This document shows positions 1 through 64,000 of a DNA stretch of 64,000 nucleotides, piece by piece (position 1 is the first letter of the stretch; the number at the start of each line of letters is the position of its first letter). The DNA is from an uncultured Nitrospiraceae bacterium (GTDB lineage: Bacteria > Nitrospirota > Nitrospiria > Nitrospirales > Nitrospiraceae), in assembly GCA_963730935.1 (NCBI GenBank), contig CAVSTP010000004.1:512001-576000 (forward strand). Direction: 5' to 3'. The translations under genes and the position numbers were made by a program. The notes beneath the pieces are model-generated. The model ran no database searches and was not told where the DNA came from. It was given only the letters and a program-made list of their open reading frames with translations.

Positions 1-220
1 GGCAAGACAACTCCGCAGAGCAAGAGGAGAGACAACCACAGACCCGCCCGCTGCATGGCGCGATTATACAGAAGGCAAGAGGAGGGCACCAGCTTACGAC
101 CGGCGACCTCTCTGCTGCTCGAAATGAACGCATTTTCGCTATGTCTGGAGCCGTTTTTCTTGAATCACACCGCGCCGTCTTTCTATAATTCCTCGCCTCG
201 ACGATCAAGAAGGAATTCTC

Positions 221-1750
221 ATGCTGGCCAAAGTGCGAAGCGTGGCGCTGGTCGGACTCGACGCACATCTGATCGACGTAGAAGTCGACATCGCCGGCGG
301 TCTACCGCAATTCTCCGTAGTCGGCCTCCCGGATGCGACGGTTCGAGAGAGCCGCGATCGTGTTCGCTCCGCTCTTAAGAACACCGGCTTCCATTTTCCC
401 GCGAAGAAGATCACCGTGAATCTCGCGCCGGCGGATGTGAAGAAAGAAGGCGCGGGGCTCGATCTGGCCATCGCGATCGGAATCCTTCTCGCCGAAGAGG
501 TCATCGGTTCCGACAGTCTTGCACATCGCGTGCTCGTGGGCGAATTGTCGTTGGACGGTCAGATCAAGCCGATCTCCGGAGCGCTTTCGATCGGTCTCGC
601 CTGCCGCAGGAACTATGAATTGCTGCTGCCTGCGCACAATGCCGCCGAAGCGGCCATTATCGATGGAGTGCCGGTCTACGGGCTTCACACCTTGCCGGAA
701 GCGGTCGGTTTCCTCAGAGGCGAACTGCGCCTTGAGCCGCAGCAGACCGATCGCGAGAGCGTCTTTGCCGCGAGACCCCTGCACGACGAGGACTACGGCG
801 ACGTGAGGGGACAAGAGCAGGCCAAGCGAGCCTTGGAGATCGCTGCGGCTGGCGGACACAATGTGTTGATGGTGGGACCACCGGGCTCGGGCAAGACGAT
901 GCTCGCCAAGCGTCTTCCGACCATTCTCCCGCTGATGAATCCGGACGAGGCCATCGAGACGACGCGCGTGCACAGTGTGGCAATTCAACTGCCGACGGAT
1001 CAACCCATTCTCACGGTTCGACCCTTCCGCGCGCCCCATCACAGCATCTCCGATGCCGGGCTCATCGGGGGAGGAACCGTCCCGCGTCCTGGCGAAGTGT
1101 CGCTGGCGCACAACGGCGTCCTGTTCCTCGACGAATCGCCGGAATTTCGTCGTCCGGTCCTTGATAGCCTCCGGCAGCCGCTAGAAGAAGGTACTGTGAC
1201 GTTGACGAGAGTGAGCGGATCGCTGCGATACCCGGCCCGGTTCATGTTGATTGCCGCAATGAATCCCTGTCCCTGCGGGTACTACGGCGATCGGTCCAGG
1301 GAATGTGTCTGCACGCCCCACCAGATCCGCAAATATCGCGCCAAGCTGTCCGGCCCGCTCCAGGACCGCATCGACATTCACATCGAGGTTCCGCCCGTTC
1401 CTGTGCATGAACTGCACGACGATGGGCCCGTCCCGGAAGCCTCGAACAGTATTCGCGCGAGGGTGGTCGAAGCCAGGCAACGGCAAGCCGGGCGCTATCG
1501 CCAGGACCGGATTTACACGAATGCGCAGTTGAAGCCGCGACTCTTGAAGCGGTATTGTGGGCTCGACACGCGGGGGCAAGATCTCCTGGAACAGTCCATG
1601 GTCAGGCTCGGCCTTTCGGCCCGAGCGTATGGCCGCATTCTCAGGGTCGCAAGAACCATCGCCGATTTGGCCGCCTCGGAGAAGATCGAAGCCCTCCACG
1701 TGGCCGAAGCGATCCAGTATCGCAGTCTGGACCGCCGTGTCGATTTTTGA
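221..1750 (+). CDS. comM: YifB/ComM family Mg-chelatase-like AAA+ ATPase
   Basis: 509 aa; N-terminal 'VGLPDATVRESRDRVRSAL..KKITVNLAPAD', Walker A GPPGSGKT, 'RPFRAPHH', 'GEVSLAHNGVLFLDE', 'AMNPCPCG'. Confidence 0.93.
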   Translation: MLAKVRSVALVGLDAHLIDVEVDIAGGLPQFSVVGLPDATVRESRDRVRSALKNTGFHFPAKKITVNLAPADVKKEGAGLDLAIAIGILLAEEVIGSDSLAHRVLVGELSLDGQIKPISGALSIGLACRRNYELLLPAHNAAEAAIIDGVPVYGLHTLPEAVGFLRGELRLEPQQTDRESVFAARPLHDEDYGDVRGQEQAKRALEIAAAGGHNVLMVGPPGSGKTMLAKRLPTILPLMNPDEAIETTRVHSVAIQLPTDQPILTVRPFRAPHHSISDAGLIGGGTVPRPGEVSLAHNGVLFLDESPEFRRPVLDSLRQPLEEGTVTLTRVSGSLRYPARFMLIAAMNPCPCGYYGDRSRECVCTPHQIRKYRAKLSGPLQDRIDIHIEVPPVPVHELHDDGPVPEASNSIRARVVEARQRQAGRYRQDRIYTNAQLKPRLLKRYCGLDTRGQDLLEQSMVRLGLSARAYGRILRVARTIADLAASEKIEALHVAEAIQYRSLDRRVDF

Positions 1751-1758
1751 GGAGCGCT

Positions 1759-1974
1759 GTGGCCGCGACCGTGAAAGTGTTTGTCTGGTGGTTTCTCGTC
1801 GGAGCGACGATGGCGCTGGCGGTCATCATGCTGCAGGGCGGCATGCGCGAGGTGATGCAGGCGCAGGGATCGGTCTGGGAATTGAAATTAATGGAACTGG
1901 TCACGACGATCGTCGGCGGAGGGTTGCTCGGCGGCTGCGTCGCACTCATCCTCGACCGGATCAAAAAATCTTAA
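1759..1974 (+). CDS. small membrane protein, two hydrophobic segments
   Basis: GGAG RBS directly after the comM stop, GTG start, two TM-like stretches; start uncertain. Confidence 0.6.
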   Translation: MAATVKVFVWWFLVGATMALAVIMLQGGMREVMQAQGSVWELKLMELVTTIVGGGLLGGCVALILDRIKKS

Positions 1975-2005
1975 TCAGCCCTGAAGGTTGCGAACAAGAG
2001 GAGCC

Positions 2006-2428
2006 ATGATGGACTTGGAAGTCGGTTCAAATCTGTACCAGAACACCGACGGCACGATTGAAATCGAGGGCGTGCCTCAAATTCAAGTGGCATTGAAACC
2101 CAATGCCTTGTTGATCAACTTTGCGGTGTTCGATGCCAACGGAAAAATGACGGCGAAACTTGTTGACAGTACACTGATGTTCAACGAGCGCCGCGCCTAC
2201 GAAGTCACGAAGGCCCCGTCTCGTCTCACGCTGACCCACGTGGAATCCAAGAACGTCGTCTTGCAGATGGAAGTCAAGAAGCCGGATCTGGTCGCATTCA
2301 CCAAAGGCGGGTTTCATACCATCAAGGGCCATCTCCTTGAAGTCTCTTCGACGGAATGGAAAGTGGATAAGCAGCGGTCCAGCGGGATCACGCAAGATGC
2401 GCAGGGGGGCTCGGTGAAGATCGGCTGA
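2006..2428 (+). CDS. hypothetical protein
   Basis: GAGGAG RBS before ATG 2006; 140 aa ORF with typical codon style. Confidence 0.7.
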   Translation: MMDLEVGSNLYQNTDGTIEIEGVPQIQVALKPNALLINFAVFDANGKMTAKLVDSTLMFNERRAYEVTKAPSRLTLTHVESKNVVLQMEVKKPDLVAFTKGGFHTIKGHLLEVSSTEWKVDKQRSSGITQDAQGGSVKIG

Positions 2429-2436
2429 TCGCGTCT

Positions 2437-5036
<2,600 letters not shown>

Positions 5037-5156
5037 GCTGGACCTCGTCGTTTCTGCGCGTTTCTAGCGCTACCGACATAATCATCGAATATCGGAAAGT
5101 CAACCAGGGAGGTCTCTTGCCTTGACCGTGCCCGAGAGACCGGATTATTGTCGCCC

Positions 5157-5987
5157 ATGGTCAATCACCTCGCGGCCGCGTTCGAGCTGTATCGGCAGGC
5201 ACTGCGGAAGACGTGGCACTCGCTGCTCAAGGGGTGGATGATCATCGTCGCGGTGATCGGTTTCCTCTTCCTGCTGCTCCTCGCCCAACAGATCGCCACG
5301 CCCCTGGGGATGGCCGGCGGATTCATTCTGGGTGCCGTCAACGCTCTGCTCGTCGGGGCGACTCTCAGTTTGATCGAGCAAGCGGTGTCCAATGCGAGGA
5401 CGATCACGATCAAAGATGTGCTCGACAGTTTCGGTCACTACTTCTGGGATGTGATCGGAGTGGGATTTGTGCTCTGGCTTCCGCTCATGGCGCTGGATAT
5501 GGGCACCCAACAGAATCCCAACGGCCCACTGATTTCCTACGCGGTGATGCTGTTGATATTTATCCTGCTCAATCCGGCCCCGGAAGTCATCTACCAGGTG
5601 CCGCATGACTCGACCTTGGATGTGTTTAAGCGTGCCTACGACTTTGTGCTGGAGAACTGGATCGAATGGTTCCTGCCCATGGTCGTCCTCCTGCTGCCTC
5701 TCGTCGCGGCGCCGGGGGGCCTGACGTCATTTTTTCTCCTGTCGCACCGGGTGGGGAGAGGCGCCGGGTTGGATTTTTCACAAATTCTGATTTTTCCGTT
5801 TACGATTCTTGGTAGTTGGTTGTCGTCGCTCGATGTCGGCCCTGAGTTGGCTCAGTACGTTATCCTACTGTTCACACCGCCCCTAGCCGTGTCGATCCTC
5901 CTGTTTCGTGGCCACCTCTTTGCATCACTATCCCGGTCCTCCCATCGTCAGCGACAATTCGCCTCGCAGTACAAGGGAAACGAATAG
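5157..5987 (+). CDS. integral membrane protein of unknown function
   Basis: about 276 aa with multiple hydrophobic helices; divergent from clpB. Confidence 0.75.
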   Translation: MVNHLAAAFELYRQALRKTWHSLLKGWMIIVAVIGFLFLLLLAQQIATPLGMAGGFILGAVNALLVGATLSLIEQAVSNARTITIKDVLDSFGHYFWDVIGVGFVLWLPLMALDMGTQQNPNGPLISYAVMLLIFILLNPAPEVIYQVPHDSTLDVFKRAYDFVLENWIEWFLPMVVLLLPLVAAPGGLTSFFLLSHRVGRGAGLDFSQILIFPFTILGSWLSSLDVGPELAQYVILLFTPPLAVSILLFRGHLFASLSRSSHRQRQFASQYKGNE

Positions 5988-6118
5988 AGTCATTGTTTCG
6001 TTCGAGGTCCAAAAGTACAACCGGAAATAGACCGTCTGCTCTGCTGGCCTCAAAGATTACCGGGTTCGGGCCGGTGGGGGATGCGGTTTAACTCTTGAGT
6101 GAGAGATGAAATTAGTGT

Positions 6119-7651
6119 ATGGATTTACCTACACCTAGAGTCCATTCATTATTAGAAGTCGCACAAGGAGCTTCGCTCGTGCGTCTGTCGATTTTCTGGC
6201 GCATCGTCCTGACATCCCTGCTCATTATCGTGGTGATGGCAGGGGTGAACTTTTACGCCTTGTTTCAGCTGCGGCAATTGTCTGCATTGAGTACGACGCT
6301 CGCCTCCCAACATTATCCGGCCATTGAGCAGGCCAAGCACGTCCAAGCGGTCGCCTTCAACCAGCTCAACAGTGAGAAAAAGTATCTGGCCGTCCGCGAT
6401 CCGACGTTCCTTCAGCACTTCGACGAAGAAGTGGAGGAATTCCATCGCGGGATCGAAAATCTTCTGCGCCAGGACACGTCCCCCGAAGGGCGTCAACTCC
6501 TGGAACAGACCCTGCGCTATCAGCAGGACCGGCTCGCGCTCTTTCACGCTGAGTTAGAGAACGCCGCCAGCACGCCCGGCTCGGTGTCTCCCGAGTATGA
6601 AGCGCGCCGCAATGAGGTGATGGACCACATGACCTCCTCGCTCGACCATTACGTGGATTATCACGAAGGTGTCATCAGCGCGGGCGTCAGCCGTTCACGG
6701 GAAAGCTCGGCTCAGGCGGAAGCCATCACCGAGCAACTGGTGCTGCTGGCCCTTGTCGTCGGCGTTGGACTGGCGGGTATTGCGAGCTACACCATCCTTC
6801 GACCGCTGCGTCAGCTCCAAAGTCACATCAAGCAAATCGGGCAGGGGAATTTTCGGGCGTCGTTGAACATCCGGGCGCCCAGCGAACTGCGGGATTTGGT
6901 CGACACCGTGAACTGGATGGGCGGCAAACTTCAAGAGCTGGATGACATGAAAGGCGAATTTCTGGCCCACGTGTCACACGAATTACGCACGCCCATGGCG
7001 TCGATTCAGGAAGGCACCCATCTCCTACTGGATGAGATTCCTGGTCCGTTGTCTCAGGAGCAGCGGACGACGCTGCGCATCATGGCGGACAGCAGCCGGC
7101 GCCTCATCACGCTGATCTCCACTATTCTGGATCTGTCCAAAATGGACGCCGGTATGATGGAATACCGGATCGTTCCGACGGATTTGAAACGGATCACCGA
7201 CATGTCGGTCAACAAGATCCGTCTGTTGGCCGACGCCAAGCATGTTCAACTTGTCGTCGAATCTCCCGCGCAGCGCGTGTGGGTCAAAGCGGATGCGATT
7301 CGTATTGAGCAAGTCATGGACAATTTGCTATCAAATGCTCTGAAGTTCAGTCCCGAGGGAGGCATCGTCAAAACACAAATGAAATCGGACCACAAAGCGG
7401 GCGTCCTCGAGGTTGCGGTGTCCGACGTAGGGCCCGGCATCCCCACCGATGAGTTGCCGCATATCTTTGAGCGCTTTTATCAGGGCAGCACAAAATCCCG
7501 ACACTCGGTGCCAGGCAGCGGGTTGGGGTTGGCTCTGGCCAAAAAAGTCGTCGAAGCGCACGGAGGCAGGATTTGGATCGAAAGCGAAATCACGAAGGGC
7601 ACGACTGTACGGTTTATCCTGCGCCTGACCAAACCGGGAGCGGCAGCATGA
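6119..7651 (+). CDS. HAMP-domain sensor histidine kinase (GlrK/QseE-like)
   Basis: 2 TM segments, HAMP, H-box 'SHELRTPM', N-box 'NLLSNALKF', G-boxes 'DVGPGI' and 'GSGLGL'; true start may be GTG near 6179. Confidence 0.9.
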   Translation: MDLPTPRVHSLLEVAQGASLVRLSIFWRIVLTSLLIIVVMAGVNFYALFQLRQLSALSTTLASQHYPAIEQAKHVQAVAFNQLNSEKKYLAVRDPTFLQHFDEEVEEFHRGIENLLRQDTSPEGRQLLEQTLRYQQDRLALFHAELENAASTPGSVSPEYEARRNEVMDHMTSSLDHYVDYHEGVISAGVSRSRESSAQAEAITEQLVLLALVVGVGLAGIASYTILRPLRQLQSHIKQIGQGNFRASLNIRAPSELRDLVDTVNWMGGKLQELDDMKGEFLAHVSHELRTPMASIQEGTHLLLDEIPGPLSQEQRTTLRIMADSSRRLITLISTILDLSKMDAGMMEYRIVPTDLKRITDMSVNKIRLLADAKHVQLVVESPAQRVWVKADAIRIEQVMDNLLSNALKFSPEGGIVKTQMKSDHKAGVLEVAVSDVGPGIPTDELPHIFERFYQGSTKSRHSVPGSGLGLALAKKVVEAHGGRIWIESEITKGTTVRFILRLTKPGAAA

Positions 7652-8418
7652 AGACGCTCGCGGCTGGGGGGCTGTTTCTGGTGCTTGTGACGGCGGGGTG
7701 CGCCTCCTGGTCCTCGCCGCCGCCAATGTCACAGCCATATTTCCTCGTGGAACCATCCGATGCTCGAGCCTTTTATCAGCTCGGGAAAAAACAAGATGCC
7801 GTCGCTGCCAGGTGTCAGGAACATAATTCATGTGACCATGCATATTTTACCCGTGCGCTCATAGGGTTATATGAGAACCGGGACATCGCATCCAAGAACT
7901 TCGAAAAGGTGATTGCGATGGCTCCAAAGAGCCAACTCGCGACTTCGAGCCGACTCTGGCTCCAACAAATACAACAGGATTCGCCTCCTCCTGAGCGGTC
8001 ATGGTTTACCTCCGTCATCTCGGCTCCTGCCGTATCGGAGAGTCAGGTGACAATGGGCCAAACATCCGATCGCCTGGTGCGAGACTTGCTTGACCGGGAA
8101 ATGATGATTCAGCAGCTTCGAACCAGCAAGGATGCGGATGCCCAGGCGCTCGATCAGCTCCAGCGGGAGCTAGCCGCCGAACGTGACCGCAGAGACGGCG
8201 TGACTGGGAAAAAGGATGTGCCGAAAGGCACCGGGGAGGGAACCAACGTTCAGCTGCTTCAGAAACAGCTCTCCGAGCGGGACAAAAAAATCGACGAGCT
8301 GTCGAGCCAACTCGAGGCGTTGAAGCGCATCGACCAGGAAATGCGTGACAAAGTCCGTCCGATCCGTCCGCCGTCCACCGTCGTGCCACCGACGACTTCT
8401 GAGCCGACTAATCCATAA
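7648..8418 (+). CDS. lipoprotein with TPR-like and coiled-coil region (QseG/YfhG-like position)
   Basis: ATGA overlap with the kinase; lipobox 'VTAGC'; C-terminal 'QLEALKRIDQEM'; lies between kinase and regulator. Confidence 0.75.
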   Translation: MKTLAAGGLFLVLVTAGCASWSSPPPMSQPYFLVEPSDARAFYQLGKKQDAVAARCQEHNSCDHAYFTRALIGLYENRDIASKNFEKVIAMAPKSQLATSSRLWLQQIQQDSPPPERSWFTSVISAPAVSESQVTMGQTSDRLVRDLLDREMMIQQLRTSKDADAQALDQLQRELAAERDRRDGVTGKKDVPKGTGEGTNVQLLQKQLSERDKKIDELSSQLEALKRIDQEMRDKVRPIRPPSTVVPPTTSEPTNP

Positions 8419-8441
8419 TCGCATAAAGGATCACTACTCTC

Positions 8442-9860
8442 ATGGAACAAGAGCACATTCTGGTAATCGACGACGAAGAAGGATTGTTGCAGTTGGTCAA
8501 AATGCGGCTGACGGCGATGGGATTTGCCGTCACCGCCTGCACGTCCGGCCGGGACGCGGTCAGCGCCGCCAAGACGAACCGGTTTGATCTGGCCATCACC
8601 GATCTGCGTCTGCGAGGCGAGGACGGCTTGGACGTCACCGAGGAACTGCTGCGGATTCATCCTGGCCTGCCCGTCATCATCTTGACCGCGCATGGCAGCA
8701 TTCCCAATGCGGTGGAGGCAGTACAGCGGGGAGCGTTCGGCTATCTGACCAAGCCCTTTGACGACAAGGAGCTCAAGGCCAAGATCGAGGAAGGACTCTC
8801 ACCTCAACGGATGAGCCGGGAGATCCAACGGCTCAAGTCGCTCGTCAATGAACTCTACGGGATGGAAAACGTCGTGGCGCGCAGCCCGGCCATGCAGCGG
8901 CTCCTGCAGCAAGTGATCCAGGTGGCGGACTCCGATGCGACCATGCTGCTGTTCGGAGAAACGGGCACCGGCAAGGAAGTGTTTGCCAAGGTCACCCATG
9001 CCAACAGCCGGCGAAGCAAGGGTCCATTTGTCGCGTTGAATTGCGCAGCCATCCCGGAAACGCTGTTCGAATCGGAGCTCTTTGGACACGTGCGCGGCGC
9101 CTTCACGAGCGCCCATGGTCCGAAGAAAGGGTTATTTCAGAGCGCCAATGGCGGAACGTTGTTTTTGGATGAGATCGGGGAGATGCCTCTCTCCATGCAG
9201 GTGAAGCTCCTTCGCGCCGTGCAGGAACGCGAAGTGCGCGAAGTCGGCGCCGAATATCCGACCAAAGTGGACGTCCGCATTATCGCGGCAACGAATAAAG
9301 ATCTCGGCGAGGCCGTCAAGAACGGCAGCTTCCGTAACGACCTGTATTACCGGATCTCTGTCGTGCCGCTCTTCATTCCACCGCTCCGAGACCGTCGCGA
9401 CGACATTCCCATTCTCGCGCAGTACTTCTTGGCCAGCAGCTCAAAACGCGCGAACAAAGACGTCCGTGGCTTTACGCCGGCCGCCTTACATCGGCTCGTC
9501 ACGAACCTGTGGCCCGGCAACGTCCGGGAGCTCGAAAACGCGATCGAGAAGGCCGTCGTGATGTCTCGACAGGATATGATTACGCCCGATCTGCTGCCGT
9601 CGATCGGCACCGCTCCCGATGCACAGATGAAACCGCTCACGGAAGCGAAGGAGGAGTTCGAAAAGACCTACCTCAAGAATGTCCTGCAGCTCACAGGCGG
9701 AAACATCTCACGCGCTGCTCAGTTCGCCGGCCGTTACCGAGCTGATTTCTATAAGATGCTCAAGAAATACGGCCTCCATCCTTCCACGACCAAAGGCAAA
9801 CCAGGACCGGACGTCGAAGAGATCGAGGAAGAAAACCATCTCACCGAGGCGGAGCGATAG
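8442..9860 (+). CDS. sigma-54-dependent response regulator (GlrR/QseF-like, NtrC family)
   Basis: receiver domain, GETGTGKE, 'ESELFGHVRGAFTSA', 'WPGNVRELEN', Fis-type HTH. Confidence 0.92.
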   Translation: MEQEHILVIDDEEGLLQLVKMRLTAMGFAVTACTSGRDAVSAAKTNRFDLAITDLRLRGEDGLDVTEELLRIHPGLPVIILTAHGSIPNAVEAVQRGAFGYLTKPFDDKELKAKIEEGLSPQRMSREIQRLKSLVNELYGMENVVARSPAMQRLLQQVIQVADSDATMLLFGETGTGKEVFAKVTHANSRRSKGPFVALNCAAIPETLFESELFGHVRGAFTSAHGPKKGLFQSANGGTLFLDEIGEMPLSMQVKLLRAVQEREVREVGAEYPTKVDVRIIAATNKDLGEAVKNGSFRNDLYYRISVVPLFIPPLRDRRDDIPILAQYFLASSSKRANKDVRGFTPAALHRLVTNLWPGNVRELENAIEKAVVMSRQDMITPDLLPSIGTAPDAQMKPLTEAKEEFEKTYLKNVLQLTGGNISRAAQFAGRYRADFYKMLKKYGLHPSTTKGKPGPDVEEIEEENHLTEAER

Positions 9861-10173
9861 CGTCTCCGCCTCGGTCCTACACCAGGAAACATCCTCAGTT
9901 TGCGTTGGCCTTAGAGCCGGGTGTACAGTCTGTAATATGACCGGCCATGCGGTAAGTCTTTACAGCGGCCTTCAGAAGCCAAACGGCGATTGAAAGGTTG
10001 CATGCTTACCAGACTTCTCCAGGCCACGGGCCTTGCGACCATCGCGTTTTTCCTGAAGCGTTTGCTGATTCGACAGAAATCGGCACTTCCATACCGCCGT
10101 CCCAACACAGGTTGGCATCGGCGTTCCTATCGCGAACCCTCCTGAAGACTATCATCGGATCCGCCGCGAGTGA

Positions 10174-10908
10174 TCAGGTGCGACCAACCCGCATGTTCGC
10201 AGGAATGGCAATGCTCATTTTTGCAGGCGGTGGAACCCTCCTGGCGTTCATTGTTTCGAGAAACGTGGCTTTGGAAATCGAAAGGTTTAATCTTTCGTTC
10301 CATCGCTTTTCCTCCCCGATCGTCGATGCCACCCGACCATTGTAGTCGTGACCAGGATATACGATGGTGTCGTCTGGAAGAGCAAAAAGCTTGCGGTGTA
10401 TGGAATCGAACAGCTTCTCTGCTGAGCCGCCTTGCAAGTCGGTCCGGCCATTACTACCAATGAACAGCGCATCGCCTGTGAATACGGCGCCAGGTACAAG
10501 GTAGCTACTGCAGCAATCGGTATGCCCCGGCGTGGCGAGCCCGTGGATGCATGTGTCGCCGACGGGCAACGCTTCTCCGTCGAAGAGAAACCGATCGGCA
10601 CCATCGACCACACCTTTTGCACCGCCACCATAGACGATCTGTGCGCCGGTGCGAGCTCTAATGAGAGCAGCGCCCGTAATGTGGTCCGCATGAATGTGCG
10701 TTTCGACAGCGAAAAGGAGCGTAAGGCCAAGATCTCGAATGACCTTACAGTCTCGTTCGACGTTTTCCAGGACGGCATCAATGATTATGGCCCTGCCAGA
10801 TCTACGGTCGGATACGATGTAGGTACGTGCTTCGGCTCGATCATCGATATCTTGTGCATCGTTCACGTCCAATAAGACCGTGACGCTATAGGACTCACTC
10901 GTCCCCAT
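10174..10908 (-). CDS. MBL-fold metallohydrolase, persulfide dioxygenase (ETHE1)-like
   Basis: 'ETHIHADHITGA', 'TPGHT', 'FTGDAL', 'GRTD', 'YPGHDY'. Confidence 0.85.
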   Translation of the reverse strand: MGTSESYSVTVLLDVNDAQDIDDRAEARTYIVSDRRSGRAIIIDAVLENVERDCKVIRDLGLTLLFAVETHIHADHITGAALIRARTGAQIVYGGGAKGVVDGADRFLFDGEALPVGDTCIHGLATPGHTDCCSSYLVPGAVFTGDALFIGSNGRTDLQGGSAEKLFDSIHRKLFALPDDTIVYPGHDYNGRVASTIGEEKRWNERLNLSISKATFLETMNARRVPPPAKMSIAIPANMRVGRT

Positions 10909-11173
10909 CGGGGCTTCCTCACTGAAGGAAGCTGCTTTCTAACAGAAGTTTGCCGAGTAGGAGTAAGCGTTTACCCGGCATGAAGTCAACTCAACTGTTT
11001 TCAATAACTCTCACCGTCGGCCGGCATTCCCTGGTAAGCGTACCGGAAGACTGACCTGTTTGCCGGTGCGACCCGCTCGGAAAAATTTTGAGGTCAGTGC
11101 GGCATTTCGGATGTCAATTCGCGAAAAATTCTTGACACCTGGCTAAGGATTCACCGCTCAACTCTCAGAGGGA

Positions 11174-11419
11174 TGTGGATAAGTGGCGTCCGGCTTAGCA
11201 ATTGGACCAGGACTACGTAGATTTTCCCAAGCAGAACCTGGACGCTTTATCCTGATCGACTAATTGTGGCTCTGAAGATGCACAGGAAAGTCAATCACAA
11301 GATATAGGGGTATGGTGCAAATCATTCCTATGCCTAAAAAATAGGCAACGTGGTTCCTTATGCCTACAGTCTTGGATTAAAGCCTTCTTACAATGAGCTT
11401 GTGCACAATGTTATCCACA
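11174..11419. promoter_or_regulatory. two perfect DnaA boxes and one NrdR-box-like site in a gene-free stretch
   Basis: TGTGGATAA 11174-11182; TTATCCACA 11411-11419; CACAAGATATAGGGG 11296-11310. Confidence 0.5.
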
Positions 11420-11627
11420 GAAAGTGTGGACGTGGACAGGTGAAGGATGATCTTAGGTTATTGTGCGCCGTGATGGTCGTCATTTCCACCTCTGAGGCTT
11501 CGATTCGGACCAGTGGTAGGTTAGGGACGCATGCTCGAGAGGGACGATAAAGCAAGGTTATCAGGGCCACACCCACTCCCTGACAAGAGAATCTATGAAC
11601 TGGCGAATCGCGATGGTGCGAGGTGAA

Positions 11628-12044
11628 TTATGAACCCGTCGTTAGGCTTACTAGGGGGGACGCTAAAGCAGTATTGTTAACAGTTGGTACGGCTTGCAAA
11701 ATGATTGGATGAAGGACCCTCACCATTTCTCCTTTGTTAAGCACGGCCGCTGCTCCGGCATCGACCATAGCGTACTCCGTATCACCAGGTGCGCTAGCAG
11801 TGAGACCGATGATTGCCGTAGATGGGCTTTTTAGCTTGATCAAGGTCGTAGCTTCAATTCCGCTCATGGTTGGCAAGTTGAAGTCCATTATGACGACTGT
11901 GGGTGTCAATGTCATAGTCAGTGCTACAGCATCTTCACCGTTTTCTGCTTCACCAACAATGCTTATGTCGGGATACCGATCCAAAATGTCGCGGAGGAGT
12001 TGCCGCATGACGGGGTCATCATCTACGAGTAGAACAGTGATCAT
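11628..12044 (-). CDS. stand-alone response regulator receiver protein (NarL-like receiver)
   Basis: 'VLLVDDD', 'VVIMDFNLP', 'SGIEAT'; no output domain. Confidence 0.85.
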   Translation of the reverse strand: MITVLLVDDDPVMRQLLRDILDRYPDISIVGEAENGEDAVALTMTLTPTVVIMDFNLPTMSGIEATTLIKLKSPSTAIIGLTASAPGDTEYAMVDAGAAAVLNKGEMVRVLHPIILQAVPTVNNTALASPLVSLTTGS

Positions 12045-12363
12045 AAAACCTTGCAGGCAGCATAGGCGTTTAGACTGACGCCGCTCAACCCCCTCTGAAG
12101 GGGGGGAATGTCAAGCAAGTGCGACCGTTCAAAAACCTTAGCTTGGAGCTATGCGTCTGCGGAAATTCATTTAGCTCCTCTCCGGAACCTACTAACCTAC
12201 TCGTGGCATCTAACCCATGTCCACGCATGTATAACCGCGCGCTCCCGGTAGGTTTCAAACTACGTGGAATCTTACAATCCCAAAGCAGGATAGCCAAAAT
12301 CTCGAAACGAGGTTAGCCTCCATCTGTAGCTGTATTTGTTGGCCAACAGAAAGGAGGCCTACC

Positions 12364-12558
12364 GTGAAGTACCTTTCACTACTCTTGTTGCTCTTGACCG
12401 CAGGCTGTACGGCACATCCATATACTGTTTGTCGAGGCGAGGATTATTGCACGCCGGGATTAACCCACGAAGAAGCAATCCGAGCGTCGGAGATCAAGAA
12501 AACCTGGCAAGATGAGAAGCTTTACGTACGGCCAGTGAAGACCAGGGAGGGGGCATGA
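12364..12558 (+). CDS. small lipoprotein
   Basis: AAGGAGG RBS, signal peptide with lipobox 'LTAGC'. Confidence 0.6.
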   Translation: MKYLSLLLLLLTAGCTAHPYTVCRGEDYCTPGLTHEEAIRASEIKKTWQDEKLYVRPVKTREGA

Positions 12559-12965
12559 TCGGCACGCGATCCGGCAAAGTACAGCGCCTCCTCTCAACAA
12601 GTGTTGAGCCGGACTATGGAGACGAAGAAGTGCATCTTAGCCCCGAATCGATTATCCGCCCTGACATTCCATTTCCCTATATTGATAAACGTCGCTTAAG
12701 CACGCCTGACGTGCAGACATAGTTAGGAGTCTTCAAGAAAGTCTCAACTGGCTCTCAACCAAGCTCGTAGCTTGTCCTGACAAAGTGGACAGGTAGCCTC
12801 TAAAATCGTTTCACTTCCTCGCTCCGGCACACAAGTCAAATCCCTCAAGATCACAAAGAAATAGCGGCGATGGGAGACTGCCTTGTACGAGCACCGGCAG
12901 GGTGAGCCAGTGCACCGTTAAATAGGATTCGCTATTGGCGGCGTTGCAGGTTCAAACGACGGTTG

Positions 12966-13010
12966 TGGAGCTGGCGAGAGGAATTGAACCTCCAACCTGT
13001 GGTTTACAAA
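12966..13010 (-). repeat. att-type direct repeat: 3' half of tRNA-Thr(TGT), distal copy
   Basis: 45 bp identical to 29254-29298; begins exactly at the anticodon loop. Confidence 0.92.
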
Positions 13011-13228
13011 CTCGCCTCAGATCAATCTGACACAACCCACGACGAGCTAACCAAAGGGAAAACTGAGGATTCGGAAAAACCATCCTCATGATGGATCGGG
13101 ATAGATTGGCCTGTGCTGGTAGCCGCGTGGTAGCAGAACTGTTTTCCGCAATGATACAGTCCCTCGCATGGTGAGGAAATGGAAGGCGTTGACGCATCTC
13201 GTCATCTCGAAACGTCCAGCGCGAAGCG

Positions 13229-14329
13229 TCAAAACTTCTCGATCAGTACTTCGGCGAACGTGAAGCTGCCTTGATCGACGGAGAAGAACAACGACTCCAC
13301 TGGACCCTGCGTGAAATATTCCACCGTGACGTAGTGGCTCCCTAAACCTCCCGCGCTTGTATTAGGTCCACTCCAGGCCTGCCACACGAAATAAGAATGG
13401 CCGTAAAAGTTATAGCCATGAAGGGTTGCCTTCCCGCCACCAGCTCCATAGAAATCGATCAAATACCAGCCAGGAGGGCCAGACGCAGTTTGGATCACCT
13501 TGACATTGTGCATGGGGGGACCACTGGATTGGGTGGGTGCTCGAAAGCATGATTCGTTCTTCAGCAGGTACGTGGTGGCTCCTGAGGAAGTCGTCGTCAG
13601 CGAGGCTCCGTACAAACTCATGTAGGCGTTGTTAGGGAGAGGCGAGAAGGGAGTTTGAGGAGTGAGCCTGACGGAATAGGCTAATTGAGCATGCGCTTCG
13701 GTGGCGACAAAGGGATTAACGAAATTCCAAAGGAAGGAGAGCAGATCAAGCGGCTCATGTACATTGAAGCCACTCCGAAACGGCTGTACCCGTTGAGCCT
13801 CTTGGGCTTTCTTCCTGACTACTGGATCGGGGTGGTTGAGGAGTATATGACGTAATTGCTGTGTCGTCAGTCTGCCTTGATTGATTCTCTTCAGGTCCTG
13901 CTCAGCTTCTTGACGCTCAACCTGGCTGTCTGACGGCTCGCCGCCGGACTGCCGAGGCGTTCCCGGTGCTCCCGAGACAGTGCGCTGGGCTTTTGTCCTA
14001 ATGCTTGGATCAGGATGGTTAAGGAGCATTTGACGGAGCTGCGGCGCCGTGAGCCTCCCTTGCTTGATACTCCTCAAAGCATTCTCAGCTTGTTGCACTT
14101 CCGCAAGCATTTCTGGCTGCACCTGTCCCTTCTGCACTGGCACCGCACGCTCTTGAACTTCGCCAGCCGATGGCTCGGGTGAGGCTTCTGGGGCGGACTC
14201 GATCACCGCGGGAGCGGGGTCACCGGCAGGGGAGACCTCGACTGGTGCTGGTGGATCCGCAATCGTCAGTCCCACATAAAGCAGAAGCACGTTCCCGATC
14301 ACAATCACTGCACAATTGACGGGTCTCAT
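13229..14329 (-). CDS. secreted hypothetical protein with an internal ~37-aa duplication
   Basis: N-terminal hydrophobic signal, Pro-rich linker, two 'QGRLT..QLR..LLNHPDP..R.KAQ' units. Confidence 0.75.
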   Translation of the reverse strand: MRPVNCAVIVIGNVLLLYVGLTIADPPAPVEVSPAGDPAPAVIESAPEASPEPSAGEVQERAVPVQKGQVQPEMLAEVQQAENALRSIKQGRLTAPQLRQMLLNHPDPSIRTKAQRTVSGAPGTPRQSGGEPSDSQVERQEAEQDLKRINQGRLTTQQLRHILLNHPDPVVRKKAQEAQRVQPFRSGFNVHEPLDLLSFLWNFVNPFVATEAHAQLAYSVRLTPQTPFSPLPNNAYMSLYGASLTTTSSGATTYLLKNESCFRAPTQSSGPPMHNVKVIQTASGPPGWYLIDFYGAGGGKATLHGYNFYGHSYFVWQAWSGPNTSAGGLGSHYVTVEYFTQGPVESLFFSVDQGSFTFAEVLIEKF

Positions 14330-14892
14330 GGCTGTCTCTCCCTTCGCTCGACTGAGGAGTCAGCGTGTCTTGTCTGCAACTTCTTTTTCAGTGCACGTTG
14401 GATCTGAATCGGCGTGAGGTAGAACCTGCGCAACCCACGAACGCGGCTGCCATCGTAGGAGCCGATCGCTCCAAGACCTTGCCCGCCGGGGAGCAGCAAC
14501 ACGACGTGTGGAAACTTCTCGTCATCTGTGACGTAGAGGGCAATCGGGGTCGCGATGTCCTCTGTGTGACTGGTGACGATCGCCTCGACTGTCAGCGCGG
14601 GCTGGCCCTTCTGAGGCACAAGCTTCAAGCGATGTGCCTCGGCTGTAAAGACGTGATACGTGTCTGGGCCCGCGACGGTGTCCGTCACATCCGGTGCAAT
14701 GAAGTGGACCGGTTGATCGAGCGAGACAGCATCGAGCGTTTCGGCTTGCAGCAGTTCGAGGGTGATCCCGGCTGATTCGTTTCCCTTGTCGAGAGGTTCT
14801 CCCGCGCAATGTTGGCTGAACGACAGATTGAGCACTCCAACGGCAGTGATGAAGAGGAGGGCCGGTAGGAAGACGCGCACTCGGTCGCGCAT
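14326..14892 (-). CDS. secreted hypothetical protein
   Basis: signal-peptide-like N-terminus; ATGA overlap with the downstream gene. Confidence 0.75.
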   Translation of the reverse strand: MRDRVRVFLPALLFITAVGVLNLSFSQHCAGEPLDKGNESAGITLELLQAETLDAVSLDQPVHFIAPDVTDTVAGPDTYHVFTAEAHRLKLVPQKGQPALTVEAIVTSHTEDIATPIALYVTDDEKFPHVVLLLPGGQGLGAIGSYDGSRVRGLRRFYLTPIQIQRALKKKLQTRHADSSVERRERQP

Positions 14893-14954
14893 GGCGACAC
14901 CTGCCTCAATGTGGGAGGAGCAGGGTCTCAGCTTCTATGCGGTGAGTCGCGGGA

Positions 14955-14983
14955 ATTGTCTGGCGGGTTCAAGAAAAGTGCAA
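14955..14983 (-). promoter_or_regulatory. sigma70-type promoter TTGCAC-N17-GACAAT
   Basis: exact 17-nt spacing; both hexamers conserved in the paralogous copy at 21250-21278. Confidence 0.65.
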
Positions 14984-15724
14984 GAGGAAAAACGCGATTG
15001 GGAGAATATACGTGTATTCATGTGCCGATAGCTTCTTCTACCTTTCATAGTTCTCAGCGCACCAAATCATAGCCTAGAATCAATGCCTTATGGCCCCTGC
15101 TACCAGAGTGCTACCGGTCTCAATGAGACGCAAGTGGACGTTATGGTGTGAATGGTAGCGCAGCGGTCACTCCCCGAATTTAGATCAGATCGTGCCTAAT
15201 GTCGACTTCAGCCATCGGCACAGCCCCCCATCGGGTTCACGCTTGGTTCCATCTTGGGTTTGCACGCAACAGAACAAACGTGCGAGTGCGGTCACGCTTA
15301 GTCTAGGATCACTGGTGCGATTTTTAAATCCTGGACTTTAGCGTATATCACTCTTAGGCGCTCGTTCTGCTCCCTAATAGCGGTTATTTCAGAAGGATCG
15401 CAGGGGTTTGTATTCAAAACTGTACCTAGTATATATACTTAGTATTCACAGCGGGCTATCATTTTTTGGGGGAGAGAGACATACTTTTTCGCGCTCGGCT
15501 TTGTGATGTACTGGATCTGAGAGTTCAATCCTGTGCAAACCAGGAATCCACGGCCACTGCTGGACAGGTAGTCGGAGCTTTTATGGGATCGCAATGGATG
15601 CGAACTGCTCCACCCCTCAGACATTGCTCCCCATTACCCTAAAGGTTTCCTTACTGGGCTAATTGCGTTAGTCCGTGTGCGAACCGTGAAAATGAGAACA
15701 ATGGCCATATCATCGAGGTGATCT

Positions 15725-17515
15725 ATGTACTCCGGTTTTTACGGTTTTACCACGGAGCCATTTCAAAACACCCCGGACCTCGATTTTCTCTTCCTTAGTC
15801 CAAATCATAAAGAAGCGTTAGCGTGCATTGAATACGGCATTAGACAACGTAAAGGGTTCATCGCGATCACTGGCGAGGCGGGAGTTGGAAAAACCATAAT
15901 ACTTCGCTCCTATCTCACCAAAGTCGATGCAAATAAACAGAAAACGATTTATATCCTCAATCCCAGGGTCAGTTTCGACAGTCTTCTCACCACCATTCTC
16001 AAAGAATTAAGCGCGGAACCTGTCGCTGGCCCTGTAACACAGAAGCTCAACCAACTGCACGAGGTGTTGATAGCCGAATACCGCAATGACCACACGGTGC
16101 TCCTCATTATCGACGAAGCCCAGAACATACCTATCGAAACGTTGGAAAGTATTCGCATGCTGTCCAACTTAGAAACCGCAAGGGAGAAGTTAATTCAGGT
16201 AATCCTTATGGGCCAGCCAGAGTTGCACGCATTGCTCAACCGCTATGAGTTGCGCCAAGTTCGTGAGCGAATTGTCCTTCGGGCAAAAATTGCACCGCTC
16301 ACCAAAACTGAGAGTGAAGACTACATTGATCACCGGCTCAGCGTTGTGAGAAGAGAGCCACGGGCTGTCTTTTCAAAGCAAGCGCTCGATCGAATTGTGA
16401 AATCCGCAAATGGTATTCCACGAAGACTGAACATTCTCTGTGATGCCGTGCTCATTGCAGGATTTGAATATCGGCAAGCGATCATTTCAGGCAGGATTGC
16501 GAAGGAGGCAATTGCAGTTTTCAATGGTTTATCTCAGCCTGCTCGAAGGCTTCAGCCGCGGTACGCCGTGGGCATGCTGAGTGTGGTTTTAGTGGTCGTC
16601 TTCTATCTTATCTATCTCACGGCCATACCAGGTATTACGGTCAGCGGCCCCTCAGAGGATACGGACCAAAACAACGAACCCCCAAAGCCCGTTCTGGGAA
16701 GTATCGGAACAGATCAACTATTTGCACGCGACACCCGCGATACCGACTCCGTGCCGCCAGCACGCTTGGTCAGTGAGCTCGACGCAAAAGAGGGCAACGA
16801 TCTATCCCGAGCGGAGAGGATTGAGTTAAGTGAAACGGCCAGGCTTTTGGCCGTTCTTTTGGATTCTGGAAGGGTTGTCCTGGGACGAGCACAGTCCACG
16901 ATCAACAATCCCAGAATTGGGGAGAAAGGGTTTTCCTCGAGTGTTTTTGAAGGTCAACTGAGGAAAGAGTTTCAGACAAGAACTGGGCATGATCTGCACA
17001 ATCTTGCCGTTGCGCCGATGCCGGAATCCGCCAAACCCTTACTCCTCCGGCTGGCCTTCTTCATGCAAAAAGCCGTACATGATGTGCAACCCGACATCAA
17101 CAAGAAGGGGATCGGGTTTAAAGGCTTCATCCCCGCCACATTTGGAACGCAGGTGGCCGATAGCTTCTCGAAGGACACCGGTTTAGAGTTGCGGCAGATT
17201 GGCCCGCCCGGCACCGAGCCGCGAAACCCGAATAACAAACCGAATGAACAGGAGGAGCAACTCCTTTACGACGTGCAGAAAAATCATCCCCGGGTTGGAG
17301 ATCACATTGTAGAGCAAGAGCTGGCTGATAGTCGTGGTGTTCGCGTCATGCTCCCCCTCTTTTACAGCAAACAATGCCTTGCCTGTCATGGCAACCCCAA
17401 GGGACAGGTCGACATCTCCGGGTATCAAAAAGAAGGCTTCAAGGAGGGAGACTTAGGAGGGGCCATTTCTATTGTGCTTTCTGCTCAGAACAAGCTCACA
17501 AAGAGCAGCGAATGA
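15725..17515 (+). CDS. ExeA/GspA-family AAA ATPase fused via a TM segment to a DUF3365/Tll0287-like CxxCH domain
   Basis: 'FYGFTTEPFQNTPD', GEAGVGKT, 'LIIDEAQ', 'GIPRRLNILCD'; TM; C-terminal 'CLACHG..GFKEGDLGGAISI'. Confidence 0.85.
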   Translation: MYSGFYGFTTEPFQNTPDLDFLFLSPNHKEALACIEYGIRQRKGFIAITGEAGVGKTIILRSYLTKVDANKQKTIYILNPRVSFDSLLTTILKELSAEPVAGPVTQKLNQLHEVLIAEYRNDHTVLLIIDEAQNIPIETLESIRMLSNLETAREKLIQVILMGQPELHALLNRYELRQVRERIVLRAKIAPLTKTESEDYIDHRLSVVRREPRAVFSKQALDRIVKSANGIPRRLNILCDAVLIAGFEYRQAIISGRIAKEAIAVFNGLSQPARRLQPRYAVGMLSVVLVVVFYLIYLTAIPGITVSGPSEDTDQNNEPPKPVLGSIGTDQLFARDTRDTDSVPPARLVSELDAKEGNDLSRAERIELSETARLLAVLLDSGRVVLGRAQSTINNPRIGEKGFSSSVFEGQLRKEFQTRTGHDLHNLAVAPMPESAKPLLLRLAFFMQKAVHDVQPDINKKGIGFKGFIPATFGTQVADSFSKDTGLELRQIGPPGTEPRNPNNKPNEQEEQLLYDVQKNHPRVGDHIVEQELADSRGVRVMLPLFYSKQCLACHGNPKGQVDISGYQKEGFKEGDLGGAISIVLSAQNKLTKSSE

Positions 17516-17724
17516 GTCGAATTTTTGAAGCCTTTCAACACGCCGAGGAAGAACGGCTTCAACGGTCTGCGGAAGAGCAGAGGGGCTTTCAGGGACGGAT
17601 TTCTGAGCGGACTGGCACCGACCGTCGCAGCGCAAGCACGTGCTCGCGGATATCCTCGCGGCAACCATTGGTGGCAACTGGCAAGACACTTCCCGTTGAC
17701 ACGGGAATGAAGACCAAGCGCTGA
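17512..17724 (+). pseudogene. short ORF resembling the N-terminus of ExeB or polysaccharide tyrosine-kinase proteins; probably truncated
   Basis: ATGA overlap with the exeA-like gene; 'MSRIFEAFQHAEEER' start motif, then no recognisable similarity. Confidence 0.4.
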
Positions 17725-17767
17725 AAGCGGCATATATTGGAGCAAGACCCTCGACCGGGTCTCTCGT

Positions 17768-19927
17768 ATGATAGACCAGCAATCAACACAATGGTATCAG
17801 AGTGCAATCGATCAACTGACGCGAATCGCGGCGGCGATTCATCGGCACCATGACCTCGATTTGAAGACAGTGTCGTCGCTTGCGTCGGATATTGTGGAGT
17901 CGCTTAGCCGGAGTGACCAGCTGGTAGTCGAAGCCCTCGCGGGATCTAGCGGGTCACAATTGATCACGAATCTGATCAATGTCGGAATCTTGGCGACGAA
18001 GGTGGGGATAGGGCTCGGGTATTACCCGATGGAGTTAGAACGGCTGGCCCTGGCTGGGCTGGTGCATGATATCGGCCTCCTTGCCTTCCCGCAATCACTG
18101 GTTACCAAAGCCGGTCGCCTGACACCTGAAGAGCGCATGCTCATCGAGCAACATCCCGAACTGGGCTATCAAGCGGTGCGGAAGCTCGGAACGACGCATG
18201 ACTGGCTGGCGGAGGTAGTCCGCCAGGCTCACGAACGGTGGAATGGGCAAGGCTACCCCAATAAACTCAAGGGTCGCCAGATCAACGAATTCGCTCAAAT
18301 CATCGCTGTCGTGGATGTCTTTGATGCACTGGTCAGTCCCCGTACCTATCGTCGCCGATTCCTTCCTCACGAGGCCGTGCGCGAGCTCGTGGCGGTCGAG
18401 AGAACGGCGTTTCCGCGGAAAGTCATCAAGGCGTTGGTCGAACAGCTCTCGGCCTATCCGATTGGAACCTCGGTCCGGCTGTCGACCGGTGAGCTGGGCA
18501 CAGTGATCCGTGTCAATACTCGCTTTCCACTCCGTCCGATGGTCTTGATCGGTGAATGCCCGACGGATGGCTCCGCAGCACGGCAAGTCGATCTGAGTAC
18601 GTCACCATGGGTGACGATCATTGAGACCGTCGAGCCTCCCGATGTCGCGCGTATATCATTTCCAATACGACCGCTGGCGCTCCCTGTCACGGAACATCCC
18701 TGCCGCTTTCCTGCCGTTCTGTCGCCAAGGAATCGGGCCGCTCTTGATGCAATCGCGAATGTGATTCAAGAGGTGGTGGAGTCAGTCGCGTCTGTCCGTC
18801 AAGGTGTCGACAGCCTTTCCGAAGGGGAGACGAGGTGGCCGCATCGACGCATGGCTGTTCAAGAGTTGATGAATGCCTCGTTTGAAAAAGAAGTCGTGGG
18901 GTTGTTTGCCCTGGAAGCACACGAATGGTTGGCGCAGATTCAGAGGGCGCTGAAGCTGCTGACTGAGGGGGACGATCAAGCCGTTCGACCAAAGCTCTAC
19001 GGTATCATTCTGCAGGGGATCACCAATCTCGCGAAGTCAGCGGCGACCGTTCAGCTATCGGCCATTGAACAGATGGCCATGAACCTCTTGCCGATTCTGC
19101 ATGAGGTCAGACGGCAGGAGCCGCGCCCAGCCGCGGCGGCGCTAAACTGGTTCCATGAAGGCTTAGTAGGCATCAGCACAGCCATTCACCGTCTGACCAA
19201 TGATCACGCGGAACAACCTATCGCGCAATTTCCTGACGGTGGGAACTCACCCATTGAGGCTCCATCCTCCCATTGCTTGTCGAACCGCCAACAGGTGGCC
19301 ACACCGCAGCCAGTCATTCAGTCATCAGAGGCGAGCGAGCCACCGCTTCTGAAAGCCTTACGTGAACTTCAGCAAGCTCGAGCAAGGTCTGTGCAGCCCA
19401 CCAGAGATGTCTTGGAAGCAGTCATCCTTAGGGCTGGACACGAGGCGGGAGATATAGGCGTATCTGTAATGAAACGCATTCTCAATGAGTTACATATACT
19501 TGATGAACAATTTCTTGAAGACGTCAACCGGCGGGTTCCGGTGATCATGCAAGCACTTCACAACTTACGAAGTCAGGAGAAAACCGATTCAGTGACCGCT
19601 TCTCAACTCGATCCAATCGTGTGCGAAATTGATGCACTTTACGATCTGGCGAATCGTGTCCAAGCCTCAATGATGGCCATGTTCCTCCACGGTCTTCGGT
19701 CGTTCCTACTCGATCTAGCGAATCGTGTCCGAGCCTCAATGATGACCATGTTCCTCGACGGTCTTCGGTCGTTCCTACTCGTGAGCGCCTACAGAAAGGA
19801 CTCGACGCTGCCTCAATGGCTTGAGATGGTCGAAGCACGAGTGCAGACCCTCATTCCAATGGCCGAACAGTGGGTCAATATTGGCCGGACCGAACGGGCA
19901 GACATCAGTGAAATTCTACGAGCCTAG
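17768..19927 (+). CDS. HD-GYP domain protein (putative c-di-GMP phosphodiesterase) with helical Hpt-like C-terminal region
   Basis: 'LVHDIG', 'HPELG', 'HERWNGQGYP', 'DVFDAL..PRTYR'. Confidence 0.85.
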   Translation: MIDQQSTQWYQSAIDQLTRIAAAIHRHHDLDLKTVSSLASDIVESLSRSDQLVVEALAGSSGSQLITNLINVGILATKVGIGLGYYPMELERLALAGLVHDIGLLAFPQSLVTKAGRLTPEERMLIEQHPELGYQAVRKLGTTHDWLAEVVRQAHERWNGQGYPNKLKGRQINEFAQIIAVVDVFDALVSPRTYRRRFLPHEAVRELVAVERTAFPRKVIKALVEQLSAYPIGTSVRLSTGELGTVIRVNTRFPLRPMVLIGECPTDGSAARQVDLSTSPWVTIIETVEPPDVARISFPIRPLALPVTEHPCRFPAVLSPRNRAALDAIANVIQEVVESVASVRQGVDSLSEGETRWPHRRMAVQELMNASFEKEVVGLFALEAHEWLAQIQRALKLLTEGDDQAVRPKLYGIILQGITNLAKSAATVQLSAIEQMAMNLLPILHEVRRQEPRPAAAALNWFHEGLVGISTAIHRLTNDHAEQPIAQFPDGGNSPIEAPSSHCLSNRQQVATPQPVIQSSEASEPPLLKALRELQQARARSVQPTRDVLEAVILRAGHEAGDIGVSVMKRILNELHILDEQFLEDVNRRVPVIMQALHNLRSQEKTDSVTASQLDPIVCEIDALYDLANRVQASMMAMFLHGLRSFLLDLANRVRASMMTMFLDGLRSFLLVSAYRKDSTLPQWLEMVEARVQTLIPMAEQWVNIGRTERADISEILRA
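19643..19780 (+). repeat. in-frame 69-bp tandem duplication inside the HD-GYP gene
   Basis: units 19643-19711 and 19712-19780 differ at 4 positions. Confidence 0.92.
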
Positions 19928-20132
19928 CCCGACGGACGATCCTTTCCTCCTTCCAACCCATCACCTCGGTTGCCATGGTACTAAGCAACCTGGTTCATTA
20001 GTTCGATGCCCCTCAGAACTTGTGGGGTGGCTGCCGATTGGGAACCAAGGCGCTGCAGATCGTCTGGACGGCTCAAGCACTGGATGTGGTAACAGAACGG
20101 TAGCAAACCCTGGAGCGGAATCGTCTAGGTTG

Positions 20133-20178
20133 TGGAGCTGGCGAGAGGAATTGAACCTCCAACCTGTGGTTTACAAAA
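20133..20178 (-). repeat. att-type direct repeat: 3' half of tRNA-Thr(TGT), internal copy
   Basis: 46 bp identical to 29254-29299. Confidence 0.92.
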
Positions 20179-20408
20179 ACCAATCGATTCAAATCTCCCT
20201 GAGTGGAAGGGGATTGATGAACAAGGCAAACGCCATGATCAAAACGATGAATAGTGCATTGGCTTGTGACATTGAATTGCGCCCAGTGTGAACCTGTAAG
20301 TAGGCGACGGTTACATTTACGGTTACACTTTACTCAACTTGCGAGGCGCCCGGGCCCCAAGGCCAGAGCGCCGAGCACGCAGATGTGCATGGTACCTTGC
20401 CGAGAGAC

Positions 20409-20468
20409 CCACCCTTGGGAGGGGTGTCTGCGGTCACGCCGTAGGCCAGTCAGGTAAAGCGGCATACA
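20409..20468. repeat. bipartite repeat, copy 1
   Basis: CCACCCTTGGGA-GGGGTGTC N18 CAGTCAGGTAAAG N4 ATACA (one A missing in box A). Confidence 0.9.
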
Positions 20469-20659
20469 TGGTCAGCTCGAAAGCCGCGTCGGCTCACCCC
20501 GGCGCCGGTGGATGGGTGCTCTGGCCTGGCCGCTCGTTCGCTAGTGTTAGGAAGGCCGCGCATCAAAAATACCGCCGGTCAACAAAACTGTCGCTATTGA
20601 CATGGCAATCATTGCATGGCGCCCTCCTCAGGCTGAGGTAGCTTTTCAGGGAGCTTTCT

Positions 20660-21115
20660 TTAGCGCTCCCTCGGAGGTCCAACTTTCATCGGCGCCACTG
20701 TCCATCCACATTGGCCACTGCACGGACCGTTCGCGCTTTTGGCACAGACGGCAACATCCGTGGGACCAGATGGGGTCATAAATCCAGTATTAGAGATACT
20801 TGGAACACAATTACCCGTCCCCTGGACGCACCCGCAACTGAGAAGCAATGAATCCCCGCCTCCCGCTTTCTGCCTTGCCATCATTTGATTGTTCGCTCCC
20901 TTTTCTAACACAAAACCCGGTGCGGCCCTGAGTTGATTGTCCTGCACGATGACCCCTTGGAGAGGGTCGCCTCGTTCCTGCACGTCACCGGTTGCTGGAG
21001 GTTGTTCTGTTGGAGAAGGCTTGTCTGCGGCATGAGTGAACGAGAGCCCGCCGGTGGCAAGCACCAGAGTGAAGAAACTCGATCGAAGCAATCGCGCTAG
21101 GGACAACAGATTCAT
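20660..21115 (-). CDS. secreted Cys-rich hypothetical protein
   Basis: AAAGGAG RBS, signal peptide ending 'THA', 'GDVQER' motif, 6 C-terminal Cys. Confidence 0.75.
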   Translation of the reverse strand: MNLLSLARLLRSSFFTLVLATGGLSFTHAADKPSPTEQPPATGDVQERGDPLQGVIVQDNQLRAAPGFVLEKGANNQMMARQKAGGGDSLLLSCGCVQGTGNCVPSISNTGFMTPSGPTDVAVCAKSANGPCSGQCGWTVAPMKVGPPRER

Positions 21116-21249
21116 TGGTAACTCCTTTCGGTTTCCTTGAGCACGGTTGTTCTGCATGGCGACAACAACCTATTAGGATAGCCAGTGCGTTGCTCACCGA
21201 CCTGGGACAAATCACATTTGTCCAAAGGTTCTATGGGGTGAGTCGCAGG

Positions 21250-21278
21250 ATTGTCTGGCACGTTCAATAAAAGTGCAA
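21250..21278 (-). promoter_or_regulatory. sigma70-type promoter TTGCAC-N17-GACAAT (second copy)
   Basis: paralogous to 14955-14983. Confidence 0.65.
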
Positions 21279-21391
21279 GGGCGAAAACGTGGTGAGAGAA
21301 AATATTCGATGGCCCGACAAGGGGCGAATTGCAGATTCACAAACTCTGGGCATGTCTATTCGAGATGGCAGCTGATGACAGCTACCCGAGG

Positions 21392-21452
21392 CCACCCTTG
21401 GGAAGGGGTGTCAGTCTGCATGACGGCTGCCAATCAGGTGAAGGCTGATACA
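21392..21452. repeat. bipartite repeat, copy 2
   Basis: CCACCCTTGGGAAGGGGTGTC N18 CAATCAGGTGAAG N4 ATACA. Confidence 0.92.
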
Positions 21453-21478
21453 GGGCGAGGTGAAATGGGGAGCGAATT

Positions 21479-21907
21479 TTAGTTGCGAGGTTCTTCCATG
21501 CGAGTGCGGGGAACAGCAGCAGGAATTGCCTTGCGAATGACCTTATCCAGTTCATCGCCTGAGGTACGAGATTTCACCAAATACGCGAACGCGCCATTCT
21601 TGAGTGCGTGTTGGGGAAAGGTTTCAATATCTACACGGGTCAATATGATTACGGCTACTTCCGGGTGGTGAACACGGCGGACTAAATCTACGAGTACCTG
21701 GAAACCGGACGTGTCAGGCAAGTCCAGCTCTGAGACAACGCAATTGATCTGCATAGATTCGCAAAGGGACAATCCTGCCGCTCCAGTGTCAGCTTCGACG
21801 ATGAGATAATCCGGTGCTGAAGTGGTAAGGCGCTGGACATAGTATTGTCGGGCGTCCTTATAGGCATCGATGAAGAGAACGGTCGCAGAGGGGTAACGGA
21901 TTAGCAT
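21479..21907 (-). CDS. stand-alone receiver-domain protein (Glu at the phospho-Asp position)
   Basis: 'CVVSELDLPDTSGFQVL', 'NGAFAYLVK'; paralog of 26165-26575. Confidence 0.8.
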   Translation of the reverse strand: MLIRYPSATVLFIDAYKDARQYYVQRLTTSAPDYLIVEADTGAAGLSLCESMQINCVVSELDLPDTSGFQVLVDLVRRVHHPEVAVIILTRVDIETFPQHALKNGAFAYLVKSRTSGDELDKVIRKAIPAAVPRTRMEEPRN

Positions 21908-22151
21908 GAAGCGCCTTAGGGGTAAGACTCAACCGATCCTCGAATTCCCTGATAGAACAGCGGAGAGGTCGATTTTAGGAGTGCGTTGTCAGTGAAGCAA
22001 TAGGGCAGAGGGGTAATGAATTACGTGTATTTAATTATTTTGAGCCGATCAGACTGTCTTCCCGAGGCAGCGAACAACGGTCCTCTCACGGCTTCCTGAC
22101 AACCCGCGACGAAAACAGTGTCAATAGGAGCAACGTGCGTCGGATGGTGTG

Positions 22152-22212
22152 CCACCCTTGGGAAGGGGTGTCTACCATGTGGGCGACTGGCAGTCAGATA
22201 AAGACAGATACA
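22152..22212. repeat. bipartite repeat, copy 3
   Basis: CCACCCTTGGGAAGGGGTGTC N18 CAGTCAGATAAAG N4 ATACA. Confidence 0.92.
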
Positions 22213-22592
22213 GGGCCGGAGAAAAACGCCGAAGATGAGTCAGCGGCAGGCAAAGAACCGATTGAAACCGATCGGACACTGTAGTTCTGCCATAGTTTAG
22301 CCACAGTCCCAGCGAGGTGAATTGGCAAAACTCTGGGTCAGGAAACCCGGCGGGGCAACCCGCCGCAAGGATAGAATAGGTGTCTTCTCTGCTGGCTCAC
22401 TCAGACTCGTGCGCGTATTTGTTTCGGTCGCTTTGCTGCCCTCCAATCCAGCAGTCGCTAATGCCAATGGGCTTGAGATCCAGCCACCTGGCTCTGCGGG
22501 CAAGCTATCTCGTCCTGCGACGGTAAAGCTGCTGTAAATGCCGTCGGCCGATGCCGCGCACCGCTGGCTCATCATCGACGCCTCAATGAGCA

Positions 22593-23438
22593 TTATTCCC
22601 CCACTGGAGGTTCCGTTGAAATATCGCTAGCAGTTTGTGTCCTCACATTAAAGTCGACACGCTCACCGGCCTTGAGCGTTCGCGTGATGCTGAGGACGCC
22701 CTGTTGTGTGCCCGGTTGTTGGGTAAACGAATGCTTTGCCTCCTCGCCAAAAATGAGCTGTGCTGAGGCAAAGGCGTGAAAGTTGGCGACTTGCAAAAAC
22801 TCACTTTGCGCAAGGCCGTAGGGAATGCTGATGGTCAACGTGCCTCCTTCGTCGCCTGCTTGAACCCAGCCGCTACGCTCCACCCAAGCGTCGGCGCTAG
22901 TCTTATTTTCTGGCCCTGGCGCTAGCTCAACCGCGACCTGAAAGAGTGAGGGAGAGGACGAGGCGACAGTTGCGCCTGCTCGCACAGTCCGCTCCTCCCA
23001 AAAGCCATCGAAGAACGCATCTTCGACACGTTGACCGTTCGTGATTGTTATGGCCGCTTGTTGCTGTGTTTGAGGCACAAGGGTTACCTGAATGCCTTCG
23101 AGCTTGAGGTTGGCGATATCCAGAAAGGCGCTGCCGTTATACTTGCCCGGTACGGCTGGCGCTGGCGCAGGCCCCGATGTTATTGGCTTCGCAGGCGTAT
23201 TAGATGGACCCGACGGCTTTGGCGCAGGCGTAGGCGTTTGCCCTGAATCAGGCGCTTGTGTAGGGGGAGACGTCGAAGGTGTAGGTGTCGTCGTTGTCTC
23301 ACTCGGCGCTTGTGTCGGCGCTGGAGTGGACTGTGTAGGGGCTGGCGCATTCGTTGTCACGGCTTGCGGCGCGTCACCCCCACCCGAGCAGCCAGCAAAA
23401 AGCAAGACCATTAATGCTATGGGTAAATATGTTTTCAT
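22593..23438 (-). CDS. lipoprotein with Pro/Thr-rich linker
   Basis: GAGGGGAG RBS, lipobox 'FAGC', PT-rich region; may continue into ORF 22297-22593. Confidence 0.8.
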   Translation of the reverse strand: MKTYLPIALMVLLFAGCSGGGDAPQAVTTNAPAPTQSTPAPTQAPSETTTTPTPSTSPPTQAPDSGQTPTPAPKPSGPSNTPAKPITSGPAPAPAVPGKYNGSAFLDIANLKLEGIQVTLVPQTQQQAAITITNGQRVEDAFFDGFWEERTVRAGATVASSSPSLFQVAVELAPGPENKTSADAWVERSGWVQAGDEGGTLTISIPYGLAQSEFLQVANFHAFASAQLIFGEEAKHSFTQQPGTQQGVLSITRTLKAGERVDFNVRTQTASDISTEPPVGE

Positions 23439-23661
23439 GGCTCCCCTCGTGTAAACGCGGGGGCTGTTTTGAGTTCATTGGTAAGGGTGCCGCATCGAGT
23501 GAGGATGCTAGTCCTATCCATAAGAAGCGACAATGAACGGAAGTCACTAGAGAAACTATATGAGGAGGTGTTCCTACATACGGCAACAACAGCTCAGGAA
23601 GTATTTCACCTGGGATGGCGATGGCGACAACTATGAGCAATTGCGTGGCTCACCGTAGGGG

Positions 23662-23722
23662 CCACCCTTGGGAAGGGGTGTCGGCTGCGAGGACGTTGGC
23701 CAGTCAGGTAAAGCTTAATACA
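23662..23722. repeat. bipartite repeat, copy 4
   Basis: CCACCCTTGGGAAGGGGTGTC N18 CAGTCAGGTAAAG N4 ATACA. Confidence 0.92.
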
Positions 23723-23755
23723 TTAGCTGAGGGAAGAAGGTTCAAAACGAGCCGA

Positions 23756-24403
23756 CCCGCCACGCGCTGCGAAATGGTTCAAGACGCTTCTGACCCGGGA
23801 AATGTTAACGAGTCTTGCACCAGTACAGACACTGAGCAGTGGTGGTGCCGGGCGCATTCATGCAATTCTGAATACACATTTGATCAGGCCCTTTCCCAGA
23901 TACTCTGGGCGGACCCTGAGAGGATCGGGTTTGCACGTCAAGATCGTCAGGCTTTGGAAGCAGCGCTCCTATCTTCAATGACTGAAGTTCATCAGTACTC
24001 TCGATCTTGATCTGATCGCTTTGGCCTGTCTGATTGTTGCGGATCGTCACCAACCCTTTGTCTTTATCCACGTTTATGATGGTGGCAGTGTCGGCAGCCC
24101 ATGTGTGGTGGGTGATGAAGAGAGAGAAGAGAACTATAGCCGTCACTCGATAAGACATTGAGGACGACAAGCGTAAATACCTTGGCATGGATCTCTCTCC
24201 TTTTTGACCTAAGGCGAATCGGCAGGAGACTAGAAGCTTCACCTAAGAAAGTAAAGCCCTGCAGTGCCGGGAACGATCGAAAAATCAAGACGGTCACGTT
24301 TTCACATGGGCGGGGTCTATCGCGGTGTGAGGTGCGATGAGCGGTGATGGAGAGGCGGCGAGGCGAACCACGAGTCATCCCGCCACGCGCTGCGAAATGG
24401 TTC
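23756..24403 (+). repeat. 25-bp perfect direct repeat flanking one gene
   Basis: CCCGCCACGCGCTGCGAAATGGTTC at 23756-23780 and 24379-24403. Confidence 0.9.
23805..24188 (-). CDS. secreted hypothetical protein with a C-terminal 4-Cys motif
   Basis: AAAGGAG RBS, signal peptide ending 'TWA', 'CIQNC..QCLYWC'. Confidence 0.7.
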   Translation of the reverse strand: MPRYLRLSSSMSYRVTAIVLFSLFITHHTWAADTATIINVDKDKGLVTIRNNQTGQSDQIKIESTDELQSLKIGALLPKPDDLDVQTRSSQGPPRVSGKGPDQMCIQNCMNAPGTTTAQCLYWCKTR

Positions 24404-24438
24404 CTGAAAGATAATGCCGAGACTCACGGAAGGAGGGG

Positions 24439-24499
24439 CCACCCTTGGGAAGGGGTGTCGTACGCGTGACGGCCTGCCAGCCAGGTGAGGCCGAATCCA
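24439..24499. repeat. bipartite repeat, copy 5
   Basis: CCACCCTTGGGAAGGGGTGTC N18 CAGCCAGGTGAGG N4 ATCCA. Confidence 0.9.
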
Positions 24500-24694
24500 G
24501 GCTGGAGCAAAGGATTTCCGGGGGTCGGAAGCGACTGAGGCAGGATTCTGATGATGTCGAAGGTGGTAGGGAAATCTATGGCCGGTTTGTGGGACCTTAC
24601 CCGAATTGATCTAGTGACTTCCCGGAGCCATACTTCACCCGTCTTTTTCTTATCATTCCGCCATTCTTAATAACTTTTGAAAGGGTGGCGGACT

Positions 24695-24871
24695 GTGTTT
24701 ACTCTCCGACCAGAATTAATCACCTTCACTCGTGCGTGTGAAAACCTACTATCGGATGGAGTGCCGCTGACTGAGGATGAGCGCAACCTGCTCGAATACT
24801 ACGTCAACGATGTGGTGCGCGAATTCCTCGCAGACAAGTCCGTTGTCAGCAACCCTCCGACTGGAGCCTAG
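24695..24871 (+). CDS. small hypothetical protein
   Basis: 58 aa helical-looking ORF after a purine-rich RBS. Confidence 0.45.
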   Translation: MFTLRPELITFTRACENLLSDGVPLTEDERNLLEYYVNDVVREFLADKSVVSNPPTGA

Positions 24872-25103
24872 GAGAAGTTATTTGCGTGGAGTTTTGTCCT
24901 TCGCCAGCCATGGAATCCATGACGTGTCGGGCGAGAATTCCTTATTTTGGCGAGTGATTTGAGGCCGGTATGGGTTAGTTTTCCATCCTCTCCCTCTTGA
25001 TGCCACCGCTCTTTGTATCGCGTTCTTCTTATCCACGGAAGCCCCCGCTTTTTCGCGGTCAGTTAGAAGAGCCGAAGTTAGAGAATTCGCTGTTCTCAGT
25101 TCC

Positions 25104-25271
25104 CTATGCGGCCTTGTACTTTGCTGGTCGCCACTCCTGCTGAGAGGAGAGGTAGACACCGCACACCGTACAAACTACCTCTGCGGTGAACAAGCCGCCT
25201 TTACGTTCTAACTCAAAAATGCAGACGTGTTCACTATACTGAGGTTGATTACTCCGAGGATTGTTCAACAT
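25104..25271 (-). CDS. small hypothetical protein with Cys motif
   Basis: ATG directly downstream of the conserved leader hairpin; 'HVC..CTVCG'. Confidence 0.45.
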   Translation of the reverse strand: MLNNPRSNQPQYSEHVCIFELERKGGLFTAEVVCTVCGVYLSSQQEWRPAKYKAA

Positions 25272-25276
25272 AGGGC

Positions 25277-25336
25277 GACCGCCTTTCTTGTTCACAAAGA
25301 CGGCGGTCGGGACTTCCAAGAGGCCGTCGGCAGTTG
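25277..25336 (-). promoter_or_regulatory. conserved 5' leader with RBS-covering hairpin, copy 1
   Basis: GACCGCC..GGCGGTC stem plus TTCCAAGAGGCCGTCGGCAGTTG, shared with 25833-25888. Confidence 0.6.
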
Positions 25337-25378
25337 TGTAGGTAGGTTGTCAGAGCCTAGGCTCTTTAGAATGCTGAG

Positions 25379-25828
25379 TCATGTTGCTTCAGTCATGGAA
25401 CCAAGACCAGCGCTGATTTCTGGCCGGTCTATGGCCTTCCCATCGATGCCTGCCACCGCTCTTTGTATCGCGCCGTACAATTCCACCCCCACATTCTCTT
25501 TCGATACGACGTCTGAAGCTCCTGCTTTTTGCATCAACCTGTAATCCTTCAGCTCGACCGAGAATCCAACCACGGCTATTTGCGGATACTGTGCCTTGAT
25601 GAAGCGGGTCGCTGCGATTCCGTCCATTCTGGACATGTTGATACCCATCACGACGACTGTCGGCTGAACCTTTGCTATACACACAAGAACCTCCGAACCA
25701 TCACTCGCTTCACCAACCACTTCGATACTGGGATACACTTCCAAGGTACAGCGCAGCCCTTGCCGTACCATGGCGTGGTCATCTACCACTAGGACACGAA
25801 TCGATCTGGTTTGGGATGGGTAAGACAA
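25379..25828 (-). CDS. stand-alone NarL-like receiver protein (Gly at the phospho-Asp position)
   Basis: 'IRVLVVDDHAMVRQGL', 'VVVMGINMSRMDGIAATR'. Confidence 0.8.
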   Translation of the reverse strand: MSYPSQTRSIRVLVVDDHAMVRQGLRCTLEVYPSIEVVGEASDGSEVLVCIAKVQPTVVVMGINMSRMDGIAATRFIKAQYPQIAVVGFSVELKDYRLMQKAGASDVVSKENVGVELYGAIQRAVAGIDGKAIDRPEISAGLGSMTEAT

Positions 25829-25832
25829 TGAC

Positions 25833-25888
25833 GACCGCCTTTCACAGTATGTCGGCGGTCGGACCTTCCAAGAGGCCGTCGGCAGTTG
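25833..25888 (-). promoter_or_regulatory. conserved 5' leader with RBS-covering hairpin, copy 2
   Basis: same stem and 23-nt block as 25277-25336, different loop. Confidence 0.6.
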
Positions 25889-25929
25889 CGTGTGTGGGGA
25901 GAATGTATTAAGAGCGTGCGCCCTTCTTG

Positions 25930-26115
25930 CTAGGATGTCAAGGGGTCATCTTCACCACTCGTGGTGATCTTGGAACTTTGAGACAGGCGCCTCGCTTGCT
26001 CGTGACACTCTTCGCACATATGGTCAACGTCGAAGACGACTGAACGCAGACCGTGGTTGTCCTCTCGTTGACACTTTGAGCAACCGGTGCAGTGGCAGGA
26101 ATCGACGGTTCTCAT
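25930..26115 (-). CDS. small Cys-rich hypothetical protein
   Basis: 'CHCTGCSKC..MCEECH'; coding status unverified. Confidence 0.35.
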   Translation of the reverse strand: MRTVDSCHCTGCSKCQREDNHGLRSVVFDVDHMCEECHEQARRLSQSSKITTSGEDDPLTS

Positions 26116-26164
26116 TACGTGGGGATAGTCATCGACGACGATAGCCTCGTAGTCGCTCCACCAG

Positions 26165-26575
26165 TCAACTAGCAAGTCTATAGCGTCTTTGCACTGTCGA
26201 AATGGCCTTGAGGATGGATGGTGCGAGAAGGTCTCCGCTGCCCACAGTCTTTTGCAATGCGGCTTGTGCGCCGTTCTTGATTGCCAGGTCCAGCAGGAAT
26301 GGATTGGGAAGCCTTGTCAGGATGATCACGGCGATCTCGGGATGATAGAAACGGGGAACGAGCTTTGCCAATACCTCAAACCCGGACATGTCCGGCAGGT
26401 CCAGCTCAAGTACCACACAATCAATCGGTTGTCTTGCGCAGATGTCTAGCCCAGATCGGCCAGTTGCCGCTGTGATCACATCATAGTTTGTTGACGATAC
26501 ACGGAGGCGGTATGCGTAGTATTCACGATATTGGATATCTGGGTCGACGAGGAGAATGGTAGTGGCGTCAGACAT
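26165..26575 (-). CDS. stand-alone receiver-domain protein (Glu at the phospho-Asp position)
   Basis: 'IDCVVLELDLPDMSGFEVL', 'NGAQAALQK'. Confidence 0.8.
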   Translation of the reverse strand: MSDATTILLVDPDIQYREYYAYRLRVSSTNYDVITAATGRSGLDICARQPIDCVVLELDLPDMSGFEVLAKLVPRFYHPEIAVIILTRLPNPFLLDLAIKNGAQAALQKTVGSGDLLAPSILKAISTVQRRYRLAS

Positions 26576-26737
26576 GACAACCACACTGTTCCGGCAAGTG
26601 GCGTGGATCGTGGCTTTGCCGGGACCCTTAGGTGAAGCGTATTTAGATTATGCCCCTAAGAAGCAGGTGTCAATTAGCAGAGAAGTGGCGCCAGGAGCCA
26701 TTTTGCGGCGTATCAAAGTGGTTGATACAATATTTTC

Positions 26738-27325
26738 ATGGTCATTCCACAGCCGATGTCATTGGTTCAACAGCCTGAGCCCTTCGATGACTGGGACTGG
26801 ATCTATGAAATTAAGGACGATGGCTTTCGCGCATTAGCAGTCATTGAGCAGGGACAGTGCCGATTCTTTTCCAGGAAAAAACATAAGCAAACCGGCCATC
26901 AAGACCTTCGAGCGGCATTGGTGAAAGAGGTGAATGCGGAGACGGCCATCCTGGATGGCGAGCTCTTGGTCACCGACCACATGGGAAGGACAATCTTCGC
27001 TGACATGATGCAACGGCGCCATCCCGCCCGATACTTCGCGTTCGATCTACTCTCGCTCAATGGGGAGGACTTGACGAAACTGCCATTGCTGGCACGAAAG
27101 GAAAATTGAAACGGATCCTGCCGTCGCGGTCAGCCCACGTCCTCTATGTCGACCATTCGCGCGGAAATGGGACCGCGCTTTACCGTTTAGCCTGTCAGTT
27201 GGACCTCGAAGGTATGAGGACAATATAAACGTGCGGCATTGAATCAAAATTAAGAATACGGCTTACAGTCAAAAGGAAGGACGGGGAGACTTGTTCAAAC
27301 GAGCACGTCAGATTGCGGGTAGACG
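26738..27325 (+). pseudogene. ATP-dependent DNA ligase (LigC/LigD ligase-domain type) pseudogene
   Basis: 'YEIKDDGFRA', 'ILDGE', 'FAFDLL'; frameshift near 27103; continues 'LKRIL..QLDLEG'; apparent deletion, then TGA before 'IKIKN'; end approximate. Confidence 0.8.
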
Positions 27326-27362
27326 ATACAGTCAGGGTTGGACAGGATTGGGGTCGTAGCCC

Positions 27363-27818
27363 TCAATTAGCTTCTCTAGCCTCTCGTTCGGCTTGCTGGA
27401 GGGCAAGATCTGTCTTCCTCGATGTCGTTGGAGGAGACGAACTGGTCGTCGTTGACGGTGCCACCGTCAATATCACAGGAATGGCTACGCTCCCTTCTTT
27501 ATCGACCGTGACTGTGACCGTGGCCCAATATGTCCCTGGTGCTAACCCTGCTACGCTCACCGCGACACGTGCAGAGTCCTTAATGATCTCTGTCTGAGGA
27601 GTTACCGAGACCCACGTCGCATTATCTGATGCGGTCCAGGTGGTTGGTTTATTATTCGTTTTGGAAACGCTGAGGAACTGGCTAGGTGGATTTATTCCGC
27701 CTTGAACGGCTTGAAAGCTCAGGGATGTGGGCCTCGCCGTTAAGGCACATGCGTTGAGACAAGTTAAGAGACCGATGCCCAGGGTCAACATAATGCCCAC
27801 CACCGAGTGAACGGACAT
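27363..27818 (-). CDS. secreted BACON-domain-like protein, possibly truncated
   Basis: signal peptide; 'PTSLSFQAVQGG.NP', 'WTASDNATWVSVTP', 'GLAPGTY.ATVTV'. Confidence 0.65.
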   Translation of the reverse strand: MSVHSVVGIMLTLGIGLLTCLNACALTARPTSLSFQAVQGGINPPSQFLSVSKTNNKPTTWTASDNATWVSVTPQTEIIKDSARVAVSVAGLAPGTYWATVTVTVDKEGSVAIPVILTVAPSTTTSSSPPTTSRKTDLALQQAEREAREAN

Positions 27819-27992
27819 AGGTCGAGACCTCACCTCTTGATGGCTTGAATCCATACACACATCGCTTCTTACGGTCGACCACGTTGCTGACTTATCGGCA
27901 TCCTAAATATGACTATATGTGCAAAGCCCATTCAAATGCCCCTGGCAGAATTCCTAGAAAGAGGACGCGCCGAAAGAAGGGGATGAGCAGTT

Positions 27993-28031
27993 AAAAAGGC
28001 CCGACTCCGGTGGGCGCGAAGTCGAGCCTTT
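27993..28031 (-). terminator. intrinsic terminator of 28066-28743
   Basis: minus strand AAAGGCTCGACT..AGTCGGGCCTTTTT, stem with U-tract 35 bp after the stop. Confidence 0.6.
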
Positions 28032-28065
28032 GCTATCGGACTCGGAGAATCCCGAGATACATGGA

Positions 28066-28743
28066 TTAGTGGAGAGTGTCGAGGCTTTTTATGTTGTGCG
28101 ACTGGACCTGCGTCGTAAGCTCATCAACGCAGCCGGCAAATTTTTCGATGGCGTCATCCGTCCGATGACGTTTGATGGAGCCGTTCGAAGTCGCGGCGGA
28201 TGTTGTGACGTGTAAATCTAACGCGCTTAGAACATCCATACCGTCCTTAGACCTCTTGAACCCTATGGTGACGGGCTGGCCTTCTGTTAGGTCTTTTAAA
28301 ACAGCCATTGAACCTTCATCGAGCTCGTATACGAAACTTTTTGCCCCGGCCAGGTCCGAGGCGGTACTGTGAAACTTGCTTTTAGCTGTCGTGCCATGAG
28401 GTGTCTCTATATACGCATAGAAGGGCGCCTCTGGCTTTGCTGTCTTATTCTGGGTGTCGATTGTTCCGATCTTTAAGGACAATCCCATTACGTTTTGGTT
28501 CGCGTTTGTGAAGTAGGCGATGTTCCCTACGATTGTGATTAAGGCGCCGTTTCTGTACACAAAATCCTGCTCAGTCAGCGTATACACCAGCGTACATCCA
28601 CCTAGGACCTCTGCCGCTTGCATCGGATAAAATTCAACGGAAATCGTGCCTGTGAATATAGATACATCTCGCGCTGTAGCCTGCTCCGAAAAGGCAGGTA
28701 TGCTATTCAGCATCAAAAGAACTATTAGCAAGGTCTGTTTCAT
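28066..28743 (-). CDS. secreted hypothetical protein
   Basis: 225 aa, signal peptide ending 'PAFS'. Confidence 0.75.
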   Translation of the reverse strand: MKQTLLIVLLMLNSIPAFSEQATARDVSIFTGTISVEFYPMQAAEVLGGCTLVYTLTEQDFVYRNGALITIVGNIAYFTNANQNVMGLSLKIGTIDTQNKTAKPEAPFYAYIETPHGTTAKSKFHSTASDLAGAKSFVYELDEGSMAVLKDLTEGQPVTIGFKRSKDGMDVLSALDLHVTTSAATSNGSIKRHRTDDAIEKFAGCVDELTTQVQSHNIKSLDTLH

Positions 28744-29054
28744 CAGGTTTTCTCTGCTGTGCGCTCCTTCGCCGCCTGTTTACAGATCCGCTCGATGTCC
28801 CGAACCCTCCCCGGATCCGGTGGCGGCCCGCAGTCCACCATACCCTTGAACGGTTCTATCGTCGCATCGGACATGCCGAGCCGACGGTCATAATGGCTGA
28901 TCATGGCGTGGATGCACCAATTGCGCGCATCCTCTAGCGTTTCGAAGATTGGCCCATCGAGCGGCTGGCGCATGCCGAACATGCGCCCTTCGCGGGCGCG
29001 GACGACGGGACGGTAACCAGTGATGAACTTCTGATGTCGGCCTTTGGGCAGCAT
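28743..29054 (-). CDS. hypothetical protein
   Basis: AGGGGG RBS; TGATG coupling to the next gene. Confidence 0.55.
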   Translation of the reverse strand: MLPKGRHQKFITGYRPVVRAREGRMFGMRQPLDGPIFETLEDARNWCIHAMISHYDRRLGMSDATIEPFKGMVDCGPPPDPGRVRDIERICKQAAKERTAEKT

Positions 29055-29253
29055 GACTACCCCCTGGTTTTCCCCTATACAATCACCTAATGGGTCTCTA
29101 GGAGCCCGATCCGCTCTCATCGCAGCCCCCACTGGCCACGCGACTGCTCACGAACAGGTCTTGGAGAATCTTCCGAGGATGGGGCCGAGGCGTCAATGCT
29201 ACCTTTTACGCTACCTTTTAGCTTTTATGGGCCCTCTGAAAGCACATAAGTTG

Positions 29254-29328
29254 TGGAGCTGGCGAGAGGAATTGAACCTCCAACCTGTGGTTTACAAAAC
29301 CACTGCTCTGCCATTGAGCTACGCCAGC
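29254..29328 (-). tRNA. tRNA-Thr (anticodon TGT), CCA encoded
   Basis: GCTGGCG acceptor stem, D arm, GTGGT-TTTGTAA-ACCAC anticodon arm, GGTTCAATTCC T arm. Confidence 0.97.
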
Positions 29329-29336
29329 CCGCGCAA

Positions 29337-29365
29337 AGTGTCGCAGAGTAGGGAATGGCAGTCAA
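29337..29365 (-). promoter_or_regulatory. sigma70-type promoter of tRNA-Thr, TTGACT-N17-GACACT
   Basis: 17-nt spacing, ends 8 nt upstream of the tRNA. Confidence 0.6.
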
Positions 29366-29380
29366 CGACCAAGGAATATC

Positions 29381-29620
29381 CTAGTTTGTCGAAGGGTCTG
29401 AAAGCGGATCGATCAGCGCGGTCTGGCGGTGGGCTTCCAGCATGTCCTCTAATAGGCGGAGGGCGTCGTTCAACACATCGCTCGCGCAGCTCAGAGTGGC
29501 GTGAAACTGCTTCACTGCCTCGTCCACGCGTCCCTCATCGTGCAATGCCTGAAACTTGCGGTGATGTTCGTCAAGAATGGCGTGCTTTGCGTCCAACAGC
29601 AGGCAATCCACCGAGGTCAT
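29381..29620 (-). CDS. small hypothetical protein
   Basis: AAGGAGG RBS, 79 aa helical ORF. Confidence 0.65.
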   Translation of the reverse strand: MTSVDCLLLDAKHAILDEHHRKFQALHDEGRVDEAVKQFHATLSCASDVLNDALRLLEDMLEAHRQTALIDPLSDPSTN

Positions 29621-29860
29621 ACCGCCTCCTTGCCCCTAAGTGAGAGGACACTGTAACAGACGTGCGCTGCACAGACAATCATACCGATGGGTGGTTCATG
29701 AAATAGTTGATATCTATGCTGCATCTCTTTGGAAAGGCGCACACTTTTTCTCATGCTCGCATTGACGCGTTCGCTGTGGATTTGTCTGACAGGGCTTGCT
29801 TGACGATCATGCCCGAACAGGCTATTGTGCCGACGACCCACAGCCTAACAGGAGGAATTC

Positions 29861-30088
29861 ATGCGTTCGCTCCCATTGCTCGTGATTGCCGTACTGACCC
29901 TGTCGGCTTGCTCGTCCGAATGGGTCCATCCCAACAAACCATCCTCCGAATACATCACTGACTACAACAAGTGTCAAAGTATCGTGGCTCGCGACCCCAA
30001 ACTGCAGCAGGGCAGCCAGCTGATGGTTCTCAATGCCACCGAACGTTGTGTGCAGAAGGAAGGCTGGCGGCTTGTGGAGCAGCAATAG
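29861..30088 (+). CDS. small lipoprotein
   Basis: AGGAGG RBS, lipobox 'LSAC'; upstream TTGACG-N17-TATTGT at 29800-29828. Confidence 0.75.
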   Translation: MRSLPLLVIAVLTLSACSSEWVHPNKPSSEYITDYNKCQSIVARDPKLQQGSQLMVLNATERCVQKEGWRLVEQQ

Positions 30089-30250
30089 TTCTCATGCCTG
30101 TTTCGATCCATCTCACCTGAATTTCCTCGCGATTGGCATCGCGCTCGTCGCTCGAAATTTAACACCCTGTTTACTCCCAAGTGATCAGGCCGGAACACCC
30201 CGTCGTTAACCTTCCCGCATACAAGTAGCCGTCTGGTCGGAGTTCCTTCG

Positions 30251-30469
30251 ATGACCTTCTCCGAGTCCTACATCTTCGTCTTTGCGATCAGCGCGGTTCT
30301 ATTCATTCCGGTGGTCCTGGTCATTCGAACATTACTCGCGACAAAGCAGCACGTCATCCTGCCGATCTTGCGCCTCCGCCTCACCAAGGTCCACTCGATG
30401 ACCTATGAAGATTCAGATCTCGAAGACGAACCCATTCCATCCATTCAAGCAAGGAGGACATCATGGTGA
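30251..30469 (+). CDS. small membrane protein
   Basis: one N-terminal TM segment, GGAG RBS. Confidence 0.45.
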   Translation: MTFSESYIFVFAISAVLFIPVVLVIRTLLATKQHVILPILRLRLTKVHSMTYEDSDLEDEPIPSIQARRTSW

Positions 30470-30846
30470 CCGTCGAGCATTTGATGGCGAAGAGCTTGGT
30501 GAACATGGAAGCCGGCATGTCGGCGATGGAAGCAGCCAAGCTGATGAAGAATCATAAGGTGGGCAGTGTGTTGGTGAAAAGAGACAATCGCATCGTGGGA
30601 ATTGTCACGGAGCCGGACATCATTCGGAAGGTCATCGGTGTGGAACGAATTCCCTATTATGTGCCTGTAGAAGAGATCATGAGCAGCCCTGTCATCGGCA
30701 TCGATTGGCGGCGTCCTATTACTGAAGCAGCCGATATGATGAATCAGCACCGAACGCGCCACTTGGCGGTGTTCAATGGCGGTTCAGTTGTCGGGGTCTT
30801 GTCGGTCCGTGACCTTTTGCATCCCGTATCGGTCGACGAACTCTAA
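30463..30846 (+). CDS. CBS domain pair protein
   Basis: 'EAAKLM..HKVGSVLV..IVGIVTE.D', 'IMSSPV', 'VVGVLSVRDLL'. Confidence 0.9.
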   Translation: MVTVEHLMAKSLVNMEAGMSAMEAAKLMKNHKVGSVLVKRDNRIVGIVTEPDIIRKVIGVERIPYYVPVEEIMSSPVIGIDWRRPITEAADMMNQHRTRHLAVFNGGSVVGVLSVRDLLHPVSVDEL

Positions 30847-31010
30847 CCGTAAGCCGAAATCAGCAATGACCTATGATACATCCTCTTACGTTTCCGCACT
30901 ACGATGGTTTCAGCGAGCCGGACTGTTCGAAGCTCCTCCGGTGACCGGACCACCCGTTCACCAACCTTCAAATGAGCATGTCATTTCCTTAAACTATTGG
31001 AGACGCCATC

Positions 31011-31244
31011 ATGCCCTCCTTGCTACATCCAGTCCCTTGCTCCCTCACTCCATCCAGCCCGCTCGAGCAGGACATCATTGTGCATCTCGACGGCCAGGAT
31101 GTCGTGACGCTGGATGCACTGATCAAGCAGATGCCCCAGTACAGCTGGAGTCATATTTTTCAGGCCGTCGATACGCTGGCCCGTTGCGGCAGGATCAGCC
31201 TCCACCGGCGCGGCTTCGTGTTATACGCTCGTCTCGAAGGATGA
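31011..31244 (+). CDS. small hypothetical protein, paralog of 41894-42139
   Basis: shared 'LD.L...P.YSW..IF.AVD.LAR.GRI.L' pattern. Confidence 0.65.
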   Translation: MPSLLHPVPCSLTPSSPLEQDIIVHLDGQDVVTLDALIKQMPQYSWSHIFQAVDTLARCGRISLHRRGFVLYARLEG

Positions 31245-31898
31245 CGAGCAATCACACCCTGGATGAGCGGGGGGACTTGGGGTCATTCCCGAATGCGAGC
31301 GGAGTACTGGCTGGGCCTCCAACGGACTTATGACGTGGAGGCGGGGAAGAAACCGGTCCCGCGCGAACAGGGCGGCAAGAACACTCGGCACCGTCATTCT
31401 GGTAGAGGCGTAATAACGTGCTCCTTGCTTCTTGCCCACGCCCGCAGCCAAGATATAACAGCATCGAGTCCGATCTCTCTCAATGTAGTCGTGGAACTCT
31501 CAACGTGCATGCCGGAGGAGGTGAGCGTCTATGGTCAGCGAACTGCGCGGAGCTGCCCTCTTGTTCGTGGCATTCGTCTTTTTCCTGATGATCATTTGCG
31601 TGCTGGTGCTTGGATCAGTCATGAGGCCTGGCCGTTGGAGTGAACGGCCACGAGTTGCCGCATGACACGGCCACGCCCAGGGCACGCAGGCTACGCCACG
31701 TCACGTCGAACCAATCGGCGGCGGCATCCATCATGCTCTGGTGCACCCATTCCGCGGATTAAGTCCTAGCTGTAACGGTCACGTGTTGTTCGTAAGCATT
31801 TGAATTACTTAGGCCATCGAATTTCGCTGGATCTCCGACCCCTTCCAAACTATACTTCCCCCCGCGCGTCATCCGAACCTGCTCACCCTGGGATTCCT

Positions 31899-32195
31899 AT
31901 GAACTTCAACGATGAAAAGCTGATGAGAGCGAAGAAAGCGGTGGATCTCGTCAATTCCTGTACCATCTCGATCGATCAAGCCATCGCGGTCGCCTTGGCC
32001 AGCATCGGCGGAACGGTATTCGATGTCAAAGTCAAGGAAATGAACCAGCAGGTCGTCTGGAGGGTCAAACTGATGAGATCAGACCAGCGAGTGAAGGTGT
32101 ATGTCGATGCCGGTTCGGGCAAGATTATCGAAGCCAAGGCAGAACAGTTGCGGAGGATTAGCCCCGGGGTCCCGACGCTTGCGGTGTCGAAATAA
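31899..32195 (+). CDS. PepSY domain protein
   Basis: 'ISIDQAIAVALASIGGTVFDV', 'VKVYVDAGSGKII'. Confidence 0.75.
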   Translation: MNFNDEKLMRAKKAVDLVNSCTISIDQAIAVALASIGGTVFDVKVKEMNQQVVWRVKLMRSDQRVKVYVDAGSGKIIEAKAEQLRRISPGVPTLAVSK

Positions 32196-32343
32196 CACAC
32201 ATCTCCTGCACCTCCATGTTGTCCTACCTTCCTTCACGCAATCAGACGATTTTCCAGATAACCAGCAGCTTAGGTCGCTAAGCCCTCTTCACAACCGCAC
32301 TCCATTAGATCTCTCAGATCTCTGGGCCTACCTTACCCTAGTG

Positions 32344-32382
32344 TTTACCCACAGTTTGATGGGAATTTATCTGTCTGTAACC
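32344..32382 (+). promoter_or_regulatory. Pho-box-like 11-bp-periodic repeats upstream of the glycosyltransferase
   Basis: TTTAC 32344, TTTGA 32355, TTTAT 32366, GTAAC 32377. Confidence 0.4.
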
Positions 32383-32445
32383 TTGATCGGCGAAGGTAGG
32401 AGGGGAAGGAAAAGACTGGGTTGGGCACTAACCCACAGGAGGCCC

Positions 32446-33465
32446 ATGAGAATTGCCATTGTGACTGATGCATGGCATCCCCAAATCAACGGAGTCGTGC
32501 GGACCCTGGGACACACCGGGCAGCACCTACAGAACTTAGGGCATGAAGTCCTGTTCATCACGCCAGAGAAGTTTCTCACCTATCCCTGCCCGACGTATCC
32601 ATCGATTCGGCTCGCGGTCTTTCCGAAAAAGCGTGTTCGTGAAATGCTGCATGAATTTCGACCTCAGGCCGTTCATATCTCGACGGAGGGTCCTCTGGGG
32701 CACGCGGCAAGAGCTCTCTGTCTCGAGCGATCATGGCCCTTCACCACGTCCTATCACACACAGTTTCCAGAATATATCCGCGCCAGATTTCCCATCCCGA
32801 TCAAGTGGTCGTATGCCTACTTGCGTCGATACCATAGTCGTGCCGCCCGCACCATGGTCGCCACACGGTCGATGCAGCGATTACTGGAAGCACGCGGTTT
32901 CAAGAAGCTAGAGATTTGGGCGAGAGGCGTCGATACAGGCATCTTTCAACCTGGTCCCAAATCGTTTTTGTCCAGACCGAGGCCTATCTCCATGTATATG
33001 GGACGGGTCGCAGTTGAGAAAAACATCGAGGCATTTCTCAATCTGGATGTGCCTGGTTCGAAATATGTGGTAGGGGACGGTCCTGACCTCGAACGACTTC
33101 GACGACAATTCTCTAACGTGACCTTTACCGGACAAAAACTCGGTCATGAATTGACAGCACGCCTTGCCGCCGCGGATGTGTTTGTGTTTCCCAGCTTAAC
33201 CGACACATTTGGCCTTGTTCTGCTCGAAGCGATGGCCTGTGGGGTCCCCGTTGCAGCGTATCCGGTGACCGGACCGGTCGATGTCGTGCAGAACGGCAAG
33301 ACAGGCGTGCTGGATCAGGACCTGCGCCAGGCAGTTCTTGGCGCCCTGAAACTCGACCCGGCGGATTGCACGGCCTACGCGAGACAGCACTCGTGGCGGC
33401 ATTGGACCGAACGATTCGTCTCGTTGTTAGAGCCGATCAAAGAAGACTGCTGGATATCGGCCTGA
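32446..33465 (+). CDS. GT4-family glycosyltransferase (Agt-like glycolipid synthase candidate)
   Basis: 'MRIAIVTDAWHPQINGVVRTL', 'HISTEGPLG', 'GRVAVEKN', 'FPSLTDTFGLVLLEAMACG'. Confidence 0.9.
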   Translation: MRIAIVTDAWHPQINGVVRTLGHTGQHLQNLGHEVLFITPEKFLTYPCPTYPSIRLAVFPKKRVREMLHEFRPQAVHISTEGPLGHAARALCLERSWPFTTSYHTQFPEYIRARFPIPIKWSYAYLRRYHSRAARTMVATRSMQRLLEARGFKKLEIWARGVDTGIFQPGPKSFLSRPRPISMYMGRVAVEKNIEAFLNLDVPGSKYVVGDGPDLERLRRQFSNVTFTGQKLGHELTARLAAADVFVFPSLTDTFGLVLLEAMACGVPVAAYPVTGPVDVVQNGKTGVLDQDLRQAVLGALKLDPADCTAYARQHSWRHWTERFVSLLEPIKEDCWISA

Positions 33466-33611
33466 AAAACTGTTCTTTTTAAACACTTCTAATGAAAACT
33501 TCAAGTAACCACCCCCCTAGTCCCGATTCCCTAAAAATTTTATTGCACCCCGAATCAAATAGGAGTAGTCTCCGTTCCCCCAGCAAAGCGAGTACATCAA
33601 CCTAGGAACGA

Positions 33612-33878
33612 ATGTCTGTGACCAAGCTGTACATTCTCCAGGAAATCACACGCACCACAAAAGCCAACGGCGGCACGCCACTGCGAAAACTGCAGTTTGA
33701 ATTGCAGACCGGAATCAAGAGGTATGACTGGTTTGGCGTGTATTGGGCTCGGTGGAGCGATGCCATTCGAGAAGCGATGTACATACAGGACCGTATTGAA
33801 GAGGTGATCACACCCCAGCATTCGAAGCCGCTCCGTTATGACCCCCCTCGCAACGCACCGATCGCCCGGCTTGCGTGA
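33612..33878 (+). pseudogene. truncated N-terminal fragment, possibly of a GIY-YIG nuclease-family protein
   Basis: 'ILQEI.RT.KANGGTPL..F..TGIK..DW.G.YWARWSDAIREA' recalled from such proteins; similarity stops after about 55 aa. Confidence 0.4.
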
Positions 33879-34353
33879 GACAGCCCGACGAACAGAGGCT
33901 TCGTGGAATGACATGGACCCTCCCAAGAAGCCCAAACACTCCTTCAAGCGCCCAAGCAAGCGAAAGTCCAAGCTAGGTAACCAGGGCCCCCTTCCAGACG
34001 AAAAAAACCACTCCTTTCGTGGTGAAAAACGAAGCCGAGTCCGCGGGAGGTCAGGCGAGACACCTGAGAATTAGGCACGGACCTGCGAAGCAGGGGTTGT
34101 GGCGGTTATTCTCTACGGCCCGTCTTTCCTACGCTATCTGATCCAAAAACCGTTTTAAGCTCCAGCTCAAAGCCGAAACAGTACTTGGTATTTGGCCAGA
34201 TCCCTCGATCGCCAATACTTCGTGCTCTCAATCGCGACGTTCACGTTGGGCGTATTTATCGGCTGGAATTGGTGTACTTCGAGAATGGGCAAGGAGCCGT
34301 TCATAGATCACAGCTCTCTTTCGCACCTGCTGCAACCAGCAGGCTCCATATGG

Positions 34354-36657
34354 TCATGAGTGCTTCTGACTCATGGCGTACGGCGGGAGGAATGCCCGCC
34401 AGGCGCTGGTCGAACGAGGGAGATAGGCCAGGATATCTGTAAACGGATCAGTGATTAATTTGACAAACCAGATCATCGAGACCCGGAAATCGTGAAGCCA
34501 GGCCAGGTAGATTACGCGGCCGAACACTACGACGAGGGTCAACCCCCACCACTGTTGCGCGATGGCCGGGAACGTGTCGACGAAGGCCGCGATGGTCCAG
34601 CTGCCGGCCAAGAACATGTTCACGATCGGGATCAATGCATAGGCCGATATGATCATCGTCTTACTCGGAGTATTGAATCCAAGCAATAATTCTTCCTTGT
34701 CATGACAGGGAGGTTCGACCAATGCGTGACCGAACTGTCGTACAAACAACGCAGCGAGGCTGGCGGAAACGGCGGTCGTGAGGTCGGCAAAGATCAGGAA
34801 ATAGCAATAGATGAACACGCTCGAACTCAGAAGATGAAACAGTTGATTGAGCGGATGGCTGTGAGACGCAACATGATCATCATGTTTGCGACGCATGACT
34901 TCCGTATAGAACGTTCGAAGCGGTTTCGGCACCTGGACGATGCTGCTGATCATTTCCCACGTCAGTCGTGACTTCATCGCCTTCCTCCGGATTGGTTCCT
35001 CAACTCCTTCAAGCCACCAGCCGTCCTGCTTCATGCGTAAGGCGGCTGTCACGATCTTGCCCTTCAATTCATCGTAGTCCTGCTGAGTGAAGGCCATGTT
35101 GCTGAGACAGCGACCGGTGCCGACCCAACTGAGCATCACACCTTCGGCGCGTAGATAATATTGCAACAGCCAGTTATAGCGCCCTGGTTGCTGGAACAGG
35201 ATCGTCCAAACCGTCGCCAGGTTCACCACGCGCAGAGGCAGGGCATCCTCTGCAAAGGCGCGATTGACTGACAGCGCCCATTCAGTACATCGCTGATTCG
35301 CGTCTTCATAGAGTTGCCACGTCTGTGGGGGGGACGCCCATCGTAAGAACTCGTTCATCGCGCCCATGACTGCAGGGTGCGCGGAGAAGGTTCCAATAAC
35401 ATAGGCGAGCCGCATGGGGTGATCCGGATCGAAACGACGCATCAGATCCTTCCTACCGCAGACGACACCGATAGGCATGCCTCCGCCAACCGTCTTCCCG
35501 TACACCACCAGATCGGCCTGCACACCGAAACTTTCCTGTGCGCCTCCGGCCGCGAGCCGGAAGCCGCTGTAGACCTCGTCAAAAATCAGCGGAATATCAC
35601 AGGCAGTGCAGACATCGCGCAGTTTCTTCAGCCATTGGGCGTAAGGAGCATGGGCCTCTTGCGTCTTCCTCACGCTGCTCGTCAGAAGAATGGCATCGCT
35701 CGGCGGCGGCGAATTAGGGTGGAAGGATTGAATCGGATTGACCACAACACCGGCAATGTCGTGCTTCATCCTCTTGATGGCGTCCAAGGAGGCCGGGTTC
35801 ATGTCCTTCAGGGTCAGACAGTCGTGGATCTCCCGCTCGCTCCCCAAACCCGGCTGGACACCGTCCCACCAGCCGTGATACGCGCCTGCAAAGCACACGA
35901 TCGTCTTACGCCGGGTATTGAATCGCGCGAGCCTGATCGCGGCCATGACGGCTTCGGTCCCGCTCATATGAAAGGAGACCTCGTCCAATTTGGAGATCGT
36001 CTTGAGCATGACAATGTTCTCAGCGACGATCGGATGCAGCGGTCCCAGCACAGGTCCAAGCTCCTTCACACGTTCCCAGCCTTTTTGCATCCACTCTTTG
36101 TATTGGTCGTAGCCCGCGACATTGACGCCGTAGGATCCGGTCACATCGAGGGACCAGCGGCCGTCAATATCGAGCAGTTTCGGACCTTTGGAAGCCGTGA
36201 CGATCGAGCAGAGATTGAACTTTTCCCGCATAACGCGCGCAAACGGAAATGGCACTCGTCCGGCATCTGTGAACCGCAGATCCGACAGGCCCTCTCGAAA
36301 CTCGTTGGCCCAAGAGACCGACCGCGGGTACTGATCCTGAAAAAAGTTGGCCAGCCGGTCGAGAGCCTGTTGTCGCCGCATGACGATGGCCTCGTCGGCA
36401 CCGTCGGCTCGAAAAAACTCCTGCCCTAGGTAATCGTTGGTTTTGACCCACTGTGAAAGCCTCCGGGACAAGGCCGGCGTACAGGACCTGGCCTTCAACA
36501 TCAACAGCGCGCGCCGAAGTCGCCGAGCATAGAAGAGTCCCAGAGCGCCAAGCCCACAGAGAGAAATCAGAATGCCGACGTCAAACACTTCAATCGCGCA
36601 TGTACTTCCCAGACCTAACCCACATTCAGTCCATCGATGGATGATGTTGTCGACCAT
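34354..36657 (-). CDS. class III PLP aminotransferase (GSA-aminomutase-like) fused to a C-terminal multi-TM domain
   Basis: 'SGTEAVMAAIRLAR', 'GAYHGW', 'LIFDEVYSGFR', PLP-Lys in 'YGKTVGGG', 'GTFSAHP'; hydrophobic His-rich C-terminus. Confidence 0.85.
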   Translation of the reverse strand: MVDNIIHRWTECGLGLGSTCAIEVFDVGILISLCGLGALGLFYARRLRRALLMLKARSCTPALSRRLSQWVKTNDYLGQEFFRADGADEAIVMRRQQALDRLANFFQDQYPRSVSWANEFREGLSDLRFTDAGRVPFPFARVMREKFNLCSIVTASKGPKLLDIDGRWSLDVTGSYGVNVAGYDQYKEWMQKGWERVKELGPVLGPLHPIVAENIVMLKTISKLDEVSFHMSGTEAVMAAIRLARFNTRRKTIVCFAGAYHGWWDGVQPGLGSEREIHDCLTLKDMNPASLDAIKRMKHDIAGVVVNPIQSFHPNSPPPSDAILLTSSVRKTQEAHAPYAQWLKKLRDVCTACDIPLIFDEVYSGFRLAAGGAQESFGVQADLVVYGKTVGGGMPIGVVCGRKDLMRRFDPDHPMRLAYVIGTFSAHPAVMGAMNEFLRWASPPQTWQLYEDANQRCTEWALSVNRAFAEDALPLRVVNLATVWTILFQQPGRYNWLLQYYLRAEGVMLSWVGTGRCLSNMAFTQQDYDELKGKIVTAALRMKQDGWWLEGVEEPIRRKAMKSRLTWEMISSIVQVPKPLRTFYTEVMRRKHDDHVASHSHPLNQLFHLLSSSVFIYCYFLIFADLTTAVSASLAALFVRQFGHALVEPPCHDKEELLLGFNTPSKTMIISAYALIPIVNMFLAGSWTIAAFVDTFPAIAQQWWGLTLVVVFGRVIYLAWLHDFRVSMIWFVKLITDPFTDILAYLPRSTSAWRAFLPPYAMSQKHS

Positions 36658-36689
36658 ACGCCTCCTTCATTTCGCACATCTTCGTCGTG

Positions 36690-37526
36690 TCATGCCACAA
36701 TAAGGTCGTCGTCGGGGTACAATGTCAGTCGCTCGGGTTTCATAGTCCGAGTCCGTTTCAGACTCGCGACCGTATCGGCCCATCGAAGCAATTCCAGGCT
36801 GCCATCGTGGTGCTCGACGAGAGCGCTGCAGCTTTCCACCCAATCCCCGCAGTTACAATAGATGATGTTGTTCAGTTTTGTAATTTCCGGGCGATGAATG
36901 TGACCGCACACGACCCCGTCGACACCCAAACGCGCGGTCTCATAGGCCACCGCCTGCTCGAAGTTGCTGATGAACTGAACGGCATTTTTGACTTTATGTT
37001 TGAGAAACCCAGCCAGCGACCAATAGGGGAGATTACATCTGCGTCGTACTCCGTGGACGACATAATTGGCCTTGAGCAGCCAGTCGTACAGTCGGGTCCC
37101 CAGCAGTGCGAGCGCCCTAGAGCACCGCACCACGCTATCGAACTTGTCTCCGTGGATGACCAGTAAGCGTCTCCCATCTGCGTTTGTATGGATCGCTTCC
37201 TCGGTGATATGGACGTTCCCGAAGGTCATGTCGTGAAAATCACGGAGCAATTCATCATGATTCCCAGGGACATACACCACCTTCGTGCCGTGCTTCGCCT
37301 TGCCCAGAATCGTCCTCACCACATTATTGTGCGATTGCGGCCAATACATCCTTTTTTTCATCTCCCAGATGTCGATGATGTCGCCAACCAAGTACAAAAA
37401 TTCGCACTCGATGGAGTGAAGGAAGTCCAGAAGGTGATCCGCACTGCAGCCGCGGAAGCCCAAATGAATATCGGAAATCCAGACCGTCCTAAACGATAAT
37501 GGACGTGGTCCGGTGGGTTTATTCAC
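36690..37526 (-). CDS. LpxH-family metallophosphoesterase, PlcP-like phospholipase C
   Basis: 'SDIHLG', 'LVGDIID', 'PGNHD', 'HGDKFD', 'GHIH', 'NCGDWVES'; Pho-cluster context. Confidence 0.85.
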   Translation of the reverse strand: MNKPTGPRPLSFRTVWISDIHLGFRGCSADHLLDFLHSIECEFLYLVGDIIDIWEMKKRMYWPQSHNNVVRTILGKAKHGTKVVYVPGNHDELLRDFHDMTFGNVHITEEAIHTNADGRRLLVIHGDKFDSVVRCSRALALLGTRLYDWLLKANYVVHGVRRRCNLPYWSLAGFLKHKVKNAVQFISNFEQAVAYETARLGVDGVVCGHIHRPEITKLNNIIYCNCGDWVESCSALVEHHDGSLELLRWADTVASLKRTRTMKPERLTLYPDDDLIVA

Positions 37527-37840
37527 CCGCGCCTTCTCTTTTCTAATGGTGGTGTTCTATCTCTCATCATGCATACAAGGTTATCGTGGCGATGTTTCGA
37601 AATGATGACAATGGCGCCAAATGTGTGTGAAGTCTCGGCGTCTATTGTGTTACGCGCGAAACGCGGCTGTAACACTGGTCACGAAGAAGGTCGTATTTCA
37701 GCTCCAAGTATCACAAACTTGTCGAGTTAACACAGATCTCATCGACACGAGACTGTCTTGTAACCTGAAGCGCTCCAGATGGGTCACTACATGCACATGC
37801 GCCGTTCAGATACGCGTTCGGATGCTAGAGCCTTGGAGGC

Positions 37841-38545
37841 ATGGTGACAACAAGGACGCTCGTTCTCCTTCCTGGACTTGACGGGACAGAGGTTTTCTTC
37901 AGACCTCTGCTTACCTCCCTGCCGCACTGGATTCAGCCCAGAGTGGTGTGTTTTCCTTCCGGCGGCAGCAACTATGCGGACCTGCTCGCAATCGTGCGAG
38001 AAGCGCTATCAGACTATCCAAGCTTCTACGTGCTAGGGTCGTCGTTTGCCGGACCGCTGGCGCTCATGCTGGCGGAGGCAGAACCTGAGAAGGTAAAGGG
38101 CGTCATCCTGGCCACCACGTTCGTGAGTCCGCCGCGAAAACTCTACGAGCGGCTGCGGTTTACCGCCGTGATGCCGGGCATCTGGATGTGGCGCGCTTGT
38201 CGTCGTATTCCGACGTGGCTTCTACGAAGTCGGACTGATCAGCTTCGGCTCGATAAGTCGGAAACTTGGCGACGTGTGAGTTCCCGCGTCGTGGCGGCCC
38301 GCATTAGGACCCTGCTCAAGGTGAATGCACGAGAGTTATTGCGCGACTGCCCTCATCCGGTATTATGCCTCGCCGGCTGTAAGGACAGTGTCGTCCCTCG
38401 ACGCAACGTTGAGGAGATCGTGAGCGTACGACCGTCAGTTCAGGTTCGAATGATCGAGGGACAACACTTCGCGCTGTACACGAATCCAACCGCCTCCGCT
38501 GAGGCCATCGCTGAATTCATCCGAATGAAGGAGCAGATTGAATAG
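37841..38545 (+). CDS. alpha/beta hydrolase
   Basis: 'LVLLPGLDGT', nucleophile motif 'GSSFAG', C-terminal Asp and His. Confidence 0.85.
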   Translation: MVTTRTLVLLPGLDGTEVFFRPLLTSLPHWIQPRVVCFPSGGSNYADLLAIVREALSDYPSFYVLGSSFAGPLALMLAEAEPEKVKGVILATTFVSPPRKLYERLRFTAVMPGIWMWRACRRIPTWLLRSRTDQLRLDKSETWRRVSSRVVAARIRTLLKVNARELLRDCPHPVLCLAGCKDSVVPRRNVEEIVSVRPSVQVRMIEGQHFALYTNPTASAEAIAEFIRMKEQIE

Positions 38546-39278
38546 AATCGCATTGGTGTTGGGGAGTGTGCTTGCACTCGATATGCTCTTTGGAAGCCGT
38601 CTGCTCTTCGCCCAACGCGAGGAAATGCCGGCCGGGTATCCTCAATCACTGGAACCCGCTCTGCAGAAGCTCCTCGGTCGCATACAGCAAGGCGATCCTT
38701 CATCAGACTTATTGATTCAGCTGTCCTCCACCTACTTCGATATTGCTGACGACCTGCTCACAGAGCAAGCACAACGGATGGCCGCTTATCAGGCAGGGGC
38801 GAAGGCCGCAAAGCAAGCATTTGAGATGGACGATTCCGATCCGGACGCGCATTTTTTCTACGCCGCCAACCTCGGCAGTTCCGAACGGCTCAAAGGTCTT
38901 ACCAACGCGGCGATGGTTGTCAAAGACATCAAACACTGTGCGATGCGCGCCATTGAACTCAACCCGAAACACGCCCAAGCCTTGCAAATGATGGGCGGCT
39001 TGCTGATGGAGCTTCCGTGGTTTCTTGGTGGAGATGAAAAGAAGGTTCAAGAATATCTAGAACGGGCCATCGCCGCCGATGGGAACTTTACGAACGCACG
39101 CCTGCTCGTTGCGAAGCTATACACTAAACAGGGGAGGGCCGACGACGCAAAACGTCAGCTGGAGGCCGTACTTCACGCCGAGAAGCTCCATTACCGCTAT
39201 GCCTGGGAGCGGACCTATAAACCAGAGGCGGAACGGCTGCTGAAGACTCTGGACAAATCCCGTCCCGCCGCGCCCTAA
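38538..39278 (+). CDS. secreted TPR-repeat protein
   Basis: signal peptide; 'RAIELNPKHAQA', 'LERAIAADGNF.NARL..A.LY'. Confidence 0.75.
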   Translation: MNRIALVLGSVLALDMLFGSRLLFAQREEMPAGYPQSLEPALQKLLGRIQQGDPSSDLLIQLSSTYFDIADDLLTEQAQRMAAYQAGAKAAKQAFEMDDSDPDAHFFYAANLGSSERLKGLTNAAMVVKDIKHCAMRAIELNPKHAQALQMMGGLLMELPWFLGGDEKKVQEYLERAIAADGNFTNARLLVAKLYTKQGRADDAKRQLEAVLHAEKLHYRYAWERTYKPEAERLLKTLDKSRPAAP

Positions 39279-39375
39279 CGATGTGACCGGTCCCCTAGCG
39301 TTGCACCTGTGTACCTCACCCGCATTACCAACGCTCCAGTTTTGGCTTAAGATCATCTGACATGACATGACGAGA

Positions 39376-40491
39376 TTAATGGCTCGCCCACGGCATGAAC
39401 GATACGGCAATCGAGATGGTAATCAACACAATAATAATCCACTCCAGAAGCTCCATGCGGCGCGTGCCTGCGCGATCCGACATTTTGCCATAAATGCTTT
39501 CCAGCGTTTCCAACTTGCGCAGAATGCTCGCATCCCAATCTTCCAGGTGGAACCGTTGAGACACCAGGCGGTAGACGCGGGCCAGATATTGATCTCCCAA
39601 CAGCTTCAGGGTGTTCGTGACCCGCTCAAAGAGCAGCGCGCCATCAACCTGAAGTTGTGCGATGTGAGTCGTATGCTTGTCATAGCTCCCTGGGAGCGAC
39701 AACAGACGCGGCGTTCTCGTCAGCGCCTCGTATCCCTGATCCAACGCCTGATCCAGTTGTTCATCGAGCATCCGCATCTCAAGCAATTCAACGTTGGCGA
39801 ACTCCAGTACAGCTCGCACATCATCCATTTCTTTTCCGAACAGCACGGCTGCATGCCAGTCGATCAGCGCCGCATCTTCCAGGCCGAAAGAAATGCGGCA
39901 GGACAGTGCATCATGAATTTCTTGTTCCGAGAGGGGCGTGCGCTCGCCGCGTAGGATGCTGGCCAGTGCCTCCTCCCGGCTGGTCCATAGGGGGGAGGCC
40001 TGCGCCGGCACACAGGATTCGATGGAAAAAATCAGATAGTCCTCGACTTCGGCTGCAATCTTCGGCCGCTCAATGGCTGTATGAATGGCGTGTACGAGTT
40101 GCTCTACGCGCGAGCGGGATTCCGACAAGAGAAGTTCATGTTCATAGAGCGACTCGCTTAATTCCCGCAGACCGTCGAGAGGTCCATCCAGCGTAAAACG
40201 ATAGGTAATGGTCACCGCGCCAAAGTCATACACCATGACCTCGACGGTGGGACTTGAGGTGTACGCGCCGACGGTCAGGGAACCGCCCTCCTGCATCAAT
40301 CGAAGCGGCGCAGGGCGATATTCGAAATACTGTGGTGCTCTGGCCTTATGCCTGAGGCGGCTGCGTTCAGTCTCGGCTGAAATGTGTCGACCAGCCTGCT
40401 CGAGATTGATGGACGAGCCGATGTCGTATGCGAACATCGCATAGCAGGTCCCTTTATTGATCGTGATGGGGGAGGCTTGTTGGACGGACAT
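39376..40491 (-). CDS. RMD1/DUF155-like protein with C-terminal TM segment
   Basis: 'YLARVY..RFHL.DW..I..KL', 'RRMELLEWIIIVLI'. Confidence 0.7.
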   Translation of the reverse strand: MSVQQASPITINKGTCYAMFAYDIGSSINLEQAGRHISAETERSRLRHKARAPQYFEYRPAPLRLMQEGGSLTVGAYTSSPTVEVMVYDFGAVTITYRFTLDGPLDGLRELSESLYEHELLLSESRSRVEQLVHAIHTAIERPKIAAEVEDYLIFSIESCVPAQASPLWTSREEALASILRGERTPLSEQEIHDALSCRISFGLEDAALIDWHAAVLFGKEMDDVRAVLEFANVELLEMRMLDEQLDQALDQGYEALTRTPRLLSLPGSYDKHTTHIAQLQVDGALLFERVTNTLKLLGDQYLARVYRLVSQRFHLEDWDASILRKLETLESIYGKMSDRAGTRRMELLEWIIIVLITISIAVSFMPWASH

Positions 40492-40875
40492 GCGTGTTTC
40501 CTTCTTTAGTGCTCTTACTATATCAAGAAGTAGATTCGGATCTTCCGCAAACATTCCCTATTGGGATGAAAGCGTTGTCGACTGGGGAATGCGCGCGTTT
40601 CAATTTCTGCCCAATATCGGCAACAGCTATGTGTAAGTGAAATCGAAGTAAAATGAGCTCTCTGCCTGGCAGATTAGAGGGTGCAAAGCCTTGTGACTGC
40701 ACGTTTAGGCCAAGAGTGCTTTGAGCGAGAGGACTGTGGACGAGTCCTCCACTCGCGGGCCAGACGCTCAGCAGGGTCTCGGCGCACTGCTAACGCACAC
40801 ACGACGCCGATTAGTGGATCGTGTGGCGTTGCGTAAAGAAACAAACGTTTTGTCGAGGAGTGGAGAACGGAGACA

Positions 40876-41586
40876 TCAGACTGGCACGCCGTCTTCTTTC
40901 AACTTGTAGCCCAGTGATTTGACCGAGAGGATGGCATTGTTGAGCATAGGCAACTTTTGTTTGACGCGCCGCACATGCACATCCACTGTCCGTGTTGTCC
41001 CGTGGTAATCGTAGCCCCACACACCGTTCAGCAGCACATCCCTTGTGAGTACTCGGCCTGGATTCCTTAACAGATGTTCGAGAAGACCGAATTCTTTGGC
41101 CGTGAGCACGACTTCCTCTCCATCCACGGTGACTTCGTGCCGGGATGGATTCAGTTGCAGGACCCCGTACCGATAGGTGCTGATTTCCCGGTCGTCGGAC
41201 CGTTCAAGCCTGCGAAACAGCGCCTTGATTCTGGCCACCAGAGCTCTGGGACTGAATGGTTTGCCGACATAGTCGTCGGCTCCAAGTTCAAGCCCCACGA
41301 CGGTATCTGATTCCTCGCTCTTGGCGGTCAGCATGATGATGGGAACCATCGCGGTCTGAGGGGCCACTCGAAGCTTCTTGCACACCTCCAACCCGTCGAT
41401 TTCCGGCAGCATCAAGTCCAAGACAACGAGGTCCGGATGTTCGGACTTGACCTGTTTCAGCGCCTCGGCACCGTTTGCCGCCGTGACCGTTCTGAACCCT
41501 TCATTGTCGAGGTACAGTTTGACCAGTTGCAGGATATCTTTGTCATCCTCAACGACTAACACCTTTTTTGTCACCGCAGTCACCAT
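40876..41586 (-). CDS. phoB: OmpR-family response regulator, PhoB/PhoP type
   Basis: receiver 'VLDLMLP', 'GADDYV.KPFSPR', wHTH 'TRTVDVHVRR'; adjacent to phoU-pst. Confidence 0.85.
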   Translation of the reverse strand: MVTAVTKKVLVVEDDKDILQLVKLYLDNEGFRTVTAANGAEALKQVKSEHPDLVVLDLMLPEIDGLEVCKKLRVAPQTAMVPIIMLTAKSEESDTVVGLELGADDYVGKPFSPRALVARIKALFRRLERSDDREISTYRYGVLQLNPSRHEVTVDGEEVVLTAKEFGLLEHLLRNPGRVLTRDVLLNGVWGYDYHGTTRTVDVHVRRVKQKLPMLNNAILSVKSLGYKLKEDGVPV

Positions 41587-41663
41587 AGCTTTGTCACCTT
41601 TAGATATTTTGCAGACCGACTCTCCTAGTGGGACATAGTGTACGCAGAAGAGACAACAACGTG

Positions 41664-41780
41664 ATTACAAGAACGTTAAGGACACGTTAAATGCCTCACC
41701 AAGTGGGAGAGACGCGGTAGCCCCCTGATAGTCGATTCCGAATGGAACACAATTAACAGAGCATTTACGGTCCGGTGACA
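41664..41780. promoter_or_regulatory. two divergent Pho-box-like arrays
   Basis: ATTAC 41664, GTTAA 41675, GTTAA 41686; TTAAC 41753, TTTAC 41764, GTGAC 41775; both at an 11-bp period. Confidence 0.6.
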
Positions 41781-41893
41781 CCCCTGGAATACTGTAGGGC
41801 TATTGTGCCGATATGCATGATCACCACCTTGCAGGCTCAGAGAAACCAAACGCACGCAATTCCATGAATTATCTCACCAAGGAGGATTTACTC

Positions 41894-42139
41894 ATGTATG
41901 GGACGGTACTCGAAGCCCCCATCCCGGTACAGCTTTCGACTGACGGACTAAAGATGCGGATTCTGGAGCAAGTCAACGAAGAGTCGGTTATCGGTCTCGA
42001 TTCTCTGGTTCAGATGCTGCCCGAATATAGCTGGAATCAAATTTTCTCTGCCGTAGATCAGTTGGCCAGGGCAGGAAGAATTGTGCTGCGCCGACACCGG
42101 TATGACTATACGTTGTTTTCTACTGCATACCCGACTTAA
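41894..42139 (+). CDS. small hypothetical protein, paralog of 31011-31244
   Basis: AAGGAGG RBS; shared 'YSW..IF.AVD.LAR.GRI' motif. Confidence 0.7.
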   Translation: MYGTVLEAPIPVQLSTDGLKMRILEQVNEESVIGLDSLVQMLPEYSWNQIFSAVDQLARAGRIVLRRHRYDYTLFSTAYPT

Positions 42140-42191
42140 GCTTCCGTCGCTTGTCCACCTCTTGGCCGGGATCCTGCCGCTTTAAATCCCC

Positions 42192-42872
42192 TCAGGCTTC
42201 ATTGTCGGAAAGTACCGACGGGGTCATGTGGCGGATGATCTTGCCTTCCACCATATAAATTACGAGTTCAGCAATATTGGTGGCATGGTCGGCTATACGT
42301 TCGAGCGATTTGCCGATGAAGGTCAGGCGAATGGCGCGCGTAATCGTTGCAGGATTTTCGATCATGAAGGACAGCAATTCGCGAAAGAGCTGGTGCGTGA
42401 GATTGTCTACGAAGTCATCGTCGGCACATACCTTCCTTGCCAATGCCGCGTCCGAACGGACAAACGCATCAAGCGATTCTCGCACCATCATCATGGTCCA
42501 ATTCGCCATCCGGGGAATATCGATATAGGGCTTGAGCTGAGGCTCTTCGTTCAGTTCGATGACCCGCTCGGAGATATTTTCTGATATATCGCTCATCCGT
42601 TCGAGTTCAGTGGAAATCTTCATGGCGGTCGTGACGAATCGAAGATCACGGGCCGCAGGAGCTTGGAGCGCCAACAGTCTCATGCAATTCTCGTCAATTT
42701 CCACATCCATCGTATTGACGAGCGTGTCTCTCTCGATGATGCGAGAAGCCAGATCCGCATCTCGGTCGACCAAGGCTTTGATCGATCCCTCGATCTGCGA
42801 TTCCACCAGAGCCCCCATCCGTAGTATCTGGGATTTTAAGTCAGCGAGCTCTTGATCGATGTGTCGTTGCAT
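42192..42872 (-). CDS. phoU: phosphate signalling complex protein PhoU
   Basis: 'LALQAPAARDLR', 'ELERMSD', 'LERIADHATNIAE'. Confidence 0.95.
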   Translation of the reverse strand: MQRHIDQELADLKSQILRMGALVESQIEGSIKALVDRDADLASRIIERDTLVNTMDVEIDENCMRLLALQAPAARDLRFVTTAMKISTELERMSDISENISERVIELNEEPQLKPYIDIPRMANWTMMMVRESLDAFVRSDAALARKVCADDDFVDNLTHQLFRELLSFMIENPATITRAIRLTFIGKSLERIADHATNIAELVIYMVEGKIIRHMTPSVLSDNEA

Positions 42873-42893
42873 GGACTCCTCGTTCTTCTCTCA

Positions 42894-43682
42894 TTAACCG
42901 AATCGCCCGGTGATATATTCCTCGGTCAATTTATTCGCCGGATTGGTAAAAATCTTATGCGTCCGGTCGCATTCCACCAATTCGCCCTCGTACATGAAGG
43001 CCGTGTAGTCCGATACCCGTGCGGCCTGCTGCATGTTGTGCGTCACGATGACAATCGTGACCCGCTGTTTGAGCTCCGTGACCAATTCCTCAATCCGTGC
43101 GGTGGCTGTTGGATCCAGCGCGGACGTCGGCTCATCGAACAACAGCATCTCGGGACCTGTCGCAAGCGCACGAGCGATGCATAACCGCTGTTGCTGTCCG
43201 CCCGATAGATTATAGGCGAGACTGTGCAAGCGGTCCTTCACCTCCGGCCAGAGCGCAGCGTCTTTGAGCGATTGCTCCACGACGGTGTCCAGGTCGCTTC
43301 GTGTCATTGACCCGCGAATGCGCAACCCATAGGCCACATTCTCATAAATGGAGCTGGGAAAGGGATTCGGCTTTTGAAAGACCATGCCGACCCGCATGCG
43401 GATCTCGATCGGATCGATGGTCTGGTCGACGATGTTTACACCCTCAGGATAGAGGACGACTGATCCAGCATACCGGTTTCCGGGATACAGATCGTGCATA
43501 CGGTTCAGGCAACGCAGGAAGGTGGTCTTGCCGCAGCCGGAAGGACCAATAAGCGCGGTGGCATGTCGATCGGCAAGCCCCATAGAGATGGATTTGAGGG
43601 CCTGCCCCGTGCCACCGTAAAAGAAGCTCAACTCCTTCGCTTCGGCTTTCATGGCGGGTATGACTTGAACCTGGGTCGTCAT
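42894..43682 (-). CDS. pstB: phosphate ABC transporter ATPase
   Basis: GPSGCGKT, '[10 protein letters not shown]', [14 protein letters not shown], 'YITGRFG'. Confidence 0.95.
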
Positions 43683-43684
43683 GT

Positions 43685-44629
43685 TCACCAGTGGATTCGT
43701 CGCCGAAAACGCGCTCGGATCACGATGGCCAGAGCGTTCATCGCAAGGGTCATGACCAACAAGATGACGCCTGCTGCGGCCGCATTGATGTGAAATTCGT
43801 CCTGGGGACGGGAAACCCAGTTGAACATTTGAATCGGCATAACGGTAAACGGATCGAAAAGCCACTGACTGGAAAGAAATGGAAACTCAACCGTCAAAGG
43901 GAGATGAGGTAGAAAGGCAATGAATGACAACGCACCGACGGTGATCAAGGGAGCCGTCTCGCCGACCGCACGGGACAGGGCGAGGATCATGCCGGTGAGA
44001 ACGCCTCCCATCGAGTAGGGCACCACATGGTCACGCACCGTCTGCCATTTTGTCGCTCCAACCGCATAGGCAGCTTCACGAATCTGCGGTGGTACCGCCC
44101 GCAGGGATTCTCGGGTCGCAATGATTACCATCGGCAAAATCAGCATGCCCAGCGTCAAACCGGCGGTGAGAAAGCTTTGTCCCAAATGAAATTCGTAGAC
44201 CAAGAGACCGAGGGCCATTAAGCCGTACACGATCGAGGGCACACCAGCCAGGTTCGTAATATTGATCTCGATGAGATCGGTCATCCAATTCTTCGACGCA
44301 TACTCTTCCAGATAAATGGCCGCTCCCAGGCCCAGAGGGACGGCCGTGAGGGCCGTAAGCAACATGACCAGCACCGTCCCGATCCATGCGCTCAAAATGC
44401 CGGCCTGGGAAGCAAACCGTGAAGGGTAGGAGGTGAAAAACTGCCAGGAGATACGCCCCATACCGTCGTAGACCAATTGGCCCAGCAGAGCCAGCAGCAC
44501 AACAAACGCCCCAGCCATTACCGCCAACCCAGCAAAGGCGAACGCACGGTCGCGCCGCCGCCGTTGCACGAGCCGTCGTCGCAGACGATCCTTCTCAGTA
44601 GATTTGTCGATATCTCTTTTTAAGTACAT
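43685..44629 (-). CDS. pstA: phosphate ABC transporter permease
   Basis: '[12 protein letters not shown]', '[12 protein letters not shown]'; start uncertain. Confidence 0.93.
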
Positions 44630-45527
44630 GGCCGACGATATTAAAGGCGAGCGTCATCAGTAACAGCGTTAATCCGGTGGCAAAAATGGTTTGATAGCCG
44701 ACGCTGCCATGCGGCAGATCTCCAAGACTGACCTGCACGATATAGGCGGTCATGGTGGCCGCCGGCTCGAGCGGATTCCATGTCAATGTGGGCTGCATCC
44801 CGGCGGCGATCGCGACGACCATGGTTTCTCCGATTGCCCGGGAGATTCCCAGGATATAGGCGGCCGTAATACCTGAGAGGGCCGATGGAAATACGACACG
44901 AAGCGCGGTTTGCATGCGAGTCGCTCCCAGGGCAAACGCGCCTTCTCGAAGATGCAATGGGACGGCACGCATGGCATCCTCGCTGACGGAGCTGACGTAG
45001 GGAACGATCATGATGCCGATGACAAGACCGGCGCTGAGCATGTTAAAGCCGGGCAGTTCCGGCCAGAGCTTCTGAAGGGCAGGCGTCACGAACAACAAGG
45101 CGAAATACCCATACACCACCGTCGGAACTGCGCTGAGCAACTCCAGCGCCGGCTTGATGACCTCACGAGTGCCGGTCGAGGCGTATTCGCTCAGATAGAT
45201 CGCGATCAAACTGCCCATCGGAACTGCAACCGCGAGCGCAACGGCCGTGGTCACGAGGGTGCCGGAGACCAGCGGCAGAATGCCGTAATGCGGCTCTGAG
45301 AACAGCGGTGTCCACTGCCGATCTGTGAGAAATTCCCATAAGGAGACTTGTCGGAAAAATCCTATCGACTCGTACACCAGTATGCCGACAATGCCCACAG
45401 TGATTGCCACGGAGGTCAAGGCGGCGAACAGCAAGAGCGACTCGATCGCCTTTTCCTTCACGTGCGCGACTAGACGCGAAGACAGCCGCCACGTTTCCGC
45501 CTTTTTCAAGACCCCCTCGGCATTCAT
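44595..45527 (-). CDS. pstC: phosphate ABC transporter permease
   Basis: 'ELLSAVPTVVYG', 'SRAIGETMVV'. Confidence 0.93.
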   Translation of the reverse strand: MNAEGVLKKAETWRLSSRLVAHVKEKAIESLLLFAALTSVAITVGIVGILVYESIGFFRQVSLWEFLTDRQWTPLFSEPHYGILPLVSGTLVTTAVALAVAVPMGSLIAIYLSEYASTGTREVIKPALELLSAVPTVVYGYFALLFVTPALQKLWPELPGFNMLSAGLVIGIMIVPYVSSVSEDAMRAVPLHLREGAFALGATRMQTALRVVFPSALSGITAAYILGISRAIGETMVVAIAAGMQPTLTWNPLEPAATMTAYIVQVSLGDLPHGSVGYQTIFATGLTLLLMTLAFNIVGHVLKKRYRQIY

Positions 45528-45538
45528 GTCTTGTCCTT

Positions 45539-46543
45539 CTACAGCTTGGCTTCCCGTCGCAGGAGGTCTTCGATCTTCAAACCGATGGTCGAGGCACCTT
45601 GAAATGCGGTACCCAGCTTTCCGTTCTTAAAATGATCGGCCGCAAGTTCATACGCCTCTCGTGGCAAGGGCACATACTTGACTTGGGGAACCAGGGTCGG
45701 CGCCTGCGCGACATAGAACTCGACGAATCGCTTGACCTCCGGCTTCGAGGCCGATTTCGCGTTCACATAGATGAACATGGGCCGGGAGAGCGGCTGATAC
45801 GCGCCGTTTTCAACGGTCTCCCGAGACGGCAGTACCGGTCCATGGCCCCCATCGACCGCCACGGCTTTCAAGCGCTTCTTATTCGGCTCATAGTAGGCAT
45901 AAGGAATGTATCCGAGTGCCTGTTTATCGTTGGCGATTCCCTGCACGAGCGTATTGTCGTCCTCGCTCGCGGTGTAGTCGCCCCGGCTCGCCTTGGCCTT
46001 TCCAACGACCGCTTCAGTGAAATAATCGAAGGTGCCGGAATCGGAGCCGGCACCGAAAAGTTTCAGCGGGATAGAAGGCCATGAACTTCTGACCTGATTC
46101 CACGTCACGACACGTCCTTGCGAGGATGGGTCCCAGATCTGTTTCAGTTCGGCGATCGTGATCGCATCCACCCACGTCGCCTGGGGACTGACGGCAATGG
46201 TCAGCGCATCGAAGGCAATAGGCAATTCATAATATTGAATGCCGGTCGCCCGACAGGCCTCCATCTCACTTTGCGAAATGGGCCGTGAGGCATCCTGTAC
46301 ATCGGTCTCGCCTCGACAGAACTTCTTGAATCCGCCACCGGTGCCGGAGATGCCTACCGTCACACGCACGACCCCCCGGGTCTCTTTCTGAAACTCTTCG
46401 GCGACGGCTTCCGTGATGGGAAACACCGTGCTTGATCCATCTACCTTGACCACGGTGGTGGGTTCTGAACCGCTCTGTCGAGCCAATCCGGCGAGCACAA
46501 AGACGGTCAGCAGTCCTACCAGTATGACAGCGCGATGACGCAT
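45539..46543 (-). CDS. pstS: phosphate ABC transporter substrate-binding protein
   Basis: 'VDGSSTVFP', 'SGTGGGF', 'DSGTFDYF', 'YQPLSRP'. Confidence 0.93.
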
Positions 46544-46616
46544 GAGGTGTCCTCCGAATAGAGATCCAGAATGCCTGGATAACTCCATGAGCATAAGACC
46601 ATCTACCCTCATTACG

Positions 46617-46749
46617 GTTACGCCCGCGTTAACTCTGTGTTAACTCTGCCCGGGAGCGCGTCGGGAAGATCTGGAAAGGAGGAGTAAAGAAACGTGAGGT
46701 AAAACAATTATTAACAATCCTGTAACACGCAGGCAATCGACCCGTCACT
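46617..46749. promoter_or_regulatory. divergent Pho-box-like arrays between pstS and the porin gene
   Basis: GTTAC 46617, GTTAAC 46628 and 46639; TTAACA 46711, GTAACA 46722, GCAAT 46733, GTCAC 46744. Confidence 0.7.
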
Positions 46750-46808
46750 CCCTCCAGCTACTCATTGATCGTACTTTCGTTCCTCACATCTAACCAGGAG
46801 AGATCGAC

Positions 46809-48353
46809 ATGAAAGTGTTTCTATGGCTGTTCTGGTGCGTGCTGACCGCCATGTGGATGTGGCCGGGCACCGGCGAGGCCGAAGAAATAGGGCCCACCAA
46901 GCCGCGGGCATCCGTTTTGGTCGCTCAGAAGACGGATGATGCGTCCAGTCAATCGCAGGGGGCCGCACCCAGGGAATATCCGCTGGGTGGAACGTCTGTG
47001 GAGGATATGCTCCTGCAGAAGGGGACGATCACCATGGACGAATGGATTCAGATCAAAGCGGAACAGGAATATCGTGTCGCAGACCAATCACGGCGGATCG
47101 ATTCGCTGGAGGAATGGAAAAACCGGACCGAAATTTTGCCGATCCTGAGAGACAAAGTGAATTTCGGATTGAACGCCTTGCAGTTCCTCTACTCGCACCT
47201 CGATGCAAAGGTTCCGGAAGGCCGCAGCCAGGACGGTTTTTCCATCCGCCGTTCTGAGATGCTGTTCTGGGGCAAAATCAGCGAGACGATCCCTCGTTGG
47301 CACATTCTGATGGAGTTTCAAAGCATCAACCTGACGAACAACACCCCCACGAGCGGGGCATCGACCCCGACCTCGGCGACCTTTTTCCGTGAATCCTACA
47401 TCGACGTGCGGCCGATTCAGTCGTGGGCGCCCAATCTGAATGTAATCCGGATGGGTATTTTCCGTATGCCGTTCGGCATCTTTACCGAGACCTCAGGCGG
47501 GTTGCGCGATGTGATCAGCTCGCCCTATCTTACCTCGGTCGGCGGTGGCGGCGGTCCCCCCCAGAACGCCAACGGAACCGGCGGCCAGATTGAGTTCATA
47601 CAGGAGCGCGACTATTTCGTCGATGTACGCGGAAAGATCGCCAACCGGCTGGAATATGCCGTCGGCGTCATGAATAACAATAACTTTCAGGCCAATGCCC
47701 TCGTAAGCACGACTTCCGGGCTCAGCGGAGCCAATCAGCCGAAAGCGTTCTACACCCGTGTACGCCTCTTCGGAAATGACGTCTCGTTTGTCAGTTTTAC
47801 GACGCTTCAGGGCGAATCCAACAACGCTGGAACGATGATCAATGGGCGCGGCAAAGGGCGTTTTGACCGCTACGGCATCGACGCCAGGTATACTTCAAAG
47901 CTTTTCCCTGGCTTCATGGCGCAGGGTGAATACTGGGCGGGACACGACGGAGCCAACGCGACAACGGTTGGAACGGCGGCGAACGGTGCCTGTCAAGTCA
48001 TTAGCCAGTGCGGAGGCTCCGGCGCCCCGGGCGTACAGCGTCGTACATGGTACGTCCTCGCCAAGTATCTGATCACCGATGGCATGTTCGAGAACTTTGA
48101 GCCGACGGTGATGTACGAGCAGTTCGATCCCAACACCAAGATGGGCAACGATCTGTATACGAGAACGATCGTAGGCCTGACGTATTATTTCGAGAATTTC
48201 CCTCCCAAAGTGCAGTCCAAGATCCAGATCAACTATGAATTCCGCCACCATGCCGGGCTGGGAACCGGACCCGGAACACCGCCATACGATTCGGCAACGG
48301 ACCCATTTGCAAACAATGCGTTCTTTGTGCAATTCCAGGTCAGATTCATGTAG
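46809..48353 (+). CDS. outer-membrane porin, probably phosphate-selective (OprO/OprP-like)
   Basis: signal peptide, 'FSIRRSE', 'MGIFRMPFG', C-terminal beta strand 'FFVQFQVRF'; Pho context. Confidence 0.7.
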   Translation: MKVFLWLFWCVLTAMWMWPGTGEAEEIGPTKPRASVLVAQKTDDASSQSQGAAPREYPLGGTSVEDMLLQKGTITMDEWIQIKAEQEYRVADQSRRIDSLEEWKNRTEILPILRDKVNFGLNALQFLYSHLDAKVPEGRSQDGFSIRRSEMLFWGKISETIPRWHILMEFQSINLTNNTPTSGASTPTSATFFRESYIDVRPIQSWAPNLNVIRMGIFRMPFGIFTETSGGLRDVISSPYLTSVGGGGGPPQNANGTGGQIEFIQERDYFVDVRGKIANRLEYAVGVMNNNNFQANALVSTTSGLSGANQPKAFYTRVRLFGNDVSFVSFTTLQGESNNAGTMINGRGKGRFDRYGIDARYTSKLFPGFMAQGEYWAGHDGANATTVGTAANGACQVISQCGGSGAPGVQRRTWYVLAKYLITDGMFENFEPTVMYEQFDPNTKMGNDLYTRTIVGLTYYFENFPPKVQSKIQINYEFRHHAGLGTGPGTPPYDSATDPFANNAFFVQFQVRFM

Positions 48354-48407
48354 ACACGGACAATTTTCTCATTGCATCGCTGTGGGCAAGAGAGTAAGGA
48401 GGGAGTC

Positions 48408-48941
48408 ATGACGCGTGTTTCAGCGACAGTGTTGGCAGTCTTCCTTGGGATAGCTGCCTGTTCAACCTACCAACCATTTCCGCCTGAGGTGATGGACGGC
48501 GTCGATCCGGACTTTGACTTTTCACATTGGAGGATGGTACCCAATCAGGCCCTCGAGCGGAAGATCCAGCTCGGGGGCAGCATCCTGCATTCCGAACGAA
48601 AAGACGGAAACGTGACGATCGTGGTCACGCAGCTTCCGATCGTCGAGCATCCGGCGTATGGGCCGAAGGATACGGGGAAACGGAGCGGTGAGTTTGCCGT
48701 CACCTTCATGGGTCAAATTGAACCGCCGATGCTTCAACGGGGGAATCGCTTGATCGTCGTTGGAACAACCAAAGCGGCGAAGGTCGTGACGGTCGACGAC
48801 ATGCCGCGCAGCCTTCCATCGGTCTCCGCGAAATGTCTGCACATTTGGAACACGGGCGGGCGCGATATTGCAGACTTCCCGTCGTATGGGGCAGGATATG
48901 AGACCTTGGAAGAGGACACGTTTTGCGCAACGGCTCAGTAG
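48408..48941 (+). CDS. Slp-family outer-membrane lipoprotein
   Basis: lipobox 'IAAC'; 'LGGSI', 'SGEF', 'GNRLIVVG', 'LHIW'. Confidence 0.75.
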   Translation: MTRVSATVLAVFLGIAACSTYQPFPPEVMDGVDPDFDFSHWRMVPNQALERKIQLGGSILHSERKDGNVTIVVTQLPIVEHPAYGPKDTGKRSGEFAVTFMGQIEPPMLQRGNRLIVVGTTKAAKVVTVDDMPRSLPSVSAKCLHIWNTGGRDIADFPSYGAGYETLEEDTFCATAQ

Positions 48942-49252
48942 CGCGGTGTCGGCGAAATCTTGCCGTCTTGTGTGTCGCCTCCGCTCTCTACGGCTGCGGG
49001 CATGAAGCGTCTCTCACACGGGAAACGCTGACGGGCGGCCTCGTCACCTGGTCCGTGCAATCCGAAGGCGATATCCTTTCCTCAGCCGGACGCCGGGATG
49101 CGCTTCGTCTCATCAAGGAGAAGTGTCCCGAAGGGTCTCGTATCGTGAGAGAAGGCGAAGTGCCAAAAGTGAGTCAAACCGCCGATCGTCACTGGCGCGG
49201 CCATATGGGCACGGATCGCATCTGGGGAATCCAATTCACATGCGCGCCGTAA
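48923..49252 (+). CDS. small lipoprotein
   Basis: lipobox 'LYGC'; fills the operon gap; start uncertain. Confidence 0.6.
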   Translation: MRNGSVARCRRNLAVLCVASALYGCGHEASLTRETLTGGLVTWSVQSEGDILSSAGRRDALRLIKEKCPEGSRIVREGEVPKVSQTADRHWRGHMGTDRIWGIQFTCAP

Positions 49253-50151
49253 CCGCGTTGTACTATCTGGCGTTGGGCCTTACACTGGCTGGGATGTCGA
49301 GCTGCGCTTTGCTGCCCAATCATCGGGTCACCTATGACCAAGATGATGCCCGGATAGGGATTGAGGATGATCCAACTATCTCTGTGAAGCAGACTGAAGT
49401 CCGCAATGCTCATCCCGGACAATTGACTGTGGAGCAGGTGCGATCACTGCTGGCTATGATTCAGTTCACTGGATGGAGCGGAACGGTTATAGGTATCTTC
49501 GTCTCCCCAACACCTAGTGCATTGCTGTCGCAAGAGGAATTGCAAAAGTATTCGACTCCTGTGACCGATGCACTCAAAGAAGCCGGACCGACCGAACGGG
49601 TGTTCTTCTCGTTTCCGAAGCCAGGAGTAAGCTATAGCGAGGACCGTACGACCGGCGCTTTGTTTTTGCGTGGCCGATATTTGCATCTCGTCGTGACGGA
49701 TCATAGCTCAATCCTTCGTCCGGACACCGGTGGGGATAATATCAGAGTGGGTTACGAACGAGATACGAAGGCTCTGAAGCTCTGGGTTGCAAAACCGGCC
49801 GAAGCTGCCACCGTGCCGGATGCAGAAGAGCCAAAGTGGGCGCCATTTGAGAAAACGCGTATCTCTCTAAACTATGGTCAGACTTTAGCTCTGCTCAGGA
49901 CGGTCCCCTCAAATCGCCAAGGGCGCGCCGATCTGAGGTCCGCTCCATCGTCCGGCAATGCTGGGCCTTCTCAACAGGATGTCCAAGAACAGGTTCGTGA
50001 ACTCACAAATTCGAATCGTGAATTGCGCGAACGGTTGGATGATCAGACCAAGAACACAAAAGAGTTGTCTGAACAAGTCGATCGTCTTCGCCGGGAACTC
50101 GATCAGAGCAAAACCGGCAAGCCACCGGCACGCAAAACTCCCACTCAATAG
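49240..50151 (+). CDS. lipoprotein with C-terminal coiled coil
   Basis: lipobox 'MSSC'; heptad-rich C-terminus. Confidence 0.7.
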   Translation: MRAVTALYYLALGLTLAGMSSCALLPNHRVTYDQDDARIGIEDDPTISVKQTEVRNAHPGQLTVEQVRSLLAMIQFTGWSGTVIGIFVSPTPSALLSQEELQKYSTPVTDALKEAGPTERVFFSFPKPGVSYSEDRTTGALFLRGRYLHLVVTDHSSILRPDTGGDNIRVGYERDTKALKLWVAKPAEAATVPDAEEPKWAPFEKTRISLNYGQTLALLRTVPSNRQGRADLRSAPSSGNAGPSQQDVQEQVRELTNSNRELRERLDDQTKNTKELSEQVDRLRRELDQSKTGKPPARKTPTQ

Positions 50152-50164
50152 CTTGCCGCTCCGT

Positions 50165-51286
50165 TTACTGCCGCATCGTGCCCGAAGCCGTGGTCTTACC
50201 CAACGCCACCGAAGTCTTCGAGATCTGGTTCATCGGGAGCGGGAAAAACCCGGCCTTGATGACGGCCTCTTGTCCTTCCTGACTCATGAGAAAATCCAGG
50301 AACTCCTTCGCGGCCGGTGGGAAGGATGCCTTCGGGTCTTTGTTCACATACAAATAGAGCACTCGTCGCAAGGGGTACGTTTGATCGGCAATCGTCTTTG
50401 AAGAAGGCATCACGTACGGCATTCCCTCATTTTCGGCCAGGGGGACAACTCGGACTGTGGAGGACTGCAATCCGAGGCCGCTGTATCCGATCCCGAGTTG
50501 GTCGCGGGTCAAATTGAGAATGACCGAGGCTGCACCAGGCTCTTCATGCAACGTCGGCACAAAATCGCCGCCTGCCAACACATGCTCCTGAAAGAAGGCT
50601 CTCGTGCCGGACCGACGGTCGCGCCCATAGAGTTGAACGGGCGCCTGCGCCCACCCGTCGGATAGTCCAAGCTGGCCCCAACGGGTCAGAGCCGCCTCGG
50701 CGCCACGCTTGCGGGTGGTGGAAAACATTGCATCGATTTGATCCAGCGTCAGCCCTGGCAGCGGATTATCTTTATGGACATACAGCGCCACGGCATCGAC
50801 GGCGACGGGAACCGCCACTGGCTCATATCCGTTCTCTGCAGTAAATTGTTTGATTTCTGCATCGAACAGTTCCCGGGACGTCGCCAGAAGCCAGAATTGG
50901 TTGGGCTTCTCTTCATGGAGCACAACCTTGCCCGTCTTGCTCAAGGGTGGCTGCAGAAACTCTTCGACGGCCTTGGTCGATCCTCCGCCTTTCACATCGA
51001 CGCTGACTTTGGGTTGGCGCCGCTGAAACTCGAGACTCAGCCGCGACAGGAGGGGATACATGGTTTCTGAACCCCGAACTTTGATGTTTCCAGCCACTTG
51101 CGATTGGGGGTTGTAGCGCGCGAGGCTGGCATCGACATTCACGGAGGCAAAGGGCCCGACCTGCTCGGCCCTGGTGTCTATAGATTGGCTGATGACTCCC
51201 GTGGCAAACAATGCCACTGCCACACCCATGACCTGGAGCCGTTTTGAAAACCGCCCATGCGACTGCTGGTCGTTCGCATGATACAT
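50165..51286 (-). CDS. pstS: second PstS-family phosphate-binding protein
   Basis: 'RGSETM', 'GGGST', 'VAVDAVALYVHKDNP', 'SGTRAFF', 'YPLRRVLYLY'. Confidence 0.88.
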   Translation of the reverse strand: MYHANDQQSHGRFSKRLQVMGVAVALFATGVISQSIDTRAEQVGPFASVNVDASLARYNPQSQVAGNIKVRGSETMYPLLSRLSLEFQRRQPKVSVDVKGGGSTKAVEEFLQPPLSKTGKVVLHEEKPNQFWLLATSRELFDAEIKQFTAENGYEPVAVPVAVDAVALYVHKDNPLPGLTLDQIDAMFSTTRKRGAEAALTRWGQLGLSDGWAQAPVQLYGRDRRSGTRAFFQEHVLAGGDFVPTLHEEPGAASVILNLTRDQLGIGYSGLGLQSSTVRVVPLAENEGMPYVMPSSKTIADQTYPLRRVLYLYVNKDPKASFPPAAKEFLDFLMSQEGQEAVIKAGFFPLPMNQISKTSVALGKTTASGTMRQ

Positions 51287-51361
51287 CTCTGCGCCCTCCT
51301 TGGTTGTCGAACCGACGTCTCGTTGCTGGCTTCCACCGTACCCTGGATCAGTTGCGGGGAA

Positions 51362-51427
51362 GTAACCTCGATGTTACAGATGTGTTAACTTTTGCTGGGC
51401 AATCCGTTAACTTTTGATGGGCAATCG
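51362..51427 (-). promoter_or_regulatory. Pho-box-like array with a 22-bp tandem duplication
   Basis: GTAAC 51362, GTTAC 51373, GTTAAC 51384 and 51406. Confidence 0.65.
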
Positions 51428-51440
51428 ATGACTAGGAGGA

Positions 51441-52388
51441 CTACAGGAAGCGGAAGTATTGCACCGTACTATTGCCGGTCGCCTCATCCCGTTGAAGCAC
51501 CACGGTGCCCGATTTGTTGGTCTCACTGACGGTTAACGACATCCGGGCGGAAAAGATATTACTTTTGACGTCGTAGACGCTGAGCAGGCGGAGTTCTTTG
51601 GCGATTTCGGCGAAGCTGCCCACGCGATCCAGATCCTGCACGGTCTTGAAGGGCCGATTTTGAATAATTTCACCCGCCATGGACTGGCTAATACGAGGAT
51701 CCAGCGCCTGCAACACCAGCACATCGGCAGTATTGATGTTGATGCGGCTCTCGCCCTCTTGCGGGTAGACCGTGACATATTGGAGCAGTTTATCCACGAT
51801 CTCGGGCGTCATGCCTTTGATCAATCGCATTTCGCGCATCGTCTGCAGGGGCGCATTGGCCGCACGATAGGAGGGACGCAACGCCTGGTAATAGACCGAC
51901 TCGGCGCCTGACGGTTCAGGAATCTCGTCGGCGTCCACCCAATCTACAATTGCATCCACGAGATCGGGATTGATTTGCAGAAGGTTGAACAGCCGCTTAA
52001 CCCTCAACACTTTCGTTTTCTTCACGTTGGGATCGACGGCCGTCGCCAGATCGTTCAAGTTCAGTTTGCTCCGCTCATCCTGGATCTGAGCCGTCATCAA
52101 GCCGTCACCAATTGCGTATTTCTCGATCGGAAACGCCCAGAGATCCGTCGTAGCGTCGTACATCTGTCCGGTCTGCTTGTCCTTGAGATGGTCCATTTGC
52201 AGTACAGCGCGCGCCGCCTGAACGGCAGCTCTCGTGAGTACAGTCGCTTTGAAGTTGTCCCGAAAGGCCGAGGCCTCACGATATTCACGGCGGGCCTCGC
52301 TGTCGAACTCGAGAATCAGCGCGACGAGGAGAGCCAGGACGAGAATGGCAAGGAGGAGGGCGACGCCTCGTTCATCATGCCTTCGCAT
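51441..52388 (-). CDS. gspK: T2SS minor pseudopilin K
   Basis: 'RGVALLL', 'DERSKLNLN', 'DWVDAD', 'ININTA'. Confidence 0.92.
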   Translation of the reverse strand: MRRHDERGVALLLAILVLALLVALILEFDSEARREYREASAFRDNFKATVLTRAAVQAARAVLQMDHLKDKQTGQMYDATTDLWAFPIEKYAIGDGLMTAQIQDERSKLNLNDLATAVDPNVKKTKVLRVKRLFNLLQINPDLVDAIVDWVDADEIPEPSGAESVYYQALRPSYRAANAPLQTMREMRLIKGMTPEIVDKLLQYVTVYPQEGESRININTADVLVLQALDPRISQSMAGEIIQNRPFKTVQDLDRVGSFAEIAKELRLLSVYDVKSNIFSARMSLTVSETNKSGTVVLQRDEATGNSTVQYFRFL

Positions 52389-52923
52389 AGGACACGATTC
52401 TGAGAGTGGCGTCGAGGTTGACGGGATTGTCGTACTTGGGCTTGATCTGAAGGTGTTGGACCTGCACGTCGTAAGGGGCCTGCTCGAGCGCCACGAGCAG
52501 CGCCAACAATTGGGGCAGTTGAACGCCGTCCAATCGAAGATCGACGGCCGTTTCCTCGTACCCATGCTGCATCGTCGTCTGCTGCGGCTGCATGCCGACA
52601 ATCCGCTCGCGAATCTGGACCGAGGCTGCAGCCTCCTCCATGAAGGTCAACAGAGAAAATTGACCGTCACCGGCCGGCAGCCGCTGTTCCAACTTCGCTA
52701 ACCGGGTCTGCTTGGCGGCATACTCCGCGGCCATGGCGGACAACTCGATGCGTTCCTTGGATTTTTTGACGGTTTGCCGATCGACCTTGTCGATTCTGGT
52801 CATGAGAGGGTCGATCACGATGAGGAACAACAGGCTAGCGATAACCACAGCAGTACCGATCCCCACGATCAGGCGCTCGCGGGCTGCCAGATGCCGCCAA
52901 CGTTCTTGAAGCATCGCCATCAT
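52375..52923 (-). CDS. gspM: T2SS protein M
   Basis: 'W..LAARER' plus TM and coiled coil; operon position. Confidence 0.8.
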   Translation of the reverse strand: MMAMLQERWRHLAARERLIVGIGTAVVIASLLFLIVIDPLMTRIDKVDRQTVKKSKERIELSAMAAEYAAKQTRLAKLEQRLPAGDGQFSLLTFMEEAAASVQIRERIVGMQPQQTTMQHGYEETAVDLRLDGVQLPQLLALLVALEQAPYDVQVQHLQIKPKYDNPVNLDATLRIVSYAKA

Positions 52924-54494
52924 GGCCGCTGCACCGTATAGGTCAGGCGAAACACTACCTGGTTGGCGGCGGCACCGACGCGCGTATCGCTGACCGACAC
53001 GCCTTGAAATAGCTGGTTCGTCCCAAACGCTTGTTTGATCTTCTCGACGGAATCGAATGAATTGGTTTCGCCCTCAAGATGGACCGAGGCCCCTTCCACC
53101 GTCAGCTCCCGGATCGTCAGGGGAATGCCTGGCGGTAGTTGTTTGGCCAGATCGGACAGGTTCGCCAACACACTGTTGCGGCTGTGGTCGATGACCGCCA
53201 AGCTCTTGTCGAGCTGGGCGACACGATGGCGTGCCACGTCGAGTTCCTCTCCAGGAGACGCCCCTTCACCGAAGGACTGGACGAATTGCGCCTGAAGCCC
53301 TTGTTTCACTTGGGTCAGCGTCGATTGCTTGACCCACACGCGAACCGAGAGATCCGTCAAGGCCAACACTGCGAGAATGAGCCCACCCCAGAGCGCCAGG
53401 CGCTGATCTTTACGTGATTCGCCGGTCCGCGCCGAGGCGGCCTCCGCCGTTGCCGTCAAATCCAGCCCAAGGTCGGAGCCGATCGCCTTGGGCTTCCAGC
53501 GCGGCCTGATAATTTTAGGATGAATCGCAAGGCCAAAGGCTATGGAGAATGCCCGTGGGCAGTTGGCGCCGAATCCTTGTCTGGGACCGACCGGCGTCAA
53601 TCCCAATTCGTGCGCGACATGCCCACCGAGTTCTCGAAGCTTGGAGCCACCACCGGAGACCCAGCAATGCGACAGCCGCTGATGCGCCGCCCCTTCATAG
53701 GCATGTAGCGAGACTCTCAACTCCTTCAGTAACGGCTCGAGCCAACCATCAACCTCCTGCACGGCCATGGCGCGCTTTCGCCGTTCGGCTTCGGCGAAGC
53801 TGCACGCATAACGAACGGCCAGCGCATGAGTCAGGTGGTTTCCACCCCACAGCACGGTGCGAAGCACGGCCGGCCGACCTTCGTGAATGAGGCAGAGGGT
53901 AGTCTTCGTGGCGCCCACGTCGATGATCGCCAGATCACCTGGAACGTGCGCGCCTTCCTCCTGCAGAAACTTGGTCACGGAATACAGCGCCATGCCGTCG
54001 ACGCCGACCACGGCCGGTTTTAAATCTGCGGCTGCAAGGAATTTGAGATGCTCGGCCACCTTATCTTTGGGGGCAGCCGTGATCAATACATCGGCGCCCT
54101 TGGCTTTTTGCCCGTTCCCTGCCGGGCCCCTGGGCGGCAGGACAATACTCCCCATGGCCACGTCATCGAGCGCCATCGGAATCAGATTCTCAACTTCATA
54201 CGGCACCACTTGGTCGAGCTTCGCCGAATCGCGGAAGGGAAAGGACAGGGTACGGATAAAGAGATCTTGGCAGGGGAGGGCCGTGACAATGTCACCGCTC
54301 CCGTAGAGCCCGTTCTGCCACAAGAAATTCCGAAGTTGTCCGGCAAGACGAGCCGGTTCAGCCTGGGCCGGCTTCCCATACGGCAACGGCAGATGGAAAT
54401 ATTCGACGGATTCACGGCCGGACAGCCGACGGCGGAATCGCACCGCCTTGATGGCTGTCTGACCGATATCCAATCCGACGCATTCGCCGATCAT
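52920..54494 (-). CDS. gspL: T2SS protein L (PilM-like actin fold plus PilN-like domain)
   Basis: 'VGLDIG', 'IIDVGATKT', 'GGNHLT', 'VSGGGS'. Confidence 0.85.
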   Translation of the reverse strand: MIGECVGLDIGQTAIKAVRFRRRLSGRESVEYFHLPLPYGKPAQAEPARLAGQLRNFLWQNGLYGSGDIVTALPCQDLFIRTLSFPFRDSAKLDQVVPYEVENLIPMALDDVAMGSIVLPPRGPAGNGQKAKGADVLITAAPKDKVAEHLKFLAAADLKPAVVGVDGMALYSVTKFLQEEGAHVPGDLAIIDVGATKTTLCLIHEGRPAVLRTVLWGGNHLTHALAVRYACSFAEAERRKRAMAVQEVDGWLEPLLKELRVSLHAYEGAAHQRLSHCWVSGGGSKLRELGGHVAHELGLTPVGPRQGFGANCPRAFSIAFGLAIHPKIIRPRWKPKAIGSDLGLDLTATAEAASARTGESRKDQRLALWGGLILAVLALTDLSVRVWVKQSTLTQVKQGLQAQFVQSFGEGASPGEELDVARHRVAQLDKSLAVIDHSRNSVLANLSDLAKQLPPGIPLTIRELTVEGASVHLEGETNSFDSVEKIKQAFGTNQLFQGVSVSDTRVGAAANQVVFRLTYTVQRP

Positions 54495-54532
54495 GGCGTG
54501 AGCACGCCTCCTGTAGGCATTTGGGTGGTATC

Positions 54533-55435
54533 TTACAGGGTTAGCTTGGGATTTGCGAACGATCCGCCAAGTTTGAACGTCAACGGCGTCCCCGGGGGAA
54601 GCGGCGGAATAGGCAAATTCCCAGCCTTTTGAGCCCATCCCGCACCGGCCAGCACAGTGACCGTCACTTCGAGCATGCTCGATTGGACCGGCTGGCGGAG
54701 CAGCAGACGGCCTTGGGCGGTGATCGTCCCATCCGGTCCATCGCCCTTAAAATCCGTGATGTCGCAGACCGCATCGTGACACGTGAGTGCCGCTGTCACG
54801 CGGGAAAAGTTCAACGAAGGAATGGCGGCAGGTCCGAGAGGGATCCGCTCCAGAACCAAATCCTTAATCTCGGCCTTCCATGAGCCATCGCCTTTAAAGA
54901 CGACGCCTTCCTTTCCTCGGCTCTCCCACCGGTGCATGACGTCGGCCTGCAGCAGTCCCCTCGTCACGTACGGCTTGATCACCGAGGCCAGATCCACCTG
55001 CTGCGCATGCGCCTTCAGCGAGACCGGACCGAGAAAGGACCAGGATGCAGCATTGACCGTGCCTGTCGCTCTCGCAGTCCCCGCTTGACCACCGCCGGGA
55101 AATTGCACAACGGCATCCACCGTCTGCTGGCCCATCAGCAACCCGAGCACGCCGACGTTGAGGCGCATCAGTTGGACAGAAATACTGGCTCCGCCAGGCT
55201 TTGTCCAAGTCAGATCGCGCCACTCCACTGCAAGGGGGAGACCGGGAGACCAGTCCGCGGCACGAATGTCCCAGCCCGTCGCTCGAATCAGCTCAGAGAG
55301 CACTCTCGACTGCAGAATGCCAAAGGGGAAGGTGAGGAACAAAAAGACCAGCAGGCTCACAATCCCTCCTGCAACCCAAGCCAAGGGCTCCTTTTTGAGT
55401 GTAAATGTCGTCGGCCAAGGAAGCCGGGCGATCAT
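54533..55435 (-). CDS. gspN: T2SS protein N
   Basis: 'FLFLTFP' after the N-terminal TM; C-terminal 'GSFANPK'. Confidence 0.75.
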   Translation of the reverse strand: MIARLPWPTTFTLKKEPLAWVAGGIVSLLVFLFLTFPFGILQSRVLSELIRATGWDIRAADWSPGLPLAVEWRDLTWTKPGGASISVQLMRLNVGVLGLLMGQQTVDAVVQFPGGGQAGTARATGTVNAASWSFLGPVSLKAHAQQVDLASVIKPYVTRGLLQADVMHRWESRGKEGVVFKGDGSWKAEIKDLVLERIPLGPAAIPSLNFSRVTAALTCHDAVCDITDFKGDGPDGTITAQGRLLLRQPVQSSMLEVTVTVLAGAGWAQKAGNLPIPPLPPGTPLTFKLGGSFANPKLTL

Positions 55436-56067
55436 GACTTTACCCCGACCATCACCCATTGACGGAAGGTGCGCATTTCCTCTGAAGGGTCCTGTGCGTT
55501 GTCCTGGGTCAAGATCAGTTCGATCAGGATCGCGCGGGGCGTAGACGTTCTTGCCCGGCCGTCCCATTCATCCAACCAGGCATTGGCTTGGGAGTCGAAA
55601 TACCGAATATTGAAGCCCTTGACGAGGCTGGCCAGCTCGAATTGATCCAGACTCTCGTCGGTGACACCATAAATGTTGCGCCTGATGAACCGCAGCAGAC
55701 GATCGTCTTCCCTCGTATAGACGATACGAACCATCTCCGACTCTTGCACCGACTCGCCGCCGCGGAACTGTCCCAAGGTATTAAACGCAAGCGTGTCAGC
55801 CGGCTGCCCGTCCCTCGTCGCATTGATACCCATCATGGGTCCGATGGAGGTCGTGACCGCTGTGGATATCTCCTCGGACATGATCCGTAAGGTGCTGCGC
55901 AACAGCTGCTCGCGCGCCGCGGAACGTCTGGCGCCATCCATGGCAACGGTGCTCAAATGCAACGAGCCAAAGACCATGGCTGCGATGACCGCGACAAGCG
56001 CAGTGGCCAGCAGTACCTCCACGAGCGTGAAAGCGTCCTCAGAATCCAGCCGTGGTCGCAAATACAT
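55432..56067 (-). CDS. gspJ: T2SS minor pseudopilin J
   Basis: prepilin-like 'AFTLVEVLLA'; 'WLDEWD', 'PRAILIEL'. Confidence 0.85.
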   Translation of the reverse strand: MYLRPRLDSEDAFTLVEVLLATALVAVIAAMVFGSLHLSTVAMDGARRSAAREQLLRSTLRIMSEEISTAVTTSIGPMMGINATRDGQPADTLAFNTLGQFRGGESVQESEMVRIVYTREDDRLLRFIRRNIYGVTDESLDQFELASLVKGFNIRYFDSQANAWLDEWDGRARTSTPRAILIELILTQDNAQDPSEEMRTFRQWVMVGVKS

Positions 56068-56470
56068 AGGTGCTGGCCTCCAGCACTTCATCGGTCGCTC
56101 CTTGCTGCCAGAGAATCTGGATTTTTACTTCGCGAACGGACGTCAAGGGCGTCGTCGTGATGATGCGCTTCCATCGATACTGTTCAGCCCGATTCGCGAC
56201 GTCGCCGGGCACTTGGTAGCCTGGTGGGGGATTGCGGAAATCGCCGGTGGTTTCTCCGATCGGATAGACAGGACTGAGCTCCGCCTCGATCAGTTTCTCC
56301 TGAGCCAACATCGTGGCGGCAGTAATGTCGGCCGCCCGGGAATGAAGATTGAGGTCCCAATTGCGCAACCCGAGAAGAATCGGCATGGCCAGGGCCAGAA
56401 TCGCCATGGCAATCAGTACCTCGAAGAGGGTAAAGCCCTGAGCGTCGGTTGCCGACGAACGCCGCATCAT
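56039..56470 (-). CDS. gspI: T2SS minor pseudopilin I
   Basis: 'GFTLFEVLIAMAIL'. Confidence 0.85.
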   Translation of the reverse strand: MMRRSSATDAQGFTLFEVLIAMAILALAMPILLGLRNWDLNLHSRAADITAATMLAQEKLIEAELSPVYPIGETTGDFRNPPPGYQVPGDVANRAEQYRWKRIITTTPLTSVREVKIQILWQQGATDEVLEASTYVFATTAGF

Positions 56471-56497
56471 CTGCTCGTGCTGCTCATTGCGCTCATC

Positions 56498-57169
56498 CTA
56501 CTTAGTGGATGAAATACCTTGTTTGGGGACGGGCAATCCCGGTCGAATCCCGGGCGTGACCGGCTGAAGCAACGGCCGGATCCGGTCGGGAATAGTCCAG
56601 GGTCTCGGCGGGTCGATTCGGTGATCCGTGATGCGGATCATCGACGTTACAGGCTCCACGAAGACGCCCATGATGTTATTGTTGACGTCGGTCAAATGCA
56701 CGATCGCCTGATCGATCCGGCCGTTCGGGTAGAAGAAAATCTCCACGCGGCCCGTTTCTCTTCTGTTGACACCCACCTGGACATCGGCGAATCGGATCGT
56801 CTCGGGCAAGGTGATCGGCATGGCCCAGGTCGGATCGAGCGGAATCTTTTCCTCTTTGCCGTCCAGGACCATCGGCCAATACATGCCCCGGTCAATATCG
56901 ACATACAGTCGAACGGTCTTCTGGCCCATCATCGCGAGTTCCTGAAAAGACTTCATCGCCCCCACCCATTTGCGTCCAACACTACCGAGATTGTCGCCGA
57001 TCGAAAGCCTCGGTATGACCATGCTGAGCATTCCGACCATCAGGAACAACACGAGCGCAATTTCCAGCATCGTGAAACCGCCCGAGGAGCGCCAATCCTG
57101 GACGCACGGGGTGAGGCCCTCCGACGACCACGGTCGCCACGGCGTGTGCACGGAAGCTTTGACGGTCAT
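56498..57169 (-). CDS. gspH: T2SS minor pseudopilin H
   Basis: 'GFTMLEIALVL', 'FFYPNG'; start uncertain. Confidence 0.8.
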   Translation of the reverse strand: MTVKASVHTPWRPWSSEGLTPCVQDWRSSGGFTMLEIALVLFLMVGMLSMVIPRLSIGDNLGSVGRKWVGAMKSFQELAMMGQKTVRLYVDIDRGMYWPMVLDGKEEKIPLDPTWAMPITLPETIRFADVQVGVNRRETGRVEIFFYPNGRIDQAIVHLTDVNNNIMGVFVEPVTSMIRITDHRIDPPRPWTIPDRIRPLLQPVTPGIRPGLPVPKQGISSTK

Positions 57170-57175
57170 TCGCCC

Positions 57176-57652
57176 TTAATCCTTGTCCATGTTCCAGTTG
57201 GTAATATCGGCGTTCACACCTTCACCGCCGGCTTCTCCGTCCGTTGCATAGGAGGTAATTTCGTAATCGCCTTTCACTTGCCCGTATTGTCCCTGCTGCA
57301 CAGGGGCCGGGCTCAGGTACTTGTAGGGATTGCCCCACGGATCTTCAGGAATACTGGGGAGATAGCCGCCCAACTTCCATTTTTTCGGCACCATGCCGAC
57401 CGAGGGCTTTTCGACCAGAGACTTGAGGCCTTGCTCGGTCGAAGGGTAGACGCCGTTGTCCAGCTTATACAGCTGAAGAGCGCCCTCGATGTTTCGAATC
57501 TGTACCTTCGCCGCCGTACGCTTGGCATCGTCCGTTCGTCCCATGATGCGTGGAACGACCAGGGCGGCCAGGATGGCAAGGATCGCCACCACCACCATGA
57601 TCTCGATGAATGTGAAGCCGCGCTCCGCTCGAAGGATCGTGCTATAGGTCAT
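57176..57652 (-). CDS. gspG: T2SS major pseudopilin G
   Basis: 'GFTFIEIMVVVAIL', 'YKLDNG.YPSTEQGL', 'DPWGNPY'. Confidence 0.95.
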   Translation of the reverse strand: MTYSTILRAERGFTFIEIMVVVAILAILAALVVPRIMGRTDDAKRTAAKVQIRNIEGALQLYKLDNGVYPSTEQGLKSLVEKPSVGMVPKKWKLGGYLPSIPEDPWGNPYKYLSPAPVQQGQYGQVKGDYEITSYATDGEAGGEGVNADITNWNMDKD

Positions 57653-57702
57653 TTCTGTGTCTCTCTCTGCGTGCACCGGTCGCCTCCTTCAATAAAAACC
57701 GT

Positions 57703-58944
57703 TTACTTGACCATCTGGCCCATTTCGAAGATGGGCAGCAGAATCGCCACCACGATGAACAGCACGATGACCCCCATGACCACGATCATCACCGGCTCCA
57801 GCAACGATGTAAATCGAGTGATCACTCGATCGACCTCACCGTCATAGATCTGCCCGATCCGGCGCAGCATCTCCTCCATCTCGCCACTCTTTTCACCCAC
57901 GGCAATCATGTGCGTCACCAACGGCGGGAACTGGCCGCTTCGCTTTAAGGGCTCCGCAATCGTTTCGCCTTCCCGAATGTTCTGCCGGGCTTCTTCCACG
58001 GCATGTTCGAGCACTCGGTTGTTCATGACGCGTCTCGACACATCCAGCGCTTCCAACAGCTGCACGCCGCTGGACAACATGGTGGCCAACGTGCTGGCAA
58101 GCCGGGAAATCGACACCATGCGGGCCACCTGACCGATCAGCGGCAGCTTGAGCAGCCACCGGTCCGTCATGAGCTGACCGGTTTCCGTTTTCTTCACACG
58201 GCGGACGCTCCAGAGGCCCACCAGAATCATTCCCAACAGCACCATCCAATAGTCGGAACAAAAGCGGCTGACCTCCATCAACACCACGGTCGGCCACGGC
58301 AACGCCTGTTTGGAATGCGCAAACACCGCTGTGATCTTCGGCACGACGAACGTCACTAGAAAAAACAGCACCAGGGTGCCGACGACCAGCATGATGGCGG
58401 GGTAGAGGATGGCATTCGTCACTTTGTGTTTGAGGGCCAATTGTTTTTCCAGGAACTCAGCCAAGCGGAACAAGATCTGGTCGAGGGCGCCGCTGGCTTC
58501 CCCAGCGCGCACCATATGGACATAAATAGAAGAGAAGTCCCGGGGATAGCGCTCGAGGACGGCGCTGTACGAGGCGCCTCCACGTATGGCTTCCCGGACA
58601 TCGGCGATCAGCCCCTTGATCGCCTTTTTTTCGGTCTGGTCCATGAGCACGCCCAACGCATCGACGAGCGGCAGACCGGCGACCAGCAGGGTGGCCAGTT
58701 GCCGCGTCATCAAGGCCACATCGGTGACCGTCAAAATCTGCGAGCGGTGGCCAAGGCTGGCACCAGACGCCGGCTCAGACCGGCTGCTCATTCCCCTGGT
58801 GGCACCTTCCTGTTCCGCCATCTCGGTGGGGAAGACGCCGTCTTTACGCAGTTTCAGACGGGCGACCTTGGGGCTTTCGGCATCGACGATGCCGGTCGCA
58901 GCCGCACCGTCCGCCTTAAACCCTCGATATTGATAGACCGGCAT
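57703..58944 (-). CDS. gspF: T2SS inner-membrane platform protein F
   Basis: 'TRQLATLL.AGLPL', 'AGEASGAL', 'VGEKSG'. Confidence 0.95.
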   Translation of the reverse strand: MPVYQYRGFKADGAAATGIVDAESPKVARLKLRKDGVFPTEMAEQEGATRGMSSRSEPASGASLGHRSQILTVTDVALMTRQLATLLVAGLPLVDALGVLMDQTEKKAIKGLIADVREAIRGGASYSAVLERYPRDFSSIYVHMVRAGEASGALDQILFRLAEFLEKQLALKHKVTNAILYPAIMLVVGTLVLFFLVTFVVPKITAVFAHSKQALPWPTVVLMEVSRFCSDYWMVLLGMILVGLWSVRRVKKTETGQLMTDRWLLKLPLIGQVARMVSISRLASTLATMLSSGVQLLEALDVSRRVMNNRVLEHAVEEARQNIREGETIAEPLKRSGQFPPLVTHMIAVGEKSGEMEEMLRRIGQIYDGEVDRVITRFTSLLEPVMIVVMGVIVLFIVVAILLPIFEMGQMVK

Positions 58945-58948
58945 GCGG

Positions 58949-60679
58949 CTAGACCTCGACCTCTTGCTGTGTCATGCGCATGACCTCTTCAGTGGTCGTG
59001 ATACCAGCGAAGATTTTTTCTGCGGCTTCCTCTTTCAACAGCACCATGCCGCGGGACACAGCGGCCTGCCGAATGGCGGCAGCATCGGATTTGCTGCCGA
59101 TCAACCGGCGAACTTCGTCGTCCAGCACGAGCAGCTCATGAATGCCGGTACGGCCGCGATAGCCGGTCTGCGTGCAGGCCGGACAGCCGGTGCCGCGAAA
59201 AAACGTCGGTTTACTCTTCCCCGGCACCACGCCAAGCCTGATCAGTTCTTCGTCATCTGGCTGATAGGCCTGCTTGCAATCAGGACAGACCTTCCGGATC
59301 AGCCGCTGCGCCAGGACCGCAACGACAGACGACGCCACGAGAAACGGCTCGATTCCCATATCGATCAGCCGTGTGGCGGCGCTGGCCGCATCATTGGTGT
59401 GCAGCGTCGAGAACACCAGGTGGCCGGTGAGTGAGGCGTGGATGGCGATCTCGGCCGTTTCCCGGTCGCGGATCTCTCCGATCATGATGACGTCCGGATC
59501 CTGGCGTAGGATCGACCGCAGCCCAGCCGCAAACGTCAGGTTGATCTTGGGATTGACCTGCATCTGTCCGATGCCGAGAAGCTGATACTCGACGGGATCT
59601 TCGACGGTGATGATGTTCTTGTCCGGCGCATTGATTTCGCTCAGCGCCGCATACAATGTGGTCGTTTTCCCGCTTCCGGTCGGTCCGGTCACGAGGAGAA
59701 TCCCGTGCGTGAGCCGAATGAGCTGTTGGATCGTGTGGAGCCGGTCCGGTGAAAATCCCATTTCGGAAAGGTTCAGCAGACGGTTTTCCTTCTCGAGCAA
59801 ACGCAGCACCACTCGCTCTCCGTGAGACGTGGGAAGTACCGAGACCCGGAGGTCCACGTCCTTGCCCGCCGTTCGTATGGCGAAGCGGCCATCCTGCGGT
59901 AACCGCTTTTCTGCAATGTTCAGCCCCGACATGATTTTCAGACGGGCAATGATGCTCGACTGCAGATGTTTAGGGGGCGTCAGAATGGGGTAGAGCACAC
60001 CGTCAATGCGGTAGCGGACGACCAGACCTCGTTCGAACGATTCGAAGTGAATGTCACTGGCGCGTTGGCGGACGGCCTGGAAGAGGACCGAGTTGACCAG
60101 CCTGATGATCGGCGCTTCATCGGTCGCGTCCAGCAAGTCTTGTGGCTCGTCCAGTTCATGCGCGATCTTGTCCAAATTCTCGCTGGCGGCAATGTCCTCC
60201 ATGACCTGTTCGGCGCCGGTCGGACTTGCGACATCGTCATATGCACGATTAAGGCAAGACATCAGGGACATGGCGCTCGTCAACACGGCCTTCACCGGCA
60301 TGCCGAGCAGCAGCCGCAGGTCGTCGAGGGCCGCGGTCTCCAAGGGGTCCGTGGTGGCGACGACGATCGCCCCGTCGTCGACTTTCAACGGCAGCACCCG
60401 GTACCGCCGCGCAAAATGGATCGGCACCTTCTTGATCCATTGATGATCGACTTGTGCCACATCCAAATGGGGCAGCCAGGGCATCTCGAACTGAATGGCT
60501 AACGCCTGGAGGAGCAGATCCTCTTCGATGGCCCTGATCTTGAGCAAGGCTTCGCCGAGACGGCCGCCTTTGGTCTGCTGGATGTTCAATGCCTCCAGCA
60601 GCTTGGCCTCGGAAAGTCCGAATTTTTGCTCGAGGATGGCCCCGAGCAAGGGTCTGGTCACAGGTGTGTGTTTAGCCAC
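58949..60679 (-). CDS. gspE: T2SS ATPase E
   Basis: 'ASDIHFE', GPTGSGKT, 'LRQDPDVIMIGEIRD', 'TGHLVFSTLH', tetracysteine motif. Confidence 0.95.
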   Translation of the reverse strand: MAKHTPVTRPLLGAILEQKFGLSEAKLLEALNIQQTKGGRLGEALLKIRAIEEDLLLQALAIQFEMPWLPHLDVAQVDHQWIKKVPIHFARRYRVLPLKVDDGAIVVATTDPLETAALDDLRLLLGMPVKAVLTSAMSLMSCLNRAYDDVASPTGAEQVMEDIAASENLDKIAHELDEPQDLLDATDEAPIIRLVNSVLFQAVRQRASDIHFESFERGLVVRYRIDGVLYPILTPPKHLQSSIIARLKIMSGLNIAEKRLPQDGRFAIRTAGKDVDLRVSVLPTSHGERVVLRLLEKENRLLNLSEMGFSPDRLHTIQQLIRLTHGILLVTGPTGSGKTTTLYAALSEINAPDKNIITVEDPVEYQLLGIGQMQVNPKINLTFAAGLRSILRQDPDVIMIGEIRDRETAEIAIHASLTGHLVFSTLHTNDAASAATRLIDMGIEPFLVASSVVAVLAQRLIRKVCPDCKQAYQPDDEELIRLGVVPGKSKPTFFRGTGCPACTQTGYRGRTGIHELLVLDDEVRRLIGSKSDAAAIRQAAVSRGMVLLKEEAAEKIFAGITTTEEVMRMTQQEVEV

Positions 60680-60882
60680 CAGTCTGTCCGTTCATGTCAA
60701 TCCTGGGGTTTGTCCTACCCCATCTGTCAGGCTCAAGATCACGTAACTGCCAGAAAGATCATAAGTTACTCCTGTCCACGGGCCCTGACAAGCAGCGAGA
60801 GCTATAGCGCCCTCATCTGGGAGGATACCCAGGGATCCAAGCGGGTGTGGCGGATAAGAGGAAGACCTCGATGCCCCGACAA

Positions 60883-61755
60883 CTAACGAATGTCGAACAT
60901 CATGGTCGTGCGCTGATTATTGCGTAAGATGTCGAGTTTGACGGACTTTTCGTTGCGTAGTTGCTGAAATAATGACAGCATGGTGCCGGGATCTTTGATT
61001 TCCACTCCATTAACCTGTTTCAAGACATCGCCATATTGCAGCCCGATCTTTTCGTAAAAGCTGCTCTTGGCGATGTAATCCAGGCGGAATCCGGTGATCG
61101 CGCCGTTGGCGAGAACGGGGGCGGCGCGGGCCTGCGACAGCAGCTTTGGCAGATCATTCAATGCTTGTTCAACTTCACGACGGTCGAGGACTTTCTTGAT
61201 CTGACCTCCGGCTACGGCCGCTGGAGGACCGGTGGACACGACCTGCGCAGTCGGAGGGCTCTCCAATCCTGTAGACAAGGGCAAGAATTCCTGTTGAGTG
61301 CCTTGCCGAACAAGAATCCCACTCCGTTGGATCTCAGCAATCTCGCCGATGTCCGGGATCACCTCGTGGAGCCGGACAAACAGCTGCCGCTTGCTTCCCA
61401 ACTCTTCGATGATGGCGGAAACGCCGCCGCGGTCTCCGACAACGACTCCGAGCAATTTCAGCTTTGACGCAAGGTTCAAGGGCTGCCGCACGGGGACACC
61501 ACCGGGGCCGACAGGCATGCCGCCCTCGGTAAGGTTGACCGGATCCGGCGGAAGCGGAAACAGCCCGCTCATGCGCACATGTTCGGCGAGCGCCGATGGC
61601 GACCGGGTCGCCGAACCGTCCTGGTCAGCCGCCCGCGGCAGCGCGACTCCCGAGGGCAGGAACAAGGCTTCGGCGATGACGGCATTGATCGTATGAGCGA
61701 TCAAAAACGTCACCCCGAGCACAAGGACCAGTATGATCGCGCGACGCGACGTCAT
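60883..61755 (-). CDS. gspC: T2SS protein C with PDZ domain
   Basis: TM, HR domain 'LKLLGVV..SAII', PDZ 'GLQYGDVLKQVNG'; start uncertain. Confidence 0.85.
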   Translation of the reverse strand: MTSRRAIILVLVLGVTFLIAHTINAVIAEALFLPSGVALPRAADQDGSATRSPSALAEHVRMSGLFPLPPDPVNLTEGGMPVGPGGVPVRQPLNLASKLKLLGVVVGDRGGVSAIIEELGSKRQLFVRLHEVIPDIGEIAEIQRSGILVRQGTQQEFLPLSTGLESPPTAQVVSTGPPAAVAGGQIKKVLDRREVEQALNDLPKLLSQARAAPVLANGAITGFRLDYIAKSSFYEKIGLQYGDVLKQVNGVEIKDPGTMLSLFQQLRNEKSVKLDILRNNQRTTMMFDIR

Positions 61756-62006
61756 CGCGCGAATGGTTCCGATGGTCGGGTGTACATCGTGGACTATTGT
61801 AATGCGCTCACTTGCGAGGCGCAATAGATCCCGGGCTTTCTGAACACGAGAATTCACGTCCAAGCATCAAAGTTGCCCAAGGTCGAATCCTCAAACCGAC
61901 AGAGCCCTCGCGGCAGAATCAGGCAGGACCGCGTGAGATGTATGAGTCAGTGGACAATCCACCGGAATCGTTTCATAATTTCAGCCAACCATACAAGGAG
62001 AGGCAC

Positions 62007-63014
62007 GTGAAGAAAGCGCTGCTCACCGGCATCACAGGCCAGGACGGCTCCTATCTCTCGGAGTTTTTGCTCAAGAAAGGCTACGAGGTATATGGAATTA
62101 TCCGACGATCGAGTTCCTTCAACACGGGCCGCATCGATCCCATCTACCAAGATCCCCATGTCCCTCAGCGTCGCTTGCACCTGGTTTACGGAGATCTCAA
62201 CGATGCCAGTTCGCTGAACCGAATTTTACGAACCGTTCAACCCGACGAAATTTACAATCTCGGTGCGCAAAGTCACGTCCGCGTCAGCTTCGACATTCCG
62301 GAATATACCGGGGAGATCACCGGGCTGGGCACAATTCGCCTGCTCGAAGCCATTCGTGAATCAGGACTTAAGCCCAAGTTCTATCAGGCCTCCTCGAGCG
62401 AAATGTTTGGCAAAGTCCTCGAAGTGCCTCAGCGGGAGACCACGCCGTTCTATCCGCGTAGCCCCTATGGTGCGGCGAAGGTGTACTCGTATTGGATCAC
62501 GGTCAACTATCGGGAAGCCTATAATTTGTTTGCCTGCAACGGCATTCTGTTCAACCACGAATCGCCGCGTCGGGGAGAAACATTCGTCACTAGAAAGATT
62601 ACGAAGGCGGCGGCACGCATCAAACTCGGCATTCAGAAAGACCTCTATCTCGGCAATCTCGACGCCAAACGCGACTGGGGATATGCCGGCGACTACATTG
62701 AAGCGATGTGGCTCATGCTACAAGCCGACACTCCAGACGACTATGTGATCGCCACCGGTGAGACTCACAGCGTTCGGGAAATGCTCGAACTCGCCTTCGA
62801 CCGCGTGAAGCTCGATTGGAAACCGTATGTGAAGATTGACGAAAATTACTATCGCCCGACAGAAGTAGATCTGCTGATCGGGGACGCCAGCAAGGCGAAG
62901 CGGAAACTCGGATGGGCGCCCAAGGTTGGCTTCCATGAATTGATCAATATGATGGTGGATGCCGATGTCGCCGCTGAGCGTGAACGCTTGGAAGGGGTGA
63001 AGGGAAACCCGTAG
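62007..63014 (+). CDS. gmd: GDP-mannose 4,6-dehydratase
   Basis: '[13 protein letters not shown]', 'AQSHV', 'YQASSSE', 'SPYGAAK', 'FNHESPRRG'. Confidence 0.97.
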
Positions 63015-63016
63015 CC

Positions 63017-63979
63017 ATGGCCTCGTTCTGGGCGGACAAGCGGGTGGTAGTCACGGGCGGGGCGGGGTTTTTGGGGTCGTTTGTCGTGGAGCAGCTCCAG
63101 GCGAAGGGTTGCCGCCACCTCATCGTGCCTCGAAGCCGAGATTACGATCTCGTGCAGATGACAGCAGTCCGTCGCCTGTACGAGGACACCACGCCGGACA
63201 TCCTCATTCATCTCGCCGCACGTGTCGGAGGCATCGGCGCTAACCAGGCCAATCCCGGACGGTTTTTCTACGACAATCTCATGATGGGCAGTCAGCTCAT
63301 TGAACTCGGCAGGCAATGGGGCCTCAAGAAATTCGTCGCGATCGGCACCATCTGTGCCTACCCGAAGTTCGCGCCTATCCCTTTTAAGGAAGATGACATT
63401 TGGGCAGGCTATCCCGAGGAAACCAACGCGCCTTATGGCCTGGCCAAAAAGATGATGCTCGTTCAATCGCAGGCCTACCGGCAGCAATACGGATTCAATT
63501 CCATCGTGCTGTTCCCGGTGAATTTGTACGGACCCCGGGATAATTTCGACCTTCAAACGTCGCACGTGATTCCTGCTTTGATCAGAAAATGTGCAGAAGC
63601 ACAGGAGATTGCCGCATCCGAGATCATCCTCTGGGGCGATGGCACTCCGACACGGGAATTTCTGTACGTCGAGGATGCAGCGGAAGGTATCATTCTCGCC
63701 GCTGAGCAGCACAACGACTCTCGCCCCCTCAATCTGGGAACCGGCGAGGAGGTCAGCATCAAGAGCCTTGCAACCCTGATCGCCGCCGAGATCGGTTACA
63801 AGGGCCGCATCACTTGGGACAGCACCAAACCGAACGGTCAGCCGCGGCGATGCCTGGACGTCAGCCGCATCAAGCAAGCCATCGGATTTCAGGCCAAACA
63901 CTCTCTCCGTGACGGCCTCAAGAAGACGATCGCTTGGTTCCACGCCCACCGCGAGACATTACGAGAAGTGCACTTTTAG
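63017..63979 (+). CDS. fcl: GDP-L-fucose synthase
   Basis: 'GGAGFLG', '[10 protein letters not shown]', 'YGLAK', 'NLYGP.DNF', 'SHVIPALI'. Confidence 0.95.
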
Positions 63980-64000
63980 TGTCCCTCCGATGCCTCCAAC

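Follow-up and report, generated by a model that had tools for sequence, protein, structure and literature searches.

Considered together, the evidence of this study lets us understand a ~61-bp element, repeated in Nitrospira genomes, as a rather likely mimic of the packaging (pac) site of uncultured phages of ~42–45 kb, borne on cargo islands at tRNA genes that have no replication or packaging genes of their own. In bacteria, the element occurs in tRNA islands only, in many cases directly inside the distal att arm, and points into the island; sequence comparison shows that it shares homology with one conserved non-coding site that the phages have next to a terS-like gene. Because the repeats correspond to a phage signal from beside DNA-packaging genes, the islands are probably carried as passengers in the capsids of those phages. 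A packaging signal derived from satellites had been listed among several alternatives in the initial annotation, and it is the one that the data support (phage-site homology, profile HMMs in both directions); the main idea put forward there, boundary or recombination sites of an integron-like array, drew no support from the tests run.

The window, which is the whole stretch of 64,000 nucleotides analysed, has five co-oriented copies of the element on the plus strand (20409..20468, 21392..21452, 22152..22212, 23662..23722 and 24439..24499), and these are real repeats. Box A had been described as near-invariant; it is exact in the copies at 21392, 22152, 23662 and 24439 (0 in 100 shuffles), and the terminal copy at 20409 is one A short and for that reason missed by an ungapped search. 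Box B follows the spacer in all five (20447–20468, 21431–21452, 22191–22212, 23701–23722, 24478–24499). The spacer was said to comprise exactly 18 nt and to be variable. The window 18-mers are as quoted, but the length is not fixed, being 17 in most copies of a second Nitrospira genus (g26) and in the phages L159 and L167; nor is the spacer free to vary, given its per-column identity of 0.25–0.82 among 11 copies of this genome. Across the copies of this genome, the boxes are conserved at 0.83–0.93 per column as against ~0.25 outside, with spacer and flanks far less conserved, and homology begins ~5–10 bp upstream of box A. By eye, we also dismissed the possibility of a concealed ORF crossing the motif, which would be broken by stop codons and by the spacers of 17 nt.

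All five sites are oriented towards the tRNA-Thr(TGT) gene (29254..29328, minus strand), the integration target of the 9.1-kb island in which they reside. The island is integrated between att repeats, a feature in common with PICI and PICMI elements. These tRNA-Thr 3′ repeats are found at 20126–20178 (minus strand), the distal end, which copies the 3′ half of tRNA-Thr(TGT), and at 29247–29299; an outer copy of the tRNA-Thr 3′ half (12959..13011, minus strand) closes a second, tandem island devoid of the motif. The first site lies 231 bp inside the att fragment, as compared to ~230 bp originally noted, and two GGTTACA direct repeats at 20309..20327 (plus strand), of a kind that also precedes the motif in other Nitrospira islands, are read as putative integrase arm-type sites. 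The cargo in the intervals is encoded on the minus strand, as annotated: a probably secreted, Cys-rich protein of 165 aa (20660..21157), having a paralog at 411.2–411.6 kb of contig C4 with no site nearby; a stand-alone receiver domain (PF00072; 21479..21907), the only Pfam match among the window cargo; a 98-aa ORF (22297..22593) and a 281-aa Pro/Thr-rich, lipoprotein-like ORF without Pfam match (22593..23438); and a secreted-type, Cys-containing ORF (23805..24242). Start codons had been placed ~220–280 bp from the next copy; three of the measured distances agree (235, 245 and 224 bp) and the other is 197 or 251 bp. The notion of one gene per interval was not confirmed throughout: the third interval has two ORFs, the smaller one matching the end of other long ORFs (55–74% identity to stretches of two ORFs in this genome and to one long-ORF end in genome G015). 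The fourth interval is bracketed by a second, unrelated repeat family of the Y1-transposase end type (R2), present as a fragment (23747..23780, plus strand) and as a near-complete element (24282..24410, plus strand). At another place on the contig, 46 further R2 matches make up a co-oriented array of 82 kb, and the R2 core was rejected as a part of the 61-bp element once it was shown to be a separate family. No replication, relaxase, terminase or integrase gene was detected in the window island, and domain searches revealed neither an AlpA-type regulator nor a primase there; the one AlpA match of the genome belongs to another element, with a VapE/DUF5906 protein and an integrase, where no copy of the site is present. 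Parts of the window cargo also occur, at ~99% identity, in other metagenomes from soil or sediment, and the two kinds of joint seen at the motif in metagenomes represent paralogous copies from other loci.

Expanding the view to the whole Nitrospira genome, we find 17 copies in 8 clusters, 4 of which are single-copy, and the array is thus not the unit that it had appeared to be. Smaller co-oriented clusters exist at 20.8–30.3 kb of contig C3 and at 426–428 kb of contig C4. A clustering in tRNA islands is borne out, as all 8 clusters have a tRNA or att fragment no more than 10 kb away (background 0.27, p = 2.7e-5). As read by hand, 16 of the 17 copies face the tRNA; the exceptions facing away are C2:631977 in this genome and L045 and L048 elsewhere. 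In genus g26, 17/20 copies sit directly inside the att arm of an island, with arm repeats at most 200 nt upstream; such repeats precede 18/31 copies elsewhere and just 2/17 copies of this genome, the repeat pattern used having been set after the copies had been seen. Many tRNAs in two genera show the site at this position next to the arm, and a 2.6-kb island (L105) consists of half a tRNA, arm, site, one cargo gene, an integrase relic and the tRNA. The distribution is patchy, with box B in 10/371 family genomes, and exact and near-exact patterns returned 0 and 1 locus in the species genomes. One genome (G007) has box A only; single three-mismatch matches to box A in G101, G085, G006, G240 and G264 were dropped, there being no box B. 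Indel variants and half copies of the element exist, the latter breaking between spacer and box B, and the integrases near copies are often partial. An island variant in G105 resembles, by eye, the site of a different phage (L170). Terminase (PF03237, PF03354) was not found in five motif-bearing genomes, and a join of contigs C2 and C3, which was looked for, was unsupported.

The phage element is 69–79% identical to its best-matching site, with conserved boxes and variable spacer. Sites 1 and 2 of the window are identical to the L159 site in 47/60 and 46/61 nt, sites 3 and 5 to the L167 site in 48/61 and 45/61 nt, and site 4 to the L162 site in 46/61 nt. The uncultured tailed phages involved have a P22-type portal, and their site, one per record in the three records scanned, lies beside the terS-like gene (gene X) upstream of terminase and portal. 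A relaxed pattern from the bacterial variants, applied in a fifth viral scan after four exact or near-exact scans of IMG/VR had given nothing, retrieved four IMG/VR loci, two of which fall in the gap that precedes terL and portal (PHROGs); the pattern matches L160 and L161, inside a gene, were dropped as chance. L167, found through TerL similarity alone, also has the element, with a different spacer. An HMM of bacterial copies only recognized 3/78 phage loci at E < 1e-5 and two more near 0.03 (reversed control, best 0.85). Conversely, an HMM of 12 phage sites gave 9 matches in this genome, all of them known copies and 5 at E < 0.01 (reversed, best 0.23); since the phage sites had been picked out by means of a core of the bacterial motif, this model is only partly independent. 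In 12/18 loci, the 8-mer core is found on the strand of gene X and no further than 400 nt from it, and in 1 it is on the opposite strand. Elsewhere the core occurs twice in 77,992 nt and, together with ATAC, in 0/47 distant-TerL loci; 6/18 loci show no core near gene X, two of them having less than 300 nt of upstream sequence. Constant parts phage-wide are the 8-mer core and, 40–50 nt later, ATAC/ACAC (11/12 sites). Gene X would appear TerS-like, and only that, by its position and its predicted helical-hairpin shape (pLDDT 69). It has no PHROG, Pfam or PDB match, fold searches returned generic hairpins and the Atlas gave a lead to T5 TerS at 0.87. Searching named phages and plasmids with blastn yielded short chance matches only, and the named phages contain only distant TerL relatives (5 records, 26%). 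No integrase was found in five phage records (35–88% complete). Regarding the host, there is a single weak TerL match (29%) in 301 phylum genomes; 341 family genomes contained no spacer-like match to the L159 contig, and no prophage link was found.

In the mechanism we propose, the element would mark tRNA-integrated Nitrospira islands for packaging in trans by such a phage. The helper terminase would bind the conserved boxes and cut nearby, and the head would be filled towards the tRNA. Packaging could start in situ, in analogy to lateral transduction, so that cargo and flanking chromosome are taken; alternatively, the substrate might be a circle that an integrase encoded outside the island has excised. 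The absence of Rep or primase from the island counts against the packaging reading, as regards the route to a packageable substrate. The five-copy stack may have arisen by repeated capture of units that start at the site, in keeping with where the homology among copies begins, and bring the next gene with them, and due to such accretion the one-gene spacing would be a by-product and not the work of a dedicated cassette recombinase. A more far-reaching scenario, which we regard as doubtful, holds that tRNA islands without mobility genes are moved by a virulent phage family via resident pac mimics at about eight hotspots, with the stacks being recaptured terminase-cut ends (site plus next gene) and the variants matching different helpers. 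If true, this would amount to a cassette-array analogue driven by terminase and to lateral transduction in which no prophage takes part.

Other explanations must be weighed against the packaging signal. The one to survive best, though unlikely, is that the copies are dead relics, that is, phage or satellite ends captured repeatedly at tRNA hotspots and now functionless, with the stack as a scar. Partial integrases, half copies and indel variants are consistent with decay, as is the lack of arm repeats upstream of 15/17 copies in this genome, but the conservation of boxes compared to their surroundings, a pattern also seen when phages L159 and L167 are compared, speaks against this reading, as does the recurrent position just inside the arm; moreover, terS, terL and other phage genes are absent beside the scanned copies (gene X itself left out of the search). 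Following it closely, and improbable too, is a captured phage late promoter or regulatory site by which the islands respond to infection, packaging not being involved. The phage site is found where the late gene block begins, two boxes 17–18 nt apart have a promoter-like geometry and phage L159 encodes a sigma factor. However, all five window cargo ORFs run opposite to the site, the constant parts in the phages do not have –35/–10 spacing, the site comes after gene X and not before it in 9 loci, and the L159 sigma factor had no tblastn match in two site-bearing records, G637 (40 kb) and the first 20 kb of G635.

Less probable still, taken together, are a TIRtron-like end of a Y1/HUH transposon, a conjugative transfer origin and a structured RNA. 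A supposed likeness of the motif to a conjugative oriT was backed by no search; relaxase was absent from 227 scanned ORFs in or near such islands (37 + 105 + 85), and plasmids gave no meaningful match. A hairpin can be drawn in box A, but 0/7 of its pairs show two-sided change, in folding, the spacer does not outdo shuffled sequences (mean p 0.56, 29 variants), and Rfam has no match for the motif, finding only tRNA in the window. Box A ends in GGTGTC(AG), like terminal repeats flanking Y1 transposase genes in Nitrospira, and the R2 family of the window does carry ends as described for TIRtron/TIRYT elements (PMC3733652, PMC6006769), whose terminal consensus is given as GGGGWSAS for TIRtrons (PMC3733652). 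Different from these, the 61-bp element did not turn up at the borders of Y1 genes, and its homologue is in a phage: the single Y1 gene of this genome has other terminal repeats and is more than 70 kb from the nearest copy, and the flanks of nine Y1 loci, inspected by eye, show other repeats, the element not forming inverted ends.

Integron cassette arrays, with attC sites and the integrase IntI, likewise display co-oriented repeats with about one gene between them. The five window copies with mostly one gene between, the smaller clusters on C3 and C4 and the break point of the half copies would fit an integron-like array whose recombinase or HUH enzyme acts in trans. We nonetheless consider such an array highly improbable: IntI is absent from the genome (TIGR02249, best 86.4 bits vs cut-off 265); the islands of the window have no tyrosine recombinase match; half of the clusters (4/8) are single copies; paralogs of the cargo of cassettes 1–3 are at least 15 kb from any copy (5/5 checked); no motif-to-motif joints occur in four metagenome runs (contigs, which drop rare variants); the homologous phage site is single-copy; and instead of a long, folded attC-type site with covarying stem there is a 7-bp hairpin.

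Mimicry of a pac site is itself already known from PLE, a satellite of Vibrio cholerae. PLE matches an intergenic site of the lytic phage ICP1 over 89 bp at 71% (Boyd and Seed 2024, PMC11417361) and needs a 14-bp mimic of the helper's pac site (PMC11417361). As there, a short non-coding match of ~70% to a phage intergenic site is the main shared DNA, here 61 bp at up to 79%. In PLE there is a single site, which has been tested, and the satellite also possesses an origin and encodes packaging proteins itself, whereas the Nitrospira islands have up to five sites each at many tRNA targets and are known here from sequence alone. The islands resemble PICMI as small integrated elements presumed to be passively packaged by a virulent helper (Barcia-Cruz et al. 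2024, PMC10803314); PICMI depend on int, alpA and a primase, and a pac site was not identified in them, in contrast to Nitrospira islands without alpA and primase but with an identifiable site. In lateral (co)transduction by pac phages and SaPIs (PMC12829572), an in situ pac start would carry cargo to the element end and flanking chromosome, and tandem islands are involved as they are here. The pac site there is part of a PICI or inducible prophage that brings a terminase gene of its own, whereas in Nitrospira nothing but the site resides in the chromosome and a phage from outside would have to act as helper. Our literature search, at the level of listings and mostly outside subscription papers, found nothing on the motif or on pac-bearing Nitrospira islands.

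Lastly, the element has importance as a 61-bp candidate for connecting a defined family of uncultured phages with islands of nitrite-oxidising Nitrospira. It provides a candidate packaging site for these phages as well as a sequence-based hint of their host, and it predicts which chromosomal regions should appear in virions. The packaging reading would, furthermore, show a route to a cassette-like array without an integron.

The five copies of the repeat that the initial annotation had placed in the window are present, and the observation is real; its most likely explanation differs from the integron-like cassettes proposed there. The description of box B and the 18-nt spacers holds, and box A, called near-invariant, is exact at 21392, 22152, 23662 and 24439 (0 matches in 100 shuffles), the copy at 20409 being one A short. 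The five sites lie in a 9.1-kb island bounded by tRNA-Thr (29254-29328) and, at its distal end, by a copy of the tRNA-Thr 3' half (20126-20178); a second island adjoins it in tandem, and an integrase search gave no match in either. The tRNA was the sole match in Rfam, the site itself having no family there, two-sided changes in the box A hairpin were looked for and not found, and shuffled sequences fold as well as the spacer does. The remainder of the island (24700-29050) is a patchwork of receivers, a DNA-ligase fragment and a BACON-type ORF, modules with many paralogs, 70-95% identical, in the genome's other islands. A 69-bp tandem duplication (19642-19779) lies within the HD-domain ORF 17768-19927.

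The element is probably a pac mimic, that is, a phage packaging signal carried on cargo islands without mobility genes, as comparison with uncultured tailed phages suggests. Four stricter patterns found no match in IMG/VR, and a fifth, written from island variants that keep a core sequence and box B, returned four loci, two of them near-identical, inside a gene and judged to be chance. In phage loci L159 and L162 the site occupies the non-coding gap after the terS-like gene X (~150 aa), upstream of the large terminase (TerL) and a P22-type portal; phage L167, found via TerL similarity alone, carries it in the corresponding position, with its boxes retained and its spacer different. An HMM of bacterial copies only, run against 78 loci with a TerL relative, matched three at E<1e-5 and two near 0.03 (best in the reversed control, 0.85). 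Of the 32 closest loci, 18 have gene X; in 12 of these the 8-mer core is found on the same strand no more than 400 nt from the gene, and in one on the opposite strand. Elsewhere the core matches twice in 77,992 nt. Conversely, an HMM of the 12 phage sites gave nine matches in this genome, every one a known copy, a test that is not fully independent because the bacterial core had served to locate those sites. The window copies each share 45-48 of 60-61 nt with their best-matching phage site.

The phage family carrying the site is a candidate helper. Its records hold one site each (three scanned), some contigs in the closest TerL clusters measure 42-45 kb, a major head gene is present in two records, and an integrase was looked for and not found in five phage records. 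Gene X has a predicted helical-hairpin fold and no family or structure match; an Atlas comparison points weakly to the T5 small terminase. Besides the site, the only DNA common to phages and Nitrospira-family genomes is a stretch of 36-60 nt in a small secreted gene (8 of 341 genomes); the phage gene (L245:136-200) is 78-89% identical to those in the eight genomes, which may be a weak hint of the phage host.

A profile scan (E<1e-4) recovers 17 copies in this genome, in eight clusters of 1, 1, 4, 1, 2, 5, 1 and 2; the array is not the unit of the system. The suggested clustering in tRNA islands holds throughout, none of the eight clusters being more than 10 kb from a tRNA or a fragment of one (background 0.27; p=2.7e-5) and six having an intact tRNA nearby (p=7e-4). 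By a manual reading of the cluster table, 16 of the 17 copies are oriented towards the tRNA, the direction of the C3 cluster being taken from att fragments because its tRNA is on another contig. Identity among the 11 full copies is 0.83-0.93 in box A, lower in the spacer and 0.65-0.79 in box B, and does not exceed background before about -10 or beyond about +80; half copies and indel variants occur. C3:4018-8837 holds two ORFs that we take to resemble Nitrospira nxrA and nxrB, 12-26 kb downstream of four sites facing them and inside one predicted headful.

Among 371 family genomes, box A (at most 3 mismatches) occurs in 16 and box B in 10, five single box A matches having been discarded for want of box B. 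G388 (of the second Nitrospira genus, g26; 7% contamination) has nine copies, and G385 and G383 two apiece; the motif in g26 has a 17-nt spacer and is embedded in a longer block with A/T tracts at its end. The 200 nt upstream of the site contain arm-type direct repeats for 17 of 20 g26 copies, 18 of 31 rows overall outside the window's genome and 2 of 17 copies within it, window copy 1 included, by a pattern written after the copies had been seen (background 0.0003 per 200 nt). The simplest island (L105, 2.6 kb) consists of a half tRNA-Arg, the arm, the site, one cargo gene, an integrase relic and the whole tRNA; others have the same arm, then variants in which nothing but box B and the CACCCTTG core is retained. 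Pfam content near the sites comprises cargo, IS transposases and integrases, with no relaxase or terminase among the ORFs scanned (105 of 141 downstream of g26 copies, 85 of 156 in this genome's islands). One site-bearing island of G385 has an intact integrase (L113:17669-18847) that is 48% identical to those of two inovirus-like contigs (L163, L164), and the att arms may therefore derive from filamentous prophages. Beside tRNA-Thr(CGT), C2:3267-6012 of the window's genome encodes HTH_17, a Rep_trans initiator and an intact integrase, by gene content a rolling-circle module located at the end of an island.

That the site is instead a late promoter, a phage transcription signal, is a real rival because phage L159 encodes a sigma factor; the window cargo, however, runs antisense to the sites, and two further site-bearing records gave no match to that factor over the 40 kb of one and the first 20 kb of the other. 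The integron-like cassette reading fares worse: the genome has no IntI, half of the clusters (4 of 8) are single copies, five cargo paralogs lie at least 15 kb from any copy, and motif-to-motif joints were sought without success in four metagenome runs, whose contigs show presence, not absence, and which contain parts of the window cargo at about 99% identity. The better cassette-like candidate is a second repeat, R2 (about 140 bp; window 23747-23780 and 24282-24410), which matches the genome 51 times, 46 of the matches making up a single co-oriented array of 82 kb (C4:798,900-880,900) with roughly one gene between copies. The ends of R2 are similar to the terminal repeats that Y1 (TIRYT-type) transposases have in other Nitrospira, and the single Y1 gene of this genome (C4:809,465-810,139) sits within the array. 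A TIRtron end suits R2 in the window, not the five-site element.

A literature search, supplements aside, found no publication on this motif. Because it lacks int, alpA and primase, the window island is neither a PICI nor a PICMI (PMC10803314). A PICI/PICMI-like element with AlpA, a VapE/DUF5906 protein, two HTH genes and an integrase lies at tRNA-Leu (C2:657,300-662,100; L265:12299-17093) and contains no copy of the site. For the packaging signal proposed here, the working would be that of the PLE pac mimic (PMC11417361). With the boxes at the distal end of the island as recognition sites for the helper's terminase, packaging would proceed towards the tRNA, either in situ, which would be akin to lateral transduction (PMC12829572), or from an excised circle; intact integrases, found elsewhere in the genome, could serve in trans. 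At the weakest step, the stack would be built gene by gene from units that start at a cut end and carry the next gene, an origin that the sharp left edge of copy homology would fit. Stacked site variants could serve several helper phages; the variant in the G105 island resembles, by eye, the site of another phage, L170.
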